Notes: a model not told the origin generated them from the sequence alone. A DNA stretch of 64,000 nucleotides from an uncultured delta proteobacterium (GCA_963760795.1 CAVXEP010000003.1:128001-192000), one strand, 5' to 3'. Counted from the stretch's first letter, positions 1 through 64,000 are shown. Numbers and translations are program-made.

Positions 1-467
1 TAGATCGCTGGTCAGAAAAAATTCCAGGTCGATGATCGCAGCCGGCGCATTGAGATTTCTGAAATCGCCGTAGATCCCGTTGACGGCGCCTTCCAACACA
101 TAGCTCGGCGCCTGGCTATTCGATCGCGCTGATGACATACTTGAAAAGCTGCGCGCCGATCAAACTCTTGCGAATCTCTTCGCTGATCAATCCGGCCGGC
201 GGGGCGATAAATTGATTGTAAAAATCGGTCTCGAAACCGCTGTCCGAAATCCGATAGACAAAACTTCGATCCTGGTAGCGCGGCGAAATACGCAAAGTCG
301 ACACTTGCAAAATTTCATTATGAACCGCCCCGCCGGCCGGCGCCGGCGCGCGCACTTCCAAGACATAGAAACGCTTCTCGGGATAGCTGCGTTCAAGGGT
401 GACGCAACCGCTGGCCAGCATGGCCAACATTGCTGCGGCCACAGATAAGAGTCCTAAATGATTTCAT
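1..467 (-). CDS. ABC-type transport auxiliary lipoprotein (PqiC-like), frameshifted, runs off the window edge
   Basis: Lipobox LASGC followed by RFYVLE...TLRISPRY...FVYR; last gene of the Mce operon; ATG overlaps the MlaD-family stop (ATGA at 464-467). Confidence 0.8.
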
Positions 468-1513
468 CGTTGCATCACCTTCGAGGGCGGCGGCGGCGCG
501 CCGAACAACACCTGGGATGGATACTTGCGCGAACTTTCCGTGAGCTCTTTGATGTCATTGGAAACCGCTTGCAAGTTCTCGACTGTGGCAGCGATCCCCT
601 GCTGCTGGGTCGCGATCAATCGGTTCATGCGCTGTAAGGTTTGCCGGAGCTGGGCGCTGGTATCCGGCAAATCGGCGGTGACCGAATCGAGCCGTTTGAC
701 CATCCGCTCCAAACTCTCTGCGGCGCGCGGCAAATCGGCGAGCATCTGATTGACCGGCGCTTGGGCGCGCTCGATGATCTGGCGCGCGCCGCTCGCCGCC
801 GCCGCGCTGTCTTTGAAGGCGGATTTGATATCGCTGCTGCCGATCAACTCTTTCAACTGGCGATTGGTGTCGCGCACTTCGGTCAAAAACGCATTGGCCT
901 GACCGCCGAGTTTATCGAAGTTCGCCCCTTCGGCGACTTTGGTGATCGTCAGCAGCGATTTTTCCAGACCGTCGACCAGCCGGCCGACATCGATGTCTTC
1001 CACGCTGCGGAGAATTTTTTCCACCGATTCGCTCAGCTGGGTAATGCGGCTGCGGCTCGACGGCACATAGGGATAATGGGGCTGCCAATCGATCTCCAGC
1101 GGTGGATTGCGCGCCGGATCCTGATAATCCGCCTCGATATAGGCCACACCGGTGACGCCTTGGGACGCCAGTCGGACGCGCAAACCTTTTTCGACTTCAG
1201 CCTGGAAACTTGGCGAGCCGGCATCGGCGAGAAATATTTTCGTCGTCAGGCCGATGCGCACCAAAACGTAGCGGCGCTTGGTCGGGTACTCGGCGCTGGT
1301 CAGGCTAATCGTCTCGACCTTGCCGACTTGCACGCCGCGGAATTTCACCGACGAGCCGACGTCGAGCCCCTGCACCGATTCGTCGATGTAAGTCTCGACC
1401 AGGACTTTTTTTTGAAAGATCGTGCCGACGCCGAGGGCGACCACGCCGATGGCGCCGATGATCGTGCCGACGATGACGAACAGACCGATCTTGAAGTAGC
1501 TGGCTTTTTCCAT
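464..1513 (-). CDS. MlaD/MCE-family protein with long helical C-terminus
   Basis: N-terminal TM (FKIGLFVI), MCE motif ESVQGLDVGSSVKFRGVQVGKV, ends YPSQVLFG-PPP. Confidence 0.9.
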   Translation of the reverse strand: MEKASYFKIGLFVIVGTIIGAIGVVALGVGTIFQKKVLVETYIDESVQGLDVGSSVKFRGVQVGKVETISLTSAEYPTKRRYVLVRIGLTTKIFLADAGSPSFQAEVEKGLRVRLASQGVTGVAYIEADYQDPARNPPLEIDWQPHYPYVPSSRSRITQLSESVEKILRSVEDIDVGRLVDGLEKSLLTITKVAEGANFDKLGGQANAFLTEVRDTNRQLKELIGSSDIKSAFKDSAAAASGARQIIERAQAPVNQMLADLPRAAESLERMVKRLDSVTADLPDTSAQLRQTLQRMNRLIATQQQGIAATVENLQAVSNDIKELTESSRKYPSQVLFGAPPPPSKVMQR

Positions 1514-1519
1514 TCCCGG

Positions 1520-2332
1520 TGTATTAGACGGCTAAGCAATGTGCTCTCCGGTGCTACGTTGGGTTATCGGCGGACGGCTGCCGGGAAAAAAACTGCCGCA
1601 CCCAGGGATTGTCGCTGCGATCGCGCAACTCCTGGGGTTTACCCGTGGCGACGATGCCCTTGACGCTGTTTATCCAACATAATCACCCGGTCCGCAATCG
1701 CGAAGATGCTCGCCAGCTCGTGGCGTGACGATGACAAAAGTTATTTTCAAGCTGCGCGCCAGCGACAAGATCAAATCGTCGAGTTCCGCCGAGGTGATCG
1801 GATCGAGCCCGGCCGACGGCTCGTCGAGAAACAGCATCTGCGGGTCGAGCGCCATGGCGCGGGCGATGGCGGCGCGCTTCTGCATGCCGCCGCACAGCTC
1901 CGACGGCATGTGATCGTCGAAGCCGCCAAGCCCGACCCGCTCGCAGCTTCATCGCGCGCGATCAGGCGAATCGCATCCGGCGGCAGATCGGTAAACTCCT
2001 CCAGCGGCAGACAGACATTTTCCAGCAGCGTCATCGAGCCGAACAGCGCGCCGCTCTGATACATGACGCCGAATTTTCGTAGATAGTCGTTGGCGCTCTC
2101 GCGCCTTCCACCGTGGCGATGTCGTCGCCGTCGATGAGGATGGTGCCCGCCGCCGGCGCATACAAGCCGATCATATGTTTGAGCAGCGTGCTCTTGCCGC
2201 AGCCCGAGCCGCCGAGAATGACGAACACTTCGCCGCGGTAGACTTCGAAGCTGAGCTGCTTGAGAATCACCTGGCCGTCGTAGGCCGCGGTAAAACCCTC
2301 CACTCGAATGAGCGTCGTCGCCGGTCGGTCAT
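1520..2332 (-). CDS. ABC transporter ATP-binding protein (MlaF/Mkl-like), split by several frameshifts; 3' end approximate
   Basis: Walker A GGSGCGKST, YQSGALFGSMTLLENV, signature GGMQKRAAIARA and Walker B LFLDEPSAGLDP found in successive frames. Confidence 0.85.
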
Positions 2333-2341
2333 GAGTGCTTG

Positions 2342-3482
2342 TCAGACCCAGAGGTAATAATAGATCACCGAAAAAATCCCGTCGGTGATGACGATCAGAA
2401 TGATGCCGCTCACCACCGCGTGGGTGGTGGACAAGCCGACGGCGCTGGCGCCGGTCTCGGTTTGCAGGCCGCGCAAGCAGCCGATGGCGGCGATCAGGAT
2501 GCCGAAGACGAAGGCCTTGACCAGCCCGCCGACCAAAGAACCGTAACTCACCGCCGACTGGAGTTGATGAAAAAAAGTGATCAGCGGAAAGCCGAGAGAC
2601 ATCATGACCACGGAGCCGCCCATCACGCCGAACAGATCGGCGAACACCGTGAGCAGCGGCGTCATGACCACGCGCGGCGAGCACCCGCGGCACGACCAGA
2701 AACCGCACCGGCTCCAGCCCCATGGTTTTGAGCGCGTCGATTTCCTCGCGCACCTTCATGGTGCCGATCTCGGCGGCGAAGGCCGAGCCCGAGCGGCCGG
2801 CGAGGATGATCGCGGTCATCAGCGGACCCATCTCGCGCAGCACCGACAAGCCGATCAGGTTGGCGACGAAGATCTCGGCGCCGAATTGGCGCAAGGCGAC
2901 CGCCGCCTGAAACGCCATGATGACGCCGACAAGAAAACTCAGCAAGGCGACGATCGGCAGCGCATTGACGCCGAGCTCTTCGGCGACGAGTAAAGTATCG
3001 CGCCAACGAACCATGCTGGGATGAAGCGCGGCCTTGACCAAGGCAAGACCGAGTTGGCCGATAAAACTAATCACCTCGCGCACATCGTCCCAGAGTTGCA
3101 CCGCCGACCGGCCAACCTCTTCGGCCAGCGGCACGCGAACTTTGGCTTTGCTCGGGGTAGTGTCGCTGCTGCCCTGGGACCAGTCGTCGAGCAGCTCTTG
3201 GAACTCCGGCCGCAGGCCGTGGATCTCCAGCTTGCCGCCGGCTTTTTGTTGCAGCCGGCGCAATTGAATCAGCAGGGCGATGCCGGAACCGTCACAATAA
3301 TCCATCGCTGAAGCGTCGAGATTCACCGTCGCCGCACGCGCCGCCGCCACGAGCCGGATCGAATCCCGCCACACGCGCCCGGTGCTGTCGGCGTCGAGCC
3401 GGCCGTCGATGGCGAGTTTGAGCAGGCCGTTGCGCGGGCCGTCGCTGCGCAGTTTGGCGCCATTGGAAATGGGTGAATCCAT
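2342..3482 (-). CDS. MlaE-family ABC permease with N-terminal STAS domain, frameshifted near 2670
   Basis: STAS motif LDASAMDYCDGSGIALL; MlaE motifs REMGPLMTAIILAGRSGSAFAAEIGTMKVREEIDAL and GASAVGLSTTHAVV. Confidence 0.9.
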
Positions 3483-3533
3483 TTGAAGCTATTCGCGGTT
3501 GGTGTCTTTATTATGCGCGGTCCATCGGCGCGG

Positions 3534-4841
3534 TCAACTCACCAGCGCAGAGTTTTTTTGCGGTGGGCGTACCGCCAGACTCAAGAACGCCGCGATAATC
3601 AAAGCGACGACGAAGGCCAAGAACGACGACTGGTAGCTGCCGGTAACATCGTGGACAAAACCGAAGAACGGCGCCCCCACGGCGCCGAACGCGTGGGTCA
3701 CGAGAATACCCAGACCGCGCACCATGCCGAGGGAGACGCGACCGAAGTTGGTCGCCCAAATCAATTCTTGCAGCACCCAGCCGCCGCCCAAACCGATGCC
3801 GTAAAGAAAAAAGCCCAAGTAGACCGGCACCATCTGGCCGGTGGCGAGCACCAGCGCCAATCCCGCCGACTGAACCAAAAACATGATTAAGCTGGAATGG
3901 CGGATATCCATGCGCTCGCTGATCACGCCCCACACCATGGTCGAGCCAAGCTGCGTCGACGCGATAATGCTCAGCACCGTCGCCGCTACCAGCGGCGAGA
4001 AGCCGATGTCGGTGACGTAAGCGAACACATGCAGATTCAAACCGGCGATGCCGACGTTGGCCATGCCGTAGATGAAACAGATAAGCCAAAACGCTTTGGT
4101 GCGGATCACTTCGCGCCAGGTCCAGACCACTTCGTCCGCCGACAGGATTGCTTTTTTGTCGTCAGTCGATTGGCTGGCATCCACCGGAACCGCCGGCGCG
4201 TCCATGCCATCCGGCTGCAAGCCCAGTTCTTCCGGGCTGCGCCGCATGAAGATCAAAGCGGGAAACACTACCAGGGCCAAGGTGATCAGACCAAAGATCG
4301 ACCAGGTCAGCCGCCAGCCGACCCAGGCGAACAGCGTCGCGGTCACTATCGGAATACAAACTTTGGCAAATCCCTGACCCATGCTGGCGATGGCGATGGC
4401 CCGCCCGCGTTTGCGCACGAACCAGCGCGACACCGTCACGCTGACGATCATGTGACACATGAACACGCCGCCGATGGCGACGAAAATCCAACGCAGCAAA
4501 AGAAACTGCCAGAACGCGTCGACCTGGCTCATCAGCACGAAACCCAACCCCGCCGAAAGCGCGCCGCCGGCCATCAACCAGCGGCCGCCGAAACGATCGA
4601 CCATCGGTCCCACCAGCGGCGCCATCGCCGCGCCGATGAGGATTTCCCCCGAGCGCAAAAGCGAGAACAAGCCGCGCGACACGCCTAAGTCCTCGGTCAA
4701 CGGTTTCAAGAACACGCTCAGCGTGCTCGACATGTGAAATGCGCAAACGACATGAGAAAGAAAGCCGACGCCGACAATATACCAGCCGTAGAAGAACTTA
4801 CGGTCGGACCGGAAAGATGAAAATGTTGTGGGAGAATTCAA
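3534..4841 (-). CDS. MFS transporter (OFA/monocarboxylate-like)
   Basis: FFYGWYIV N-terminus, motif A GPMVDRFGGR, WFVRKRGRA, about 12 hydrophobic segments; start approximate. Confidence 0.85.
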   Translation of the reverse strand: MNSPTTFSSFRSDRKFFYGWYIVGVGFLSHVVCAFHMSSTLSVFLKPLTEDLGVSRGLFSLLRSGEILIGAAMAPLVGPMVDRFGGRWLMAGGALSAGLGFVLMSQVDAFWQFLLLRWIFVAIGGVFMCHMIVSVTVSRWFVRKRGRAIAIASMGQGFAKVCIPIVTATLFAWVGWRLTWSIFGLITLALVVFPALIFMRRSPEELGLQPDGMDAPAVPVDASQSTDDKKAILSADEVVWTWREVIRTKAFWLICFIYGMANVGIAGLNLHVFAYVTDIGFSPLVAATVLSIIASTQLGSTMVWGVISERMDIRHSSLIMFLVQSAGLALVLATGQMVPVYLGFFLYGIGLGGGWVLQELIWATNFGRVSLGMVRGLGILVTHAFGAVGAPFFGFVHDVTGSYQSSFLAFVVALIIAAFLSLAVRPPQKNSALVS

Positions 4842-4991
4842 GTCACAGCCGTTGCCGGAAAGAGTTTTCAAACTATCAAGAATCGCCGCGATTGTAAAAG
4901 CGCCGCCGGTTGAACCTGCGAGAACCGATGAGATATAAAAAACCCATCCGACAAGCACGGTCACGAACTACGATTACGGAGGAGCCAAGCT

Positions 4992-5343
4992 ATGGCAAAA
5001 AAGGGGCTGAGCCACATCGCGCTTAAAGTGCGCGATTTGAAAAAGACCGAGGACTTCTACGTCGGAATCTTGGGACTAAAAGTAGCGTTCCGCCATCCGC
5101 CCAGCATGATTTTCCTGACCACGCCCGGCAGCGGCGATCTGCTGAACTTCGTCAAGACCGCTCAACGCGTCAACAGCCAACCAAGGCCTCGAACATTTCG
5201 GCTTCAAAGTCACCAGCGCGGAACTGAAAAAGCTCGAAGCAAAATTCAAAAAGCTAGGCATCAAAATCGACGGCCGCCGCGGCAAAACCGCTTTCTACAT
5301 CACCGATCCCAACGGCTATCAACTGGAATACTATTGCGACTGA
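4992..5343 (+). CDS. VOC/glyoxalase family protein, frameshifted
   Basis: GLSHIALKVRDLKKTEDFY at the start; second frame gives GLEHFGFKV...FYITDPNGYQLEYYCD*; GGAG RBS. Confidence 0.85.
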
Positions 5344-5373
5344 CCTGGCGACTCTAAGGAATTGAAGTCACCA

Positions 5374-5520
5374 ATGAGGGAATCAAAAAAAATCCGCATC
5401 ACCGGCGCCGCCCTGATCGGCTGCCACAGCGCCAACGACTTGACCCAGCGCGGCGACAATTTCACACTCTACGACATCAATCCCAATCAAGCCTAGATCG
5501 ACGCCATCGCCGCAAGCAAC
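5374..5520 (+). pseudogene. Remnant of an NAD-dependent epimerase/dehydratase N-terminus
   Basis: Translates as KIRITGAALIGCHSANDLTQRGDNFTLYDINPNQA*, a decayed Rossmann start with no continuation. Confidence 0.5.
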
Positions 5521-5560
5521 GATGCGCGAGAGCATAATCCTTCGCGGTGCATCTTCCTTT

Positions 5561-5600
5561 TCCCAACTTTGTGACCCTTGCGTTCTTTGCGGCCAATTCT
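5561..5600. repeat. Intergenic interspersed repeat (TTTGCG-type), copy 1
   Basis: TCCCAACTTTGTGACCCTTGCGTTCTTTGCGGCCAATTCT closely matches 39377-39416. Confidence 0.7.
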
Positions 5601-5625
5601 CCGATCCGGCATCTTCACTTTGCGC

Positions 5626-6683
5626 TCAAAATAAACTCAACTGGTCCTTCTCCGGCCGGCGGAAATGTTCCGTCGTCAGCTTGGGCCAGCGTTCGGTGAT
5701 CCCCGACTTCTTGCGCGCTAGTTGAAACAGCGCCGCCATCTGCTCGGCGTAAATCCCCTCGCCGCGCATGCGCGATTTGAAGTTGGGATCGTTGAGCTTG
5801 CCGCCGCGGATCTCGCGCACGCGGTGAAGAATTTTATCTTTTTTGTCGGGATAGTGCTGGCCGAGCCACTGTCTCGAACAATTCTTTAACGGCGAACGGC
5901 AACCGCAACGCCACGTAACCGGAGAACGTCGCGCCGGCCTGCGCCGCGGCGACGGCGATGGCCGGCGCTTCGGAGTCAGTCAGGCCGGGAATCATCGGCG
6001 CTTGCAGATACCCCACCGGCACGCCGGCGTCGGCTAATTTTCGAATCGCCGCCAGACGGCGGGCCGGAGTAGAGCCGCGCGGTTCCAGCGCCGACGCGAG
6101 TTTCCCATCCAGTGTCGTTAACGAGATCGTCACGCCGATGCAGTCAAACTTGGCTAACTCTGAAAGAACATCGATGTCACGGGTGACTAAATGGTTCTTG
6201 GTGATGATGACTACTGGATTGCGAAACTCCAAAAGTACTTCCAAGCAGCGCCGGGTCAGCCGGTATTTATTTTCCGCCGGTTGATAGCAATCGGTGACGC
6301 CGCTCATGCCAAGCAGCTGCGGTCGCCAATTGCGACTCGACAATTCCTTTCGCAGCAGTTCCGGCGCGTCCTCCTTGACCATGATCTTGGTCTCGAAGTC
6401 CAGGCCGGCGGAGAAGCCGAGATACTCGTGCGTCGGACGAGCGTAGCAATAAACGCAACCATGCTCGCAGCCGCGATAGGGATTGATGCTGGCATCGAAG
6501 CCGACATCGGGGCTGTCGTTGAAGGCGATCAGGGATTTCGAACTGTCACGGTAAAACTGCGTGTGAGGGGCGGAAACTTCGTCGCTATCCTCTGGCGGCT
6601 CGGGCACCCGATCGATCGGACTCGAAACGGTTTTTCGGGTTGGTCGCCGAACCGCGGCCGCGCAGAGGAGGCGGCGTAATCAT
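5626..6683 (-). CDS. PA0069-family radical SAM protein (SplB-like), frameshifted
   Basis: RGRGSATNPKNRFE start, SINPYRGCEHGCVYCYARPTH (CxxxCxxC), C-terminal LNDPNFKSRMRGEG...QLSLF. Confidence 0.9.
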
Positions 6684-6693
6684 GACTTTGCAA

Positions 6694-7021
6694 CTAGGCG
6701 CTGACTTCGGTCGCTGCAGCAGCTTCGGCAGCCTTGGCTGCGTCAGCAGCCTCTTTGGCTGCGGCAGCCTTAGCGTCGGCTGCGGTCTTCGCGGCTGCGG
6801 CCTTTTCCGCAGTCTCTTTGGCAGCGGCTTCGGCGGCAGCCTTTGCCGCCACAGCCTTCTTCTCGCCAGCGAGCACGCGGCTGGTGCGCTTGAGCAGGCG
6901 GATCTTCCTTTGCAGCAGGCGCACCTTCTTGCGATCGGGTGTTGCAGCGTTGAGTTCAGCCTTTTGTTTGGCTAGTTGGCGGATGTTTTGTTTGACGGTC
7001 GATAATTCGGCTAGCTTCCAT
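6694..7021 (-). CDS. Small basic protein with Ala/Lys-rich tail, frameshifted near the start
   Basis: AGGGAGGG RBS; TVKQNIRQLAKQKAEL...RKKVRLLQRKIRLLKRTSR followed by AAKAAAEAAAKE repeats. Confidence 0.65.
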
Positions 7022-7082
7022 CGAGAAATTCCCTCCCTTTATGAGTCGCTTTTTGGTACCATATTTTTCGACTGAAACTAAA

Positions 7083-7748
7083 ATGACCGCTCAAACGCCG
7101 AAAAGCGCCAATTCCGATCCGCGGGATAACCTCAAAAAGATCCTGCCCCGGCTTGAAAAAACCCACCCCGACGCCAAACTCGATCTCGATTTCACCAATC
7201 CGTTGGAATTGCTGATCGCATTGATCCTCGCCGCACAGGCGCGCGACGATCTGGTCACCAAAGTCACACCAGAACTGTTCAAAGCGAACCAAACCGCCGC
7301 AGACTATGCCGCACTGCCGCTGCCAGAATTGGAAAAGCAGATCGGCAAGATCAACTTCTACCGCAACAAAGCCAAATCGATTCACAACTGTTGCGTGCAA
7401 CTGGTCGAACGCTTCGGCGGGAGAGTTCCCGACAATCTAGCAGACCTCGTCAGCCTCCCCGGCGTCGGCCGTAAGACTGCTAATATCGTCCTCGGCAACG
7501 GTTTCGGCGAGCAAACTATCGGCGTCGACACTCATGTCATGCGTCTATCGCAACGGCTCGGCTTCACGACCAAAACCGATCCGGACAAGATCGAAGCCGA
7601 CCTGATGACAATCGTCCCGAAAAGACAACGGGTGCGCTTCTGCCACCTGATGCAGTACCACGGCCGCCGCGTCTGCTTAGCCAAGAAACCTAAGTGCCCG
7701 GAGTGCACCGTCAAAGATCTCTGTCCATTCCCGGCGAAGACTGAGTAG
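7083..7748 (+). CDS. nth: Endonuclease III
   Basis: HhH motif LPGVGRKTANIVL, VDTHV, [4Fe-4S] motif CLAKKPKCPECTVKDLC. Confidence 0.95.
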   Translation: MTAQTPKSANSDPRDNLKKILPRLEKTHPDAKLDLDFTNPLELLIALILAAQARDDLVTKVTPELFKANQTAADYAALPLPELEKQIGKINFYRNKAKSIHNCCVQLVERFGGRVPDNLADLVSLPGVGRKTANIVLGNGFGEQTIGVDTHVMRLSQRLGFTTKTDPDKIEADLMTIVPKRQRVRFCHLMQYHGRRVCLAKKPKCPECTVKDLCPFPAKTE

Positions 7749-8125
7749 CAACTCAGATTCCGTAGAGGTCTAAACCGATGAAATTCACCTATGGAGAAAT
7801 GGCTCATCGCACAAGAAGTGAAAGTCATTCACGCCGCGATACCGACTTACCGGGTCGCGAAGTCGTGACTCCTCATTGTCGGCGCGCATTTTGCATAGTA
7901 AATCACCGCTAATGAGCGAAATGATTCAAATGAGCATGACCCCTGTCATCACCGACACCAGCCGGATGAAACGGGAGATCGTGCCGGCACTCATCTATCC
8001 GACTCTCAAAGAACGCCTGATGGCGCTCTTAAGCCGCGGCAGGGCGCGGCGCTGCACCTATCGGCATTGTTCGGCAAGCGGATTTTAGTTAGCATCGAAC
8101 CACCAGCGTTGAGCCACCGGAACCC

Positions 8126-8887
8126 ATGAGTGAAATCCTCCAACCACCGTCATCGTCCCATTTGATGCGCGAAGCGCGCGGCCTGATCGAGTTACCGCGG
8201 CTTCTTTTAAGATTTCCCTCCCTCGCGCGCCAGCCGCGCGGCAACGGCGAACCGATTCTCGTCCTTCCTGGCTATGGCGCCGGCGACGGCTCGACGATGA
8301 TTCTCAAGGGCTATTTGCGTCTACTCGGCTATCGAGCGCGGGGTTGGGGTCTGGGCCGAAATCGCGGCGCTGCCAGCGAGTCGCTGCCGCGGCTTTTGCG
8401 GCGGTTGGGAAATTTATCCCGACGGAGCAAGCAAAAGGTCGCCATCATTGGCTGGAGCTTCGGCGGGTACTTGGCCCGCGAGCTGGCGCGCGAGCGTCCC
8501 GACCTCGTTCGTCTGGTGATTACCCTGGGCACGCCGGTCGTCGGCGGCCCCAAATACACGGCTGCGGCGGAATCCTATCGCAAGCGCGGTATCGATGTTG
8601 AAGCCATCGCCGCCGAGGTCGAGCTGCGCAGTAAAATGGCCAACCTGGAGGTACCGGTGGTGGCGATCTACTCGCGCAAGGATTCGGTGGTGGCTTGGCA
8701 AGCATGTATAGACGGTCAAACTCCCAACATCGAACATGTCGAAGTGATATCGACTCACCTCGGATTCGGCTTTTCCGCCGATGTTTACAAAGTTATCGCG
8801 GTGCGGCTAACGCAGTTCAAGGGGCATGGCGTCGCACCCGCGACGCGGCGACGGCAGCGCCTGAAACTAGAGAGGCTGCCGCGCTGA
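8126..8887 (+). CDS. Alpha/beta hydrolase (PGAP1/lipase-like)
   Basis: Oxyanion motif LPGY, nucleophile elbow GWSFGG, YSRKDSVV, catalytic His in STHLG. Confidence 0.85.
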   Translation: MSEILQPPSSSHLMREARGLIELPRLLLRFPSLARQPRGNGEPILVLPGYGAGDGSTMILKGYLRLLGYRARGWGLGRNRGAASESLPRLLRRLGNLSRRSKQKVAIIGWSFGGYLARELARERPDLVRLVITLGTPVVGGPKYTAAAESYRKRGIDVEAIAAEVELRSKMANLEVPVVAIYSRKDSVVAWQACIDGQTPNIEHVEVISTHLGFGFSADVYKVIAVRLTQFKGHGVAPATRRRQRLKLERLPR

Positions 8888-8931
8888 AACGAATCACCGC
8901 AACCAAGCTCGACGATAACGAAAGCGAACCC

Positions 8932-9414
8932 ATGGAAGTCATTGTCTACTGGGTCGGCGCGGCTCTTCTGGTCGGACTCGGTTTGCTCGGACTCGTCCTA
9001 CCCGGCTTACCCGGTGCGCCGTTAATCCTGATGGGTCTCATTCTTGGCGCATGGGCTAACGATTTTACTTACGTCGGCCTGTGGACGATAGTCGTTCTGG
9101 CGATTCTGGCAGGATTGACTTACGCCGTGGACTTTTGGGCGACAATGTTTGGCGCCAAGAAATTCGGCGCATCCAAACGCGCGATCATCGGTGCTCTTAT
9201 CGGAGTCGTCGCCGGCCTGTTTCTCGGCCTGCCCGGTGTCATCTTCGGACCGTTCATCGGCGCGGTGATCGGCGAGCTGTCGGCCCAGAGAAATCTGCAA
9301 CAGGCCGCCCGCGCCGGCATCGGCGCCACCATCGGCTTAGTCCTCGGCGCCGCGCTCAAAATCGCCTTGGCTTTGGCGATGATCGGAATTTTCGCGGTGA
9401 CACGGTTTTTGTAG
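8932..9414 (+). CDS. DUF456 family membrane protein
   Basis: LPGLPGAPL, GAKKFGASKRAIIGA, GPFIGAVIGEL motifs. Confidence 0.85.
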   Translation: MEVIVYWVGAALLVGLGLLGLVLPGLPGAPLILMGLILGAWANDFTYVGLWTIVVLAILAGLTYAVDFWATMFGAKKFGASKRAIIGALIGVVAGLFLGLPGVIFGPFIGAVIGELSAQRNLQQAARAGIGATIGLVLGAALKIALALAMIGIFAVTRFL

Positions 9415-9550
9415 ATTATGAACAGTTAATCAGCGTCGCGCTGCACCGTCGCCGGTGCGAAGGCGGGCAAGCAAACCGCGACGTATTGAACTTGGCGAAC
9501 CCGCCGCAGGCAAACAAGGCTTGCAAGCTAATCGCACGCCTCAACTGGCA

Positions 9551-9662
9551 AGATCCTCGCGGAGTTTATCCCGAGTGTAGCCCAAGGGTTCGGGATGACG
9601 GCTCCCCAAATCTGTCATTTCGGGCCCTTCGGCAAGCTCAGGATAGACTCCGCGAGAAATCT
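9551..9662. repeat. Composite ~50 bp inverted repeat (REPIN-like)
   Basis: Arm 9551-9599 is an imperfect reverse complement of arm 9614-9662, with a ~14 nt spacer. Confidence 0.8.
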
Positions 9663-9788
9663 TTCTCACTCCTAGCACCACGCCAAAATCATACCGACCA
9701 TTACCGTCTGCCACGCTAACAAGTCCCGTTACCTTGAATTGTGATATATCTGCTTTCTGTCGATCCCGAGAGGACCTTAGCGTAATTC

Positions 9789-11292
9789 ATGCTTGAGTCT
9801 CTGACCAGCCTTGCCTACGGCTTTAACATCGCGCTACAGCCGCATAACCTTTTCTACTGTTTTATTGGCGTCACTATGGGAACGCTCGTCGGCGTCCTTC
9901 CCGGTATCGGTCCGACAGCGACCATCGCTCTGCTCTTGCCGGCCACGTTCGCGCTCAACCCGATCTCCGCCATCATTATGCTCTCGGGAATTTGCTATGG
10001 CGCCATGTACGGCGGTTCGACCACCTCCATCTTGTTGAATATCCCCGGTGAGGCATCTTCTGTCGTCACCTGCTTCGACGGCTATCAGATGGCCCGTCAA
10101 GGCCGGGCAGGCGCCGCGCTTGGGATATCCGCGTTTAGTTCTTTCATCGCCGGCACCGTCAGCATCTTCGGTCTTATCCTGCTCGCGCCGACGCTCGCCG
10201 AATTCGCGCTCAAATTCGGCCCGCCGGAATATTTCGCGCTCATGGTCATGGGGCTGACCGTGGTGGCTTATCTCGCGAGAAAATCCATGGCCAAAGCTCT
10301 GATGATGGCGGTCTTCGGCATCATTCTGGGATGCGTCGGCCTGGACCCGATCACGGCCACGCCGCGCTTTACTTTCGGTATCCTGGAGCTTGCCGACGGC
10401 ATCGGCATAGCCCCAGTGGTCATGGGGTTATTCGGCATCGCCGAAGTTCTGGAAAACCTCGGCGTGCTGAGCAAGACCGAAATCTTTGCCGGAAAGATCA
10501 ACGGGACTTTTCCCCAACCGTGAAGACTGGCGACGATCCATAGGTCCGATAACCCGCGGCTCGCTGTTAGGATTTTTCCTTGGACTCTTACCGGGCGTGG
10601 GCGCCATCGTGCCGCAATTTTTGAGCTATGCCCTGGAAAAGAAGCTCGCGCGTCATCCAGAACGATTCGGCAACGGTGCGATCGAGGGCGTCGCGTCGCC
10701 GGAGGCATGCAACAATGCCGCGGTGGGCGGCACTTTCATCCCGCTTTTGAGCTTGGGCATCCCTTCCACCGCGATGACGGCGATCTTGCTCGGCGCGCTG
10801 ATGATCTACGGCCTCACCCCAGGGCCGCTGTTGATCAAGAATTCGCCGGATCTTTTTTGGGGCGTGATCGCCAGCATGTACATCGGCAACGTCATGCTTT
10901 TAATACTCAACTTGCCGCTGATACCCTTGTGGGTGCGCGTATTGAAAATCCCCTACTCTTATCTTTCGTCTTTTATCATCCTGTTTTGCTTGATCGGCGC
11001 CTATAGCCTCAACAACAGCACCACCGACATTTATATTGCGGTCATTTTCAGCCTCGTCGGCCTGCTCATGAAAAAATTCGCATTCGAGCCCGCGCCGCTG
11101 GTGCTGGCGTTCGTTTTAGGTCCTCTGCTTGAGACCGCGTTGCGGCGCTCGCTGATTCTCTCCGACGGCAGTTTTTTGATTTTCCTGCAACGGCCGATAT
11201 CGGCGGGGTTTATTTTGTTCGCCGTCGTTGTGCTCGTGACGCCGCTGTTCAGCCAAATCAGATTGGGACGTGGACTCAGTGAAGAGGACTAA
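9789..11292 (+). CDS. tctA: Tripartite tricarboxylate transporter permease TctA, frameshifted near 10510
   Basis: GVLPGIGP, YGAMYGGSTTSILLNIPGE, EGVASPEACNNA, PLLSLGIP. Confidence 0.92.
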
Positions 11293-11740
11293 ACTAACCG
11301 CCGGCACCGCCGGCGCGCTTTTCTGGGTTGCCGTGGGAATACTGGTATGTTATGGCGCGACCCAGCTCGGCTTGGGGAGCATCACCGAGCCCGGCGCCGG
11401 TTTCATCTTCTTCTGGTCCGGGCTGATTCTGGTGATCTTGTCGCTCATAGTTCTCGCCGATTCCGTTCGCAACGCCGAGGACATGGTCGAGGAAATGGGC
11501 AAGATGAACTGGGCGAAGATTGCTCTGGTACTCTTTTCTCTGTTGTTGTACGCCTTCTTTTTGGAAAGGCTCGGTTTTGCTTTGACGACATTTGTCCTGC
11601 TGAGCTTTTTACTGGGCTGGATCGAGCGCAAAAACCGAGCCCGGTCGCTCGGCGTCGCGAGCGCGGCCGTACTGGCAAGCTTTGCGATATTTGAATGGTG
11701 GTTAAAAATTAGACTTCCCAAAGGGATCTTCGGTTTCTGA
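11270..11740 (+). CDS. tctB: Tripartite tricarboxylate transporter TctB
   Basis: EPGAGF, LYAFFLERLGF, IRLPKG; lies between tctA and tctC. Confidence 0.88.
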   Translation: MDSVKRTKLTAGTAGALFWVAVGILVCYGATQLGLGSITEPGAGFIFFWSGLILVILSLIVLADSVRNAEDMVEEMGKMNWAKIALVLFSLLLYAFFLERLGFALTTFVLLSFLLGWIERKNRARSLGVASAAVLASFAIFEWWLKIRLPKGIFGF

Positions 11741-11758
11741 TACGATTAGGAGAAAAAA

Positions 11759-12753
11759 ATGATTCCATTAAACAAACGGATTCTGCCGGCACTAGCTTTG
11801 GTGGTGGGTATCGCTCTTGGTTCGGCAACTCGATCCTGGTCGCAGGAAAAGTATCCTTCAAGGCCGATCGAGATGGTCGTCGCTTTTCCCGCCGGCGGTT
11901 TTGCCGACGTGACCGGCAGAATTTTCGCCGAAGAGATGTCGAAAATGCTCAACACGCCGATCGCACCGATCAATAAAGGCGGCGCCACCGGCAGCCTAGC
12001 CGCCACCACCATGCTCAATTCTGCCAAGGATGGATACAGTATTTTGGTCAACACGCTTGGCGGCATGGTTTTGGCGCCGGTAACCCTTAAGGACGTGAGA
12101 TACGACGCCAACAAAGATTTTTATCCTGTCGCCTTCATCACCTCCGCGCCCGACGGACTGACGGTTCAAGCGGAGTCCCCTTACAAAAACCTCAACGACT
12201 TGATCGATGCCGCCAAAAAGAATCCGAACAAATTGTCCTATGCAACGGCGGGCACCGGCGTCGGCGGCCACTTCAATTCCCTGATCCTGTCCCAAGTCAC
12301 CGGCATTAAGATCAAACATGTTCCTTACAAAGGCGGCGGCGAATACATTCCGGCGCTCTTAGGCGGCCATCTGGATTTCGTCATCGGCACCGCCATCGCG
12401 ACTCTGCCGCAAGAAAGCGCCGGCAAGCTTAGAACCCTGGCGCTCATGGGTGGCAACAAGATGAAGGAACTCCCCTCAGTCCCGACAACTGTCGAGCTGG
12501 GCATCAAAGGAGATTATCTCGACAGCTGGGCCGGTGCCTTCGTCACCGTCGGCACCCCCAAGCCGGTCGTCGACACGCTCACGGCCGCGGCCGAGAAGGT
12601 AATCAAGTCAAGGAATTCAGCACCAGAATCGAAAAGACCGGCGGCGTCGTTAAATACATCGCGCCCGCTGAGTTTCGCTCGATGATTGAGCGAGACAAAA
12701 ACACTGCCCTGGAAATCGCCAAGAAAGAAGGACTGTCGCAGGGAGTTAAGTAA
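11759..12753 (+). CDS. tctC: Tripartite tricarboxylate transporter substrate-binding protein (Bug/TctC), frameshifted near the 3' end
   Basis: Signal peptide, YPSRPIEMVVAFPAGG, HVPYKGGG, LGGHLD, PSVPT. Confidence 0.9.
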
Positions 12754-12778
12754 GGAATGAGCGCGACAGTGTAACTCG

Positions 12779-13171
12779 CTACTCTGCCCGCGTCGTCAGC
12801 TCGATCTTGTACCCATTGGGATCTTCGAGGAAGGCGATGGCGTTGGCGCCGCTGCCATGTTTCATCGGGCCGGGCTCGCGAGTAATTTTCACGCCTTTGG
12901 CGCGCAATTCATCGCAGGTCTTGTAGACATCCGGCACGCCGAGCGCGATATGGCCGAAGCCGTTGCCGATGTCGTAGGCGTGGGTGTCCCAATTGTAGGT
13001 GAGCTCGATGACCGCATCGGTATCCTCTGAACCATAGCCGACGAACACGTTGGTAAAGCGGCCCGACTCATAGTCACGTTTCTTTAGAAGCGTCATACCG
13101 AGCCCGTCGCAATAGAATTTCAAACTCTCATCGAGGTTGTTGACTCGGATCATGGTGTGGACAATTTTCAT
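12779..13171 (-). CDS. gloA: Lactoylglutathione lyase (glyoxalase I)
   Basis: MKIVHTMIRV, IELTYNWD, GFGHIALGV, REPGPMKHG, DPNGYKIEL. Confidence 0.95.
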   Translation of the reverse strand: MKIVHTMIRVNNLDESLKFYCDGLGMTLLKKRDYESGRFTNVFVGYGSEDTDAVIELTYNWDTHAYDIGNGFGHIALGVPDVYKTCDELRAKGVKITREPGPMKHGSGANAIAFLEDPNGYKIELTTRAE

Positions 13172-13396
13172 ACGCTGCACCTCTTTCTCAGTCTTAATTT
13201 CCGCTATGAGCGAAGCTCCAACTATTCGCCTTGCCCGTATGGCCTCGGCCAGCCTGTTCAGTCCCGCTTCTGATTCCCAATTCCTCAAAAGCGCAAGCTT
13301 TTTTCGCGCGCCAAAACGGCCCTTCCCAGCCTTTGCTTCTTGCTTCGGAATCGTCGATGACGCGAACGTCGACGATTATAAACGGAGTGATCGTAC

Positions 13397-13569
13397 TCAC
13401 CTCATCGCCTTGGCGAAACCGCGAATCGTCTGTTCCCTGCTGCCGCCCGGCAGACCGTCAGAAGTAATCGCCATCGCTGGATGCCGCTTTTCCCGATGCG
13501 CTCGATCTGTGCGCGGCAACAGACGAATATGCCGGAGCGAGCGAACTTGTCAGCCGGCACGGTGAAATC
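13397..13569 (-). pseudogene. Decayed duplicate of the 3' end of the LLM oxidoreductase gene (matches 23046-23220)
   Basis: Translates as DKFA...AQIERIGKSGIQ...PGGSREQTIRGFAKAMR*; the intact gene reads DKFAIAG...AQIERIKKTGVQQ...PGGSREETIRGFAKAMS*. Confidence 0.9.
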
Positions 13570-13712
13570 CCTTTGAATTGAATCGCCCGCCGGTCCGTAG
13601 AACAACGCAATTTATAGCAGACTGCGACAGCCAGATGCGAGCGCTCTGGCGGGTGGTTCTCAAAAATCCCGCTCTTGCCCTGGATTTGCCGCGGATTCAG
13701 TCGAAGGCTAGA

Positions 13713-13848
13713 GGATGAACTTGAAAGCCTCCCCCGCCTCTTTGCCGTCCCTGACCACATCGGCCCGGTGGCCCAGCTTCTCGAGCAAGCTAGCGGTGAC
13801 TTTTGCTTGATGTGGTGGTCGTCAACCACGAGGACACACAGACGATGC
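13713..13848 (-). pseudogene. Receiver-domain fragment related to the second REC domain of the adjacent hybrid kinases
   Basis: [37 protein letters not shown] compared with [37 protein letters not shown]. Confidence 0.75.
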
Positions 13849-13936
13849 TGCACCCTTCGCTCCGCTACCGAGTGCTGCGTATCCAAGCGGATTCATTTAG
13901 CTCGCATGGTGGCGCAGCCAGCAGCTCTTCCCCGGC

Positions 13937-16900
13937 TCAATGAATCGACTGTCGTGGAGAGTCGCTCAAGCCAAAGCCGCGCTCGTTGAGCGCGGATCGG
14001 ACTAAAGACAGCTCCGCTTCGAGCTCGGCGAGAGCAGGCGAAACGCGTGCCAGATCATTGTGTGATCCAAGTTCCTCGATCGCCCGGGCGATGGCGAGCG
14101 CATGACCGGCACCCACCTGTCCTGCTGACGAGCCAAGCGTATGCACCGCGCCGGTGAGCGTCTTGCAGTTGGCCGCAGACAAGGCTTGACGGATTTCCTC
14201 TAGAAGTCTTGGATACTGAGCCAAAAACATCTTGGCGATCTCGTCGAGCAGCTCGCGGTTACCCTCGACGCGCGCGAGGGCATCCATAATGTCGATCGCT
14301 TCGAGCCGGGCATGGCGCGCGGCCGGCGCTTTTACGGCGGCCTCCGTGAAGCTTTTAGCAGCGGCGCGCACGATGACGCGTTTAAGTTCCCGTGGAAGAA
14401 TCGGCTTGGATATGTAGTCGTCGAAACCGGCGGCGATGCACTGCTCCTTGAACCCTGCCATGGCGTGCGCGGTCACTGCGACGATCGCGCAATGACGACC
14501 GCGCTCGCGCTGGAGCGAGCGAATTTGCCGGCTGGCCTCGTAGCCGTCCATCTCGGGCATCTGCAAATCCAACAGGACTATTTCATAGGGAACCAGACTT
14601 GTAGGCCTGCACCGCCTCGTTGCCGTTGCTCACCACGTCGGCCCGGTGCCCCTGATTCTGCAACAGACTGGCGGTCACCTTTTGATTGATGTGATTGTCG
14701 TCGGCCACCAAGATGCGCAGCCGGCGCTGTGACCTTAACCTCTCCCAAGCCCGGCCGCGGAATCGGCACCGCCGATGCGTCATCCTGCCCACTCTCGCCC
14801 ATCGCCAGCGTCAAACACTCGCCCAACTGAGATAGGCTTACCGGGTTGAACAGATATCCGTCGACGCCGGGTTGCCGCGCCTGCTCACCATCGCCGAGCT
14901 TGCTGACCGCGGTAAGGATGACCAGCTTCAACCCGTCCCAGCGCTTGTCCCGCCGTACGGCGTGGGCCAGTTGGAATGCATTCATCCCCGGCAAATTAGA
15001 ATCAACGATCGCCAAGTCGTAGGCTTTGCCCGGCGCCGCCGACCCGGCCAACAGTTCCAGCGCCGCCGCGCTGTCTTCGGCGGTGTCGTAGCTCATGCCC
15101 AGCGAACTCAGATAATGTTCTAGGACCGTGCGCGCCGTGCGCTTACCCTGCGCCAGCAGCACATGCAAGCCGCGCAACTGGCTATGCGGCACCGGCGTCG
15201 AATGGCGAGACTCGTAACTCTTGGCCAACTGCACGCTGAACCAAAAGCGGCTGCCCTGGCCGTCTACACTACTCACCCCGATCTGTCCGCCCATCAGATC
15301 GACGAACTTTTTGCAAAGCACCAAGCCCAAACCCGTGCCGCCATACTTGCGCGTGATCGAGGCGTCGGCTTGGGTGAACGCGCTAAACAGCTGACCGATC
15401 TTGTTCTCGGAGATGCCGATGCCGGTGTCGCTCACTTCGATACGCAGCTTGACCCACTCGCCGTTGGTCTCCTCCACCGTCACCCCAACCACCACTTCCC
15501 CTTGGTTGGTAAACTTGAGCGCGTTGCCGACCAGATTCGCCAGGATCTGGCGCAGCCGCCCCGGGTCGCCGCGCAGCTCCGAGGGCACTGTGGATTTCAT
15601 CGAGTGGACCAACTCCACTCCCTTATCCGCGGCTTGCATGGCGAACAGCGCGACTACGTCGTCGACCACGCTGCGCAGATTGAAATCGAGGATCTCGAGC
15701 TCCATCTTGCCCGACTCGATCTTGGAAAAGTCCAACAGTTCGTTAATGATCGTCAAGAGCGCGTCGCCCGACTGCTTGATGATGTCGCAAAACTCCTTCT
15801 GCCTGGGCATCAACTCGGTCTCCGATAACAATCCGGCCATCCCGAGGATTCCCGTCATCGGTGTGCGAATCTCATGGCTGATATTGACGAGAAAACTAGA
15901 CTTCGCCTCATTGGCGGATTCAGCGTTTTCCTTGGCCGCTCGTAACTCCACCTCTACGCGCCGACGCCGAGTCAGGTCCCGGGTCACGTTTGAAAAGCCC
16001 AGCACCTCGTTCCCGCCATTGCGCACCGCGGTGATGACCACGTTGGCCCAATACCTCGATCCGTCCTTGCGTATGCGCCAACCCTCATCCTCGCAGTAGC
16101 CGCCGGCCATGGCGGTGTTTAAAATTCGCTGCGGTTTGCCGCTATGAATATCTTCCGCCGTATAGAAACAAGAAAAATATTTGCCGATAATTTCTTCGGG
16201 CCGATATCCTCCGACCGATTCGGCCCCTTGGTTCCAGGTCATCACCCGGCCGCCGGCATCCAACATAAAAATCGCATGGTCCTTGACATTTTCGATCATC
16301 GATCGGAAACGCGCTTCGCTTTGCCGCAGCCGCTCCTCTAACGCCTCGAGCTCGGCGATGTCTTTAATCAAACTGGCGTTAGCCACCCGCAGCTTTTCTT
16401 CACTTGCCGCTAAGCAGACTTTAGAAACGGTTGTGGCGTCTAATTGGACTACCATCCGGTTGAAGTTCTCTGCCAATGCGCCAAACTCATCGGTCCCTCT
16501 TGGAACCAAGCGGTAAGTCAGGTCACCGTGGGCAATCGCTTGAGTACCATCCATCAACTGCTTAAGCGGCCTTTTAATGCTACGCATGATAAGTAGGACG
16601 GCGCCGATAGCGCACAGTATAAATAAAGGGACCAAAACGGCGGCCTTGCGGACGGCGTAAGCCGATGCCTCAGCAGCCCGTCTTTTAGATTCAACTAGAT
16701 TTTTCACGGCCAAGAGCTGGATCTGATCATCCAGAAGGTCGTCCATCTTCGCTCGTAGATCGAGGAACGTATCGAGGCTGTTTTGCTGGGAGTTGTGAAC
16801 CACCAGAACCCTTTGAACCAGTAAAAGGTTGCGCTTAAACGCTTTTCCCAGCTCTCCTGTCCAGTGCTTTTCCGCTTCGGTCAACTTCAGCTTTTTAAAT

Positions 16901-17541
16901 TGCCCAAGCTCCTCCAGAAAATCGTTGGCATTGGCAAAAATACGCTCCTTGTAGGTCTTTTTTGGTGTTCGAAGATAGTTGCCCAGCCAGGCGCCCACCT
17001 CGGCAATATTGGCCTCCATTTCCCCCGCTCGTATGGTCTTGTCGATTCCGTCCGCTCCCTGTCGGTCTATGTTTGCCTGTATTTTTTTGTCGACGATCTC
17101 GTCTAATTTCTCAAACTCCGCGCCAATTTTGCTAAAGATCAGCTCTTGTTCATCCTTTTGGTCCATCAAGATTTTACCGAGAGTCTTGAACTTCTGGTAA
17201 AGAACGACAATCTTTTGCCCTAACTCCTTGCCCGTCTCGGTGCCAACTACGCGGTCGTACTGGGCCTTGAATCTTCCAAAGTCCGCCTCATTTTTCGCCA
17301 CCTGCGCGCGGTATTCGGCCTCACCGGTCTCGAGATACTTGAGTACCGCCATGCCGCTACCGATCGTGTTGATCTCCATCTCGTAGGCGGCGGCGCTAAT
17401 CGGTTCGTCGATATCGGTCACTTGGCCGACTGTCTGCTCCAGCTGCTTAAGACCATTAAAGATCATCAGCACTGGCATCAGGCCGAGGAGTAAAACAACG
17501 ACCAGAGCCAAGCCAATCTTATGGATCACCGTCAGTCGCAT
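13937..17541 (-). CDS. Unorthodox hybrid histidine kinase: TM-periplasmic helical sensor-TM-HAMP-PAS-HisKA-HATPase-REC-REC-Hpt, frameshifted near 14580-14735
   Basis: SHEIRTPM H-box, [33 protein letters not shown], Hpt AVHTLGSS. Confidence 0.92.
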
Positions 17542-17807
17542 AGTAAAAGCTCCATCGAACTACTGCGCGGTCGTCGGGAAGAATGAATCGTCAGGTACTG
17601 CCGCAGTCGCCGTCAGTTCGCGCGAGCAGCGGCGCACGCGGAAAACGATTGAGCTGGTCTAGGATGTCAGTGATCCGGTCCGCCCGCGGCGTAAGCTCCT
17701 GAGGGGCTCCGCGGTTCATTACAGTTACCGGATCGACCGAAATCGGTTGATTCCTGACCACTGGCTGCCTGAGGCACGCAATCGTTCCTTCGGAATTTTG
17801 TCGATGC

Positions 17808-17822
17808 GCAACAAATGGGCCA
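17808..17822 (-). promoter_or_regulatory. Sigma54 (-24/-12) promoter upstream of hybrid kinase 1
   Basis: Minus strand TGGCCCATTTGTTGC has canonical GG-N10-GC spacing; AT-rich upstream region with TGT/ACA-type motifs. Confidence 0.65.
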
Positions 17823-18107
17823 AAAAAAGTGGCAGATATTCAGCGCTTTCCTTGCGCAAAAACCCGTCGCTGTTCAAAAATGAACAATATATGGACAAAA
17901 TTGTACATAATCGTCAGACCTCGAGTTGATTGCAGTCCGTTGCCACACGGACGGAAGAGGTTGGAGAGAAAGAAAGCGGTGGTGGATCTTTGGTAGGTTT
18001 ATCGGCTGTTGATGATGCTGGCGCGGGACTACGGAAGGCGACAATATCAATTCACGCCGAGGCTTGCACGCAATGATAATAATCGGCAATAGCGAGTTCT
18101 TGGAATA

Positions 18108-21100
18108 TCAGTGCAGCGCTTCGGCTGGCGGCAAGCGAAAATAAGCCGGATCGGACATCGCCGATCTGAGCCACAAGAGCTCCCTCTCAAGTTCGGCGAG
18201 CGCAGCCGGAACCTGGGAACGATCGCCGTCGCTGCTAATAAGTTCTAGTTTGCGCGCTGCCGCCCCGGCCCTTTGGCCGCCTAATTGTCCCACCGATGAG
18301 ACCAAGTTGTGCGCCGTGCTGGTCAGTGTTTGGTAATCCTCCTGCGCCAGCGCGCGCCGGGTTTCTGCGAGTGCTTTGGGATATTGGTTGACAAAGATGC
18401 GCGCCACCTCGCAAAGTAGTTCGCGATTACCCTCGACCAACTCCAATGCCTGCGAGAAGTTGAGGACATCGGCATGCGCTGGCGCTGGTGTTGGCGGCTC
18501 AATCGGGGGAAGGGTCATCGTTGCGGCGATTCTGCGCGCGATGGCGGCTTTCAGTTCCCGCGGGTTGACCGGCTTCGAGACGTAATCGTCCATGCCCGCC
18601 GCCAAACATTTTTCTTGGTCTTCCTTCCTGGCATGCGCGGTCATCGCGATGATCGGTGTATGGCGGTTCTTGGTTTTCTCGAGCGCGCGAATTTTCCGGC
18701 TCGCCTCAAGGCCATCCATTTCCGGCATCTGCACGTCCATCAACATCATGTCATAAGGAACCAGCCTGTAAGCCTTGATCGCCTCGTGCCCATTGGCCAC
18801 CACGTCGGCCCGATGGCCGAGATTCTCGAGCAAACTCACCGCCACCTTTTGATTGATGTGATTATCGTCGGCGACGAGAATGCGCAGCGGCTGCCGCGCC
18901 GCAAGCGCCGGTCTGCTGTGTCGCGAAGTTAACCCCGTTGAAGCGTCAGCCTTCGGCGCTTTTCCCGTCGCCACGGCCAAACTCTCGATCAATGGTGCAA
19001 GACCGATAGGCTTAGTGAGAAATCCGTCGATACCGCCGTTATCGTGGACCCCAAGATCGAATCGCTGGCTCGCCGTAGTCATCAGCAAAAGCTTCAGCCG
19101 ACTCAACCCATTCTCGCGCCTGATCGCCTGCGCCCATTCGAGAGCATTGGTGCCCGGCAACGATGAATCCAATAAGACCAGGTCCGGCAGTTCGCCGCGT
19201 TGCGCGGATGCGCGCAATAATTTTAACGCTAACGGCGCGTCGGCGGCGCTCTGGCTGGCGATTCCCAATGAACTTAGGTAGCTTTCCAGCAACGCGCGAT
19301 GGGTTGAGCTGTCATCGACGATCAGCATGCGCAACCTGCTTAAATCCACATGACTCTGGCGTGCCGGCTCAGTCAAATGGCTTTTTTCCAACTTCACGGT
19401 AAACCAGAAACTACTGCCGCGACCTTCCTCGCTGCTGACACCGATCTGACCCCCCATAAGGTCGACGAATTTTTTTGAAATCGCCAATCCCAGCCCCGTG
19501 CCGCCATACTTCCGCGTGATCGAGGAGTCGGCTTGAGTAAAAGCGTTGAACAGCTTGTCAATTTTGTCTTTGGCGATGCCGATCCCGGTATCGTTCACTG
19601 CGAATCGTAAGCTAATCGAATTCTGGTTCTGCTCGACGACGTCGACCCCAACGGCCACTTCTCCCTTGGTCGTAAACTTGAGCGCATTGCCGACCAGATT
19701 GGAGAGAATCTGCCTTAGTCGTCCGGGATCGCCTCTTAGATTCGCCGGCACGTCGGGGTGGATAAAATTAATCAGCTCAATCCCCTTGTCGTCGGCCTCG
19801 CGGACAAATAGCTCGACAAATTCTTTCATCGCGCTGCGCAGATCGAAATCGATGATCTCGAGCTCCAACATGCCTGACTCGATCTTGGAAAAATCCAAAA
19901 CCTCGTTGATGATGGTCAGCAAAGATTCGCCGGAGCCTCTGATGATCTCGCAGTATTCCCGCTGCTTAGGCGTGAGCTCGGTGTCACACAGCAACCCTGA
20001 CATGCCGATCACACCGGCCATCGGCGTACGAATCTCGTGGCTGATATTCGCCAAGAAATCCGACTTGGCGTGATTCGCCGCGTCAGCCTCTTCTTTGGCC
20101 AACGTCAGTTCGTCCTCAATCCGCTTCCACCGGGTTAGATCGCGGGTAACGTTGGAAAAACCGCATAGCTTGCCGCCGCCGTCGCGCACCGCGGTTATGA
20201 TCGTGCTGGCCCAAAAGTTGGAGCCGTCCTTGCGCGCCTGCCAACCCTCGGTTTCGCATTGACCCTCGGCTAGCGCCGTTGTTAAAAGCTCTTGGGCTGT
20301 GCCGGCCACACGATCTTCGGCTGGGAAAAGCACATCATAAGGCTTACCGATGATTTCGTCGTCGCCATAACCTCTAGTTCGTTGGGCGCCTTGGTTCCAC
20401 GTGAGCACGCGTCCTTCGGGATCGAGCATATAAATCGCGTGGTCTTTGACATTTTCGATCATGGAGCGAAACCGCTCCTCGCTATGCTGTAGCCGAGACT
20501 CGGACGCTCGACGCTCGGTGATATCGATAACCGAAGCTAAAAGCTGGGCGCCCTCAGGCGTGTTTACCGCGTTCAAGCCGATTTCTACGGGAAATTCACT
20601 GCCGTCTTTGCGCACACCGAAGAGATCCTTTCCGGCACCCCTCGACCGAACTTTCAAATCGGTAAAACGGTCCTTCTCTATGACTCCGGTGTTGGTCGCG
20701 GTACACCCCAGGTATTAACGTCTCGACCGGCTGACCGAGCAATTCTTGGCTGGAGTAACCAAACATCCTTTCCGTCTGGGGGTTGGCCAGGACGACCAGG
20801 TCATTGCGATCGATCATCAGCAACCCGTTGGGCACCGACTCCACCACGAGGTGAAATAGCTCCTCGGTGTGCTTGTGCTCGGAGAGAACGGCGGTGAGGA
20901 CGAGGCTAGTTCCGGCGACCGTGGCCAAGAATGTTTGTAACAGGAAAACTAACTCATTGGGTTCTGCTAACGCAAAAGGACCGAATCCATGCGCGGTACC
21001 CCAGATTGCCGATGCCGCCATCGCAAAGGTCGCCGTTACAGCCCCGTGTTGACCGAACCGGAGCGCCGCAAAAAAAAGCGGTAGAATACACAAGTACACT

Positions 21101-21744
21101 AGCGGATCAGATTTGCTATCGCTTGAAACCCACGCTCCGAAAACCATCTGGCCAACAACCAAGACCGGCAGCGACAGGAACACGGCGTCGATCACCGAAC
21201 GGGGTTGCCAACGAGGCAAGGGCGTCACCGTCCAGACCAGGAGCAGCGGAGCTATGATTAGATTGCTGGTTAAATGGCCGAGGGACCAGGTAGCGCACAG
21301 GGCAAAATAATCATCCCAACGGACCAAACCGCCTAAGTAGAGACTAGTCACGCCGAACGCGGCGCCGATTACTGTGCTCGTCAGGCCGGCAAGCACGACA
21401 AACTTGACCACATTACTGGCTCGATCGAAAGCGCTACCACCGTTGGCGAAGCGGCGAGCGAGCCAGGCGCCGACAAGCGCTTCGACGGTATTTCCCGCCG
21501 CGATGCCAAGCGAGGTCTCGAATGATCCGATCGTGGTTAGGTTTAGCAGGAAGTCGCCGAACAGGATTGCCGGCCAGACGCGCTGGCCGAGCAGGAGGAC
21601 AGCCGCAAGCGCAAAGCCTGTTGGCGGCCAGACTACCGTTGCGCTTGGATCGACAGCGGCCAACCATGACCCAAGCTTGCCGGTAATAAAATACAGCGCG
21701 CAAACAATCCCGATTGTTGCTAGATCGGAAAAGGATTTTCTCAT
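18108..21744 (-). CDS. Unorthodox hybrid histidine kinase: MASE1-PAS-PAS-HisKA-HATPase-REC-REC-Hpt, frameshifted near 20650
   Basis: MASE1 motif VWPPTGFALAAVLLLG...[26 protein letters not shown], two REC domains, Hpt TAHNLVSS. Confidence 0.92.
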
Positions 21745-22003
21745 CACCGAGTCTCGTCGATCTTTGTAATCCCTACAGCCACTTCGCCATCGAGAAATGA
21801 CTCTGGACGCGAGCGCTTCTGAGACCCCAAACCTCCTTGGCTCTGTGGCTCCGGGCACTCGTATTCAGCGCTCGCTGCGCGAGCGCCACGGCGCAGGCTG
21901 GCAAAATTAGATCGTAAAAAAGCGTTGGCATTGTTGAGTTCGTCAGTGCCACTGGCGCAATGTCTCGTTACTCGACTGAAGTCTGTGGTCTGCCTTGCGG
22001 TCG

Positions 22004-22700
22004 TCAGCGGGTATAGAGTTCAAGGTGATATTGCATCGCCTTCAATTGCCTCAATAGCAAAGGACGCTTAGAGCGGAACATCTCCAGCTTTTGCCCAGTT
22101 GAACACTGTTCCAGACTAGTCAGAATCTCGCTTAGCCGCTCGGCCCTAATCAGCTTGGCTCCTTCCAAAAGTTCTTTCAGATCCATCGGCTCCTGTGCGG
22201 CGTCTTCACCCTGCTTCTCTAGTCGGACGATTGCATCGCTCACAGCCTGAGAAAATTTATCCAAAACCTCGGCAAAGGCTTCGGAGTCAATGCCGATCTG
22301 CGACCTAGTCAGCTCAGGGTCTTGCAGGATTTGCCGTTTTTGCGCAAAGGCCTCGTTCACTTTTTGAATCAGAGTGGAAGCTATGATTGGCTTGAAAAGA
22401 TATTTCGACCCTTGGTCCCGCGAGTCGGTGGTTAGCGCTCTCGGGCTGCAACGACGTGCATACCAGGATCGGGATGTCATTCCATTCATCGCGCTCCTTG
22501 ATTCTGCGCACCAGTTCTACCCCATCGGAGTTGGGCATGACGATATCGGTGATGACAAGGTCAATCTCCGGGTGAGACTCCAGACATGTCAATGCCTGTT
22601 TCCCGTCATGCGCAGTGATCGTGTCGTAACCGTGTTTGTCGAGTGTGTGCTCCAATACTGTAGCACTAATCGGATTATCTTCCACAATAAGTACGTTCAT
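22004..22700 (-). CDS. Response regulator: REC plus degenerate Hpt-like C-terminal domain, frameshifted
   Basis: MNVLIVEDN...DLVITDIVMPNSDG...KP, then helical IGIDSEAFAEVLDKF...LKELLEGAKLIRAERL. Confidence 0.8.
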
Positions 22701-22873
22701 GGTGAATTTCTCCCTGATCTCTGTTGACAGGTATTGCCGATCAAAGTTTGTACCGAAACTTCTCTGAGTCTCCGCCGTTCGTAACTGCACGCCGTTGGGC
22801 CAAAATATAAAATTTGTTCCCGGCCGCGGATAGGTTTTGGATACTTGATCGCCACTACGGAAATTCTAAGGCA

Positions 22874-22888
22874 GCAACACACGTGCCA
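22874..22888 (-). promoter_or_regulatory. Sigma54 (-24/-12) promoter upstream of the response regulator
   Basis: Minus strand TGGCACGTGTGTTGC matches TGGCAC-N5-TTGC exactly; IHF-like TATCAA-N4-TT just upstream. Confidence 0.8.
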
Positions 22889-23045
22889 AAGGAAAACGTT
22901 GATATTCAGTGCATTACAAGGCTCGCCGGCATCAGCGCCGTACGAAAATGCGCTTTGAACGACAAACTTGTCAGCCCATTCGCAGCATAAATCTCGATCG
23001 AGTTGTTTAAGCGCCTCGCTCGCTGCAAGCGCTTGATTGGTAGGT

Positions 23046-24026
23046 TCAGCTCATCGCCTTGGCGAAGCCGCGAATCGTCTCTTCACGGCTGCCGCCCGGC
23101 GGACTGTAGGGAATGATGGCGATTTGCTGGACGCCGGTTTTTTTGATGCGCTCGATCTGCGCTTTGCATTGGGCCACCGTGCCGGCGATGGCGAACTTGT
23201 CGACCAGCCAGTCGGGAATCACTTCGGCGTGGTTCGCCTGCTGATCCATGTGATGGTAGTAGTCGTAGGTTTTGCGGATCTCTTGCAAAACTTTCTGCTC
23301 GTTGGGATCGAGCACATAGGGCAGCGGATGGGCGACCACGCGGGCGACATGGGCTTTGACCGCGTCTTTGGCATTCGCGGTTTCGGAGACTGCGCAAGGC
23401 ACCCAGAGAACTAAATTAATATCTGCCAGCTTCCGTCCCGCCGCTTCGGCGCCGGCGGCGATTTTTTCCTTGGCGTGGGCGATGTAATCGTCGGCGACGC
23501 CGACCAGCACAATGATACCGTCGGCGATGCGGCCGGAGAGCTCGAGCATCTTCGGGCCGCTGGCGGCGATGTAGATGGGCACGCGCGTCTTGGTCGGATG
23601 CAGCAAGTGGATCTTGCCCGTCGGCAATTGCGCCTCTTTGCCGTCGAGGATCTGGCGCATTTGCTCGAGAGATTTTTCGAAGTTCGCCAGCGTCGACGGC
23701 TTCATGCCCATGGTTTCCACCGAGCTGTCGCCCAGTCCGATGCCGACAATCATTCGCCCCGGCGCATACTCTTCCAAGGTCGCGTAGCCGCTGGCCGACA
23801 CCGAGGGATGGCGCGTCAACGGATTAGTCACGCCGGTGGCCAACTTCACTTTGGTGGTGTTGAGCACCATCGCCGCCATGTTGATGTAGGCTTCGCGCCA
23901 AATAAGATGCGAATCGCCGACCCAAATATGGCTGAAGCCGACCTCTTCGCTCACCTTGGCCAGATGAATCATTTTCTGCAACGGCTCGGTGGGAAAAAGC
24001 CCAACGCCGAATTCGAATTGACTCAC
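23046..24026 (-). CDS. LLM-class (luciferase-like, Mer-type) flavin/F420-dependent oxidoreductase
   Basis: WVGDSH, GVTNPLTRHPSV, GIGLGDS, PIYIAASGPKMLELSGRIADG. Confidence 0.9.
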   Translation of the reverse strand: MSQFEFGVGLFPTEPLQKMIHLAKVSEEVGFSHIWVGDSHLIWREAYINMAAMVLNTTKVKLATGVTNPLTRHPSVSASGYATLEEYAPGRMIVGIGLGDSSVETMGMKPSTLANFEKSLEQMRQILDGKEAQLPTGKIHLLHPTKTRVPIYIAASGPKMLELSGRIADGIIVLVGVADDYIAHAKEKIAAGAEAAGRKLADINLVLWVPCAVSETANAKDAVKAHVARVVAHPLPYVLDPNEQKVLQEIRKTYDYYHHMDQQANHAEVIPDWLVDKFAIAGTVAQCKAQIERIKKTGVQQIAIIPYSPPGGSREETIRGFAKAMS

Positions 24027-24039
24027 GATCGACTCTCCT

Positions 24040-25212
24040 TTAACAACACGGCTCGCTGGCGGCCCGCTCCGGCGGCGGCGTTTGCTGGCTGCGTCCGGCG
24101 ACCTGAACGACGCCGTCGATGATGACGTAGGAAATCCCCGGCAAATCGCCTTTGGCGAAGGAGTCGAGCGCATCCTTCGAGACCGAACCGGTGATCTTGT
24201 GCAGCAGGACGATATCAGCGGGCCGCCCCTCTTCGAGAATGCCGAGATTCAAGTCATGAGCGCGGCCGACATTGCCGGTGGCCATGCAGATGGTTTTTTC
24301 CGGCGGAATTTCACCGACCGAAGAGATGAACGCGATCTCGCGCAGAATACCGCGCGGCACGACGCCGGTACCGCCGGGAGTGTCCGTGCCGATCAGCACC
24401 CGGTCGTAACGGCCGTTGGCTTTGACCGCGCGCGCGAGACTCAACGCCAGCCGGTAATTTCCCGATGTACAAATTTCCATGAAGCATTCGGTTTCGTTGG
24501 CGATACGCAGCATGTCCGCTTCAGGCATGGGGATCGGCCCGCCGGTGATATGGCCGATGATGTCCGGTTTGATCTTCTGCACCATGTCGAAGCCGGCCAC
24601 CTGGCTCACGCCGGAACGCGACACGCCGCCGGAATGAATCTTGACTTTGATGCCGCGGGCGTGCGCCCAGTCGACGTAGCGGTTGGCTTCGCCGTTGGGC
24701 AACAGGCTGTAGTCGTAGAAAATGAATTTGACTAGCTTGATGCCGAGGGCTTGAATCTCGTCGAAATCTTTTTCCGTCAAACCCGGCACTAAGAGCAATG
24801 TGCCGGCATGAACTTTCACCCCCGACGGCCGCAGGTTGTCGTAGCACTTCTTGGTGACGATGGCGACCGACAGCGCCGTGCGCGCATCAGGCGGCAGCGG
24901 CAGCCCCGGCAGATGCAATTCGCCGGCGGAGATTAACGCGGTCACGCCGCCATGCATGTAGTTGGTGATCCAGCCGAGTGAATTCTGCGCCGGCGTGTAC
25001 TCACCGATGGATGGATGCGAATGCGAATCGATCAAGCCGGGAATTGCCGTGATGCCGTTGGCGTCGATGGTTTGGTCGGCGGCTTGATTCAAACCGTTGC
25101 CGATGGTTTGAACGAGACCGTCTTTAATGAAGATCGAGTCCGCCTGCCTAAGCGGACTTTCTAATTTGCCCGTGACCAACGTGCCGATGTTTTTAATCAG
25201 GATCGAAGCCAT
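24040..25212 (-). CDS. Amidohydrolase, enamidase-like
   Basis: PGLIDSHSHP, ISAGELHLPG, KIHSGG, GHITGGP, GTDTPGGTGV metal-site motifs. Confidence 0.85.
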   Translation of the reverse strand: MASILIKNIGTLVTGKLESPLRQADSIFIKDGLVQTIGNGLNQAADQTIDANGITAIPGLIDSHSHPSIGEYTPAQNSLGWITNYMHGGVTALISAGELHLPGLPLPPDARTALSVAIVTKKCYDNLRPSGVKVHAGTLLLVPGLTEKDFDEIQALGIKLVKFIFYDYSLLPNGEANRYVDWAHARGIKVKIHSGGVSRSGVSQVAGFDMVQKIKPDIIGHITGGPIPMPEADMLRIANETECFMEICTSGNYRLALSLARAVKANGRYDRVLIGTDTPGGTGVVPRGILREIAFISSVGEIPPEKTICMATGNVGRAHDLNLGILEEGRPADIVLLHKITGSVSKDALDSFAKGDLPGISYVIIDGVVQVAGRSQQTPPPERAASEPCC

Positions 25213-25232
25213 AGTTCACCACTTGGCGGGGC

Positions 25233-25260
25233 ACTATATCAAAGTGTCTTTTGGTGTAAA
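25233..25260 (-). promoter_or_regulatory. Sigma70-type promoter of the amidohydrolase-LLM operon
   Basis: TTTACA-N16-TATAGT with TG just upstream of the -10. Confidence 0.45.
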
Positions 25261-25315
25261 CCCGGTTGAGAATTTCGTAGACGCGCTGAAGCCGTTCGGA
25301 ATAGGATTACCGACT

Positions 25316-26762
25316 TTAGGTCCCAAAGACTTCGCGCAGGATGTCCCTGATCGCGTCGGCGGAGGTCTCATCCAATCTCGCGGCACCGGAGAGCGGCACC
25401 GTTTTGACAATCTGGCGCTGCCAACTCACCGCCCCATTTTCGATGCGCACCAATTGCATCTCCACCACCGTCCGCAGCGGCGAACGGCCGTCGGTATGCC
25501 AACGGCGGATCTCCCACAGCCACAACCAACCAGAGAGGTTGGCCGTGCGCGCATTGGCCGCGGCGCTCACACGCATCGAAAGGAAACGACTGCAAGCGGA
25601 CATCGCGCTCTTCCGGCAATGACACGGTAATTTGTCGGTGCTGGAGTTCGCGCTGCAAGGAACCACGAAGCAAGTCCATCACTGTGGGCCGGGACTCCGG
25701 CGACAGCTTGCCGGCCATCTCACCCAAAGAGCGCAACGGATTCGTGCCGGGCAAACGCAAGTCCGAACCTGTGCCATTGCGCACCGAAGCGAGCCATACC
25801 GGCCCCTGGCCCAATGTCGATGGATCAAGCGGCGCTTCAGGCCGCTGGGCGCCACAACCGGCGCACAGAGTAAGAACGAATACGATTAGCCCAGCGACCC
25901 CGCCGCCACGGCGCAAGATGGATTGCACAGCATAGACGGCGAAAATCACCACGCAGCCAAACGCCACATCGGTCGGTCCCAGCGGCAGGTCCAGGCGCAC
26001 GGATAGATAGAACCCTAGGACCGCGATGAAAATACCGATCAACGACGAGAGCGACAGAAACGAACTCATGCCGCGCGCCAAAGTGCGCGCCGCCAGTGGC
26101 GGCAGAACCATGAAACCGAAAACCAAGAGCGGCCCAGCCATGATGACGCCAATGGCAATGCTGAAGCCGCACAGAACGTACAACCAAAAACTCCACTGCG
26201 CGCTGCCGCCGGTGAGCAAGAAAGACAGATCGCGGTCGAAAGAGTTGAGTAAAAATTCCCGGCGAAACAAAACCAGACCGACATAAACCACGCCGTAAAC
26301 GATCGCCAGCAGTTTCAATTCTTCCTTGGATAGGGAAATCACTTCGCCCTTGAGCAAATTGAGGATTTCCAGCTCACCGGCCGGGTTAAAGACAATGAAC
26401 AAAATCGTCAATGCCGACGCCAGGGCGTAAGCCGCCGCGAGCCGGCCTTCCGGCGATCCGGTCGCGTGGCGATCAAGATAGGCAAGCAGTCCCATGCCGG
26501 CCAACGTGAACAACAGTGAACCGGCCATCGCCAATAGCCGTTCGCCGCCACTGCCGTGAGTGAAACCGGTGGCATGATAAATCCAAAACGTAAACGCCAC
26601 GCCGCAGGCGGCGATTTGCGGCAGCGTCAAGCCGAGGAAAACCCGCCGGCGCAGCATCAAGTGCGCACCGACCAGCGGGCAAACCAACGCGAGGATGGCA
26701 CTGCCCAGCAAAGCCGGGAAAAGCAAGAATGACGGACTGAAAATTTCCCAAAAACTCACCAT
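25316..26762 (-). CDS. Zn/Mn ABC permease (ZnuB/MntB-like) with fused C-terminal lipoprotein-like domain, frameshifted near 25560
   Basis: LMLRRRVFLGLTLPQIAACG, FRREFLLNSFDRD, GPLLVFGFMVLP, DLPLGP, then about 190 further residues starting LTLCAGC. Confidence 0.85.
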
Positions 26763-27461
26763 GGATGTTGTGCCACCGCTCCTTCCTCCCACGCCACTCT
26801 GCCACCGTCGACGCGCAGGACTTTGCTCGGCGACGCTCCGCACCATGCGTAGATCATGACTCGAAAAGAAAACGGCAATGTCTCTCATCGCGATTCAATT
26901 TGACCAGCAGATCGCTGATCGCTTTTTGCGACTCCGGATCGACGCCCGCCAACGGCTCATCCAGAAAGAGAATCTTGGGGCCGACCATCAGAGCGCGGGC
27001 GATCAGCATGCGCTGTCTCTGGCCACCCGACAGCGAAAAAAACGAGCGTCTTGCAAGATGGCTAAACCAACCTGTTCAAGCACATCGTCCAGTCGCTGTT
27101 TTTCTCGTCGCCGGTAGACCTCTGATACGGCTTTAGCCGGCCATAGCCGCCCATCGCCACCACTTCGCGCGCGGTGATCGGAAACGTCGAGTCCAGTGCC
27201 GAGCTCTGCGGCACGTAGCCGAACTCGCTGAGCGCGCAGTTGCGCACCAGCAAACCGCTGATCACGGGCAAGAAAACCCAGAATCGTCCGGAAGATTGTC
27301 GTCTTGCCGGAACCGTTGGGCCCGGCCATCGCGATAAGATCACCGGCACGAATATCGAGGTCGACGTCTTTCAAGAACCGGCGACATCCGTCGTATCCGA
27401 GGTCGTTGCTCGTGAAGACGAAACCAAGGGGAGACGCTAGCTCATCGAAGCTCTCCCGCAT
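26756..27461 (-). CDS. Zn/Mn ABC transporter ATP-binding protein, multiple frameshifts; 3' end approximate
   Basis: [33 protein letters not shown] and DEP motifs across frames. Confidence 0.85.
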
Positions 27462-27502
27462 CGGTTATGAGCGCTATCGATCATTGCATCGGAATCGATG
27501 TC

Positions 27503-28433
27503 TTAACTCTTTTTGAGCGCGGCGAGCAAACTCCTGACGTTGTAGTCGATGAATTTGATGTAGGTGTCGGTCTCCGCCGTCGCGCCGGCGATGCTTCTGC
27601 AATCGCACCACAGCGGCACCGGTCTGGCCTGCCAGCTGGCGTCGGATAGCGATCGCTTTGGGCACCGTAGATGATCACCTGCACCTTTTCCTGCTGCATA
27701 TGTTGGACCAGACCAACCAAGTGATTGGGCGTCGGTTCGATGCCCGGCTTGAGCTCGATGCTACCGATCTGCTGAAGCCCGAACCGATTGGCGAAGTAGG
27801 TCCAATCCTGATGGTAGGCCACAATCTTGACCCCTTAAGCGGCGCTGCCATGCTCTGCCAACGGACGATCGCTTTGTCCAACTCCGTCAGATAAGCCGTT
27901 CAGATTCTTGTCGAACGTCGCCTTATGCTGGGGAAAATTTCGCGCCAAGCCGTCGGCGATGTTACGCGCCATAATTCTGCCGTTTACCGGGTCGAGATTG
28001 TAGTGCGGATTGCCCTTGGATGGACATCTCCTTCCGAGCGGTCAAAGGTTCTTGGAACCTCCAGCTACATTGATGCCGTTTGAGCAATCGATATGGCCAG
28101 GCTGACCGGGCATGGATCTTGGAATTGTTCGCCACTTCCAGCAACGCCGGCAGCCATGATATTTCCAGATCCAATCCCATCGCTACGAGCATATCGGCTC
28201 GATTAAGCTTGGGCACGAAACTCGGCTTCACCGGCACCGCATGCATGAATTCCACGCCTCTGGTGAGGCTCTCCACGTCCACCAACTCTTTGCCGATCTG
28301 TTTCGTAATATCCGCCAGATCGGGGATCGTCGTGATCACGCGAATTTGCTGCGCTTCGGCTAAGCCAACCCAGCCGACCGAAACAAGCAGTAAAATTAGA
28401 TAGGCGAGAAAACGTCTTCGTAATCATTTGCAT
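27503..28433 (-). CDS. Zn/Mn ABC substrate-binding protein (ZnuA/TroA family), multiple frameshifts
   Basis: VITTIPDLADITKQIG, GNPHYNLDP, AYHQDWTYF, ELKPGIEPTPNHL. Confidence 0.88.
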
Positions 28434-28463
28434 CGATGCTTCTCCTTTAAGATAGAGCAACTG

Positions 28464-29716
28464 TTAGCGGGTACGGAATCCATGCGTATGGCTGCCCAAC
28501 ACAGTCGTCCATTGCAGAAAAAATTGGTGACCGCGCTCCGCTTTGTCTTCGCGCACCTTGTCGTCCAGGTAGCTGTATTGGAAGCGCAGCCGGTTAAATT
28601 CGCTCAGGGTCCAGGTCAAGAAACGGCGAGTAGCTGTGAGTCTTCTTACCTGGGCTCGCCAAGTTCGGCGCGTTGTCGTACAGGAATCCTGCGGACCACT
28701 CGCGGTTGAGCTTCATCTCGGCGTAGGCATAGCCGCCCGGGGCGAACATCCGGCGAAAGCCGGATTCACGCTCGACACGCTCGCTGTTGCCGAAAAATTC
28801 GGCGCCAACCGTCACGCCTTGATGCAGGGTGCTGTCGAGCGGTTGGTAGCGATAGGTCAAGTCTAAGCCACTGAGTGTCCGGCTACCGCCATGGGGATCA
28901 GACGGGATGCGAATCGAAGGCGTATAGGCCAAGCTCGTTCCCAGTTCGATGCTGTGATTATCGCTCAAATCGAAATAAGTATTGAGCCGCCCGAGATAGG
29001 TAAACCGGCTCCAGGCGCGTGACTTAGTATCGTCCAAGCGTTCGTTTTCCGCGCCGAGCTTATTGTAACCGCCAACGGTGCCGCGCAAGAAAAACGGCGT
29101 CGGGAAAAGATAACTCAACTCCGCGCCATCGGCTTTGGACTCGCCGCCGACGATGCGCTCCAAAGACAAAGGCGTATTTACAAAGGCATATTCATGGGGA
29201 TGAAACTTGGCCAAGCGGCCAAAGTCGGCGAAAAACCGCCCGCCGCGGGCTTGTAAATTCCACGGCAATGAGGTCGTCACCATCGCCGCCTCCTCGACCT
29301 CGACGCCTTCGCCGCTGCCGTTAAAAAACGCGTAGCCGCGCGCATAGGGATCGATGGAGGCCGCAATGCCGATCTCCGCCGAGCGGAAATTAAACGTCCC
29401 GCCGGCTTTGCTGCGTTGCTCGGCGGTGGCGTCGATGGCCATGCCGATGGCTGGATTAAGCGCCGACGGCGCGCTCTGTACCGCTCTGACTGACTTCTCG
29501 ACTTGATCCACCCGCGTGGCCGTCGTGCCCTTCTCTTGCTCCAACTGGTCGATTCGCTGCAGCGCCTTTTGCAGTTGCTGTTCCATGCCCTTGACCAGCG
29601 ACCGTAACGATTCGAGCTCGGTATTTTGCGCCAAGCCCGCGCTCTGAAATGAATAATAAAACGGTAAATACGGCGGACGCCACCAGTGATGGTGTCCGCA
29701 AAGCGGATGAAACCAT
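28464..29716 (-). CDS. Outer-membrane beta-barrel (metal-regulated porin-like) with N-terminal coiled coil, frameshifted
   Basis: LNPAIG...SAEIGIAASIDPY, EVEEA, FGRLAKFHPHEYAFV, C-terminal LQWTTVLGSHTHGF. Confidence 0.8.
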
Positions 29717-29746
29717 GATGAGCCTCCCTCACGAGACAACAAAATC

Positions 29747-29776
29747 CCCTCCGCTCGGGCAAACCCGTACGGAGGG
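29747..29776 (-). terminator. Attenuator/terminator-like hairpin between the leader ORF and the porin gene
   Basis: CCCTCCG..CGGG-TTTG-CCCG..CGGAGGG followed by GATTTTGTT on the minus strand. Confidence 0.5.
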
Positions 29777-29804
29777 AAAACCAATATCGCTGTAGTTTGA
29801 TGAA

Positions 29805-30103
29805 CTAGACTGAGAGTGAGAGAGGCGGTCCGCGGACAAACGGACATCGTGGCGCAGTGAAATTCCACTCGCGCATCTGCGGTTCAAGCACAACCGCAAT
29901 TTGCGGCGATGGCACAACGGTCTGGAGAATCGTCAGGCAAAACCATCTGCGCGCGCGCGCCTTGCAGACAACTGCACTGGCTGCTGAGTTGCGACGCAAG
30001 GGAGAAATGAAAATGCAGCGGGAAAAAGAAAATAAACAGCACCGCCGCCGCGCATGCGAAACGGCTGAACGGTCGTTGCTGTTCGAATTCCTAGTACCCG
30101 CAT
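29805..30103 (-). CDS. DUF2946-like leader peptide (TM, HxH, CxC, C-terminal RGPP); needs two frame corrections
   Basis: Joined frames read MRVL..FSRFACAAAVLFIFFFPLHFHFSLASQLSSQCSCLQG...PFVRGPPLSLSV*. Confidence 0.7.
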
Positions 30104-30110
30104 GGGAGCA

Positions 30111-30139
30111 AACCTAATCAAAGGCGCTCACCTTGTCAA
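30111..30139 (-). promoter_or_regulatory. Sigma70 promoter of the metal-uptake operon, probably leaderless
   Basis: TTGACA-N17-TAGGTT, with the -10 ending 7 nt before the ATG at 30103. Confidence 0.65.
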
Positions 30140-30464
30140 TCAAAACGCTCGCAAACACGGGACAGTCCATCTAACGGAATCGAACGAGAGTCACCGGCAC
30201 CAACACCGGTTCGTTACAGTCCGCTGCCATTTTCACGGCCACTAGATTCAGACCATCCGATAATGCGCTGCTGACCATGCCGCATGGGTCAAATCGCACC
30301 TCGGCACCTGGCGCCGGACTAGTGCCCGGAGCTTCCCTGAATCCCAGCCATTCGCCGTATCGGCTGCTAGCCACGAACGGAGCCGAGACAGACAGCCGAA
30401 ACAGCCGCTAACAGGCCGGCTTTCCAGCTAGATAACCCGTTAGTGAGTTTTTCTAGTGGAACCG

Positions 30465-30493
30465 GTAAACCGATCCGCGGCTTGCGCCGTCTA
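30465..30493 (+). promoter_or_regulatory. ECF-type promoter heading the ECF operon
   Basis: GTAAAC-N17-CGTCTA (AAC/CGT ECF consensus) about 40 nt upstream of the AGGAGG-preceded ATG. Confidence 0.65.
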
Positions 30494-30535
30494 ACCGCTA
30501 CACGAACGCAAAAACTAGCCTAGGAGGCATTCGAT

Positions 30536-30933
30536 ATGAATAACTAAATCGATCATGGGTACGCGGATTGTTCGTGGCGACTTTGGCGCTGGCAGGCTCG
30601 CCGCTAATTGCCGCGGAATCCAAGATCACCCCGGTGGAGAAAGCCGAGTTGAGACAGGACCGCAAGGAAATTCGCGGCGACCGCCATGAGATCAAAGCCG
30701 ACCGCCGAGAGTTGCGCAAGGACCGCAAAGAACTGCGCTCTGACCGCCGAGAGTTACGCCGCGATCTCAAGAACGGCGCTAGCAAAGAAGAAATCGCCCA
30801 AGACCGCACAGAGATCGCCCAGGGCAAGGCAGAGATTAAAGGCGACAGGAAGGAATTGAAACAGGACCGCGTAGAACGGCGCCAGGATCGCAAAGAGCTG
30901 CGAAGCGATCGCCGCGACGCCGTAAAGAACTAA
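30536..30933 (+). CDS. Exported heptad-repeat protein ([LI][RK]xDR[RK]E), frameshifted in the signal peptide
   Basis: AGGAGG RBS; signal-like LFVATLALAGSPLIAA; repeats LRQDRKE IRGDRHE IKADRRE LRKDRKE LRSDRRE. Confidence 0.75.
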
Positions 30934-30946
30934 CCGGGAGTCGACC

Positions 30947-31613
30947 ATGGCATTCCTTCAAGCGGCGGACAGAACTTGAATTCTTCCGCCGCCCCCTCCA
31001 CACTGATGCGAGCGCGCGTGAATCGACGAAAGGCAGGACCAGCCAATTGGCGAACTCTGGGGATGAGGAGTTGGTGGCGTTGGCCCAACGGGGCGACCGC
31101 CGGGCGTTCGAAGAACTGATCGAGCGCCACAAACAGAAGGCCTATAATATCGCTTTGGCTTCGCCCGCGATCGCGAGGAGGCCAAGGATCTGTCGCAAGA
31201 GGCGTTCTTGAAAGCGTTTACTTACTTGAAAAACTTTGACGGCCGTTCGAGTTTCTACACTTGGTTTTATCGCATCGTCGTCAACGTCTGTCTCGACTAC
31301 AAGCGGCGCGCCAAGCGCATCTCCGCCGGCGAGTTTGACGAGACCATCGAGAGTCAAATGGAACCGTCGCATAATCCGGCCCAGCCGCTGGCGCCGGAAC
31401 AACATGTGCTGGCCGAGACAGCTTTCGCGTAAAGTCGACGCCGCCCTGCAAAAGCTGCCGGCGAAACAGCGCATGGCATTTATTTTGAAAAACAATCAAG
31501 GACTATCGATTAGAGAAATCGCCGCGACCATGGAAACCGCCGAGGGCACAGTGAAAGTGCATTTGCACCGCGCGGTCACCACGCTGCGGCAAAGCTTGGC
31601 GGAATTGGTCTAG
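30947..31613 (+). CDS. ECF RNA polymerase sigma factor, frameshifted; start approximate
   Basis: DEELVALAQRGDRRAFEELI, DLSQEAFLKAF, FDGRSSFYTWFYRIVVN; region 4 GLSIREIA...EGTVKVHLHRA. Confidence 0.92.
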
Positions 31614-31621
31614 GAGGAATT

Positions 31622-32140
31622 ATGACGGAGCGAATCAACCCGGCAGCAAGCGCCTGCGCAGACTTGGAAGCGGACCTCGTGCTGCTTCATTACGGCGACT
31701 TGGACGGCGCCGAACGCGCGCGGCTTCAAGCCCATGCCGCCAATTGCGCCGGCTGCTCGGGCTACTTGAACGAACTCGCATCGCTGCTGCCGCTGACGGT
31801 CACAGCCGACACGCCGCCGCAAGAGTTCTGGATGAACTATAACCGTGAGTTGCGCCACAAGATCGACGCCGCGGTTGAAAACAAAACTTGGTGGCAAAAT
31901 TTCACGGCGATTTTCAAACCTGGCTACCTATCCGCCCTCGCCACCGCCGCGGTGGTGGTCCTGGCGCTGACCTTCACCCTCGGTGGCGGCCTGTGGCCCG
32001 CCAAGAACGGCACGCCGGACGTTGAGTTGACTGAAGCTCTCCCGGTGGCGGAGAATTTGGAATTCTTCCGCGCCATGGATGTTTTGGATGAATTGGAACT
32101 GCTCGAAGTCATGGACATCCAAGGCAACACCGCCGCCTAG
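31622..32140 (+). CDS. Zinc-binding anti-sigma factor (zf-HC2) with TM and acidic periplasmic tail
   Basis: HAANCAGC (HxxxCxxC), TM ALATAAVVVLALTF, tail ENLEFFRAMDVLDELELLE. Confidence 0.88.
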   Translation: MTERINPAASACADLEADLVLLHYGDLDGAERARLQAHAANCAGCSGYLNELASLLPLTVTADTPPQEFWMNYNRELRHKIDAAVENKTWWQNFTAIFKPGYLSALATAAVVVLALTFTLGGGLWPAKNGTPDVELTEALPVAENLEFFRAMDVLDELELLEVMDIQGNTAA

Positions 32141-32152
32141 GGAAATCGGCGC

Positions 32153-32404
32153 ATGAATCACCGCACCTGGTTGCCTTTGACGCTATTGCTGGCGGCCGCT
32201 CAGCCGGCACTGGGGGCGACCAAGGAAACCCAGCTGCCGGACAAGGAGATGCTCCAGATCATGGAGTTTTTGCGCGAAATGGAAATGATCAAGCAGATGG
32301 AAATGATGCGCGAATTGAACCATGTCGAGTCGGTCGGCGAACAGGCCAAAAATAGCGTGCCGCCAAAACCGTCGCCGGTGAAAAAGAAGGAGCCCCCCAA
32401 GTGA
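32153..32404 (+). CDS. Small exported Met-rich protein
   Basis: Signal peptide MNHRTWLPLTLLLAAAQPALG; core MLQIMEFLREMEMIKQMEMMREL; GTGA overlap with the next gene. Confidence 0.75.
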   Translation: MNHRTWLPLTLLLAAAQPALGATKETQLPDKEMLQIMEFLREMEMIKQMEMMRELNHVESVGEQAKNSVPPKPSPVKKKEPPK

Positions 32405-33039
32405 AGCTCATTGGCAAAGCAGCGATCGCACTTGGGCTTGCGGCAGCCCTGCTAACCCCGCGGGCATCGAGCCAAGCCGCTCAACCTAGCGCGATGGCCG
32501 CTCAAAGCGAACAGGAATCTGGCGAGCGCTGGGAGAAAATGTCGCCGCAAGAAAAACAAGAAATGCGCGAGCGCTTCCAGCGCTGGAAAAACCTCGATCC
32601 CAAGGAAAAAGCCGACCTACAAGATAAGTTCGACAACTGGCGCAAACTCCCGTCCGACGAGCGGGCCGCCGCCCGGAGAAATTTCGAGCGTTTTCAGAAA
32701 CTCACGCCGGAAGAACGCGAGCGCTTACAAAAACGCTGGGAAGAGTATCGCAAGCTGCCGCCCGAACGGCGTGAAGAGATCAAACGTCGCATGCAGGCAT
32801 TGCGCGACATGTCGCCGGAGAAGCGCCAGGAACTGCGCCAAAAGCTGATGGAGCGGCGCGACCAGCGCGTAGAGGAGAAGTTGGAGCGGCGCGAGAAGAT
32901 GCGCGAGAATTTCGACAAGATGTCGCCCCATGAAAAGCAGGAGCTAAGGGAAAAATTTCGCGAGCGTAAAGACCAGAGCAGGTTCGAAGAAAAGCGGCGC
33001 TTCCGCGAGAAAATGCAAAGTGGCCGCGACAAGGAGTAG
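32401..33039 (+). CDS. DUF3106-like exported helical repeat protein
   Basis: Signal peptide; ~18-aa repeats WEKMSPQEK / WKNLDPKEK / WRKLPSDER / FQKLTPEER / YRKLPPERR. Confidence 0.8.
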   Translation: MKLIGKAAIALGLAAALLTPRASSQAAQPSAMAAQSEQESGERWEKMSPQEKQEMRERFQRWKNLDPKEKADLQDKFDNWRKLPSDERAAARRNFERFQKLTPEERERLQKRWEEYRKLPPERREEIKRRMQALRDMSPEKRQELRQKLMERRDQRVEEKLERREKMRENFDKMSPHEKQELREKFRERKDQSRFEEKRRFREKMQSGRDKE

Positions 33040-33041
33040 CC

Positions 33042-34469
33042 GTGAGCACGCCCCTCAGCCAAGAGCAAAAGATTATCCATTTCCTAAACCGCACGAGCTT
33101 CGGCCCAACTCAGGAAGCTGTCCAAAGGGCCGGCCGAATCGGCATCCGCGCCTATCTTGACGAACAGCTCACGCCGGAACGGATAACGGACAATACCGCC
33201 GACGAAAAAGTCGCGGGGTTGAAAACCATGCGGCTTAACAGCCGCGAGCTGATCGAACTCTATCCACCGCCAAGATTACAAAGGCAGCAAGCCGACCAGC
33301 AGGTCGGAATGGCCATGGAGTCCATGGAAGGCCCTCGCGTCGTCATCCTCGAACTGCAACAGGCCAAGCTTTTGCGCGCGCTTTACAGCAACCGTCAGCT
33401 CTTTGAAGTCATGGTGGATTTCTGGAGCAATCACTTCAACATCTACATCGCCAAGGGCGCCAACCGCTGGCTGACGACAGCCTATGATCGCGATACGATC
33501 CGGCCGCTGGCTTTAGGTAAATTTAAGGATTTGTTGGTGGCAACGGCAAAAAGCCCGGCGATGCTCTTTTACTTGGACAACTGGATGAGCGCCAGTCCGG
33601 ATTCGCCCGGCGCCCAAATGGGCGGGCCGAACAATCGGCGCCGCGGCTTGAACGAGAACTACGCGCGCGAGCTGATGGAGCTCCATACCTTGGGCGTCGA
33701 CGGCGGTTACACGCAAAAAGACGTTCAGGAGGTCGCCCGCTGTTTTACCGGCTGGACGATTGTCCAGCCGCGGGGCCAGGGTGTGTTTCGTTTCGAGCCA
33801 CGCATCCATGACAACGGCGAAAAGACCGTCCTGGGCCAACGCATTCCACGCGGCGGCGGCATGGACGATGGTCTGCGCGTCATCGACATACTGGTCAAGC
33901 ACCCGTCAACGGCGCAGTTCATCGCGACGAAGTTGGTCCGCCGCTTCAGCGCCGACGATCCTCCGCCGGCGATCGTCAACAAAGCCGTCGAGGCGTTTCG
34001 CCAGAGTGACGGCAATATCCCGGCGGTCCTGCGCGCCATCGTCGACGCGCCGGAGTTTTTCGCCCGCGACCTTTATCAGGCCAAGATGAAAAATCCCTTC
34101 GAGTTCGTCGCTAGCGCCCTACGGATTACCGGCAGCGAAGCGCAGGTAACGCACCAACTGCTGCGCTACTTGGGGCGCATGGGCGAACCGCTATTCCTAG
34201 CCCAAGCACCCACCGGCTACCCCGACATCGCGGCCTCGTGGGTCAGCGCCGATATGTTGCTGACGCGCATGAACTTCGTCACCGATCTGGTCGCCAACCG
34301 ATTACCCGGAGCCAAAGTGCCGGCGGAAACGCTGAACAATCGCGACGGGCTGATCCGCCGCATCGCGCCGGATTCGCTATCGCCGGCGACTCAAACTGCT
34401 CTGGCCGAGACCGACGGCAATCAAGCTATTGCGCTGTTGCTAGCGGCGCCGGAATTTCAAAGGAGGTAG
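33042..34469 (+). CDS. DUF1800 family protein
   Basis: HFLNRTSFG, MVDFWSNHFN, SPAMLFYLDN, NENYARELMELHTLG, ends APEFQRR. Confidence 0.93.
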   Translation: MSTPLSQEQKIIHFLNRTSFGPTQEAVQRAGRIGIRAYLDEQLTPERITDNTADEKVAGLKTMRLNSRELIELYPPPRLQRQQADQQVGMAMESMEGPRVVILELQQAKLLRALYSNRQLFEVMVDFWSNHFNIYIAKGANRWLTTAYDRDTIRPLALGKFKDLLVATAKSPAMLFYLDNWMSASPDSPGAQMGGPNNRRRGLNENYARELMELHTLGVDGGYTQKDVQEVARCFTGWTIVQPRGQGVFRFEPRIHDNGEKTVLGQRIPRGGGMDDGLRVIDILVKHPSTAQFIATKLVRRFSADDPPPAIVNKAVEAFRQSDGNIPAVLRAIVDAPEFFARDLYQAKMKNPFEFVASALRITGSEAQVTHQLLRYLGRMGEPLFLAQAPTGYPDIAASWVSADMLLTRMNFVTDLVANRLPGAKVPAETLNNRDGLIRRIAPDSLSPATQTALAETDGNQAIALLLAAPEFQRR

Positions 34470-34471
34470 AA

Positions 34472-35689
34472 ATGAACTCCTCGCGCCGCCATTTTTTACA
34501 ATCCACCGGTTTGGGCTTTCTTGCCCTGGGCTTACCACCGGCGTTTCTCGTCCGCACTGCGCAAGCACAGTCGGCAAAGAACAAATCTCTCGTCGTGGTG
34601 TTTCAGCGCGGCGCCATGGATGGCTTGAACGTGGTCATTCCGTTCAAGGATCCGGCCTATTACCAACTCCGCCCGAGTATCGCCGTGCGCGAACCTGGAT
34701 CGAATGATGAAAGCGCCATCGATCTCGACGGCTTTTATGGAATGCATCCGGCGTTGGCGTCGCTAAAAAGCATCTATGACAAAGGCCATTTGGGTTTTAT
34801 TCAGGCGACCGGTTCGCCCGATAACACGCGTTCCCATTTCGACGCCCAGGACTACATGGAGATCGGCACGCCGGGCATCAAAAGCACGCCGGACGGCTGG
34901 CTCAACCGCTGTTTACTGGAAAGCAGAAAAAACCAATCGCACTTTCGCGGCATCGCCGTTACCGCACAGCTACCACGCATGTTGTCAGGCCGAGCGCCGG
35001 CGCTAACGCTGTCGTCCATCGAGGAGTTTCGCTTCCGCAATGAAGCCCTGGGCAAGGCTTTGCAGAAACTCTACGCCAACACCCAGGACCGCGAGCTCCG
35101 CTTCGGCGCCGAGAGTCTCTTTGGCGCGATGACTGAGCTCAAACGACTCGATGCCAAAATACCGCTCTCGGCGGAACGCTACCCGGCGGGCCGATTTGGC
35201 ACCGGCCTGGCCCAGATCGCCCGCTTGATCAAAGCCGATGTCGGTTTGGAACTCGCTTTCACCGAGATCGGCGGCTGGGATACCCACGCCAACGAGGGTG
35301 GCGCCACCGGCCAGCTGGCCAATCGGCTGAAAGAATTGGCCGAAGGGCTCGCGGCATTTTACCGCGACCTCGGCGACCGCATGGACGATGTCGTGCTGCT
35401 GACGATGTCGGAGTTCGGCCGCACCGCGCGGGAGAATGGCAATCGCGGCACCGACCACGGCCACGCCAACGTGATGTTTGCCATGGGCAGCCGCGTGCGC
35501 GGCGGCAAAGTCTACGGCCGCTGGCCCGGCCTCGCGCCGGAAATCCTTAACGAAGGAAGAGACCTCGCTCTCACCACGGACTTCCGCACGGTCTGCGGCG
35601 AAGTGCTGACACGCCATCTTGGCCAGAAAGACCTGAGCAAAATTTTCCCAGGTTTTAGCGCGAGTACAAAATTGGGATTACTAACCTAG
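34472..35689 (+). CDS. DUF1501 family protein with Tat signal
   Basis: SRRHFL, FQRGAMDGLN, RSHFDAQ, GGWDTH, SEFGRT, GTDHG, WPGL. Confidence 0.93.
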   Translation: MNSSRRHFLQSTGLGFLALGLPPAFLVRTAQAQSAKNKSLVVVFQRGAMDGLNVVIPFKDPAYYQLRPSIAVREPGSNDESAIDLDGFYGMHPALASLKSIYDKGHLGFIQATGSPDNTRSHFDAQDYMEIGTPGIKSTPDGWLNRCLLESRKNQSHFRGIAVTAQLPRMLSGRAPALTLSSIEEFRFRNEALGKALQKLYANTQDRELRFGAESLFGAMTELKRLDAKIPLSAERYPAGRFGTGLAQIARLIKADVGLELAFTEIGGWDTHANEGGATGQLANRLKELAEGLAAFYRDLGDRMDDVVLLTMSEFGRTARENGNRGTDHGHANVMFAMGSRVRGGKVYGRWPGLAPEILNEGRDLALTTDFRTVCGEVLTRHLGQKDLSKIFPGFSASTKLGLLT

Positions 35690-35714
35690 GGGCGCAAGGT
35701 CTTGCGGCGTTTCG

Positions 35715-37534
35715 TCACCCCGGCGCGACGGCGGCAGCCGCCACCGCCGTATCGCGTTCCTGAAAACGATACTGCAAATCGTATAAACGCGCATACAAGC
35801 CGCCGCGCGCCAACAACTCCTCGTGATTGCCCTCTTCCCTGATCTCACCGTTGTGAACGACGAGAATCCGGTTGGCGTGTTTGATCGTCGACAGCCGGTG
35901 CGCGACGATCAGTGCCGTGCGATTTTTCAGCAGTTCGCTCAGCGCTTCTTGAATCAACCCTTCCGTCTGCGTGTCCACCGAGCTTGTCGCCTCGTCGAGA
36001 ATGAGAATTTTCGGGTCGAAGGCGAGCGCTCTGGCGAAAGACAATAACTGGCGCTGCCCCTGCGACAAAGTCGAACCGCGCTCTTGGACTTCTTCATGGA
36101 AGCGCTTGGGCAGCTTGTCGATGAACCGGCGTGATCTGCGCCCGTGCCGCCGCTTCGACCATGGTCTGTTCGCTAATCCGCGGGTCACCCAGTGTAATGT
36201 TGGTCGCGATGTCGCCGGAAAAGAGAAACACATCCTGCAACACCAGACCTAAATGGCGGCGCAGCTCCTGCTTGTTCCACTCCCGGACATCGATGCCGTC
36301 TACGAGAATCTGCCCGCTGTCGACATCGTAGAAGCGGCAGAGGGCGGAGATGATCGACGTCTTGCCGCCGCCGGTGGCGCCCACCAGTGCGATTTTTTCA
36401 CCCGGCCGCACCCGAAAAGAAATATTTCTTCAGCACCGGATCGCCCGGCTGGTAAGAGAGCTGGACGTTTTTGAATTCGACCGCGCCGGCGAACTTTTCA
36501 GCGCGCTTGGGTTGTCCTGGGTTCTTGACCGTCTCCGGTTGATCGAGCAACAGAAAAATCCGTTCCGACGAGGCCATGGCGGCTTGCATGATGTTGTATT
36601 TCTCGGCCAGGTCGCGGATCGGTTGGTACATGCGCTGAATGTACTGGAGGAACGCCACCAGCACGCCGGCTTCGACGGCATGGCCCAAAACCTGAAATCC
36701 GCCGTACCAGAGCAGCAAGCCGACGGAAATCGCGCTGAACACTTCGATGATCGGAAAGAACACGGCGTTGTTGCGAATGCTCTGCAACAAGACATCGCGA
36801 TAGTTGAGGTTGATCTGTTGAAAGCGCCGGTACATCCGCTCCTCTTGGCCGAACGCTTGCACCGTCGCCACGCCGGCGATGTTTTCCTGCAAGCCGGCGT
36901 TGAGCCGGCCAAGAATCAGCCGGCTCTGGCGATAGACCTCGCGGGCGCGCCGGCGATAGAAGCGGCTGAGAAAAATAATCACCGGAAACGCCGCCAGGCA
37001 GACCAGCGCCAGTTGCCAGTTGAGCCAAAGCATCACCGCCGCGATCCCGAAAACGATCGAGACATCGCCGAGAAGACCGACGACGCCGGTGCTGAATAGT
37101 TCGTTCAGCGTCTCGACATCGTTGATCGTCCGGGTCATCAGCCGGCCAACGGCGTTGCGATCGAAATAGGCCAGGTCCTGCTTTTGTAAATGGCTGAAGA
37201 TCTCCAGACGCAGATCATGCATCGCGCGCTGGCCGATATACTCGGTGGTGTAGGTCTGGATAAACAACACGACAAAGCCGCACAGGACGACCCCGAGATA
37301 GGCCAACGCCATCAAATCGAGGCCGGGAATATCTCCGGTGGCGACATACCGGTCGATGGCAATCTTGGTGATATAGGGACCGAGTAGCTGCGTGCCGGTC
37401 TGCAGCAACAAAAAGACAAACGCCACCGCGAGTAGCTTCCAGTAGGGCCGCAGGTAGCGCAGGATGCGCGCCATCAAGCGCGCGTCGTAGGCCTTGCCGA
37501 GAATCTCCTCATCGGGAAGCTGCGCGCCGATCAT
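35715..37534 (-). CDS. ABC exporter fused TMD-NBD, subunit B (MdlB-like), frameshifted
   Basis: [60 protein letters not shown]. Confidence 0.9.
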
Positions 37535-39306
37535 CGCTGCCCATCCTCAAGCATCAAGCTGGCGACTTCCCGTTCCAAGCTCTGGCGCCGGTACAAGCTG
37601 AAATAAGCGCCGCGCTGCGCCAGGAGTTCGTCATGAGTACCCTGCTCGATGATCTCACCGCCGCGCAGGTAGATGATCATGTCGGCGTCGCGCACCGTCG
37701 AGATCCGGTGGGAAATCAAAAGTGTGGTCCGGCCGCGCATGAACTGTTTGAGCTCGCGCAGAATCTCTTCTTCAGTCTCGACATCGACGCTGGAAAAAGC
37801 GTCGTCAAGAATCAGAATCGGCGGATTTTTGATCAACGCCCGCGCCAGCGCGGTGCGCTGCTTCTGTCCGCCCGACAGGCGCACGCCGCGCTCGCCGATG
37901 ATGGTGTCGAAGCCGGCGCCAAAAGACTCGATGGCCGGCAGCAATTGGGCGATCCGCGACGCCTCTTCGACGCGCGCCAACGCGCCATTCTCGACGCCCA
38001 GTAAAATATTTTCCCGCACCGATCCCGAGAAAAGAAAAATATCCTGCGAGACGTAGCCGACGGCGTCCTCCAGCTGGCGTAACGGCATCTGGCGAATATC
38101 GATACCATCGATGAGAATCGAATTCTCTGCCGGCTCATAAAGCCGCAGCATAAGATTGACCAGCGTGCTCTTGCCCGATCCGGTCTCGCCGATGATGCCG
38201 CAGACCTTGCCGGCGGCAACATGCAAATTAATATTGCGCAGCTCCGCCGCTTGGCCGGTGCCGTAGGCGAAAGTCAAATTGCGCAACTCAATATCGCCAC
38301 GCACGGCCGGTGGCGTCGCGAAACTCGCGGGACTGGCATAGCGCGCGCCGACCGGCGTATCCAGAACTTCGGCAATGCGCGTCAACGCCGCTGTGCCGCG
38401 CTGATATTGATTGGCGGTATAGCCGATCGCCATGAGCGGCCAGGTAAGCATCGCCAGATAGCCGTTGAAAGCGACGTATTCGCCCAGGCTCATGGTTCCC
38501 GCCAATACTTGGCGCCCGCCGAGCCAGAGCACGATGGTCGCGGCGATGCCGGCGTGGACCTGCATGAGCGGCCAGAATATCCCCCACAGCGTCGCCAGCC
38601 ACATGGTCTTCTTCCGGTACTCGGAGCTGATGCGATCAAAGCCGCGGATTTGATTTTCTTCCTGAGCGTAAGCTTGAACGACCCGGATGCCGGAAAAGTT
38701 CTCCAGCGTGTAGGCGCTCATCTCGCTCAGTTGATCCTGGGTCGCGCGCGACCAGCGGAAAATATGCCGGCCGAAGAAGCGCACGACGATCGGTATGAAC
38801 GGCATCGCCATCATCGACCACAAGGTCAACCAAGGATCGATGGCGATCATCAGCGTCAAACTGAAAAAAATCACCACCAGCGCATCGACGATCGCCAGCG
38901 AGCCGAATCCCATGAGCTCGCGCACCGCATGGATGTCGTTGGTCAGGCGCGACATCAGGTCGCCGATCTTGTTGTACTGAAAATAACTGAGCGGCAGCTT
39001 CTGCAGATGGGCAAACACCACATCGCGCAAATCGGCCTCGCAGCGGCGCGAGAAGCCATGAATATTGATGCGCCAACAGTAGCGGAAAAACCCTTGCAGC
39101 GAAGCCGCGCCAAGTATCAGCAGCGGGTAACTCAGCAGCGAAACGTTGCCATCCTTGGCGCGCAACGCCGTGTCGATGCCGCCCTTGATCAACCACGGCA
39201 AGGCGATGCCGGCAAGATCGGTGGCGATCAGGGAAACAACGCCGAGCAGGAGCAGCCGGCGGTAGCGGTCAACGAGAAACTTGACCCGGTGGTAGTAGCG
39301 AAGAAT
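37531..39306 (-). CDS. ABC exporter fused TMD-NBD, subunit A (MdlA-like)
   Basis: GDLMSRLTND, GETGSGKST, LSGGQKQR, degenerate Walker B ILDDAFSSVD; frame stays open upstream of the TTG to an ATT at 39306. Confidence 0.9.
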   Translation of the reverse strand: MLRYYHRVKFLVDRYRRLLLLGVVSLIATDLAGIALPWLIKGGIDTALRAKDGNVSLLSYPLLILGAASLQGFFRYCWRINIHGFSRRCEADLRDVVFAHLQKLPLSYFQYNKIGDLMSRLTNDIHAVRELMGFGSLAIVDALVVIFFSLTLMIAIDPWLTLWSMMAMPFIPIVVRFFGRHIFRWSRATQDQLSEMSAYTLENFSGIRVVQAYAQEENQIRGFDRISSEYRKKTMWLATLWGIFWPLMQVHAGIAATIVLWLGGRQVLAGTMSLGEYVAFNGYLAMLTWPLMAIGYTANQYQRGTAALTRIAEVLDTPVGARYASPASFATPPAVRGDIELRNLTFAYGTGQAAELRNINLHVAAGKVCGIIGETGSGKSTLVNLMLRLYEPAENSILIDGIDIRQMPLRQLEDAVGYVSQDIFLFSGSVRENILLGVENGALARVEEASRIAQLLPAIESFGAGFDTIIGERGVRLSGGQKQRTALARALIKNPPILILDDAFSSVDVETEEEILRELKQFMRGRTTLLISHRISTVRDADMIIYLRGGEIIEQGTHDELLAQRGAYFSLYRRQSLEREVASLMLEDGQR

Positions 39307-39347
39307 CTCTCTATCCTTTGGTTCGCGGTCTGCGTGCGCAAACGAAG

Positions 39348-39373
39348 AGGGCGGGTTTCAAACCCGCCCCTAC
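39348..39373. repeat. GTAG-type REP palindrome
   Basis: Minus strand GTAGGGGCGGGTTTGAAACCCGCCCT. Confidence 0.8.
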
Positions 39374-39376
39374 GAA

Positions 39377-39416
39377 TCCCAACTCTGCGCCCTTTGCGCT
39401 CTTTGCGACCATTCTT
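39377..39416. repeat. Intergenic interspersed repeat (TTTGCG-type), copy 2
   Basis: TCCCAACTCTGCGCCCTTTGCGCTCTTTGCGACCATTCT matches 5561-5600. Confidence 0.7.
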
Positions 39417-39447
39417 CTTTTCGGTTGCACCTATGTCGCGCTAGGTT

Positions 39448-40833
39448 TTAATCTCGCGTGACGCCAAGCTCGCCATGCACGCTCGCCCACCCGCCGTCCA
39501 TGAGTTTTTCCATGACTGCGGTCAGTGACGCAAGCGCCACGCGAATCTGCTGCATGTTGTCGCGGTCGCGAATCGTTACTTTGCCGTCGGCGGCGGCCTT
39601 GTCATCGCCGACGGTTTGGACGTCGACGGTGACGCAGAACGGCGTGCCGACTTCGTCTTGGCGGCGGTAGAGTCTGCCGATGGATGCCGTGTCGTCGTAC
39701 ACCGAATGCCAACGCTTGCGCAGATCGGCGCACAGCTTATGCGCGGTCTCGACGATCTGTGGGTTCTTCTTCAAGAGCGGCAGAACCGCGATTTTGATCG
39801 GCGCCAGCTCGGGATGAAAGTTCAGAACCACGCGCTTCTCCCCCTTCACTTCGTCCTCGCGATAAGCATCGACGAGGAACGCCAAGGTGCCGCGGTCGGC
39901 GCCAGCCGACGGCTCGATGACGAAGGGAACTATTTTTTGCTTGCTCTCTTCGTCGAAGTATTCCAGCGTCTTGCCGCTGAACTGGGCGTGCTGCTTCAAG
40001 TCGAAGTCGGTGCGGTTGGCGACTCCCTCCAGTTCGCTCCAACCCATTGGGAAAAGATATTCGATGTCGGCTGTGCGTTTGGCGTAATGCGCCAGCTCAT
40101 CTTTCTCATGTTCGCGCAGCCGTAAGTTCTCCTTGCGAATGCCGTACTTCGGATACCAGGCGAAGCGCTCGTCGAGCCAGCGCTGGTGCCAGTCTTCGTC
40201 GGTCCCCGGCATGACGAAAAATTCAATTTCCATCTGCTCGAACTCGCGGGTGCGAAAAGTAAAATTGCCGGGCGTGATCTCGTTGCGGAAGGACTTACCG
40301 ATCTGGGCGATGCCGAAGGGCAGCTTCAAACGCATCGATTGCTGGACATTTTCAAAATTGACGAAAATCCCCTGGGCGGTCTCCGGCCGCAGATAGGCGA
40401 CCGCGGCATCATCCTCCACCGGCCCCATGAAAGTCTTGAACATTAAATTGAACATGCGCGGTTCGGTGAGCTGGCAAGCGTCGTGCTGCCCTGGCTGTTT
40501 CGACGGCTTTTGCGGGCAACGCGCGTCCTCAAGTTTATCGGCACGAAAGCGCCCTTTGCAAAGTTTGCAGTCGACCATCGGATCGGTGAAGTGCTCCAAA
40601 TGGCCGCTCGCCTGCCAGACCCGCGGATGCATTAGAATCGACGCATCGAGCCCGACCATGTCGCCGCGGCTGTGCACGCAATCGCGCCACCAAGCGCGCT
40701 TGACGTTGTTCTTGAGCTCGACTCCGAGCGGCCCATAGTCCCAACAAGAGCCGGTGCCGCCATAAATCTCACTCGACTGAAAAATAAACCCGCGCCGCTT
40801 GCACAGCGACACGATCTTGTCCATTTCGACCAT
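39448..40833 (-). CDS. glyQS: Glycine--tRNA ligase, alpha2 (homodimeric) type
   Basis: [55 protein letters not shown]. Confidence 0.96.
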
Positions 40834-40864
40834 TAAAAAATCCTATCTAGAGATGAATGGTATT

Positions 40865-40893
40865 ACTCTAAGGGATGCAACAAAGAGAGTCAA
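40865..40893 (-). promoter_or_regulatory. Sigma70 promoter of glyQS
   Basis: TTGACT-N17-TAGAGT about 30 nt upstream of the ATG. Confidence 0.55.
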
Positions 40894-40958
40894 AAAGCGG
40901 CAAAAACCGGTTCGTGGGGGTTAATACTGCGCAATCGTGATACCGCAGCCGCTGCGAA

Positions 40959-41762
40959 CTACCAGCTCAGCATATCCTGCATCCCGTACAATCCGGGCTT
41001 TTGCCGCGCCAACCATTGCGCCGCGCGGATGGCGCCGTGGGCGAAGGTGTCGCGGCTGTGGGCGCGATGGATAAATTCAAGCCGCTCGCCGATACCGCCA
41101 AAAATAACCGTATGCTCGCCGACGATATCACCGGCGCGAACCGACAAGAGAGCTATTTCTTTTTTGCCGCGCGCGCCGACCATGCCCTTGCGGCCGTTGA
41201 TGCCGACTTTGTTCAATTCGCGATTGAGCGCATTGGCGACCGAGCGGCCGAGCGCCAAGGCCGTGCCGCTGGGCGCGTCTTTCTTGAAGCGGTGATGCGC
41301 TTCGACGATCTCCACGTCATAGTCGTCGCCAAGCATCTTCGCGGCTTTGCCTAAAAGCGCAACCAAGACATTCACACCCAAACTGGTGTTCGCCGACAAT
41401 AATGTCGGAGTTCGCTGGGCAAGCCGCTTGATAGCTCCCAACTGTTTGGCATCGAAGCCGGTGGTCGCTATGACAATGGGGATGTGTAGCTTCGCCGCGG
41501 CTTTTAGATAACCGAGGGAAGCTTCCGGATTGGTGAAATCGATGATCACTGAGTTGGGTTTGAGCGCAGGTGCAATCTGTTCGCTGACGGTCACGCCAAG
41601 CTTGCTAATACCGGAGATTTCCCCGGCATCCTTGCCGATGCGCTTGCTCTTAGGTCTATCGATGGCGGCAACGACTTCGATTTCAGCGGACTGCTGCGCC
41701 GCGCGGATCACCGCGCCGCCCATGCGCCCGCCGACTCCACAGACGATAATTCCCAGTGCCAT
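40959..41762 (-). CDS. dapB: 4-hydroxy-tetrahydrodipicolinate reductase
   Basis: GVGGRMG, IDFT, EAHHRFKKDAPSGTA, RAGDIVGEH. Confidence 0.96.
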   Translation of the reverse strand: MALGIIVCGVGGRMGGAVIRAAQQSAEIEVVAAIDRPKSKRIGKDAGEISGISKLGVTVSEQIAPALKPNSVIIDFTNPEASLGYLKAAAKLHIPIVIATTGFDAKQLGAIKRLAQRTPTLLSANTSLGVNVLVALLGKAAKMLGDDYDVEIVEAHHRFKKDAPSGTALALGRSVANALNRELNKVGINGRKGMVGARGKKEIALLSVRAGDIVGEHTVIFGGIGERLEFIHRAHSRDTFAHGAIRAAQWLARQKPGLYGMQDMLSW

Positions 41763-42641
41763 CTAGTTTTGCAGCAGCCCGAAATCGCCGAGGGCTACTC
41801 TTAGGCGCTGCAAATTGCTCTCAGCCATCGGCGTCATCGGCAAACGCAGTTCGCCGCTGCATTTACCCATCAACGCAAGCGCGGTCTTCGCCGGGATCGG
41901 GTTGGTTTCGATGAACAGGCTGCGGATCAGCGGAATCAGTTGGAATTGCATCTTGCGCGCCTCGTCCCATCTGCCTGCCAGACAAGCTTGGGCAAGCTGC
42001 GCGGTCTGCTTCGGTGCGACGTTGGCGACCGTCGAGATCACCCCTTTGCCGCCGAGAGACATGAGCGAGTAAATCAACGAATCTTCGCCCGAGTAGACCG
42101 CCAGACGGTCGCCGCACAGGCGAATCACGTCGATGGCTTGGTCCACCGAGCCGGTGGCTTCCTTGACGCCGGCAACGTTCGTGATTTCGGCAAGACGCGC
42201 CAAAGTCTCAGGTTCGATCTTAGAACCGGTGCGGCCCGGAATGTTGTAGACGATCAGCGGGATACCGACTGCCGAGGCGACCTTTTTATAATGTTGATAG
42301 ATGCCTTCCTGGGTCGGCCGGTTGTAATAGGGCGAGATCATCAACGCGCCGTCGGCGCCGGATCTTTCCGCTTCTTGGGTTAAGCGCACCGCCTCATCCG
42401 TGGAATTGGACCCCGTGCCGGCGATCACCGGCACGCGTTTATTGACGGTCTTGATGACAATGCGAATGACTTCGTCATGCTCGGCGTGACTGAGGGTCGC
42501 CGACTCGCCGGTGGTGCCGCAAGGAACAATGCCGTTGGTGCCGTTTTCCAGGTGAAACTCGACCAGCGCCTCAAGACTGGGCCAGTCGACCTGGCCGTTT
42601 TTGAATGGCGTCACCAGCGCAACCATCGAACCGCTAAACAT
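41763..42641 (-). CDS. dapA: 4-hydroxy-tetrahydrodipicolinate synthase
   Basis: GTTGES, PYYNRP, YNIPGRT, GVKEA, ETNPIP. Confidence 0.96.
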   Translation of the reverse strand: MFSGSMVALVTPFKNGQVDWPSLEALVEFHLENGTNGIVPCGTTGESATLSHAEHDEVIRIVIKTVNKRVPVIAGTGSNSTDEAVRLTQEAERSGADGALMISPYYNRPTQEGIYQHYKKVASAVGIPLIVYNIPGRTGSKIEPETLARLAEITNVAGVKEATGSVDQAIDVIRLCGDRLAVYSGEDSLIYSLMSLGGKGVISTVANVAPKQTAQLAQACLAGRWDEARKMQFQLIPLIRSLFIETNPIPAKTALALMGKCSGELRLPMTPMAESNLQRLRVALGDFGLLQN

Positions 42642-42653
42642 AATCTTAAACTC

Positions 42654-43475
42654 CTATGCGAGCAGAACCGTGCCGTGAAACACTTCCGTCGCCCCGCCGG
42701 TCATATAGACGCGATTGTTGTCGCGCCATTCAATCACCAAATCGCCGCCCTTGAGATGGACCGTAACTTTCCGTGCCGTGCGGCCGGTGATCACGCCGGC
42801 AACGCCGACGGCGCTGGCGCCGGTGCCGCAAGCCCAGGTTTCTCCGGCGCCGCGCTCCCAGGTCCGCTGGCGGACTTCCGTCCGACTGATGATCTTGACG
42901 AACTCGGTGTTCACCCGCTTGGGAAAAAACGGATGATGCTCGAAATCGGGACCGATCTTTTGCAGATCCAAAGAATCGATATCGTCGAGATAAATCACCG
43001 AGTGAGGGTTGCCCATCGACACGCAGGTGATTTCGTAAGTTTTACCCTGCACCGTGAGCGGTCGATTTTTAATCTCGCCGTCGGCATCGACAGGAATTTT
43101 ACGCCCATCGAGAATCGGCTCGCCCATATCGACCTCTACTAGATCGCCGACGATCTTCGGCCGGATGATGCCGGCTAGAGTCTCCACTTCGAGAGTGCGT
43201 TTCTCCGTAATGCCATGATCGTAGACATATTTGGCGAAGCAGCGGATGCCGTTGCCGCACATCTCCACCTGGCTGCCGTCGGCGTTGTAGATCTCCATTT
43301 TGAAATCGGCGACTACCGATGGATGCACGGTGAGCAATTGATCAGCGCCGATGCCAAAGCGCCGGTCGCAGAGCTGCCTGGCCACGGCTTCAAGGTTTTC
43401 GATATTGTTTTTCAAACAATCAAGAAAGACGAAATCGTTGCCCGCCCCATGCATCTTGGTAAATTGCAATTCCAT
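42654..43475 (-). CDS. dapF: Diaminopimelate epimerase
   Basis: FTKMHGAGNDF, EMCGNGIRC, SMGNPH, ERGAGETWACGTGA. Confidence 0.97.
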   Translation of the reverse strand: MELQFTKMHGAGNDFVFLDCLKNNIENLEAVARQLCDRRFGIGADQLLTVHPSVVADFKMEIYNADGSQVEMCGNGIRCFAKYVYDHGITEKRTLEVETLAGIIRPKIVGDLVEVDMGEPILDGRKIPVDADGEIKNRPLTVQGKTYEITCVSMGNPHSVIYLDDIDSLDLQKIGPDFEHHPFFPKRVNTEFVKIISRTEVRQRTWERGAGETWACGTGASAVGVAGVITGRTARKVTVHLKGGDLVIEWRDNNRVYMTGGATEVFHGTVLLA

Positions 43476-43513
43476 ACTCTTGAACTCTTGAACCGTGGAA
43501 GGTTTTAACGAAA

Positions 43514-44785
43514 TTATTGCAACGAAGCGGGTATCACCTCGCCGTTGATCAAATCTTCGAAGCTCTCGCGCTTGCGCACAACATAATACTTATCGCCGTC
43601 GACCAGGATCTCGGGCGGCTTGGGATGCGAATTGTAGTTCGACGCCATGGTAAAACCGTAGGCGCCGGCGCTCATCACCGCCAGCAAATCGCCGCGCTTG
43701 GGCCGGGCGATGTCGCGGTCCTTGGCGAAGAAGTCGCCGCTCTCGCAGATCGGCCCGACCACATCGGCGTTGATGACTTCGGCCTTGGTCTCGACAATCG
43801 GCCGAATCGCTTGGTACGAGCCGTAGAGCGCCGGGCGGATAAGGTCGTTCATGCCGCCGTCGACGATGACGAATTTTTTCGTGTCGGTCTCCTTGATGTA
43901 CTGCACTTCGGTCATGAGAATGCCGGCGTTGCCGACGATCACCCGGCCCGGTTCGAGAATCAGCGTTACGTCCAGCCCCTCCAGACCTTTAATGATCGCC
44001 TTGGCATAGGCATCGGGCAGGGGCGGATTCTCATCGTTATAGTTGATGCCCAAACCACCGCCGAGATCGAGATAGCGAATCTGCGCGCCTTCTTTTCTCA
44101 TCTCGCCGAGCAATACCCGGTCGAGGTACTCGCGCACCTTGGCGAGGGCGTCGACGAATGGCGTCAAGGACGTCAGTTGCGAGCCGATATGGCAGTCGAC
44201 GCCGACGACTTCGAGGTGCTTAAGCGATACCGCGCGCTTGTAGGCTTCGATGGAGCGCTTGATATCGACGCCGAACTTGGCCTTTTTCATGCCGGTGGAA
44301 ATATAAGGATGGGTCTGCGGATCGACGTCGGGATTGACGCGCAAACTGATCGGCGCTTTTTTGCCGATACCGGCGGCGATTTCGTTCAAAGCGGTCAACT
44401 CCTCTTCGGACTCGACGTTGAACATCAAGATGCCCGAGTTGAGCGCATACTCGACTTCGTCCTTCTTTTTGCCGACGCCGGAAAAAACGATGCGCTTGGG
44501 ATCGGCGCCGACTTTTAGAGCGCGGAACAGCTCGCCGCCCGAGACGATATCGAAACCGCTGCCCTGTTTGGCGAAGGAGCGCAGCAGTGCCAGATTGGAA
44601 TTGGCTTTCACCGAAAAGCACACGATGTGCGGCACCTTGGCAAAGGCTTGGTCGAAGACGCTGTAGTGGCGCGTCAAGGTCGCGAGACTATAAACATAAG
44701 CCGGCGTGCCGACTTCCTGAGCGATGCGCTTGAGCGCAACGTCCTCCGCATACATTTCACCGTTGCGATATTCAAAATGATTCAT
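43514..44785 (-). CDS. lysA: Diaminopimelate decarboxylase
   Basis: SVKAN, HIGSQL, DLGGG, EPGR, GPICESGD, MASNYN. Confidence 0.97.
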   Translation of the reverse strand: MNHFEYRNGEMYAEDVALKRIAQEVGTPAYVYSLATLTRHYSVFDQAFAKVPHIVCFSVKANSNLALLRSFAKQGSGFDIVSGGELFRALKVGADPKRIVFSGVGKKKDEVEYALNSGILMFNVESEEELTALNEIAAGIGKKAPISLRVNPDVDPQTHPYISTGMKKAKFGVDIKRSIEAYKRAVSLKHLEVVGVDCHIGSQLTSLTPFVDALAKVREYLDRVLLGEMRKEGAQIRYLDLGGGLGINYNDENPPLPDAYAKAIIKGLEGLDVTLILEPGRVIVGNAGILMTEVQYIKETDTKKFVIVDGGMNDLIRPALYGSYQAIRPIVETKAEVINADVVGPICESGDFFAKDRDIARPKRGDLLAVMSAGAYGFTMASNYNSHPKPPEILVDGDKYYVVRKRESFEDLINGEVIPASLQ

Positions 44786-44795
44786 GGCTGACCTC

Positions 44796-45230
44796 TTAGC
44801 GGGTGATTTCGACTTCGTTGGACGGTCCGCTCAGGGAGCCGTCGAAAAGTTGCGACGACACACGGTAGCGATAGATCGTATTGGCACGTACTTCGCGGTC
44901 GTCGTAACGATACTGTTTGAGACGCACGAATTTCTCCCGATCCTCGACATTGACCGTGGTCAATTGCCGGTACGGCACCGGGCAATCCAGGCAGCTCTGG
45001 GAAATTTCCTTGCGGAAGATGACAAAGCTGGCCAAGTCCTTGAGCTCGCTGCCGTCGACATACTCGGTCGGCCGGTTCCAGGTCAGGGCGACACTATCGG
45101 CGGCCGATTTTGCCGCTAAATTAGTAATCACCTTCGGCGTCACTAACTCGGGCGCGCGCGGATCGCCCTTCTTGCCACACGCGCTGCCCGACACCACCAA
45201 CATCAATACCAGCAGCCATGCGTGTTTCAT
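44796..45230 (-). CDS. Lipoprotein with LptM/YifL-like N-terminus and Fn3-like domain
   Basis: Lipobox GSAC followed by GKKGDPRAPE; LTW...YRYRVS...SGPSNEV beta-sandwich pattern. Confidence 0.75.
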   Translation of the reverse strand: MKHAWLLVLMLVVSGSACGKKGDPRAPELVTPKVITNLAAKSAADSVALTWNRPTEYVDGSELKDLASFVIFRKEISQSCLDCPVPYRQLTTVNVEDREKFVRLKQYRYDDREVRANTIYRYRVSSQLFDGSLSGPSNEVEITR

Positions 45231-46622
45231 TAAATCCTCAATTCTTTCAGCCGGCGCACGACATTGCTTCTCGACGTGCCGCCCAGCGCACGCCGGCGCC
45301 CGACCACCGACGCCGGAGACAGGTAGTTGTAGATGTCCTTTTCGATCTTATTGGAAAATCCTCGCAGCTCCACCAGCGACAACTCTTCGATGCGCTTGCC
45401 GACGCCAATACAGCGCTGCACGACCTTGCCCGCCACCTCATGGGCCTGGCGGAACGGCATAGCGCGCTCGACTAAATAGTCGGCCAAATCCGTCGCGTTC
45501 ATATAGCCATCTTGGGCGGCGGCCAACATGCGCTCGCGCCGGACTTTCAACCCGCGGACGATCTCGCCGATGATTTTCACGCTCGCTTTGACCGTATCGG
45601 CGCTGTCGAACAGCGGCACTTTATCTTCTTGCAGATCGCGATTATAGGCAAGCGGCAACCCTTTCATGATGGTCAACAGCGCCAGCAGATGGCCGAACAC
45701 CCGGCCGGTCTTGCCGCGGATCAGCTCCGGCACGTCGGGGTTTTTTTTCTGCGGCATCATCGAGCTGCCGGTGCAATAACCGTCCGGCAATTCGACGAAG
45801 GCGAACTCTTGGCTCGACCACAATACCAATTCGTCGGCCAACCGGCTCAAATGGACAAACAGAATCGACGAAGCAGCAAGAAACTCTAGCAAGAAATCGC
45901 GATCGCTCACCGCATCGATGCTATTCTTTGAAATCCGCGGAAAACCCAAGAGCTTGGCGACATAAACTCTATCGATGGGAAAAGTCGTGCCGGCAATGGC
46001 GCCGGAGCCCAACGGTAGAACGTTGATCCGCTCCAAACAACCGGCATAGCGCTCGCAGTCGCGCTCGAACATGTCGTAGTAAGCCAGCAAATGATGCGAC
46101 AAGAGCACCGGCTGCGCCCGTTGCAAATGGGTGTAGCCAGGCATGATGACGTCGAGGTGTTTCTTGGCTCGCCTTGGCAAGCTCCCGTTGCAGAGTTTTG
46201 AGCAGAAGTAGAATTGCCGCCACTTCGTCGCGCAAATAGAGCCGCATATCCAAGGCGACCTGGTCGTTGCGGCTGCGCGCCGTGTGCAGCTTGGCGCCGG
46301 CGCTGCCGATCTTCTCGGTGAGCCGGCGCTCGATGTTCATGTGAATGTCTTCATCCGCCGGCGAGAACTCGAACTTGCCGCTGGCGATCTCGCGCTCGAT
46401 GGCCGCCAAGCCGCGGACAATTTTCTGCGCATCCCGCAGGGGAATAATCCGCTGCTTGCCGAGCATCTTGGCATGGGCGATGCTGCCCATGATGTCATGG
46501 CGGTACAGACGCGAATCGATGGCGATGGACGCGGTAAAGGCCTCGACGGAATCGGCGGTGCCACCGCTGAACCGGCCGCCCCAGAGTTTTTTTTTCGGCT
46601 TATCCACGATAACCTGAGACAA
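45230..46622 (-). CDS. argH: Argininosuccinate lyase, frameshifted near 46170
   Basis: [47 protein letters not shown]. Confidence 0.96.
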
Positions 46623-46688
46623 TGGAAAATTGATAATGGATAGTTGAAAATGATCGAGTCCTAAATTATCAATTCTCCATTTTCCATT
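46621..46688. repeat. Intergenic heptamer-derived inverted repeat
   Basis: AATGGAAAATTGATAAT ... ATTATCAATTCTCCATT (16 of 17 complementary). Confidence 0.7.
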
Positions 46689-46694
46689 CGCAAT

Positions 46695-47895
46695 TCACTT
46701 CGCCTTTGCTAGTTTACGCAGCCGCAGCCGCAACGCATTCAATCGAATAAAGCCTTCAGCATCGGCCTGGCGATAAACTTGATCGGCCTCGAAGGTCGCC
46801 ACGTTGGCATCGTAGAGCGAGGCGTCGGACTTGCGGCCGACCACCATGACGTTGCCTTTGTATAATTTCACGCGCACCCGGCCGGTGACGTTGGCCTGGG
46901 CGGCGTCGATGGTTTTTTGCAGCACTTCGCGCTCCGGCGCGAACCAGTAGCCGTAATAAATCATCTCGGCGTAGCGCGGGATCAGCGAATCGCGCAAGCG
47001 CAGCACTTCGCGGTCCATGGTAATCGACTCGATGCCGCGATGCGCTCCATGGAGAATTGTCCCGCCCGGGAGTTTCGTAAACACCGCGCGACTTCATGCC
47101 GACATAGCGGTTTTCGACCACGTCGACCCGGCCGATGCCATGCTTGGCGCCGATGTCGTTCAAGCGCGCCAACAGATTCGCCGGCGAGAGCTTTTTGCCG
47201 TTCAATGCCACCGGATCGCCGCGCAGATAATCGATTTCGATATATTCGGCGCGGTTGGGCGCCTTCTCCACCGGCCGGCACCAGACGAACATATCCGCCG
47301 GCGCTTCCTTCCACGGATCTTCGAGGACGCCGCCTTCGTAACTGATGTGAAACAAGTTGCGATCGGTGCTGTAGGGTTTGGCCTTGGTGACCGGCACCGG
47401 GATGCCATGCTTGCGCGCATAGTCGATCAAGGTCGAGCGCGCGTTTAAATTCCATTCGCGCCAGGGAGCGATGACTTTGATGCCCGGCTTGAGCGCATAG
47501 TAAGTCAGCTCGAAGCGCACTTGATCGTTGCCCTTGCCCGTGGCGCCATGAGAAACCGCGTCGGCTTTTTCTTGCACGGCGACGTCGATCTGCCCCTTGG
47601 CGATCAACGGCCGGGCGATGGATGTGCCGAGCAAATACGATCCTTCGTAAACCGCGTTGGCGCGCAGCATCGGGAAGACGTAATTTTTGACGAACTCTTC
47701 GCGCAGATCGCCGATCACGACTTTGCTTGCGCCCGTCTGCAGCGCTTTTTTCTTGACCGCCTGAAGATCTTCGCCCTGCCCCAGGTCGGCGCAGAAGGCT
47801 ATGACTTCGCAGCCATATTCTTCTTTGAGCCAGCGTAAAATGACCGACGTATCCAAACCGCCCGAGTAAGCCAATACTACTTTCTTGACGTTCAT
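46695..47895 (-). CDS. argG: Argininosuccinate synthase, frameshifted near 47065
   Basis: [41 protein letters not shown]. Confidence 0.96.
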
Positions 47896-48872
47896 CTGGA
47901 TTTCTTCAAACCTTTGCTTACGGTTTTCTTCATTGAACCTTGAACCCTTGAACCTTTGAACCCTTTTAAAAGCCAGACCATCACCGCCTTTTGCGCATGC
48001 AGGCGATTCTCCGCCTGATCGAAGGCGACACACTGCGGACTTTCCAGCACTTCGTGGGTGATCTCCTCGCCGCGGTGCGCCGGTAGGCAATGCATCACCA
48101 CCGCATCCGGTTTCGCCATGGCGACGACTTGGCTATTGACCTGGTAGGCGCGAAACGCTCGCAAGCGGTCTTGCACCTCTTTTTCCTGGCCCATGCTGGT
48201 CCAGACATCGGTATAGATCCCATCGGCGCCGGCCACCGCTTCTCTGACCGAATGAGTGATCGTGATCTTCGCCCCTTGGCTGCGCGCCTTTTGCAAAATC
48301 GCGGCGTCAGGTTCGTAACCCTTGGGACAGGCCAAGGCGAACGCAAACGGCACGATGGCGGCGGCTTCCAACCACGAATGAACCATGTTGTTGCCGTCGC
48401 CGACGAAAGCGATCTTCAAACCTTCGAGCTTGCCCTTATGCTCGATCAAGGTTTGGCAATCGGCGAGCACCTGGCACGGATGGTAGCCATCGGTGAGCGC
48501 GTTGATCACCGGCACCGCGGCATATTCGGCCAACTCTTCGATGATCTTGTGGCCGAAGGTGCGTACCGTGATCAGATCGAACCAGCGGTCAAGATTGCGC
48601 GCACAGTCCGCCGGAGTTTCCCGCGTGCCCAAGCCAACCTCGGCGGGCCCCAAGTAAACCGCGCTGCCGCCCAACTGGATCATGCCGACGTTAAAGGTCG
48701 CGCGCGTGCGCAGACTGGGCTTTTCAAATACCATTGCGAGCTGCTTGCCGGCCAACCAAGCATGCGCGATGCCGCGCAGCTGTTTGCGCTTCAACTCGTC
48801 GGCGAGTTGCAATAGGCCGTCGAACTCCCGGCGGCTCATGCCGGCGAAATTGAGCAAATCGCGTTTGTTCAT
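47892..48872 (-). CDS. argF: Ornithine carbamoyltransferase
   Basis: [41 protein letters not shown]. Confidence 0.96.
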
Positions 48873-48892
48873 CGAATTTATGATGCTGATGG

Positions 48893-50976
<2,084 letters not shown>

Positions 50977-51009
50977 TTACAGGTTATTTCGGGTTTGCCG
51001 TGAAGATGG

Positions 51010-51105
51010 TTTCACCACGAAGGTTCATTGTCGCAGGCGAAAAATCTTTCACCCCTACCTAAATCATCCGAACCCGTCGTGTCCGTCGTGTCCTTCGTGA
51101 TGAAA
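51010..51105. repeat. Composite intergenic element: 14-bp terminal inverted repeats enclosing a degenerate GTAG REP and GTCGTGTCC tandem units
   Basis: TTTCACCACGAAGG ... CCTTCGTGATGAAA (13 of 14), internal GGCGAAAAATCTTTCACCCCTAC. Confidence 0.65.
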
Positions 51106-51202
51106 ACTCTTTCCCATTTGCGCTGCGACTCGCTACGCTCGTCGTGGCACACAACCCAAACGGAACGCGACGCATTATCCGCAAAATGGCTGAAGAACCA
51201 AT

Positions 51203-52582
51203 TTACAAGATATAGCGCGACAAATCTTCGCTCTTCAAGATCGGCGCCAGCCGCTCGCGCACATAGGCCGCGTCGATGGCGACTTCCTGGCCGTGCATCT
51301 CCGGCGCGGCGAAAGAAACTTCGTCGAGCAGCCTTTCCAAGATCGTGTGCAGCCGGCGCGCGCCGATGTTTTCCATGCGCTCGTTGACGTCGGCAGCGAT
51401 GGCGGCGATCTCCTGCACCGCGTCATCGGCAAACTTGAGATGGACGCCCTCGGTCTCGAGCAGCGCTTCATATTGTTTGATCAGCGCGTTCTTCGGTTCG
51501 GTGAGAATGCGCACGAAGTCGTCTTTGCCGAGGGAACTCAGCTCAACGCGAATCGGGAAGCGCCCCTGGAATTCGGGGATCAAGTCCGACGGCTTGGCCG
51601 TATGAAACGCCCCGGAAGCGACGAACAGAATATGATCGGTGCGCACCATGCCGTACTTGGTATTGACGGTGCAGCCTTCGACGATCGGCAAGAGATCGCG
51701 CTGCACCCCCTGGCGCGAGACATCCGGCCCATGCGCGGACTCGCGGCCGGCGATCTTGTCGATTTCGTCGAGAAAGACGATGCCCGACTGCTCGACACGT
51801 CGGGTAGCCTCGCCGGTGACTTTGTCCATGTCGACCAGCTTCCCCGCTTCTTCCTGGGTGAGAATCTCCAGCGCCTCGGGGATCTTGACGGTCTTCTTCT
51901 TGGTCTTCTTGGGCATCATGTTGGAAAACATGTCTTTGAGATTGAACTCCATGCCTTCCATGCCCTGGGGCGTCAGCACTTCGATCATCGGCATCATCGA
52001 CTGCGACATCTCGATCTCGACGAAGCGGTCGTCCATCTTGCCGTCGCGGAGCATTTTCTTGAGCTTATCGCGGGTCCCCTGCAGCCGCGCCGCGTCGACC
52101 GCTTCGGCGTCAACCACCTCACCGGCAGGCAGCAACAAATCGAGCACCCGCTCCTCGGCCACTTCGCGCGCCCGGATCTCGACCTTCTGCTTTTCTTCCT
52201 CTTTGACCATGTTGACGGCGAGATCGGTCAGATCGCGGATGATCGACTCGACATCGCGGCCGACATAACCGACCTCGGTGAACTTCGAGGCTTCGACCTT
52301 GATAAACGGCGCCTGGGCGAGCTTGGCCAAGCGCCGGGAGATTTCCGTCTTGCCGACGCCGGTGGGACCGATCATGATGATATTTTTCGGCGCGATCTCG
52401 TCGCGCAGATCGTCCGGCACCAACTGGCGCCGCCAGCGGTTGCGCAGCGCGATGGCCACCGCCCGTTTGGCGTCCTTTTGCCCGACGATATAACGGTCGA
52501 GTTCCGAGACGATCTCGCGCGGCGTCATCACCGGCGCCGGCGAAGTCCCGGCGTCATTGAGTGTTTTTGCAACGTCTGTCAT
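51203..52582 (-). CDS. hslU: ATP-dependent protease ATPase subunit HslU
   Basis: [37 protein letters not shown], ends DLSRYIL. Confidence 0.97.
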
Positions 52583-52728
52583 GGGAATTAACACTCCTAA
52601 CAATTCCGCCAGGAAATGCAATGATTTCCCCGCGAGTAGCCAGGCGAGCGATGCACCGTTGCCCGCGTCCCCGCTCTGTAATTTGGAAGTTGTAATCTGG
52701 AATCCGCAGTGCCGCGCCCAGCGCGGCA

Positions 52729-53259
52729 CTACGGAAGCTCTTCAAAGGTCAGCTGCTCGTTGGTGTAAACGCAGATGCCGGCGGCCACCCGCATGGCTTC
52801 TTCGGCGATCACGCGGGCGTCGAGCTGGGTGTGTTTGACCAGCACCCGCGCCGCCGCCAGGGCATAGTTACCGCCCGAGCCGATGGCGATGACGCCGTCA
52901 TCCGGTTCGATGACATCGCCGGCGCCGGAAATGACCAGCAGATCGGTCACGTCGGCGATGATCAGCAACGCCTCCAACCGCCGCAGGATGCGATCCGTGC
53001 GCCAATCCTTGGCCAGCTCCACCGCGGCGCGCTTGAGATTGCCGTTGAATTGTTCGAGCTTGGCTTCGAACTTCTCGAATAGCGTAAAGGCATCCGCCGT
53101 CGCGCCGGCGAAACCGGCGATCACCTTGTCATGATGCAGCTTGCGCACCTTGCGCGCGCTATGCTTCATCACCGTCTGCCCCAAGCTCACCTGGCCATCG
53201 CCGACCATGACCACTTTGCCGCCATGGCGTATCGCTAAAATTGTCGTTCCTTCAAACAT
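52729..53259 (-). CDS. hslV: ATP-dependent protease peptidase subunit HslV
   Basis: [27 protein letters not shown]. Confidence 0.97.
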
Positions 53260-53272
53260 AATTAATTTCGGG

Positions 53273-53334
53273 TCGAAGATAGCGGATCGAGAATTGAGAA
53301 TCGCGATCTTCTATCCTCCATCTTCCATCCTCGA
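53273..53334. repeat. Intergenic heptamer-derived inverted repeat (GATCGAG/CATCCTC type)
   Basis: TCGAAGATAGCGGATCGAGAATTGAGAATCG followed by CGATCTTCTATCCTCCATCTTCCATCCTCGA. Confidence 0.6.
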
Positions 53335-53344
53335 CTTTCCAATT

Positions 53345-54255
53345 TCACGCCCGCGGATGCGCCTTGTCGTACACCGCGGTCAGTTGATCCAAGTTCAAAT
53401 GGGTATAGCGCTGGGTCGTCGATAGGCTGACATGGCCGAGCAGCTCCTGAATCACTCTCAGGTCGGCGCCGCTGTTGAGCAAGTGAGTGGCAAAGCTATG
53501 GCGCAAACCATGGGGACCCATTTTGATCTGGATGCCCGCCAGCCGCAAATGTTTCTCGACGATGCGCGCGACGCTGCGCGTGGTGATGCGCCGGCCGCGA
53601 TGATTGAGAAACACCGGCGTTGCGCCGCGGCAAGCGACCTGCCACTGCAGATCGGACCGAGTCGGCGTAGGACTCTAGCGCCTTCAGCGCCACCGCGCCG
53701 ATCGGCACGATGCGTTCCTTGGCACCCTTGCCGACCACGCGAATGATGCCCAATTGGACGTCAATATCAGACCAGTGAAGCCCGACCAACTCGCTGACGC
53801 GAATCCCCGTGGAATAGAACACTTCCAACACGGCGCGATCGCGCTGGTCGAGGCCGCTCTCAAGCTTGATCGTATCCAACAAGTGAAACGCGTCGTCGAC
53901 GGTAAGAAACTTGGGCAGCGGCTTTTCCTGCTTGGGCGAGTTGATCAACAGCAGCGGATCTTTGCCGAGCCGCTTGGTCGTCACCAAATAGCGAAAGAAC
54001 CCTTTCAGCGCCGCCAGCTTGCGCCCGATCGAACTCTTCTTGCGGTCCGGCGCTAAAGACGCCAGATAAGCCCGCACCACATGAATGTCGACTTTGCCGG
54101 CATCCACCCCGCCGTCACCATCCAGCGCCTGCTCCCGCGCCACAAGAAAATTTTGAAACTGCGCCAAGTCGCTTAGATAATTGCGCAGCGTGTGCGGCGA
54201 CACATTGCGCTCGTTGCGCAGGTGTGCCGGCATATTGTTGGATTAGCGATTCCAC
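53345..54255 (-). CDS. xerC: Tyrosine recombinase XerC, frameshifted
   Basis: [54 protein letters not shown]; sits upstream of hslVU. Confidence 0.92.
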
Positions 54256-54364
54256 GGTCGGGCTTTCAACTCGTTGAGAATACCACCAACCGGAGTTGAA
54301 CTCTACCAAATGATTAGTAAACCTCGGTTTCACGTCGATTTCGATTCATGTTAATCGTACCCCT

Positions 54365-55121
54365 GTGGCGATCGAAGAAGACCTCTCATTTCGCACTGCC
54401 AACGGCGATACTCTCAGTGCAGTTCTGCACCATCCAAAGCGTTCGCCCCACGGCGCGAGCGATCCTTTGCCATGGCATGGAGTCGGCGAAGCATAGCGAA
54501 AAATTGATCTTCTTGGCTCAAGCGCTGGCGGAGCGCGGAATCTTAGCGCTGCGCTTCGACTTCCGTTACGTCGGCGAGTCCAGCGGCAAGTTCGCCGACA
54601 TTACTTACAGCGGCGAGGTGGAGGATCTGCAGGCGGCATATGAATCGATTCAAAGCCGACAGCCCGGCAAGACCGCCATCTTTGGCTCCAGCATGGGCGG
54701 CACAGTGGCGTTGCTCTTCGCCGCCGAGGAACCGGAAGTCGCCGCAGTCACCACCCTAGCGGCGCCAATGCATCCGGAAAATTTTCCAAAGCGCATGCTC
54801 ACACCCTTACAGCTACAGCATTGGCGCGAACGCGGCTACACCAGCTACAACGGCCAGCGCTTGAATGTTTCCTTGCTCGACGACTTAGAGAGACTCAACG
54901 TGCCAGAGGCCGTGCGGCGAATCCGCTGCCCGGTGCTAATCCTTCATGGCGACGCCGATGAAGTCGTGCCGGTTGCCGAAGCCTATGAACTGCACGAATC
55001 TCTAAACAGCGCCAAACGGCTGGCGATCTTCAATAACACGGATCATCGCTTCTCGAATCCAGAGGTCATGCAGGGCGCCATGACCGAAGCGCTGGATTGG
55101 CTGACGGAACATGTTAGATAA
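54365..55121 (+). CDS. Alpha/beta hydrolase, frameshifted near 54450
   Basis: LCHG, RFDF, GSSMGG, ILHGDADEVVP, DHRF. Confidence 0.88.
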
Positions 55122-55130
55122 AGTGCAACG

Positions 55131-55538
55131 ATGATAACAAAACTACAGATGGTCGTTCGAGCTGTCGCTATGGCTTTGTTCCTAACCGCCTGCGGCCATG
55201 ATTTAAACACCGCTCAAGGCGTAGCCGAGGAATTTGTCGATCATCACTATGTCAAGATCGATTTGCAAAAGGCCAAGCAGTTCACGGTAAGCGTCGCCCA
55301 AGCCAAGATCGACGAGGAGATCCGCCTGACTAGCGGGCAAACCATCGATGCCTCGACGCAAAAGCCGCGGGTGAATTACGCGCTATTGGAAAAGAATGAA
55401 GGCGAGCAGCGGTCGACGTTTTTGTTCGAAGGCAAGATTCAATCCGACGACGGCACGTCGTTTACCCGCAAGTGGTCCATCGCCACGCGCAAGGAAAGCA
55501 ATGGCTGGCGGGTCTCAAACTTCACCGAATCGGAGTAG
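55131..55538 (+). CDS. Hypothetical lipoprotein
   Basis: Lipobox LTAC; NTF2-like pattern VAEEFVDHHY...GWRV. Confidence 0.75.
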   Translation: MITKLQMVVRAVAMALFLTACGHDLNTAQGVAEEFVDHHYVKIDLQKAKQFTVSVAQAKIDEEIRLTSGQTIDASTQKPRVNYALLEKNEGEQRSTFLFEGKIQSDDGTSFTRKWSIATRKESNGWRVSNFTESE

Positions 55539-55612
55539 ACAGAATCGAGATTCGAGACCAAGAGCGCCCCTCAGGTATCGCTATATCAAATCAGATATCC
55601 GGCTCTTGTCCG

Positions 55613-56935
55613 CTAAGCTTGTGCCGGCTGCGCACCCACCGGTGGTGGCGCAGCTACACTGGGCTTGGATTTGATCTGCAGTGCCAATCCGGCGGCGATC
55701 ATTGCGATAAACCCGCCCGCCATGAAGGCCACGTTATACTCGCCGAGATAGTCGCGCACCGCGCCGGCTGCCGACGCCATGATCGCGGCGCCGATCTGAT
55801 GGGACATAAAAATCCAGCCGTATACTTTGCCGACATTTTGCCGGCCGAAGGTATCGGCGGTGATCGCCATCGACGGCGGCACGGTGGCAAACCAGTCCAA
55901 TCCGTAAATAATCGCAAAGATGACCAAGCCGGTAAAGCTCGTAACGAACGGCAAGATGAGTAACGACAGGCCGCGCAAGGCGTAAACCAGCGCCAACCAT
56001 TTATGCGGCGATACCTTATCGACCATCCAGCCGGAAAAGGTCGTGCCGACGATGTTGAGCGTGCCCATGATGCCGACCAAAGATGCGGCGGCGATCTGCG
56101 GGATGCCGATCTCGATTTCATGCGGGATCAAATGCGTGCCGATCAAACCATTGGCCGTGCCGCCGCAGACAAAGAAGGTGCTGCACAATAGCCAAAAGGT
56201 CGGGTTGGTGACGACTTCGCGCGCCGTGATCGTGGCATTCTTCGAGGACATGCCGCGCAGCGAGGCCGCGCCACCGCCGACATTGGTCTGTCCGGCGCCG
56301 TAGGGCTCCAAGCCGACATCGGCAGGATCGTCGCGCATGAAGAGATACAGTAGCGGCAACAAAAGGATCGCGAGAATGATCAAAACCGTCGAACCGATGC
56401 GCCATCCGGAGTTGGCGATCATCCACATGAAGAACGGCAGAAATATCAGTTGACCCGTCGAACTGGCGCTGCCGAGAATTCCCAGCGCCAGCCCGCGCCG
56501 CGCGACAAACCAGCGATTTCCCACCGTGGCGGTCAACACCGAGCCGACGCCGCCAGCGCCCAGACCTACGATGACGCCCCAAACCAAAAAAAATTGCCAG
56601 AACTCGGTCATGGCAACCGTGCCGCTGACCCCAGTGATCAAAAGAATCAGGCTGCCGAGCATGACCTTGCGCGGCCCGAAGCGGTCGATCAGCCAGCCAC
56701 TAATCGGCGCGGCCACGCCGAAGAGCAGCAGATTCATGCTGATCCCCGAAGCGATCAGTGCCCGGCTCCAGCCGAACTCCAGCTGCAACGGAAGAATCAA
56801 GACTTGCGGCGACGAGCGCACGCCTGCGCTCGTTAGAGTGGTCAAAAAACACAACGACACAATGAACCAACCATAATAAAAAGGCAGTGAGATCGGCGGA
56901 CGCTTCTTGGGAGTGCCAGCGCTGTCGTGTTCCAT
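55613..56935 (-). CDS. MFS transporter
   Basis: FYYGWFIV, GWLIDRFGPR, WFVARRGLALG, YGLDWFATVPP, SHQIGAA. Confidence 0.9.
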   Translation of the reverse strand: MEHDSAGTPKKRPPISLPFYYGWFIVSLCFLTTLTSAGVRSSPQVLILPLQLEFGWSRALIASGISMNLLLFGVAAPISGWLIDRFGPRKVMLGSLILLITGVSGTVAMTEFWQFFLVWGVIVGLGAGGVGSVLTATVGNRWFVARRGLALGILGSASSTGQLIFLPFFMWMIANSGWRIGSTVLIILAILLLPLLYLFMRDDPADVGLEPYGAGQTNVGGGAASLRGMSSKNATITAREVVTNPTFWLLCSTFFVCGGTANGLIGTHLIPHEIEIGIPQIAAASLVGIMGTLNIVGTTFSGWMVDKVSPHKWLALVYALRGLSLLILPFVTSFTGLVIFAIIYGLDWFATVPPSMAITADTFGRQNVGKVYGWIFMSHQIGAAIMASAAGAVRDYLGEYNVAFMAGGFIAMIAAGLALQIKSKPSVAAPPPVGAQPAQA

Positions 56936-57094
56936 CTCTTCATATAGACTGAATTCAGCGACAATCACAACCAGGATTGTCCCAGCCAGGCAAGAAGCCA
57001 AAGCGAGTAAATTGACAGCCCGGCGCGCGATCAGGTAGTAATTGCCAATACGCCAAGTTATTCAATCAAACTGTGACAGGAACAAAGTAGCTGA

Positions 57095-57679
57095 ATGAGA
57101 TTCTCCCAACGTAACCTTGCCGCCATTCTTGCCGCGCTCGCTCTGTCGCTGATAGCGATTACCCACACGGCCGCCGACTTTCCCGAAGAAATTCCCTTCG
57201 TGCCGACACCGATGGACGTCGTCGACAAAATGCTTGAGCTGGCGGAAGTCAAAAAAGGCGATGTGGTCTATGATCTCGGCAGCGGCGACGGCCGCATCGT
57301 CATCCGCGCCGCGAAAAAATATGGTGTCCGTGCGGTGGGCATCGAAATGGACCGGCTACTGCTCGACAAAGCTCGTAAAGACGCCAAAGCCGCCGGGGTC
57401 AGCCACCTGGTCGAATTCCGCGCCGAAGACGCCATGAAAGTCGATCTCACCAAAGCCAGCGTGGTCACGCTTTACATGCTGCCCTGGTTCAACGAAGCGA
57501 TGAAACCAAGCTTCAAGAAATATTTGAAACCCGGCGCCCGCATCGTCGCCCATGATTTTGGCATTGAAGGCTGGGAACCGGACAAGACCGTTAAGCTGCC
57601 CGACCCCGAGAAAAAAGTCGGCGGGTTGATCCACTATCACACGTTGTTTTTGTGGCGAATTGGCAAGGGTGGGAAGTAA
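57095..57679 (+). CDS. Class I SAM-dependent methyltransferase with N-terminal signal/TM segment
   Basis: PFVPTP, YDLGSGDGRIV, VVTLY, LKPGARIVAHDF. Confidence 0.9.
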   Translation: MRFSQRNLAAILAALALSLIAITHTAADFPEEIPFVPTPMDVVDKMLELAEVKKGDVVYDLGSGDGRIVIRAAKKYGVRAVGIEMDRLLLDKARKDAKAAGVSHLVEFRAEDAMKVDLTKASVVTLYMLPWFNEAMKPSFKKYLKPGARIVAHDFGIEGWEPDKTVKLPDPEKKVGGLIHYHTLFLWRIGKGGK

Positions 57680-57781
57680 CCGCGCAACTGCCTGGTTACC
57701 GACTTAGGGCTGGTAGCCATTGGCTTCACGACACCGGCATTGCGCCTCGCCTTACGCCAAGTTAAGCCGCGGCATAGCGGG

Positions 57782-58230
57782 TCACTCTGCGGCGATCTTG
57801 ACCAGGTCGCCGCGCAATATGGCATGGGCGGCGGCCCCGGCGTGACACTCGAACTCGCTCGGACTCGCCATCTCGACATTGTTACAATAGCTGACGATGT
57901 TGATCACGCCATTGGCGCCCGCCTGCTTGGCGCGTTTTTGAAGTTCGACCAGCGCCGCCAGGAACGCTGGCGTTGCACGCTTTGACATCGTCAGTACGGC
58001 GCGTGCTCGCTTTGCCGTGAGGGGTAGCATTCCCCAAGTTGGTGACGATCGCCAGAGTCGGCTGCTTGCCGAAGAAAAACTTAACAGACCCGTCGGGTTT
58101 TTCACGAGCCTCAGACGATTCCAGAGCCGCTTTGATCAGCAGCAGATATCTATCGTTCCTGGCCTGGGCGGAGCAGACGACGGCGAGTGATACCGCCAGC
58201 CCAATGGTTGAGAAGCGAACCGATTTCAGC
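57782..58230 (-). CDS. Exported small protein, paralog of 58340-58786, frameshifted or decaying; start approximate
   Basis: AQARNDRYLL...DGSVKFFFG...KRAKQAGANGVINIVSY...EFECHAG. Confidence 0.65.
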
Positions 58231-58339
58231 GCCTTGCCCTACGTTTGGTTGAAACCTGACTGCGCGGACCGCTCCGATGACCGCCAACTTCGGTGCTCGA
58301 AAAATCTTTACCTAAGAACTTCCCGACGCCAGCAATGCA

Positions 58340-58786
58340 CTATTCCGCGATCTTGACAAATTCCCCCCTCAAAGCGACGCCGACGACGATGTTACCGGCG
58401 TGGCACTCAAACTCCGTCGGGCTTGACATGACATTCTTCTGATAATAGCTGACGATATTGACGACGGCATTGGCGCCCAATTGTTTGGCGCGCTTATCGA
58501 GTTGAATCATTGCCGACAGAAACACCCAGTTGCACGCCCTTTCATCGGACTTACCGACGCTATTGGTCTTTTGATTGGTCGAATCGGTGCCGAGCTTGGT
58601 GAGAATTTTTGGCGTCTCCTGGTTGCCGAAATAGAACTTCACCGAGCCGTCAAGCTTCTCTTTGGCATCTTTGGCTTCCAGGGCGGGTGCGACCGGAAAC
58701 ATAAGTTTAGTATCGCGCGCGTGCGCCGGCCAAACAGCGCCCAAGGTTAACGCGGCGACAATCGTCAATTGAGAAATTCTTTTCAT
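58340..58786 (-). CDS. Exported small protein of the family commonly mislabelled 'excinuclease ATPase subunit'
   Basis: Signal AHA/RDT; VKFYFG, KSDERACNWVFLSA, GANAVVNIVSYY, FECHAG; no ATPase motif. Confidence 0.8.
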   Translation of the reverse strand: MKRISQLTIVAALTLGAVWPAHARDTKLMFPVAPALEAKDAKEKLDGSVKFYFGNQETPKILTKLGTDSTNQKTNSVGKSDERACNWVFLSAMIQLDKRAKQLGANAVVNIVSYYQKNVMSSPTEFECHAGNIVVGVALRGEFVKIAE

Positions 58787-58950
58787 CGATCTCCTCCTTC
58801 TGGGGTTTAGGCTTAGAACTATAAACTCTCTACGACCCGAACGGCAACTCCTTTGATTCAACGATCTTCACTAAGTCTGCCTTTCAGCCATACTGTCACG
58901 ATGATCTTAGATTAGCGATTTCATCCTGACAACCTCTGGAAAAATTTTTC

Positions 58951-59949
58951 CTAAGCCATCCGCCGGAAGATCAACGAGGTGTTGATGCCGCCGAAGGCGA
59001 AGTTATTCGACATGACGTACTCGCACTCGAGCACGCGGCCTTGGTTGACGATGTAACCGAGCTCGGCGCAGGCGGGATCCACGCTTGCCAGATTGATCGT
59101 CGGGGCGAACCAACCGCTGCGCATCATTTCGATCGACATCCACGCTTCCAGCGCGCCGCAGGCGCCGAGGGCGTGCCCCATGTAACTCTTGAGCGAGCTC
59201 ACCGGCACCTGGTTGCCGAACAGTTTGCCCGTCGCCAGCGATTCGGCGACATCGCCATGCTGCGTGCCCGTGCCATGAGCATTGACGTAACCGATCGCCG
59301 ACGGCGGTAAATTGGCATCGGCGAGCGCCAGCTCCATCGCCACTTGCATGGTTTTGGCGTTGGGCTGCGTGACATGACAGCCGTCGCTGTTGGTGCCGAA
59401 ACCGACGATCTCGGCATACACCGGCGCGCCGCGCGCTTGCGCATGCTCGAACTCTTCGAGAATCAGCGTACCGGCGCCCTCGCCGAGGACCAAACCATCG
59501 CGATCGATGTCGAAGGGGCGCGGCGTGGTATCGGCGGCATCGTTGCGCACGCTAGTAGCGAACAGCGTATCGAAGACCGCCACCTCGGTGACGCATAACT
59601 CTTCGGCGCCGCCGGCGATCATCGCCCGCTGTTGGCCGGCGCGAATCGTCTCATAGCCATAGCCAATGCCCTGGCTGCCCGAGGTGCAAGCGCTCGAAGT
59701 CGTAATGATCCGCCCAGTGACGCCGAGAAATACCCCGAGGTTGACCGGCGCGGTATGGCCCATCATTTTGATGTAAGTGGTGGCATTGATGCCCTTGGTG
59801 CTTTTCTCGCTAATCATCAAGCCGAAATCGCAAATCGCTTTCGGCGTCCCGGTTGAGGAACCGTAAGCGATTCCGAGCCGTCCACTCTTAACTAAAGGAT
59901 CGTCCAACAGGCCGGCATCGAGAAGAGCGAGCTCGCTGGCGCGCGTCGC
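58951..59949 (-). pseudogene. Beta-ketoacyl-ACP synthase (aryl-polyene-cluster FabF-like), 5' end deleted
   Basis: GIAYGSSTG, ATTYIKMM, TSSACTSGSQ, NAHGTGT, KSYMGH, NNFAFGG; the N-terminal RVVITG region is replaced by transposase DNA. Confidence 0.85.
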
Positions 59950-60625
59950 TGCATCAACTGCTGCCCGCGCTCGCCCCGGATGCGCCGCCGATTGGCATAC
60001 ACCGCGTCGCGCTAAGCGTGCTGATCGGTCCAGTGCTGCCGACCACGATCCGGTTCGCTGATGTAGGTACACAGTCCCAGGCTCTGCATATCGAGCACGG
60101 TTTCCTTGCTGTGATAACCCGTGTCGGTGACCACTTCCCCCACCGTCTTTACCTTTTCGTTGATCGCGGCTACAGCTTCGAGCTGTTCGACCGCTTCGGG
60201 TAGCGTCGTCTGAATCGCGGTCGTGTCGCCTTGATCAGCTTCTTGCAACGTGACGGCCACGGGGTCATGCGGCGGATGCGTCCAGTCCTGGTTGGACCCT
60301 TTGTTCTTGCGCTTGCGATCGAGCTTTGCCAGATCCTCCCGCGTCGGGGTCTCAATGCCAGAGGCCTGGGCCAGCTTGGTCAAAAAGTCGTTTATATGTC
60401 TCTCCGGTGTCGCGGCGCACGATGCTGCGCAGGGCCGCGTTCGCTTCGAGCGTGGTGGAGTCTAGCAATCGTTTTTCCCTTGATCAGCCGGGCGATGCCC
60501 AGACACTGAAGCACCCACGTGAATACCGTCCGATGGGTGTCCAAATCGATCAATCGCCGCGTCCGCGATATCGTGGAGTGATCCCGGCGCAGCCTCTGTC
60601 AGCGCCAGTCCGAGAAACGCGGCAG
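59943..60625 (-). mobile_element. IS1182-like DDE transposase remnant with a stop, frameshifts and an internal deletion
   Basis: HSTISRTRRLIDL, DSTTLEANAALRSIVRRDTG, SGIETPTREDLAKLDRKR, VVTDTGYHS, AVYANRRRIRGERG. Confidence 0.75.
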
Positions 60626-60901
60626 CTCGTCTGCGAGCATATTGCTGCGACGGTGGCACACTTCAAGGCGAAAATTCCTTTGCCCAACCCCCCGCCCTGC
60701 ACCGATTTAGCCACTCTCAACTGATTTTTTTAGGTTTATCGGTTTTCGACTTTGACGGGACCGTGAGCACTAGTGATGCCCCATCTCCAAAGTCTCGTCG
60801 CCGCCGCAGCATTCGATTTCAGATCATCTTCTTGCTTTCTCGGTCAGTGAGAGTGCTTACAACACACGCGCAGACTTTGGTGACCCCGGTTAAGCGCATC
60901 C

Positions 60902-61343
60902 GTGCTGGCGCCCAACGCCAAGTTGCGCGGCGAAATCATTCCCAGTCCGCCAGAGCAGGAAACCGAGCCCTCAAAGGATGCCGCGCGCGGCACGCCGGCG
61001 CGCATGAGCTGGGCTCGACTGCTCAAACGGGTATTCGACTTTGACATCGAGCGCTGCGCCAACTGCGGCGGCGATTTGAAGATCATCGCTGCGATCGAAG
61101 ATCTGCCGGTGATCGACAGGATCCTCAGCCATCTGGGCTTGCCAACGCGAGCCGACGGCGCTGCTCGCTCTGAGTTCGAGCGAGCGGCGCGAAAAGGAAC
61201 ATTTCGCGCGCCTGCGACCGGTTCGCCGCCGGAGCCGACCCAGGCAAAAGCGCAAATTTCACTAATCGCTCCGACGATTGACACCCTCGCTTGTTCAGCG
61301 ATATAGATTCGGTCAGAAACAAGGTGGTTTAAAAATACTATTC
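60902..61343 (+). mobile_element. IS91/ISCR-family transposase 3' fragment with oriIS-like end
   Basis: VLAPNAKLR...SWARLLKRVFDFDIERCANCGG..KIIAAIED..VIDRILSHLGL; GGTGGTTTAAAAATACTATTC at 61323-61343. Confidence 0.8.
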
Positions 61344-61884
61344 ATCTACGGTCGAAATTTTCACAACGGAGCATCTACTTTGGTAAGGAATAACTTCAGA
61401 TCCAAGTTTTCGTGTTTAACTCCGGGATCGTTCGCGATAGCTTGTTGGTTATGATGAGCCGTGAAGAGTGGGAGAGCGCGATCTCGACCAACCTTAACGG
61501 ATTTCATAATATTATGCATGTGGTTTTATTTCCAATGCTCCGTGAAAAAAGGGAACACATCGTGGTGGTCTCATCCACTTCCGGACAAATAGGACAGGCC
61601 GGGCAGGTTAATTACTCAGCTTCAAAGGCAGGATTGATTGGCGCGGCGAAAGCCTTGGCGCACGAAGTTGGTAAAAAAACATTCTTGTCAACGTTGTTGC
61701 TCCCGGCCTGATTGAAACGGATATGACTGAAGGGTTTCCCGCAGATCAAATTATGCGCCTGATTCCTCTGAGGCGCCTTGGCAGAGTGGAAGATGTTTCT
61801 TCGGTGATTCATTTTCTGTGCACAGACAAGTTCACGTATATCCATGGACAGGTGATTGGCATTAACGGAGGTTTGGCAACGTGA
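61344..61884 (+). pseudogene. 3-oxoacyl-ACP reductase (FabG-like), 5'-truncated and frameshifted
   Basis: NSGIVRD, GQVNYSASKAG (YxxxK), NVVAPGLIETDM, GQVIGINGG; no N-terminal TGxxxGIG. Confidence 0.8.
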
Positions 61885-63419
61885 GTCAATCCTCTGTGAA
61901 GCACTACGATAATATCGTCGTTGGAAGCGGAGCGAGCGGCTTATCGTTAGCCCAGCTGCTCGCATTGAGTGGCAAGAAAGTGCTGCTCATTGAAAAAGGG
62001 TGGTATTTGGGCGGGAGCCTGACGCGTTTTAAAAAGAAGGGGATTCCCTTTGATACCGGTTTTCATTTTACTGGTGGTTTTACCGATGGCGGGGTTCTCG
62101 ACGAAATGCTTAGAGCGCTGGGTATTCGTAATAGCATTGAACCGATTTTTTTGGATGATCCCGGATCGAATCGCTACGTCTTTGAAGGGGACGGCAAAGC
62201 TTATGACTTTCCCCGAGGCGTTGAGGCTTTTAAGGCCAGCTTGAAAGGTTATTTCCCCAATGAGACACAAGGCATTGACCGTTATTTCGAGATGAGTGAG
62301 AGGTGTTACCGGGAAACGCCCTCGCTTGATCTTCGAAGAATCACGGACACACCCAATGTGCTTGAAGAGGATTATAAAACACTCGCTAGTGTGCTTGATG
62401 AATTGTTTCAAAGTAAACACATTAAAGGTGTGCTTTCCACTTATTGTATGTGTTACGGAGTAAAACCGTCAGAGGTTTCCTTTGCGAATCATGCGCGTGT
62501 GGCATACGCACTTTATGAAGCAGTGGCGCGTGTGAAAGGCGGCGGCGACGCTTTTGTAAACGCGTTTGAGAAGGCGTTTGAATCATTGGAGGTCGACATC
62601 CGGCTGCGAACTTATATCACCTCCTGTGAAGATATTCAAAACCGTGCGGTGGGGCGATTTGTTTTGAATACCGGCGAGCAAGTCTCTTGTGATCAGTGTA
62701 TCTTTACGATTCATCCCTATTCCATTCTTGAAACGCTTCCGCGGGAACATTTGAATAAAGCGTTTATAGAGCGCGTTCGGAACTTTGAGCCGTCGCTAGG
62801 TTTTTTTTCTTTATACTGCGAACTCAAAACGGATAACCCCGATGAACCGATTAGCCCAACCATCACCACCCTGCTTCCCGTGTCTGATGTTAATACTTTG
62901 ATGGATCCTGAAAACGCGGGCCCAACGGCGGTTGTTGTGTTGACTAGTAATGAAGAAGTGAAGGGAAAGCTTCGGAAAGTTATGACAGTGCTAGAGCCGT
63001 CGTTTTTGCGAGATGTGGAGGATTGGAAAGATACTTCCCTGAAAAGACGACCTAAATCTTATTCGCTGTATAAACAGGATCGTGTGGATAAGATTTTGAA
63101 ACGCATAACTGATTCTTGTCCGGAATTTAGAGGGCGTATCGAAGTGGTTGAAGTGGCTTCGATGCTTAGTTATCGGTTCTTTTTGCATTCGCCGGACGGA
63201 TCGGCATACGGTGTAAAACAGAAAATTGGTCAAATTAATTTATTTGGAAGGCTCCCTTTTCGGAATTGCTATGCTTGTGGGCAAAGTGCCATCCTTCCTG
63301 GTATTGTCGGTGCGATGATGTCTTCTTTTATTGTTTCGAGGGCCATTTTAGGCCGCGACGAATACGATAAATTCATGCAGGAGAGACTCCCCCGTGAAAC
63401 GTGTGGTTATTACCGGTAG
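61881..63419 (+). CDS. FAD-dependent oxidoreductase, phytoene desaturase/retinol saturase family
   Basis: VVGSGASG, LIEK...GG, FDTGFHF, VKGGG, GSAYG, GQS..LPGIVGA. Confidence 0.88.
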   Translation: MSQSSVKHYDNIVVGSGASGLSLAQLLALSGKKVLLIEKGWYLGGSLTRFKKKGIPFDTGFHFTGGFTDGGVLDEMLRALGIRNSIEPIFLDDPGSNRYVFEGDGKAYDFPRGVEAFKASLKGYFPNETQGIDRYFEMSERCYRETPSLDLRRITDTPNVLEEDYKTLASVLDELFQSKHIKGVLSTYCMCYGVKPSEVSFANHARVAYALYEAVARVKGGGDAFVNAFEKAFESLEVDIRLRTYITSCEDIQNRAVGRFVLNTGEQVSCDQCIFTIHPYSILETLPREHLNKAFIERVRNFEPSLGFFSLYCELKTDNPDEPISPTITTLLPVSDVNTLMDPENAGPTAVVVLTSNEEVKGKLRKVMTVLEPSFLRDVEDWKDTSLKRRPKSYSLYKQDRVDKILKRITDSCPEFRGRIEVVEVASMLSYRFFLHSPDGSAYGVKQKIGQINLFGRLPFRNCYACGQSAILPGIVGAMMSSFIVSRAILGRDEYDKFMQERLPRETCGYYR

Positions 63420-64000
63420 AGGCGTCGTTAGTCCTTTCGGCAGCAACCTGACTTCTCTGATGGATGGTTTGGAGAAGTCAAAAAGTGGGGTGCTACGAAT
63501 GCCTGGTTGGGAGGAATATAAAGGGCTCAATAGTCTTGTTGGCGCACCGGCGGAATTGAAAGGTGAGAATGCGTTCCCGCGAAAAATTCGCCGATCCATG
63601 GGGCGCTTGAGTGTTTTTGCTGCCTTGGCGGCAAAACAGGCAGCTGAAGAATCGAAGATCGAGGAAGGCCTTTTGAAATCGCGGCGTTTGGGCTGCATTA
63701 TGGGGTCCACCATGGGGAGTGCGGAGGCGCTGAATGAAGCTTTCGAAATTATGCTGCCGAACCACGATTTGTCTCAACTGTCTTCCATGGGTTTTTTTAA
63801 ATGCGTGTCACATACGGCGGCCATGAATGTCGCCCAGGCCCTGGGTGTTAGAGGGTATGTGATGGCTCCCTCTGCCGCTTGTGCCTCGTCATTACAGGCG
63901 CTTGGGTTAGGCTATGAGCTGATTCGAAGCGGAAGGCAGGATGTTTTGCTTTGTGGCGGCGCCGAGGAGCTTCATCCAATTGTGACCGGTATTTTTGAGA
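63394..64000 (+). CDS. Beta-ketoacyl-ACP synthase (FabF-like), runs off the window edge
   Basis: Own translation: MKRVVITGRGVVSPFG...RRSMGR...SAACASSLQALGLG...GGAEELH. Confidence 0.9.
   Translation, partial: MKRVVITGRGVVSPFGSNLTSLMDGLEKSKSGVLRMPGWEEYKGLNSLVGAPAELKGENAFPRKIRRSMGRLSVFAALAAKQAAEESKIEEGLLKSRRLGCIMGSTMGSAEALNEAFEIMLPNHDLSQLSSMGFFKCVSHTAAMNVAQALGVRGYVMAPSAACASSLQALGLGYELIRSGRQDVLLCGGAEELHPIVTGIFE

Follow-up and report, generated by a model that had tools for sequence, protein, structure and literature searches.

Few signalling devices are as common in bacteria as ECF sigma factors, and for most of their groups the extracytoplasmic step is obscure. The locus described here raises the question of why an operon that encodes an ECF sigma factor and its membrane-bound anti-sigma factor should also encode a small exported protein resembling the periplasmic tail of that anti-sigma factor. 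The locus lies in a 64,000-nucleotide stretch of DNA, called "the window" below, from an uncultured delta proteobacterium (GCA_963760795.1 CAVXEP010000003.1:128001-192000). An original prediction, made from this sequence, held that a DUF3106-like protein encoded next binds the acidic tail, and that the small protein is a methionine-rich decoy whose binding is switched by oxidation or by copper or silver. Overall this interpretation is partly supported: the resemblance is borne out and recurs elsewhere, binding to DUF3106 is plausible, and the methionine switch is not supported.

The operon and the state of the window

The features of the locus, with coordinates counted from the first nucleotide of the window, are as follows.

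30465..30491, + strand: candidate ECF-type promoter, GTAAACC-N16-CGTC, 5' of the operon (pattern match)
30568..30933, + strand: gene 1 of the operon, exported highly charged repeat protein with DRKELRx-type repeats (ORF and homologs)
31047..31613, + strand: gene for an ECF sigma factor, its coding sequence divided between two frames (three ORF pieces; Pfam Sigma70_r4_2, E 8.1e-17)
31622..32140, + strand: anti-sigma factor of 172 aa, Class I (zf-HC2; 24.6 bits by Pfam, cut-off 22.2)
32051..32116, + strand: acidic hexad-repeat tail motif ENLEFFRAMDVLDELELLEVMD, anti-sigma residues 144-165 (hexad score 12/12)
32153..32404, + strand: small exported protein, 83 aa (signal peptide, hexad helix, basic Pro/Lys-rich end)
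32237..32326, + strand: conserved core (residues 29-58) of the small protein, in which PD-x-E-M-L precedes hexads; collinear with the tail of the anti-sigma factor
32255..32320, + strand: segment of the small protein matching the tail, residues 35-56 (22 residues)
32401..33039, + strand: exported protein of 212 aa with about eight helical repeats of 18 residues, DUF3106 (PF11304, E 2.5e-25)
33042..34469, + strand: DUF1800 protein, next in the conserved cluster (Pfam, E 6.5e-136)
34472..35689, + strand: DUF1501 protein with a twin-arginine-like start (MNSSRRHF...), conserved downstream (Pfam, E 2.2e-33)

The order of the genes in 20 related loci is charged-repeat protein, sigma factor, anti-sigma factor, small protein, DUF3106, DUF1800 and DUF1501. 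The anti-sigma gene, which in the window starts at 31622 directly after the end of the sigma gene at 31613, follows the sigma gene in all 20. DUF1800 is found downstream in 16 of the 20 (in L007 and L024 the sequence ends upstream of that point), and homologs of the charged-repeat protein with a signal peptide are situated 5' of the sigma gene in 15 (E<=1e-6). Of the 20, 17 carry the small gene. It is missing from L011, L016 and L023, which keep the rest of the cluster, showing that it is dispensable. In NCBIfam the sigma factor itself has only general ECF-type matches, under the equivalog cut-offs.

The promoter pattern was suggested by the description of group ECF37, which is compared with the locus below. 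It was tried in place of an earlier pattern, [TG]GAA[CT]-N15-18-CGT[CAT] or TGTC, which had been rejected after a single match (L013) and none in the window or in nine other loci. The pattern found 5' of the operon also occurs in 19 of the 20 related loci, in L030 and in a paralogous module of the same genome (L003), and can be written GTAAACC-N15/16-CGTC across the window, the related loci and the paralog. Strict matches number 13 genome-wide. The ECF sigma factor probably drives its own operon.

The genome is a metagenome-assembled one of 6.58 Mb in 35 contigs, with a completeness of 88.9% and a contamination of 6.15%. The sigma gene, a single ORF in the related loci, is thrown out of frame near 31151 and back into it near 31413 by one-base indels that compensate each other. 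Contigs from public sequencing runs have an extra A behind 31151 in three runs (X1, X2 and X13) and one base fewer at 31413 in all four, which together restore a single sigma frame. The 5' end of the charged-repeat gene is also disturbed in the window, its true start being likely the ATG at 30536, and several genes around the cluster are fragmented. These defects are likely to be assembly errors, a strain-specific defect being a less likely cause. The anti-sigma, small and DUF3106 genes are intact in the window.

The anti-sigma tail and its free copy

By its sequence, the protein encoded at 31622..32140 is a Class I (zf-HC2) anti-sigma factor. A cytoplasmic H-x3-C-x2-C domain is followed in it by a single hydrophobic span, roughly residues 102-125, and by a periplasmic tail of 47 residues with a net charge of -9. 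The domain matches zf-HC2 (PF13490) at residues 12-45, the protein having no Pfam match to DUF3619. Homologs number 322 at E<=0.001. In an alignment of 30 of them, residues H38, C42 and C45 are invariant and the hexad motif of the tail is nearly so.

The small gene belongs to a real family of exported coding genes, as its codon usage and its relatives indicate. A comparison of 17 orthologs counts 1068 synonymous differences between codons read in frame, and 312 and 280 for the two remaining frames; the product has a signal peptide with a likely cleavage between ALG and ATKE. A search of a 90%-clustered collection gave 25 homologs at E<=0.01. With a profile of the 40-residue core, a search of 1.84 billion proteins yielded 108 cluster representatives at E<=0.001, most of them about 80 residues long with the motif at about 25-64. 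At that threshold the matches were free small proteins or frameshift chimeras, with no anti-sigma tail among them; four longer matches (P0157, P0215, P0182 and P0211) were considered as fusions and rejected as frameshift read-throughs. The small protein matches no family in Pfam or NCBIfam, and its clusters in a protein atlas are all unnamed and come mainly from Candidatus Binatota. Contigs from two RNA libraries span the small gene; such contigs do not prove transcription.

An AlphaFold2 model of the small protein has one helix, residues 31-66, which is well defined over 31-50 (pLDDT about 91), the remainder being poorly defined (mean 68.8). As read from the conserved pattern, hydrophobic positions lie all round this helix, so that it needs to be buried by a partner or to self-associate.

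In the original prediction, residues 144-165 of the anti-sigma factor were aligned without gaps to residues 35-56 of the small protein. Both segments are located as it described, and its register is the best of all those possible, having a BLOSUM62 sum of 39. None of 5000 composition-preserving shuffles of the small protein reaches that score, and 3 of 5000 do when both sequences are shuffled. BLASTP does not align the small protein with the anti-sigma factor at E<=100; segments so short and biased are beyond its reach, and shuffles and profiles were therefore used instead. The six-residue periodicity is real as well. The unit common to the tail and the small protein is the acidic hexad h-[D/E]-h-h-x-x, and three perfect hexads occur in 2 of the 55,140 stop-to-stop frames that are 60 residues or longer in the 6.58-Mb genome, these two being the adjacent genes themselves, although the pattern was derived from these same two sequences and the count thus measures rarity and is no independent test.

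The similarity also persists when families are compared. Alignment of 26 small-protein sequences with 30 anti-sigma sequences by hhalign gave an E-value of 1.6e-5 and a probability of 79% over 43 columns, and a 73-sequence alignment of the small proteins gave an E-value of 6.3e-5 and a probability of 64.5%. The real score was 24.5, whereas tails with shuffled columns had a mean of 9.0 (sd 2.1) and a maximum of 17.7, none of 200 reaching the real score; the reversed tail scored 7.7. The hhalign register is shifted by one hexad from the ungapped alignment and is anchored on a common P-D-x-E-[L/M]. It makes the entire mature small protein collinear with the entire periplasmic tail. Since the element is repetitive, either register gives a good score.

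The explanation that we prefer for this likeness, and whose probability is given below with that of the complete model, is that the small gene would encode a paralogue of the tail which the neighbouring anti-sigma factor has in the periplasm, exported as a free protein. Its own tail ranks first for a small protein in two of nine cases. The small proteins are thus no closer to cognate than to foreign tails and give no sign of lineage-specific co-adaptation, and this ranking gives no evidence for independent recent duplications.

The tail motif extends beyond the related loci. In the paralogous module of the same genome, a sigma factor, a zf-HC2 anti-sigma factor with a hexad-like tail and a 90-residue DUF3106 protein are encoded and the small gene is absent, suggesting that the tail and DUF3106 are the core pair. 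Among 301 genomes of the same phylum, DUF3106 was found in 69 and the small-protein profile matched in 7. The profile, although made from small proteins alone, matched distant zf-HC2 C-terminal tails with genome-level E-values of 1e-4 to 4e-7. Its five weak matches outside the family are all within sigma, anti-sigma and DUF3106 clusters, each being either the C-terminal tail of an anti-sigma factor or a small ORF between the anti-sigma gene and DUF3106.

The best-scoring DUF3106 matches, without that of the window, gave 29 further loci. Directly 5' of DUF3106, 17 of these 29 have a zf-HC2 frame with a hexad score of at least 11 out of 12, and nine have a DUF3619-type single-pass protein with a short tail bearing a related h-[D/E]-F-Y-x-x repeat; the rest comprise one locus with a score of 10, one with a score of 8 and one that is cut off upstream. 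By Pfam, L034 is over the DUF3619 cut-off (24.7 bits against 22.2), and L036 and L040 are just under it. The best reading of these sequences is that the hexad helix is a hallmark of anti-sigma factors encoded beside DUF3106.

A free small hexad ORF is situated directly 5' of DUF3106 in six of these best 29 loci (L043, L044, L045, L047, L048 and L049). In five of the six its position is between the anti-sigma and DUF3106 genes; L044 is cut off upstream. L025, which is the same site as L047, and L028 also have a free small ORF. In L032-L034, which are of the DUF3619 type, a small exported ORF in the same position has an E-F-L-type motif. Five long frames were inspected as natural fusions of a hexad tail to DUF3106; none is one, all five being rejected as high-GC read-through around ordinary DUF3106 genes.

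The DUF3106 protein and the proposed role of the free copy

The protein encoded downstream of the small gene was taken from the start to be a DUF3106-like, Arg/Lys-rich helical repeat, and this assignment holds. It matches PF11304 with 89.4 bits (cut-off 24.3), and its 187 mature residues include 56 Lys and Arg and 44 Asp and Glu, giving a net charge of +12. This is complementary to the charges of the tail (-9) and of the core of the small protein (-3). AlphaFold2 predicts eight short helices with a pLDDT of 83.9 and a pTM of 0.42, so that local confidence is high, the overall arrangement is uncertain and no groove can be read from the model. The folding used an 18-row alignment built from the loci, because a homolog search had given nine matches, word seeding being poor on a repeat sequence. 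Searches with this model (pTM 0.42) gave nothing at E<=0.001 in Foldseek, where CpxP (3qzc) had E 2.8 and Spy (6bie) E 6.5, and generic long-helix and coiled-coil matches only, with Z below 7, in a wide VIA search. Against Pfam LTXXQ and Metal_resist the protein has no match at E<=0.1, and tblastn against plasmids found none.

The small gene and the DUF3106 gene are closely joined. The GTG start of DUF3106 overlaps the TGA stop of the small gene, and an RTGA junction (GTGA or ATGA) is present in 16 of 16 loci as well as in the window. An AAGGAG sequence is located 8-9 bases 5' of the overlap, within the final Lys-Lys-Glu codons of the small gene; L022 alone differs. The basic, Pro/Lys-rich 3' end of the small gene thus also encodes the ribosome-binding site of the DUF3106 gene, and the conservation of this basic C-terminus may partly serve the latter. 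The overlap of stop and start suggests that the two proteins are probably made together.

That the free copy binds DUF3106, as originally predicted, is weakly supported by complex prediction. Residues 30-212 of DUF3106 with residues 23-83 of the small protein gave ipSAE values of 0.39, 0.39 and 0.41, three controls giving 0.01, 0.00 and 0.00. The runs share at least 91% of their contacts, the pLDDT of the partner is at least 63, and the verdict of the tool is "weak support". In its calibration 58 of 80 solved complexes attained the ipSAE mark, as did 2 of 110 mismatched pairs, counts that hold roughly here since custom alignments were used. The values for this pair are low by that calibration: just 7 of the 80 solved complexes pass at 0.60 or below, together with both of the passing mismatches, and a pass in that range is more often wrong than right unless the pairing is likely beforehand. 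The weak prediction and the translational coupling together make binding of the small protein to DUF3106 plausible.

These observations can be combined into a model in which the hexad helix, of three to five h-[D/E]-h-h-x-x units, would be a docking element for DUF3106. The basic DUF3106 protein, with its 18-residue helical repeats, would hold the hexad tail of the anti-sigma factor, much as CnrX holds CnrY. The free copy, produced together with DUF3106 through the overlapping stop and start, would occupy the site of the tail on DUF3106 or compete for it, thereby setting the amount of DUF3106 available to the membrane-bound tail. That amount would in turn tune the release of the ECF sigma factor. 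We infer the binding of the tail, its competition with the free copy and the direction of the effect on sigma. For the whole, a free tail copy, DUF3106 docking and a competition that tunes sigma release, we estimate a probability of about 0.4; it is the best explanation of the locus that we can offer.

A bolder form of the model is possible, if doubtful. It would be a periplasmic partner switch by tail mimicry, in which DUF3106, as sensor or gatekeeper, holds the tail of the anti-sigma factor, and the soluble tail copy made by the operon draws DUF3106 off the tail or hands it over and so provides feedback, in zf-HC2 and DUF3619 systems alike. If this is true, DUF3106, the DUF3619 tail and the unnamed family of small proteins would each acquire a first function.

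The strongest alternative, though an unlikely one, is co-assembly, with the small helix, the anti-sigma tail and DUF3106 in one ternary complex and the free helix as a structural subunit of it, completing the sensor instead of acting as a decoy. A helix that is hydrophobic all round cannot stay alone in water, and translational coupling would suit a fixed stoichiometry. The DUF3106 protein of the window, moreover, has about eight repeats and hence room for more than one helix, whereas that of the paralog, which lacks the small gene, has about three. Elsewhere, however, the length of DUF3106 is independent of the small gene, frames of 165-237 residues being found without it, and the three of 20 relatives that have lost the small gene show no visible change in tail or DUF3106.

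Coupled translation and the weak predicted binding would equally fit a free helix that serves as a dedicated chaperone or stabiliser for the folding or export of DUF3106, with no direct signalling role; the low pTM of DUF3106 modelled alone agrees with the need for a core helix. However, this would leave unexplained why the tail is copied over 40 collinear positions, including the P-D-x-E anchor, and many DUF3106 genes have no small partner. A mere helper is improbable on these grounds.

Convergence is more improbable still. Two acidic Leu/Met-rich helices would then share their period by chance, the small protein having some unrelated periplasmic role. The blank BLASTP result, the hhalign probabilities of 64-79% and the derivation of the hexad pattern from the sequences in question are all consistent with this. 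It is at odds with the column-shuffled controls, which never come near the real score (0 of 200), with the anchor and collinearity common to both proteins, and with the recurrence of the pairing, between an anti-sigma gene and DUF3106, in independent lineages.

The last alternative is the switch originally proposed, in which HOCl, by methionine oxidation, or Cu(I) or Ag(I) would control the binding of a Met-rich decoy. The core of the small protein in the window is indeed rich in methionine, with 9 in 25 residues against a median of 5 (range 1 to 9) in the 73 family members, and M33 is retained in 65 of the 73. However, no Met column is confined to Met in these members, each being occupied in some of them by Leu, Ile, Val or Trp; some members have one or two Met, and distant free copies are Leu/Ile-rich. 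In one lineage the anti-sigma tail is as Met-rich as the free copy. Met/His-rich proteins that bind Cu(I) or Ag(I), such as those like SilE, PcoE and CusF, have conserved Met (and His) ligand positions. The small-protein family lacks such conservation, and no conserved His or Cys accompanies its Met residues. A Pfam scan of 19 neighbouring proteins (about 20600-42600 of the window) identified no product of a copper, silver or methionine-sulfoxide gene; the neighbours include a ZnuA/ABC-3-type uptake system, DUF1800, DUF1501 and a 424-residue frame that matches nothing in Pfam. What is conserved, as far as the alignments go, is a hydrophobic and acidic pattern and not methionine chemistry. Since none of the columns is reserved for Met, the switch is not supported, and we regard it as the least probable of the alternatives.

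Comparison with known systems

Soluble periplasmic proteins that bind a membrane regulator and gate an envelope-stress response are familiar from RseA-RseB in Escherichia coli and from CpxP-CpxA. No relation in sequence or fold between these and the system in the window was found, and we know of no free copy of the bound segment in either of them.

The gene order of the operon has in part been catalogued. In group ECF37, a putative anti-sigma factor with a DUF3619 or RskA-like domain is encoded at +1 and a soluble conserved DUF3106 protein at +2 (PMC7826278). The window shares with it the order of sigma factor, anti-sigma factor and DUF3106, and its candidate promoter, GTAAACC-N16-CGTC, is similar in shape to the one predicted to be autoregulatory in ECF37, TGTCAACC / CGTT (PMC7826278). 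It differs in that its anti-sigma factor is of the zf-HC2 type, not DUF3619, and in that the small gene is inserted before DUF3106; since it occupies +2, DUF3106 is at +3, whereas in the paralog DUF3106 is at +2. The hosts of ECF37 are Proteobacteria and Nitrospirae (PMC7826278), while the small-protein family of the window is mostly from Candidatus Binatota. [quoted passage not shown]

The suggestion that the mechanism had gone undescribed thus needs to be divided. The order of genes with DUF3106 is already on record as ECF37, whereas for the tail motif and its free copy no description was found in the literature searched; other ECF groups with DUF3106 may have been described. In the accessible part of the supplement to PMC7826278, DUF3106 is named under ECF37 only, and neither the tail motif nor the free copy appears there. 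The openly accessible literature held no relevant paper on DUF3106, DUF3619, PF11304, PF12279 or IPR021455, and, of the papers that it returned for a periplasmic anti-sigma decoy, none deals with a copy of an anti-sigma tail, judging by titles and abstract openings. DUF3106 has long been listed as a conserved ECF37 neighbour without a role, and the hexad helix would offer a concrete candidate contact for it. This acidic helix recurs over at least two classes of anti-sigma factors beside DUF3106, with a free exported copy in several lineages.

The closest structural parallel to the proposed docking is CnrY-CnrX-CnrH of Cupriavidus metallidurans, in which the short periplasmic C-terminal part of the anti-sigma factor docks onto an all-helical sensor (PMC6851896). 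As in the window, the anti-sigma factor there is a single-pass protein with a short periplasmic tail, and an altered contact between CnrY and CnrX passes on the signal (PMC6851896). Unlike the DUF3106 protein of the window, CnrX is membrane-anchored and binds nickel or cobalt through His, Glu and Met (PMC6851896). For its export DUF3106 has a signal peptide that can be cleaved off, and neither its sequence family nor the fold of its model, the pTM of which is 0.42, matched CnrX, CpxP or Spy. The accessible parts of PMC6851896 do not describe a free copy of the CnrY tail.

For the proposed mimicry itself, the nearest precedent is PhyR-NepR-sigma EcfG of Alphaproteobacteria, known as "sigma factor mimicry", in which a mimic draws off one of the partners (PMC4814048, PMC4551977). 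Control of an ECF sigma factor involves the imitation of one partner there, as is proposed here for the window. The PhyR mimic, however, copies the sigma factor, is cytoplasmic and is switched by phosphorylation, whereas the copy in the window is of the outer tail of the anti-sigma factor and is exported to the periplasm.

We conclude that the system is an ECF module with a periplasmic accessory protein to which a tail-mimic component, undescribed in the literature searched, has been added. Even if there is no competition between tail and free copy, the hexad motif would still point to a candidate binding site for DUF3106. If there is, it would provide a compact peptide handle by which these sensors might be probed or re-wired, and mimicry of the kind known from PhyR in the cytoplasm would have its periplasmic counterpart in the small protein.

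Reading frames of the sigma gene and the first operon gene

The ECF sigma gene of the operon is interrupted in the window at single bases where it differs from contigs of other public sequencing runs.

31047-31613, plus strand: ECF sigma gene, broken by two compensating one-base indels (about 31151 and 31413), as seen by comparison with contigs of other runs

Contigs of three of these runs (X1, X2 and X13) carry an extra base behind 31151, and in all four runs there is one base fewer than in the window at 31413. The gene is a single intact open reading frame in every one of the related loci, and the broken frame of the window is probably an assembly error. The spacer preceding it holds two further one-base differences from the contigs of other runs, at 30936 and 30971.

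For the operon's opening gene, which encodes an exported charged-repeat protein, the true start appears to be the ATG at 30536. Between this codon and the listed TTG start at 30568 there are an in-frame TAA and a further frame shift. Relatives have an N-terminus of the form M-N/K-N-K-S and a signal peptide.

In a rhizosphere metatranscriptome library (X13), a single contig of 1683 bases extends over 30655-32339, from the first gene into the small gene, most of which it includes, and the junction between the small gene and the DUF3106 gene is covered by contigs of a second RNA library (X17), the presence of a contig in an RNA library not being proof of transcription.

Short frames ahead of DUF3106 in other loci

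Short open reading frames also lie ahead of DUF3106 in other genomes. Two related genomes have one between the anti-sigma gene and DUF3106:

L027 3392-3682, minus strand: short frame with a T-x-N-L-[ED]-F-F-L-E motif
L029 3692-3889, plus strand: short frame with the same motif

The motif strongly resembles the anti-sigma tail of the Binatia, and no signal peptide is evident in either frame. Three DUF3619-type loci (L032, L033 and L034) carry a small exported frame with an E-F-L or D-F-L motif, placed after the gene for the DUF3619-type protein and ahead of that for DUF3106. This frame has the appearance of a second and separate instance of a free tail-like peptide.

Divergent neighbours and candidate promoter sites

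Genes divergent from the operon lie on its upstream side.

25368-29868, minus strand: ZnuA-like binding protein (fragment), ABC ATPase fragment, ABC-3 permease and a 424-aa frame without a Pfam family

The ZnuA-like and 424-aa genes adjoin the operon in 15 of the 20 related loci. No promoter of the GTAAACC type was seen ahead of these minus-strand genes.

In L023, one of the related loci, a second GTAAACC-N16-CGTC site is situated at 4927, directly past the DUF3106 gene, and the genes downstream may have a sigma-dependent promoter of their own.

Exported-protein genes lie downstream of two of the 13 strict GTAAACC-N15/16-CGTC matches in the whole genome:

Contig C4, about 221032, minus strand: pattern match ahead of an exported protein
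Contig C28, about 96256, plus strand: pattern match ahead of an exported protein

These two sites hint at a set of periplasmic stress genes driven by the sigma factor. At one of them the exported protein, 149 aa long, is of the charged-repeat kind and resembles the product of the operon's first gene. That at the other, of 170 aa, gives weak matches of the Spy/CpxP/ZraP type, to LTXXQ and to Metal_resist (25.5 bits, where the cut-off is 29.2).
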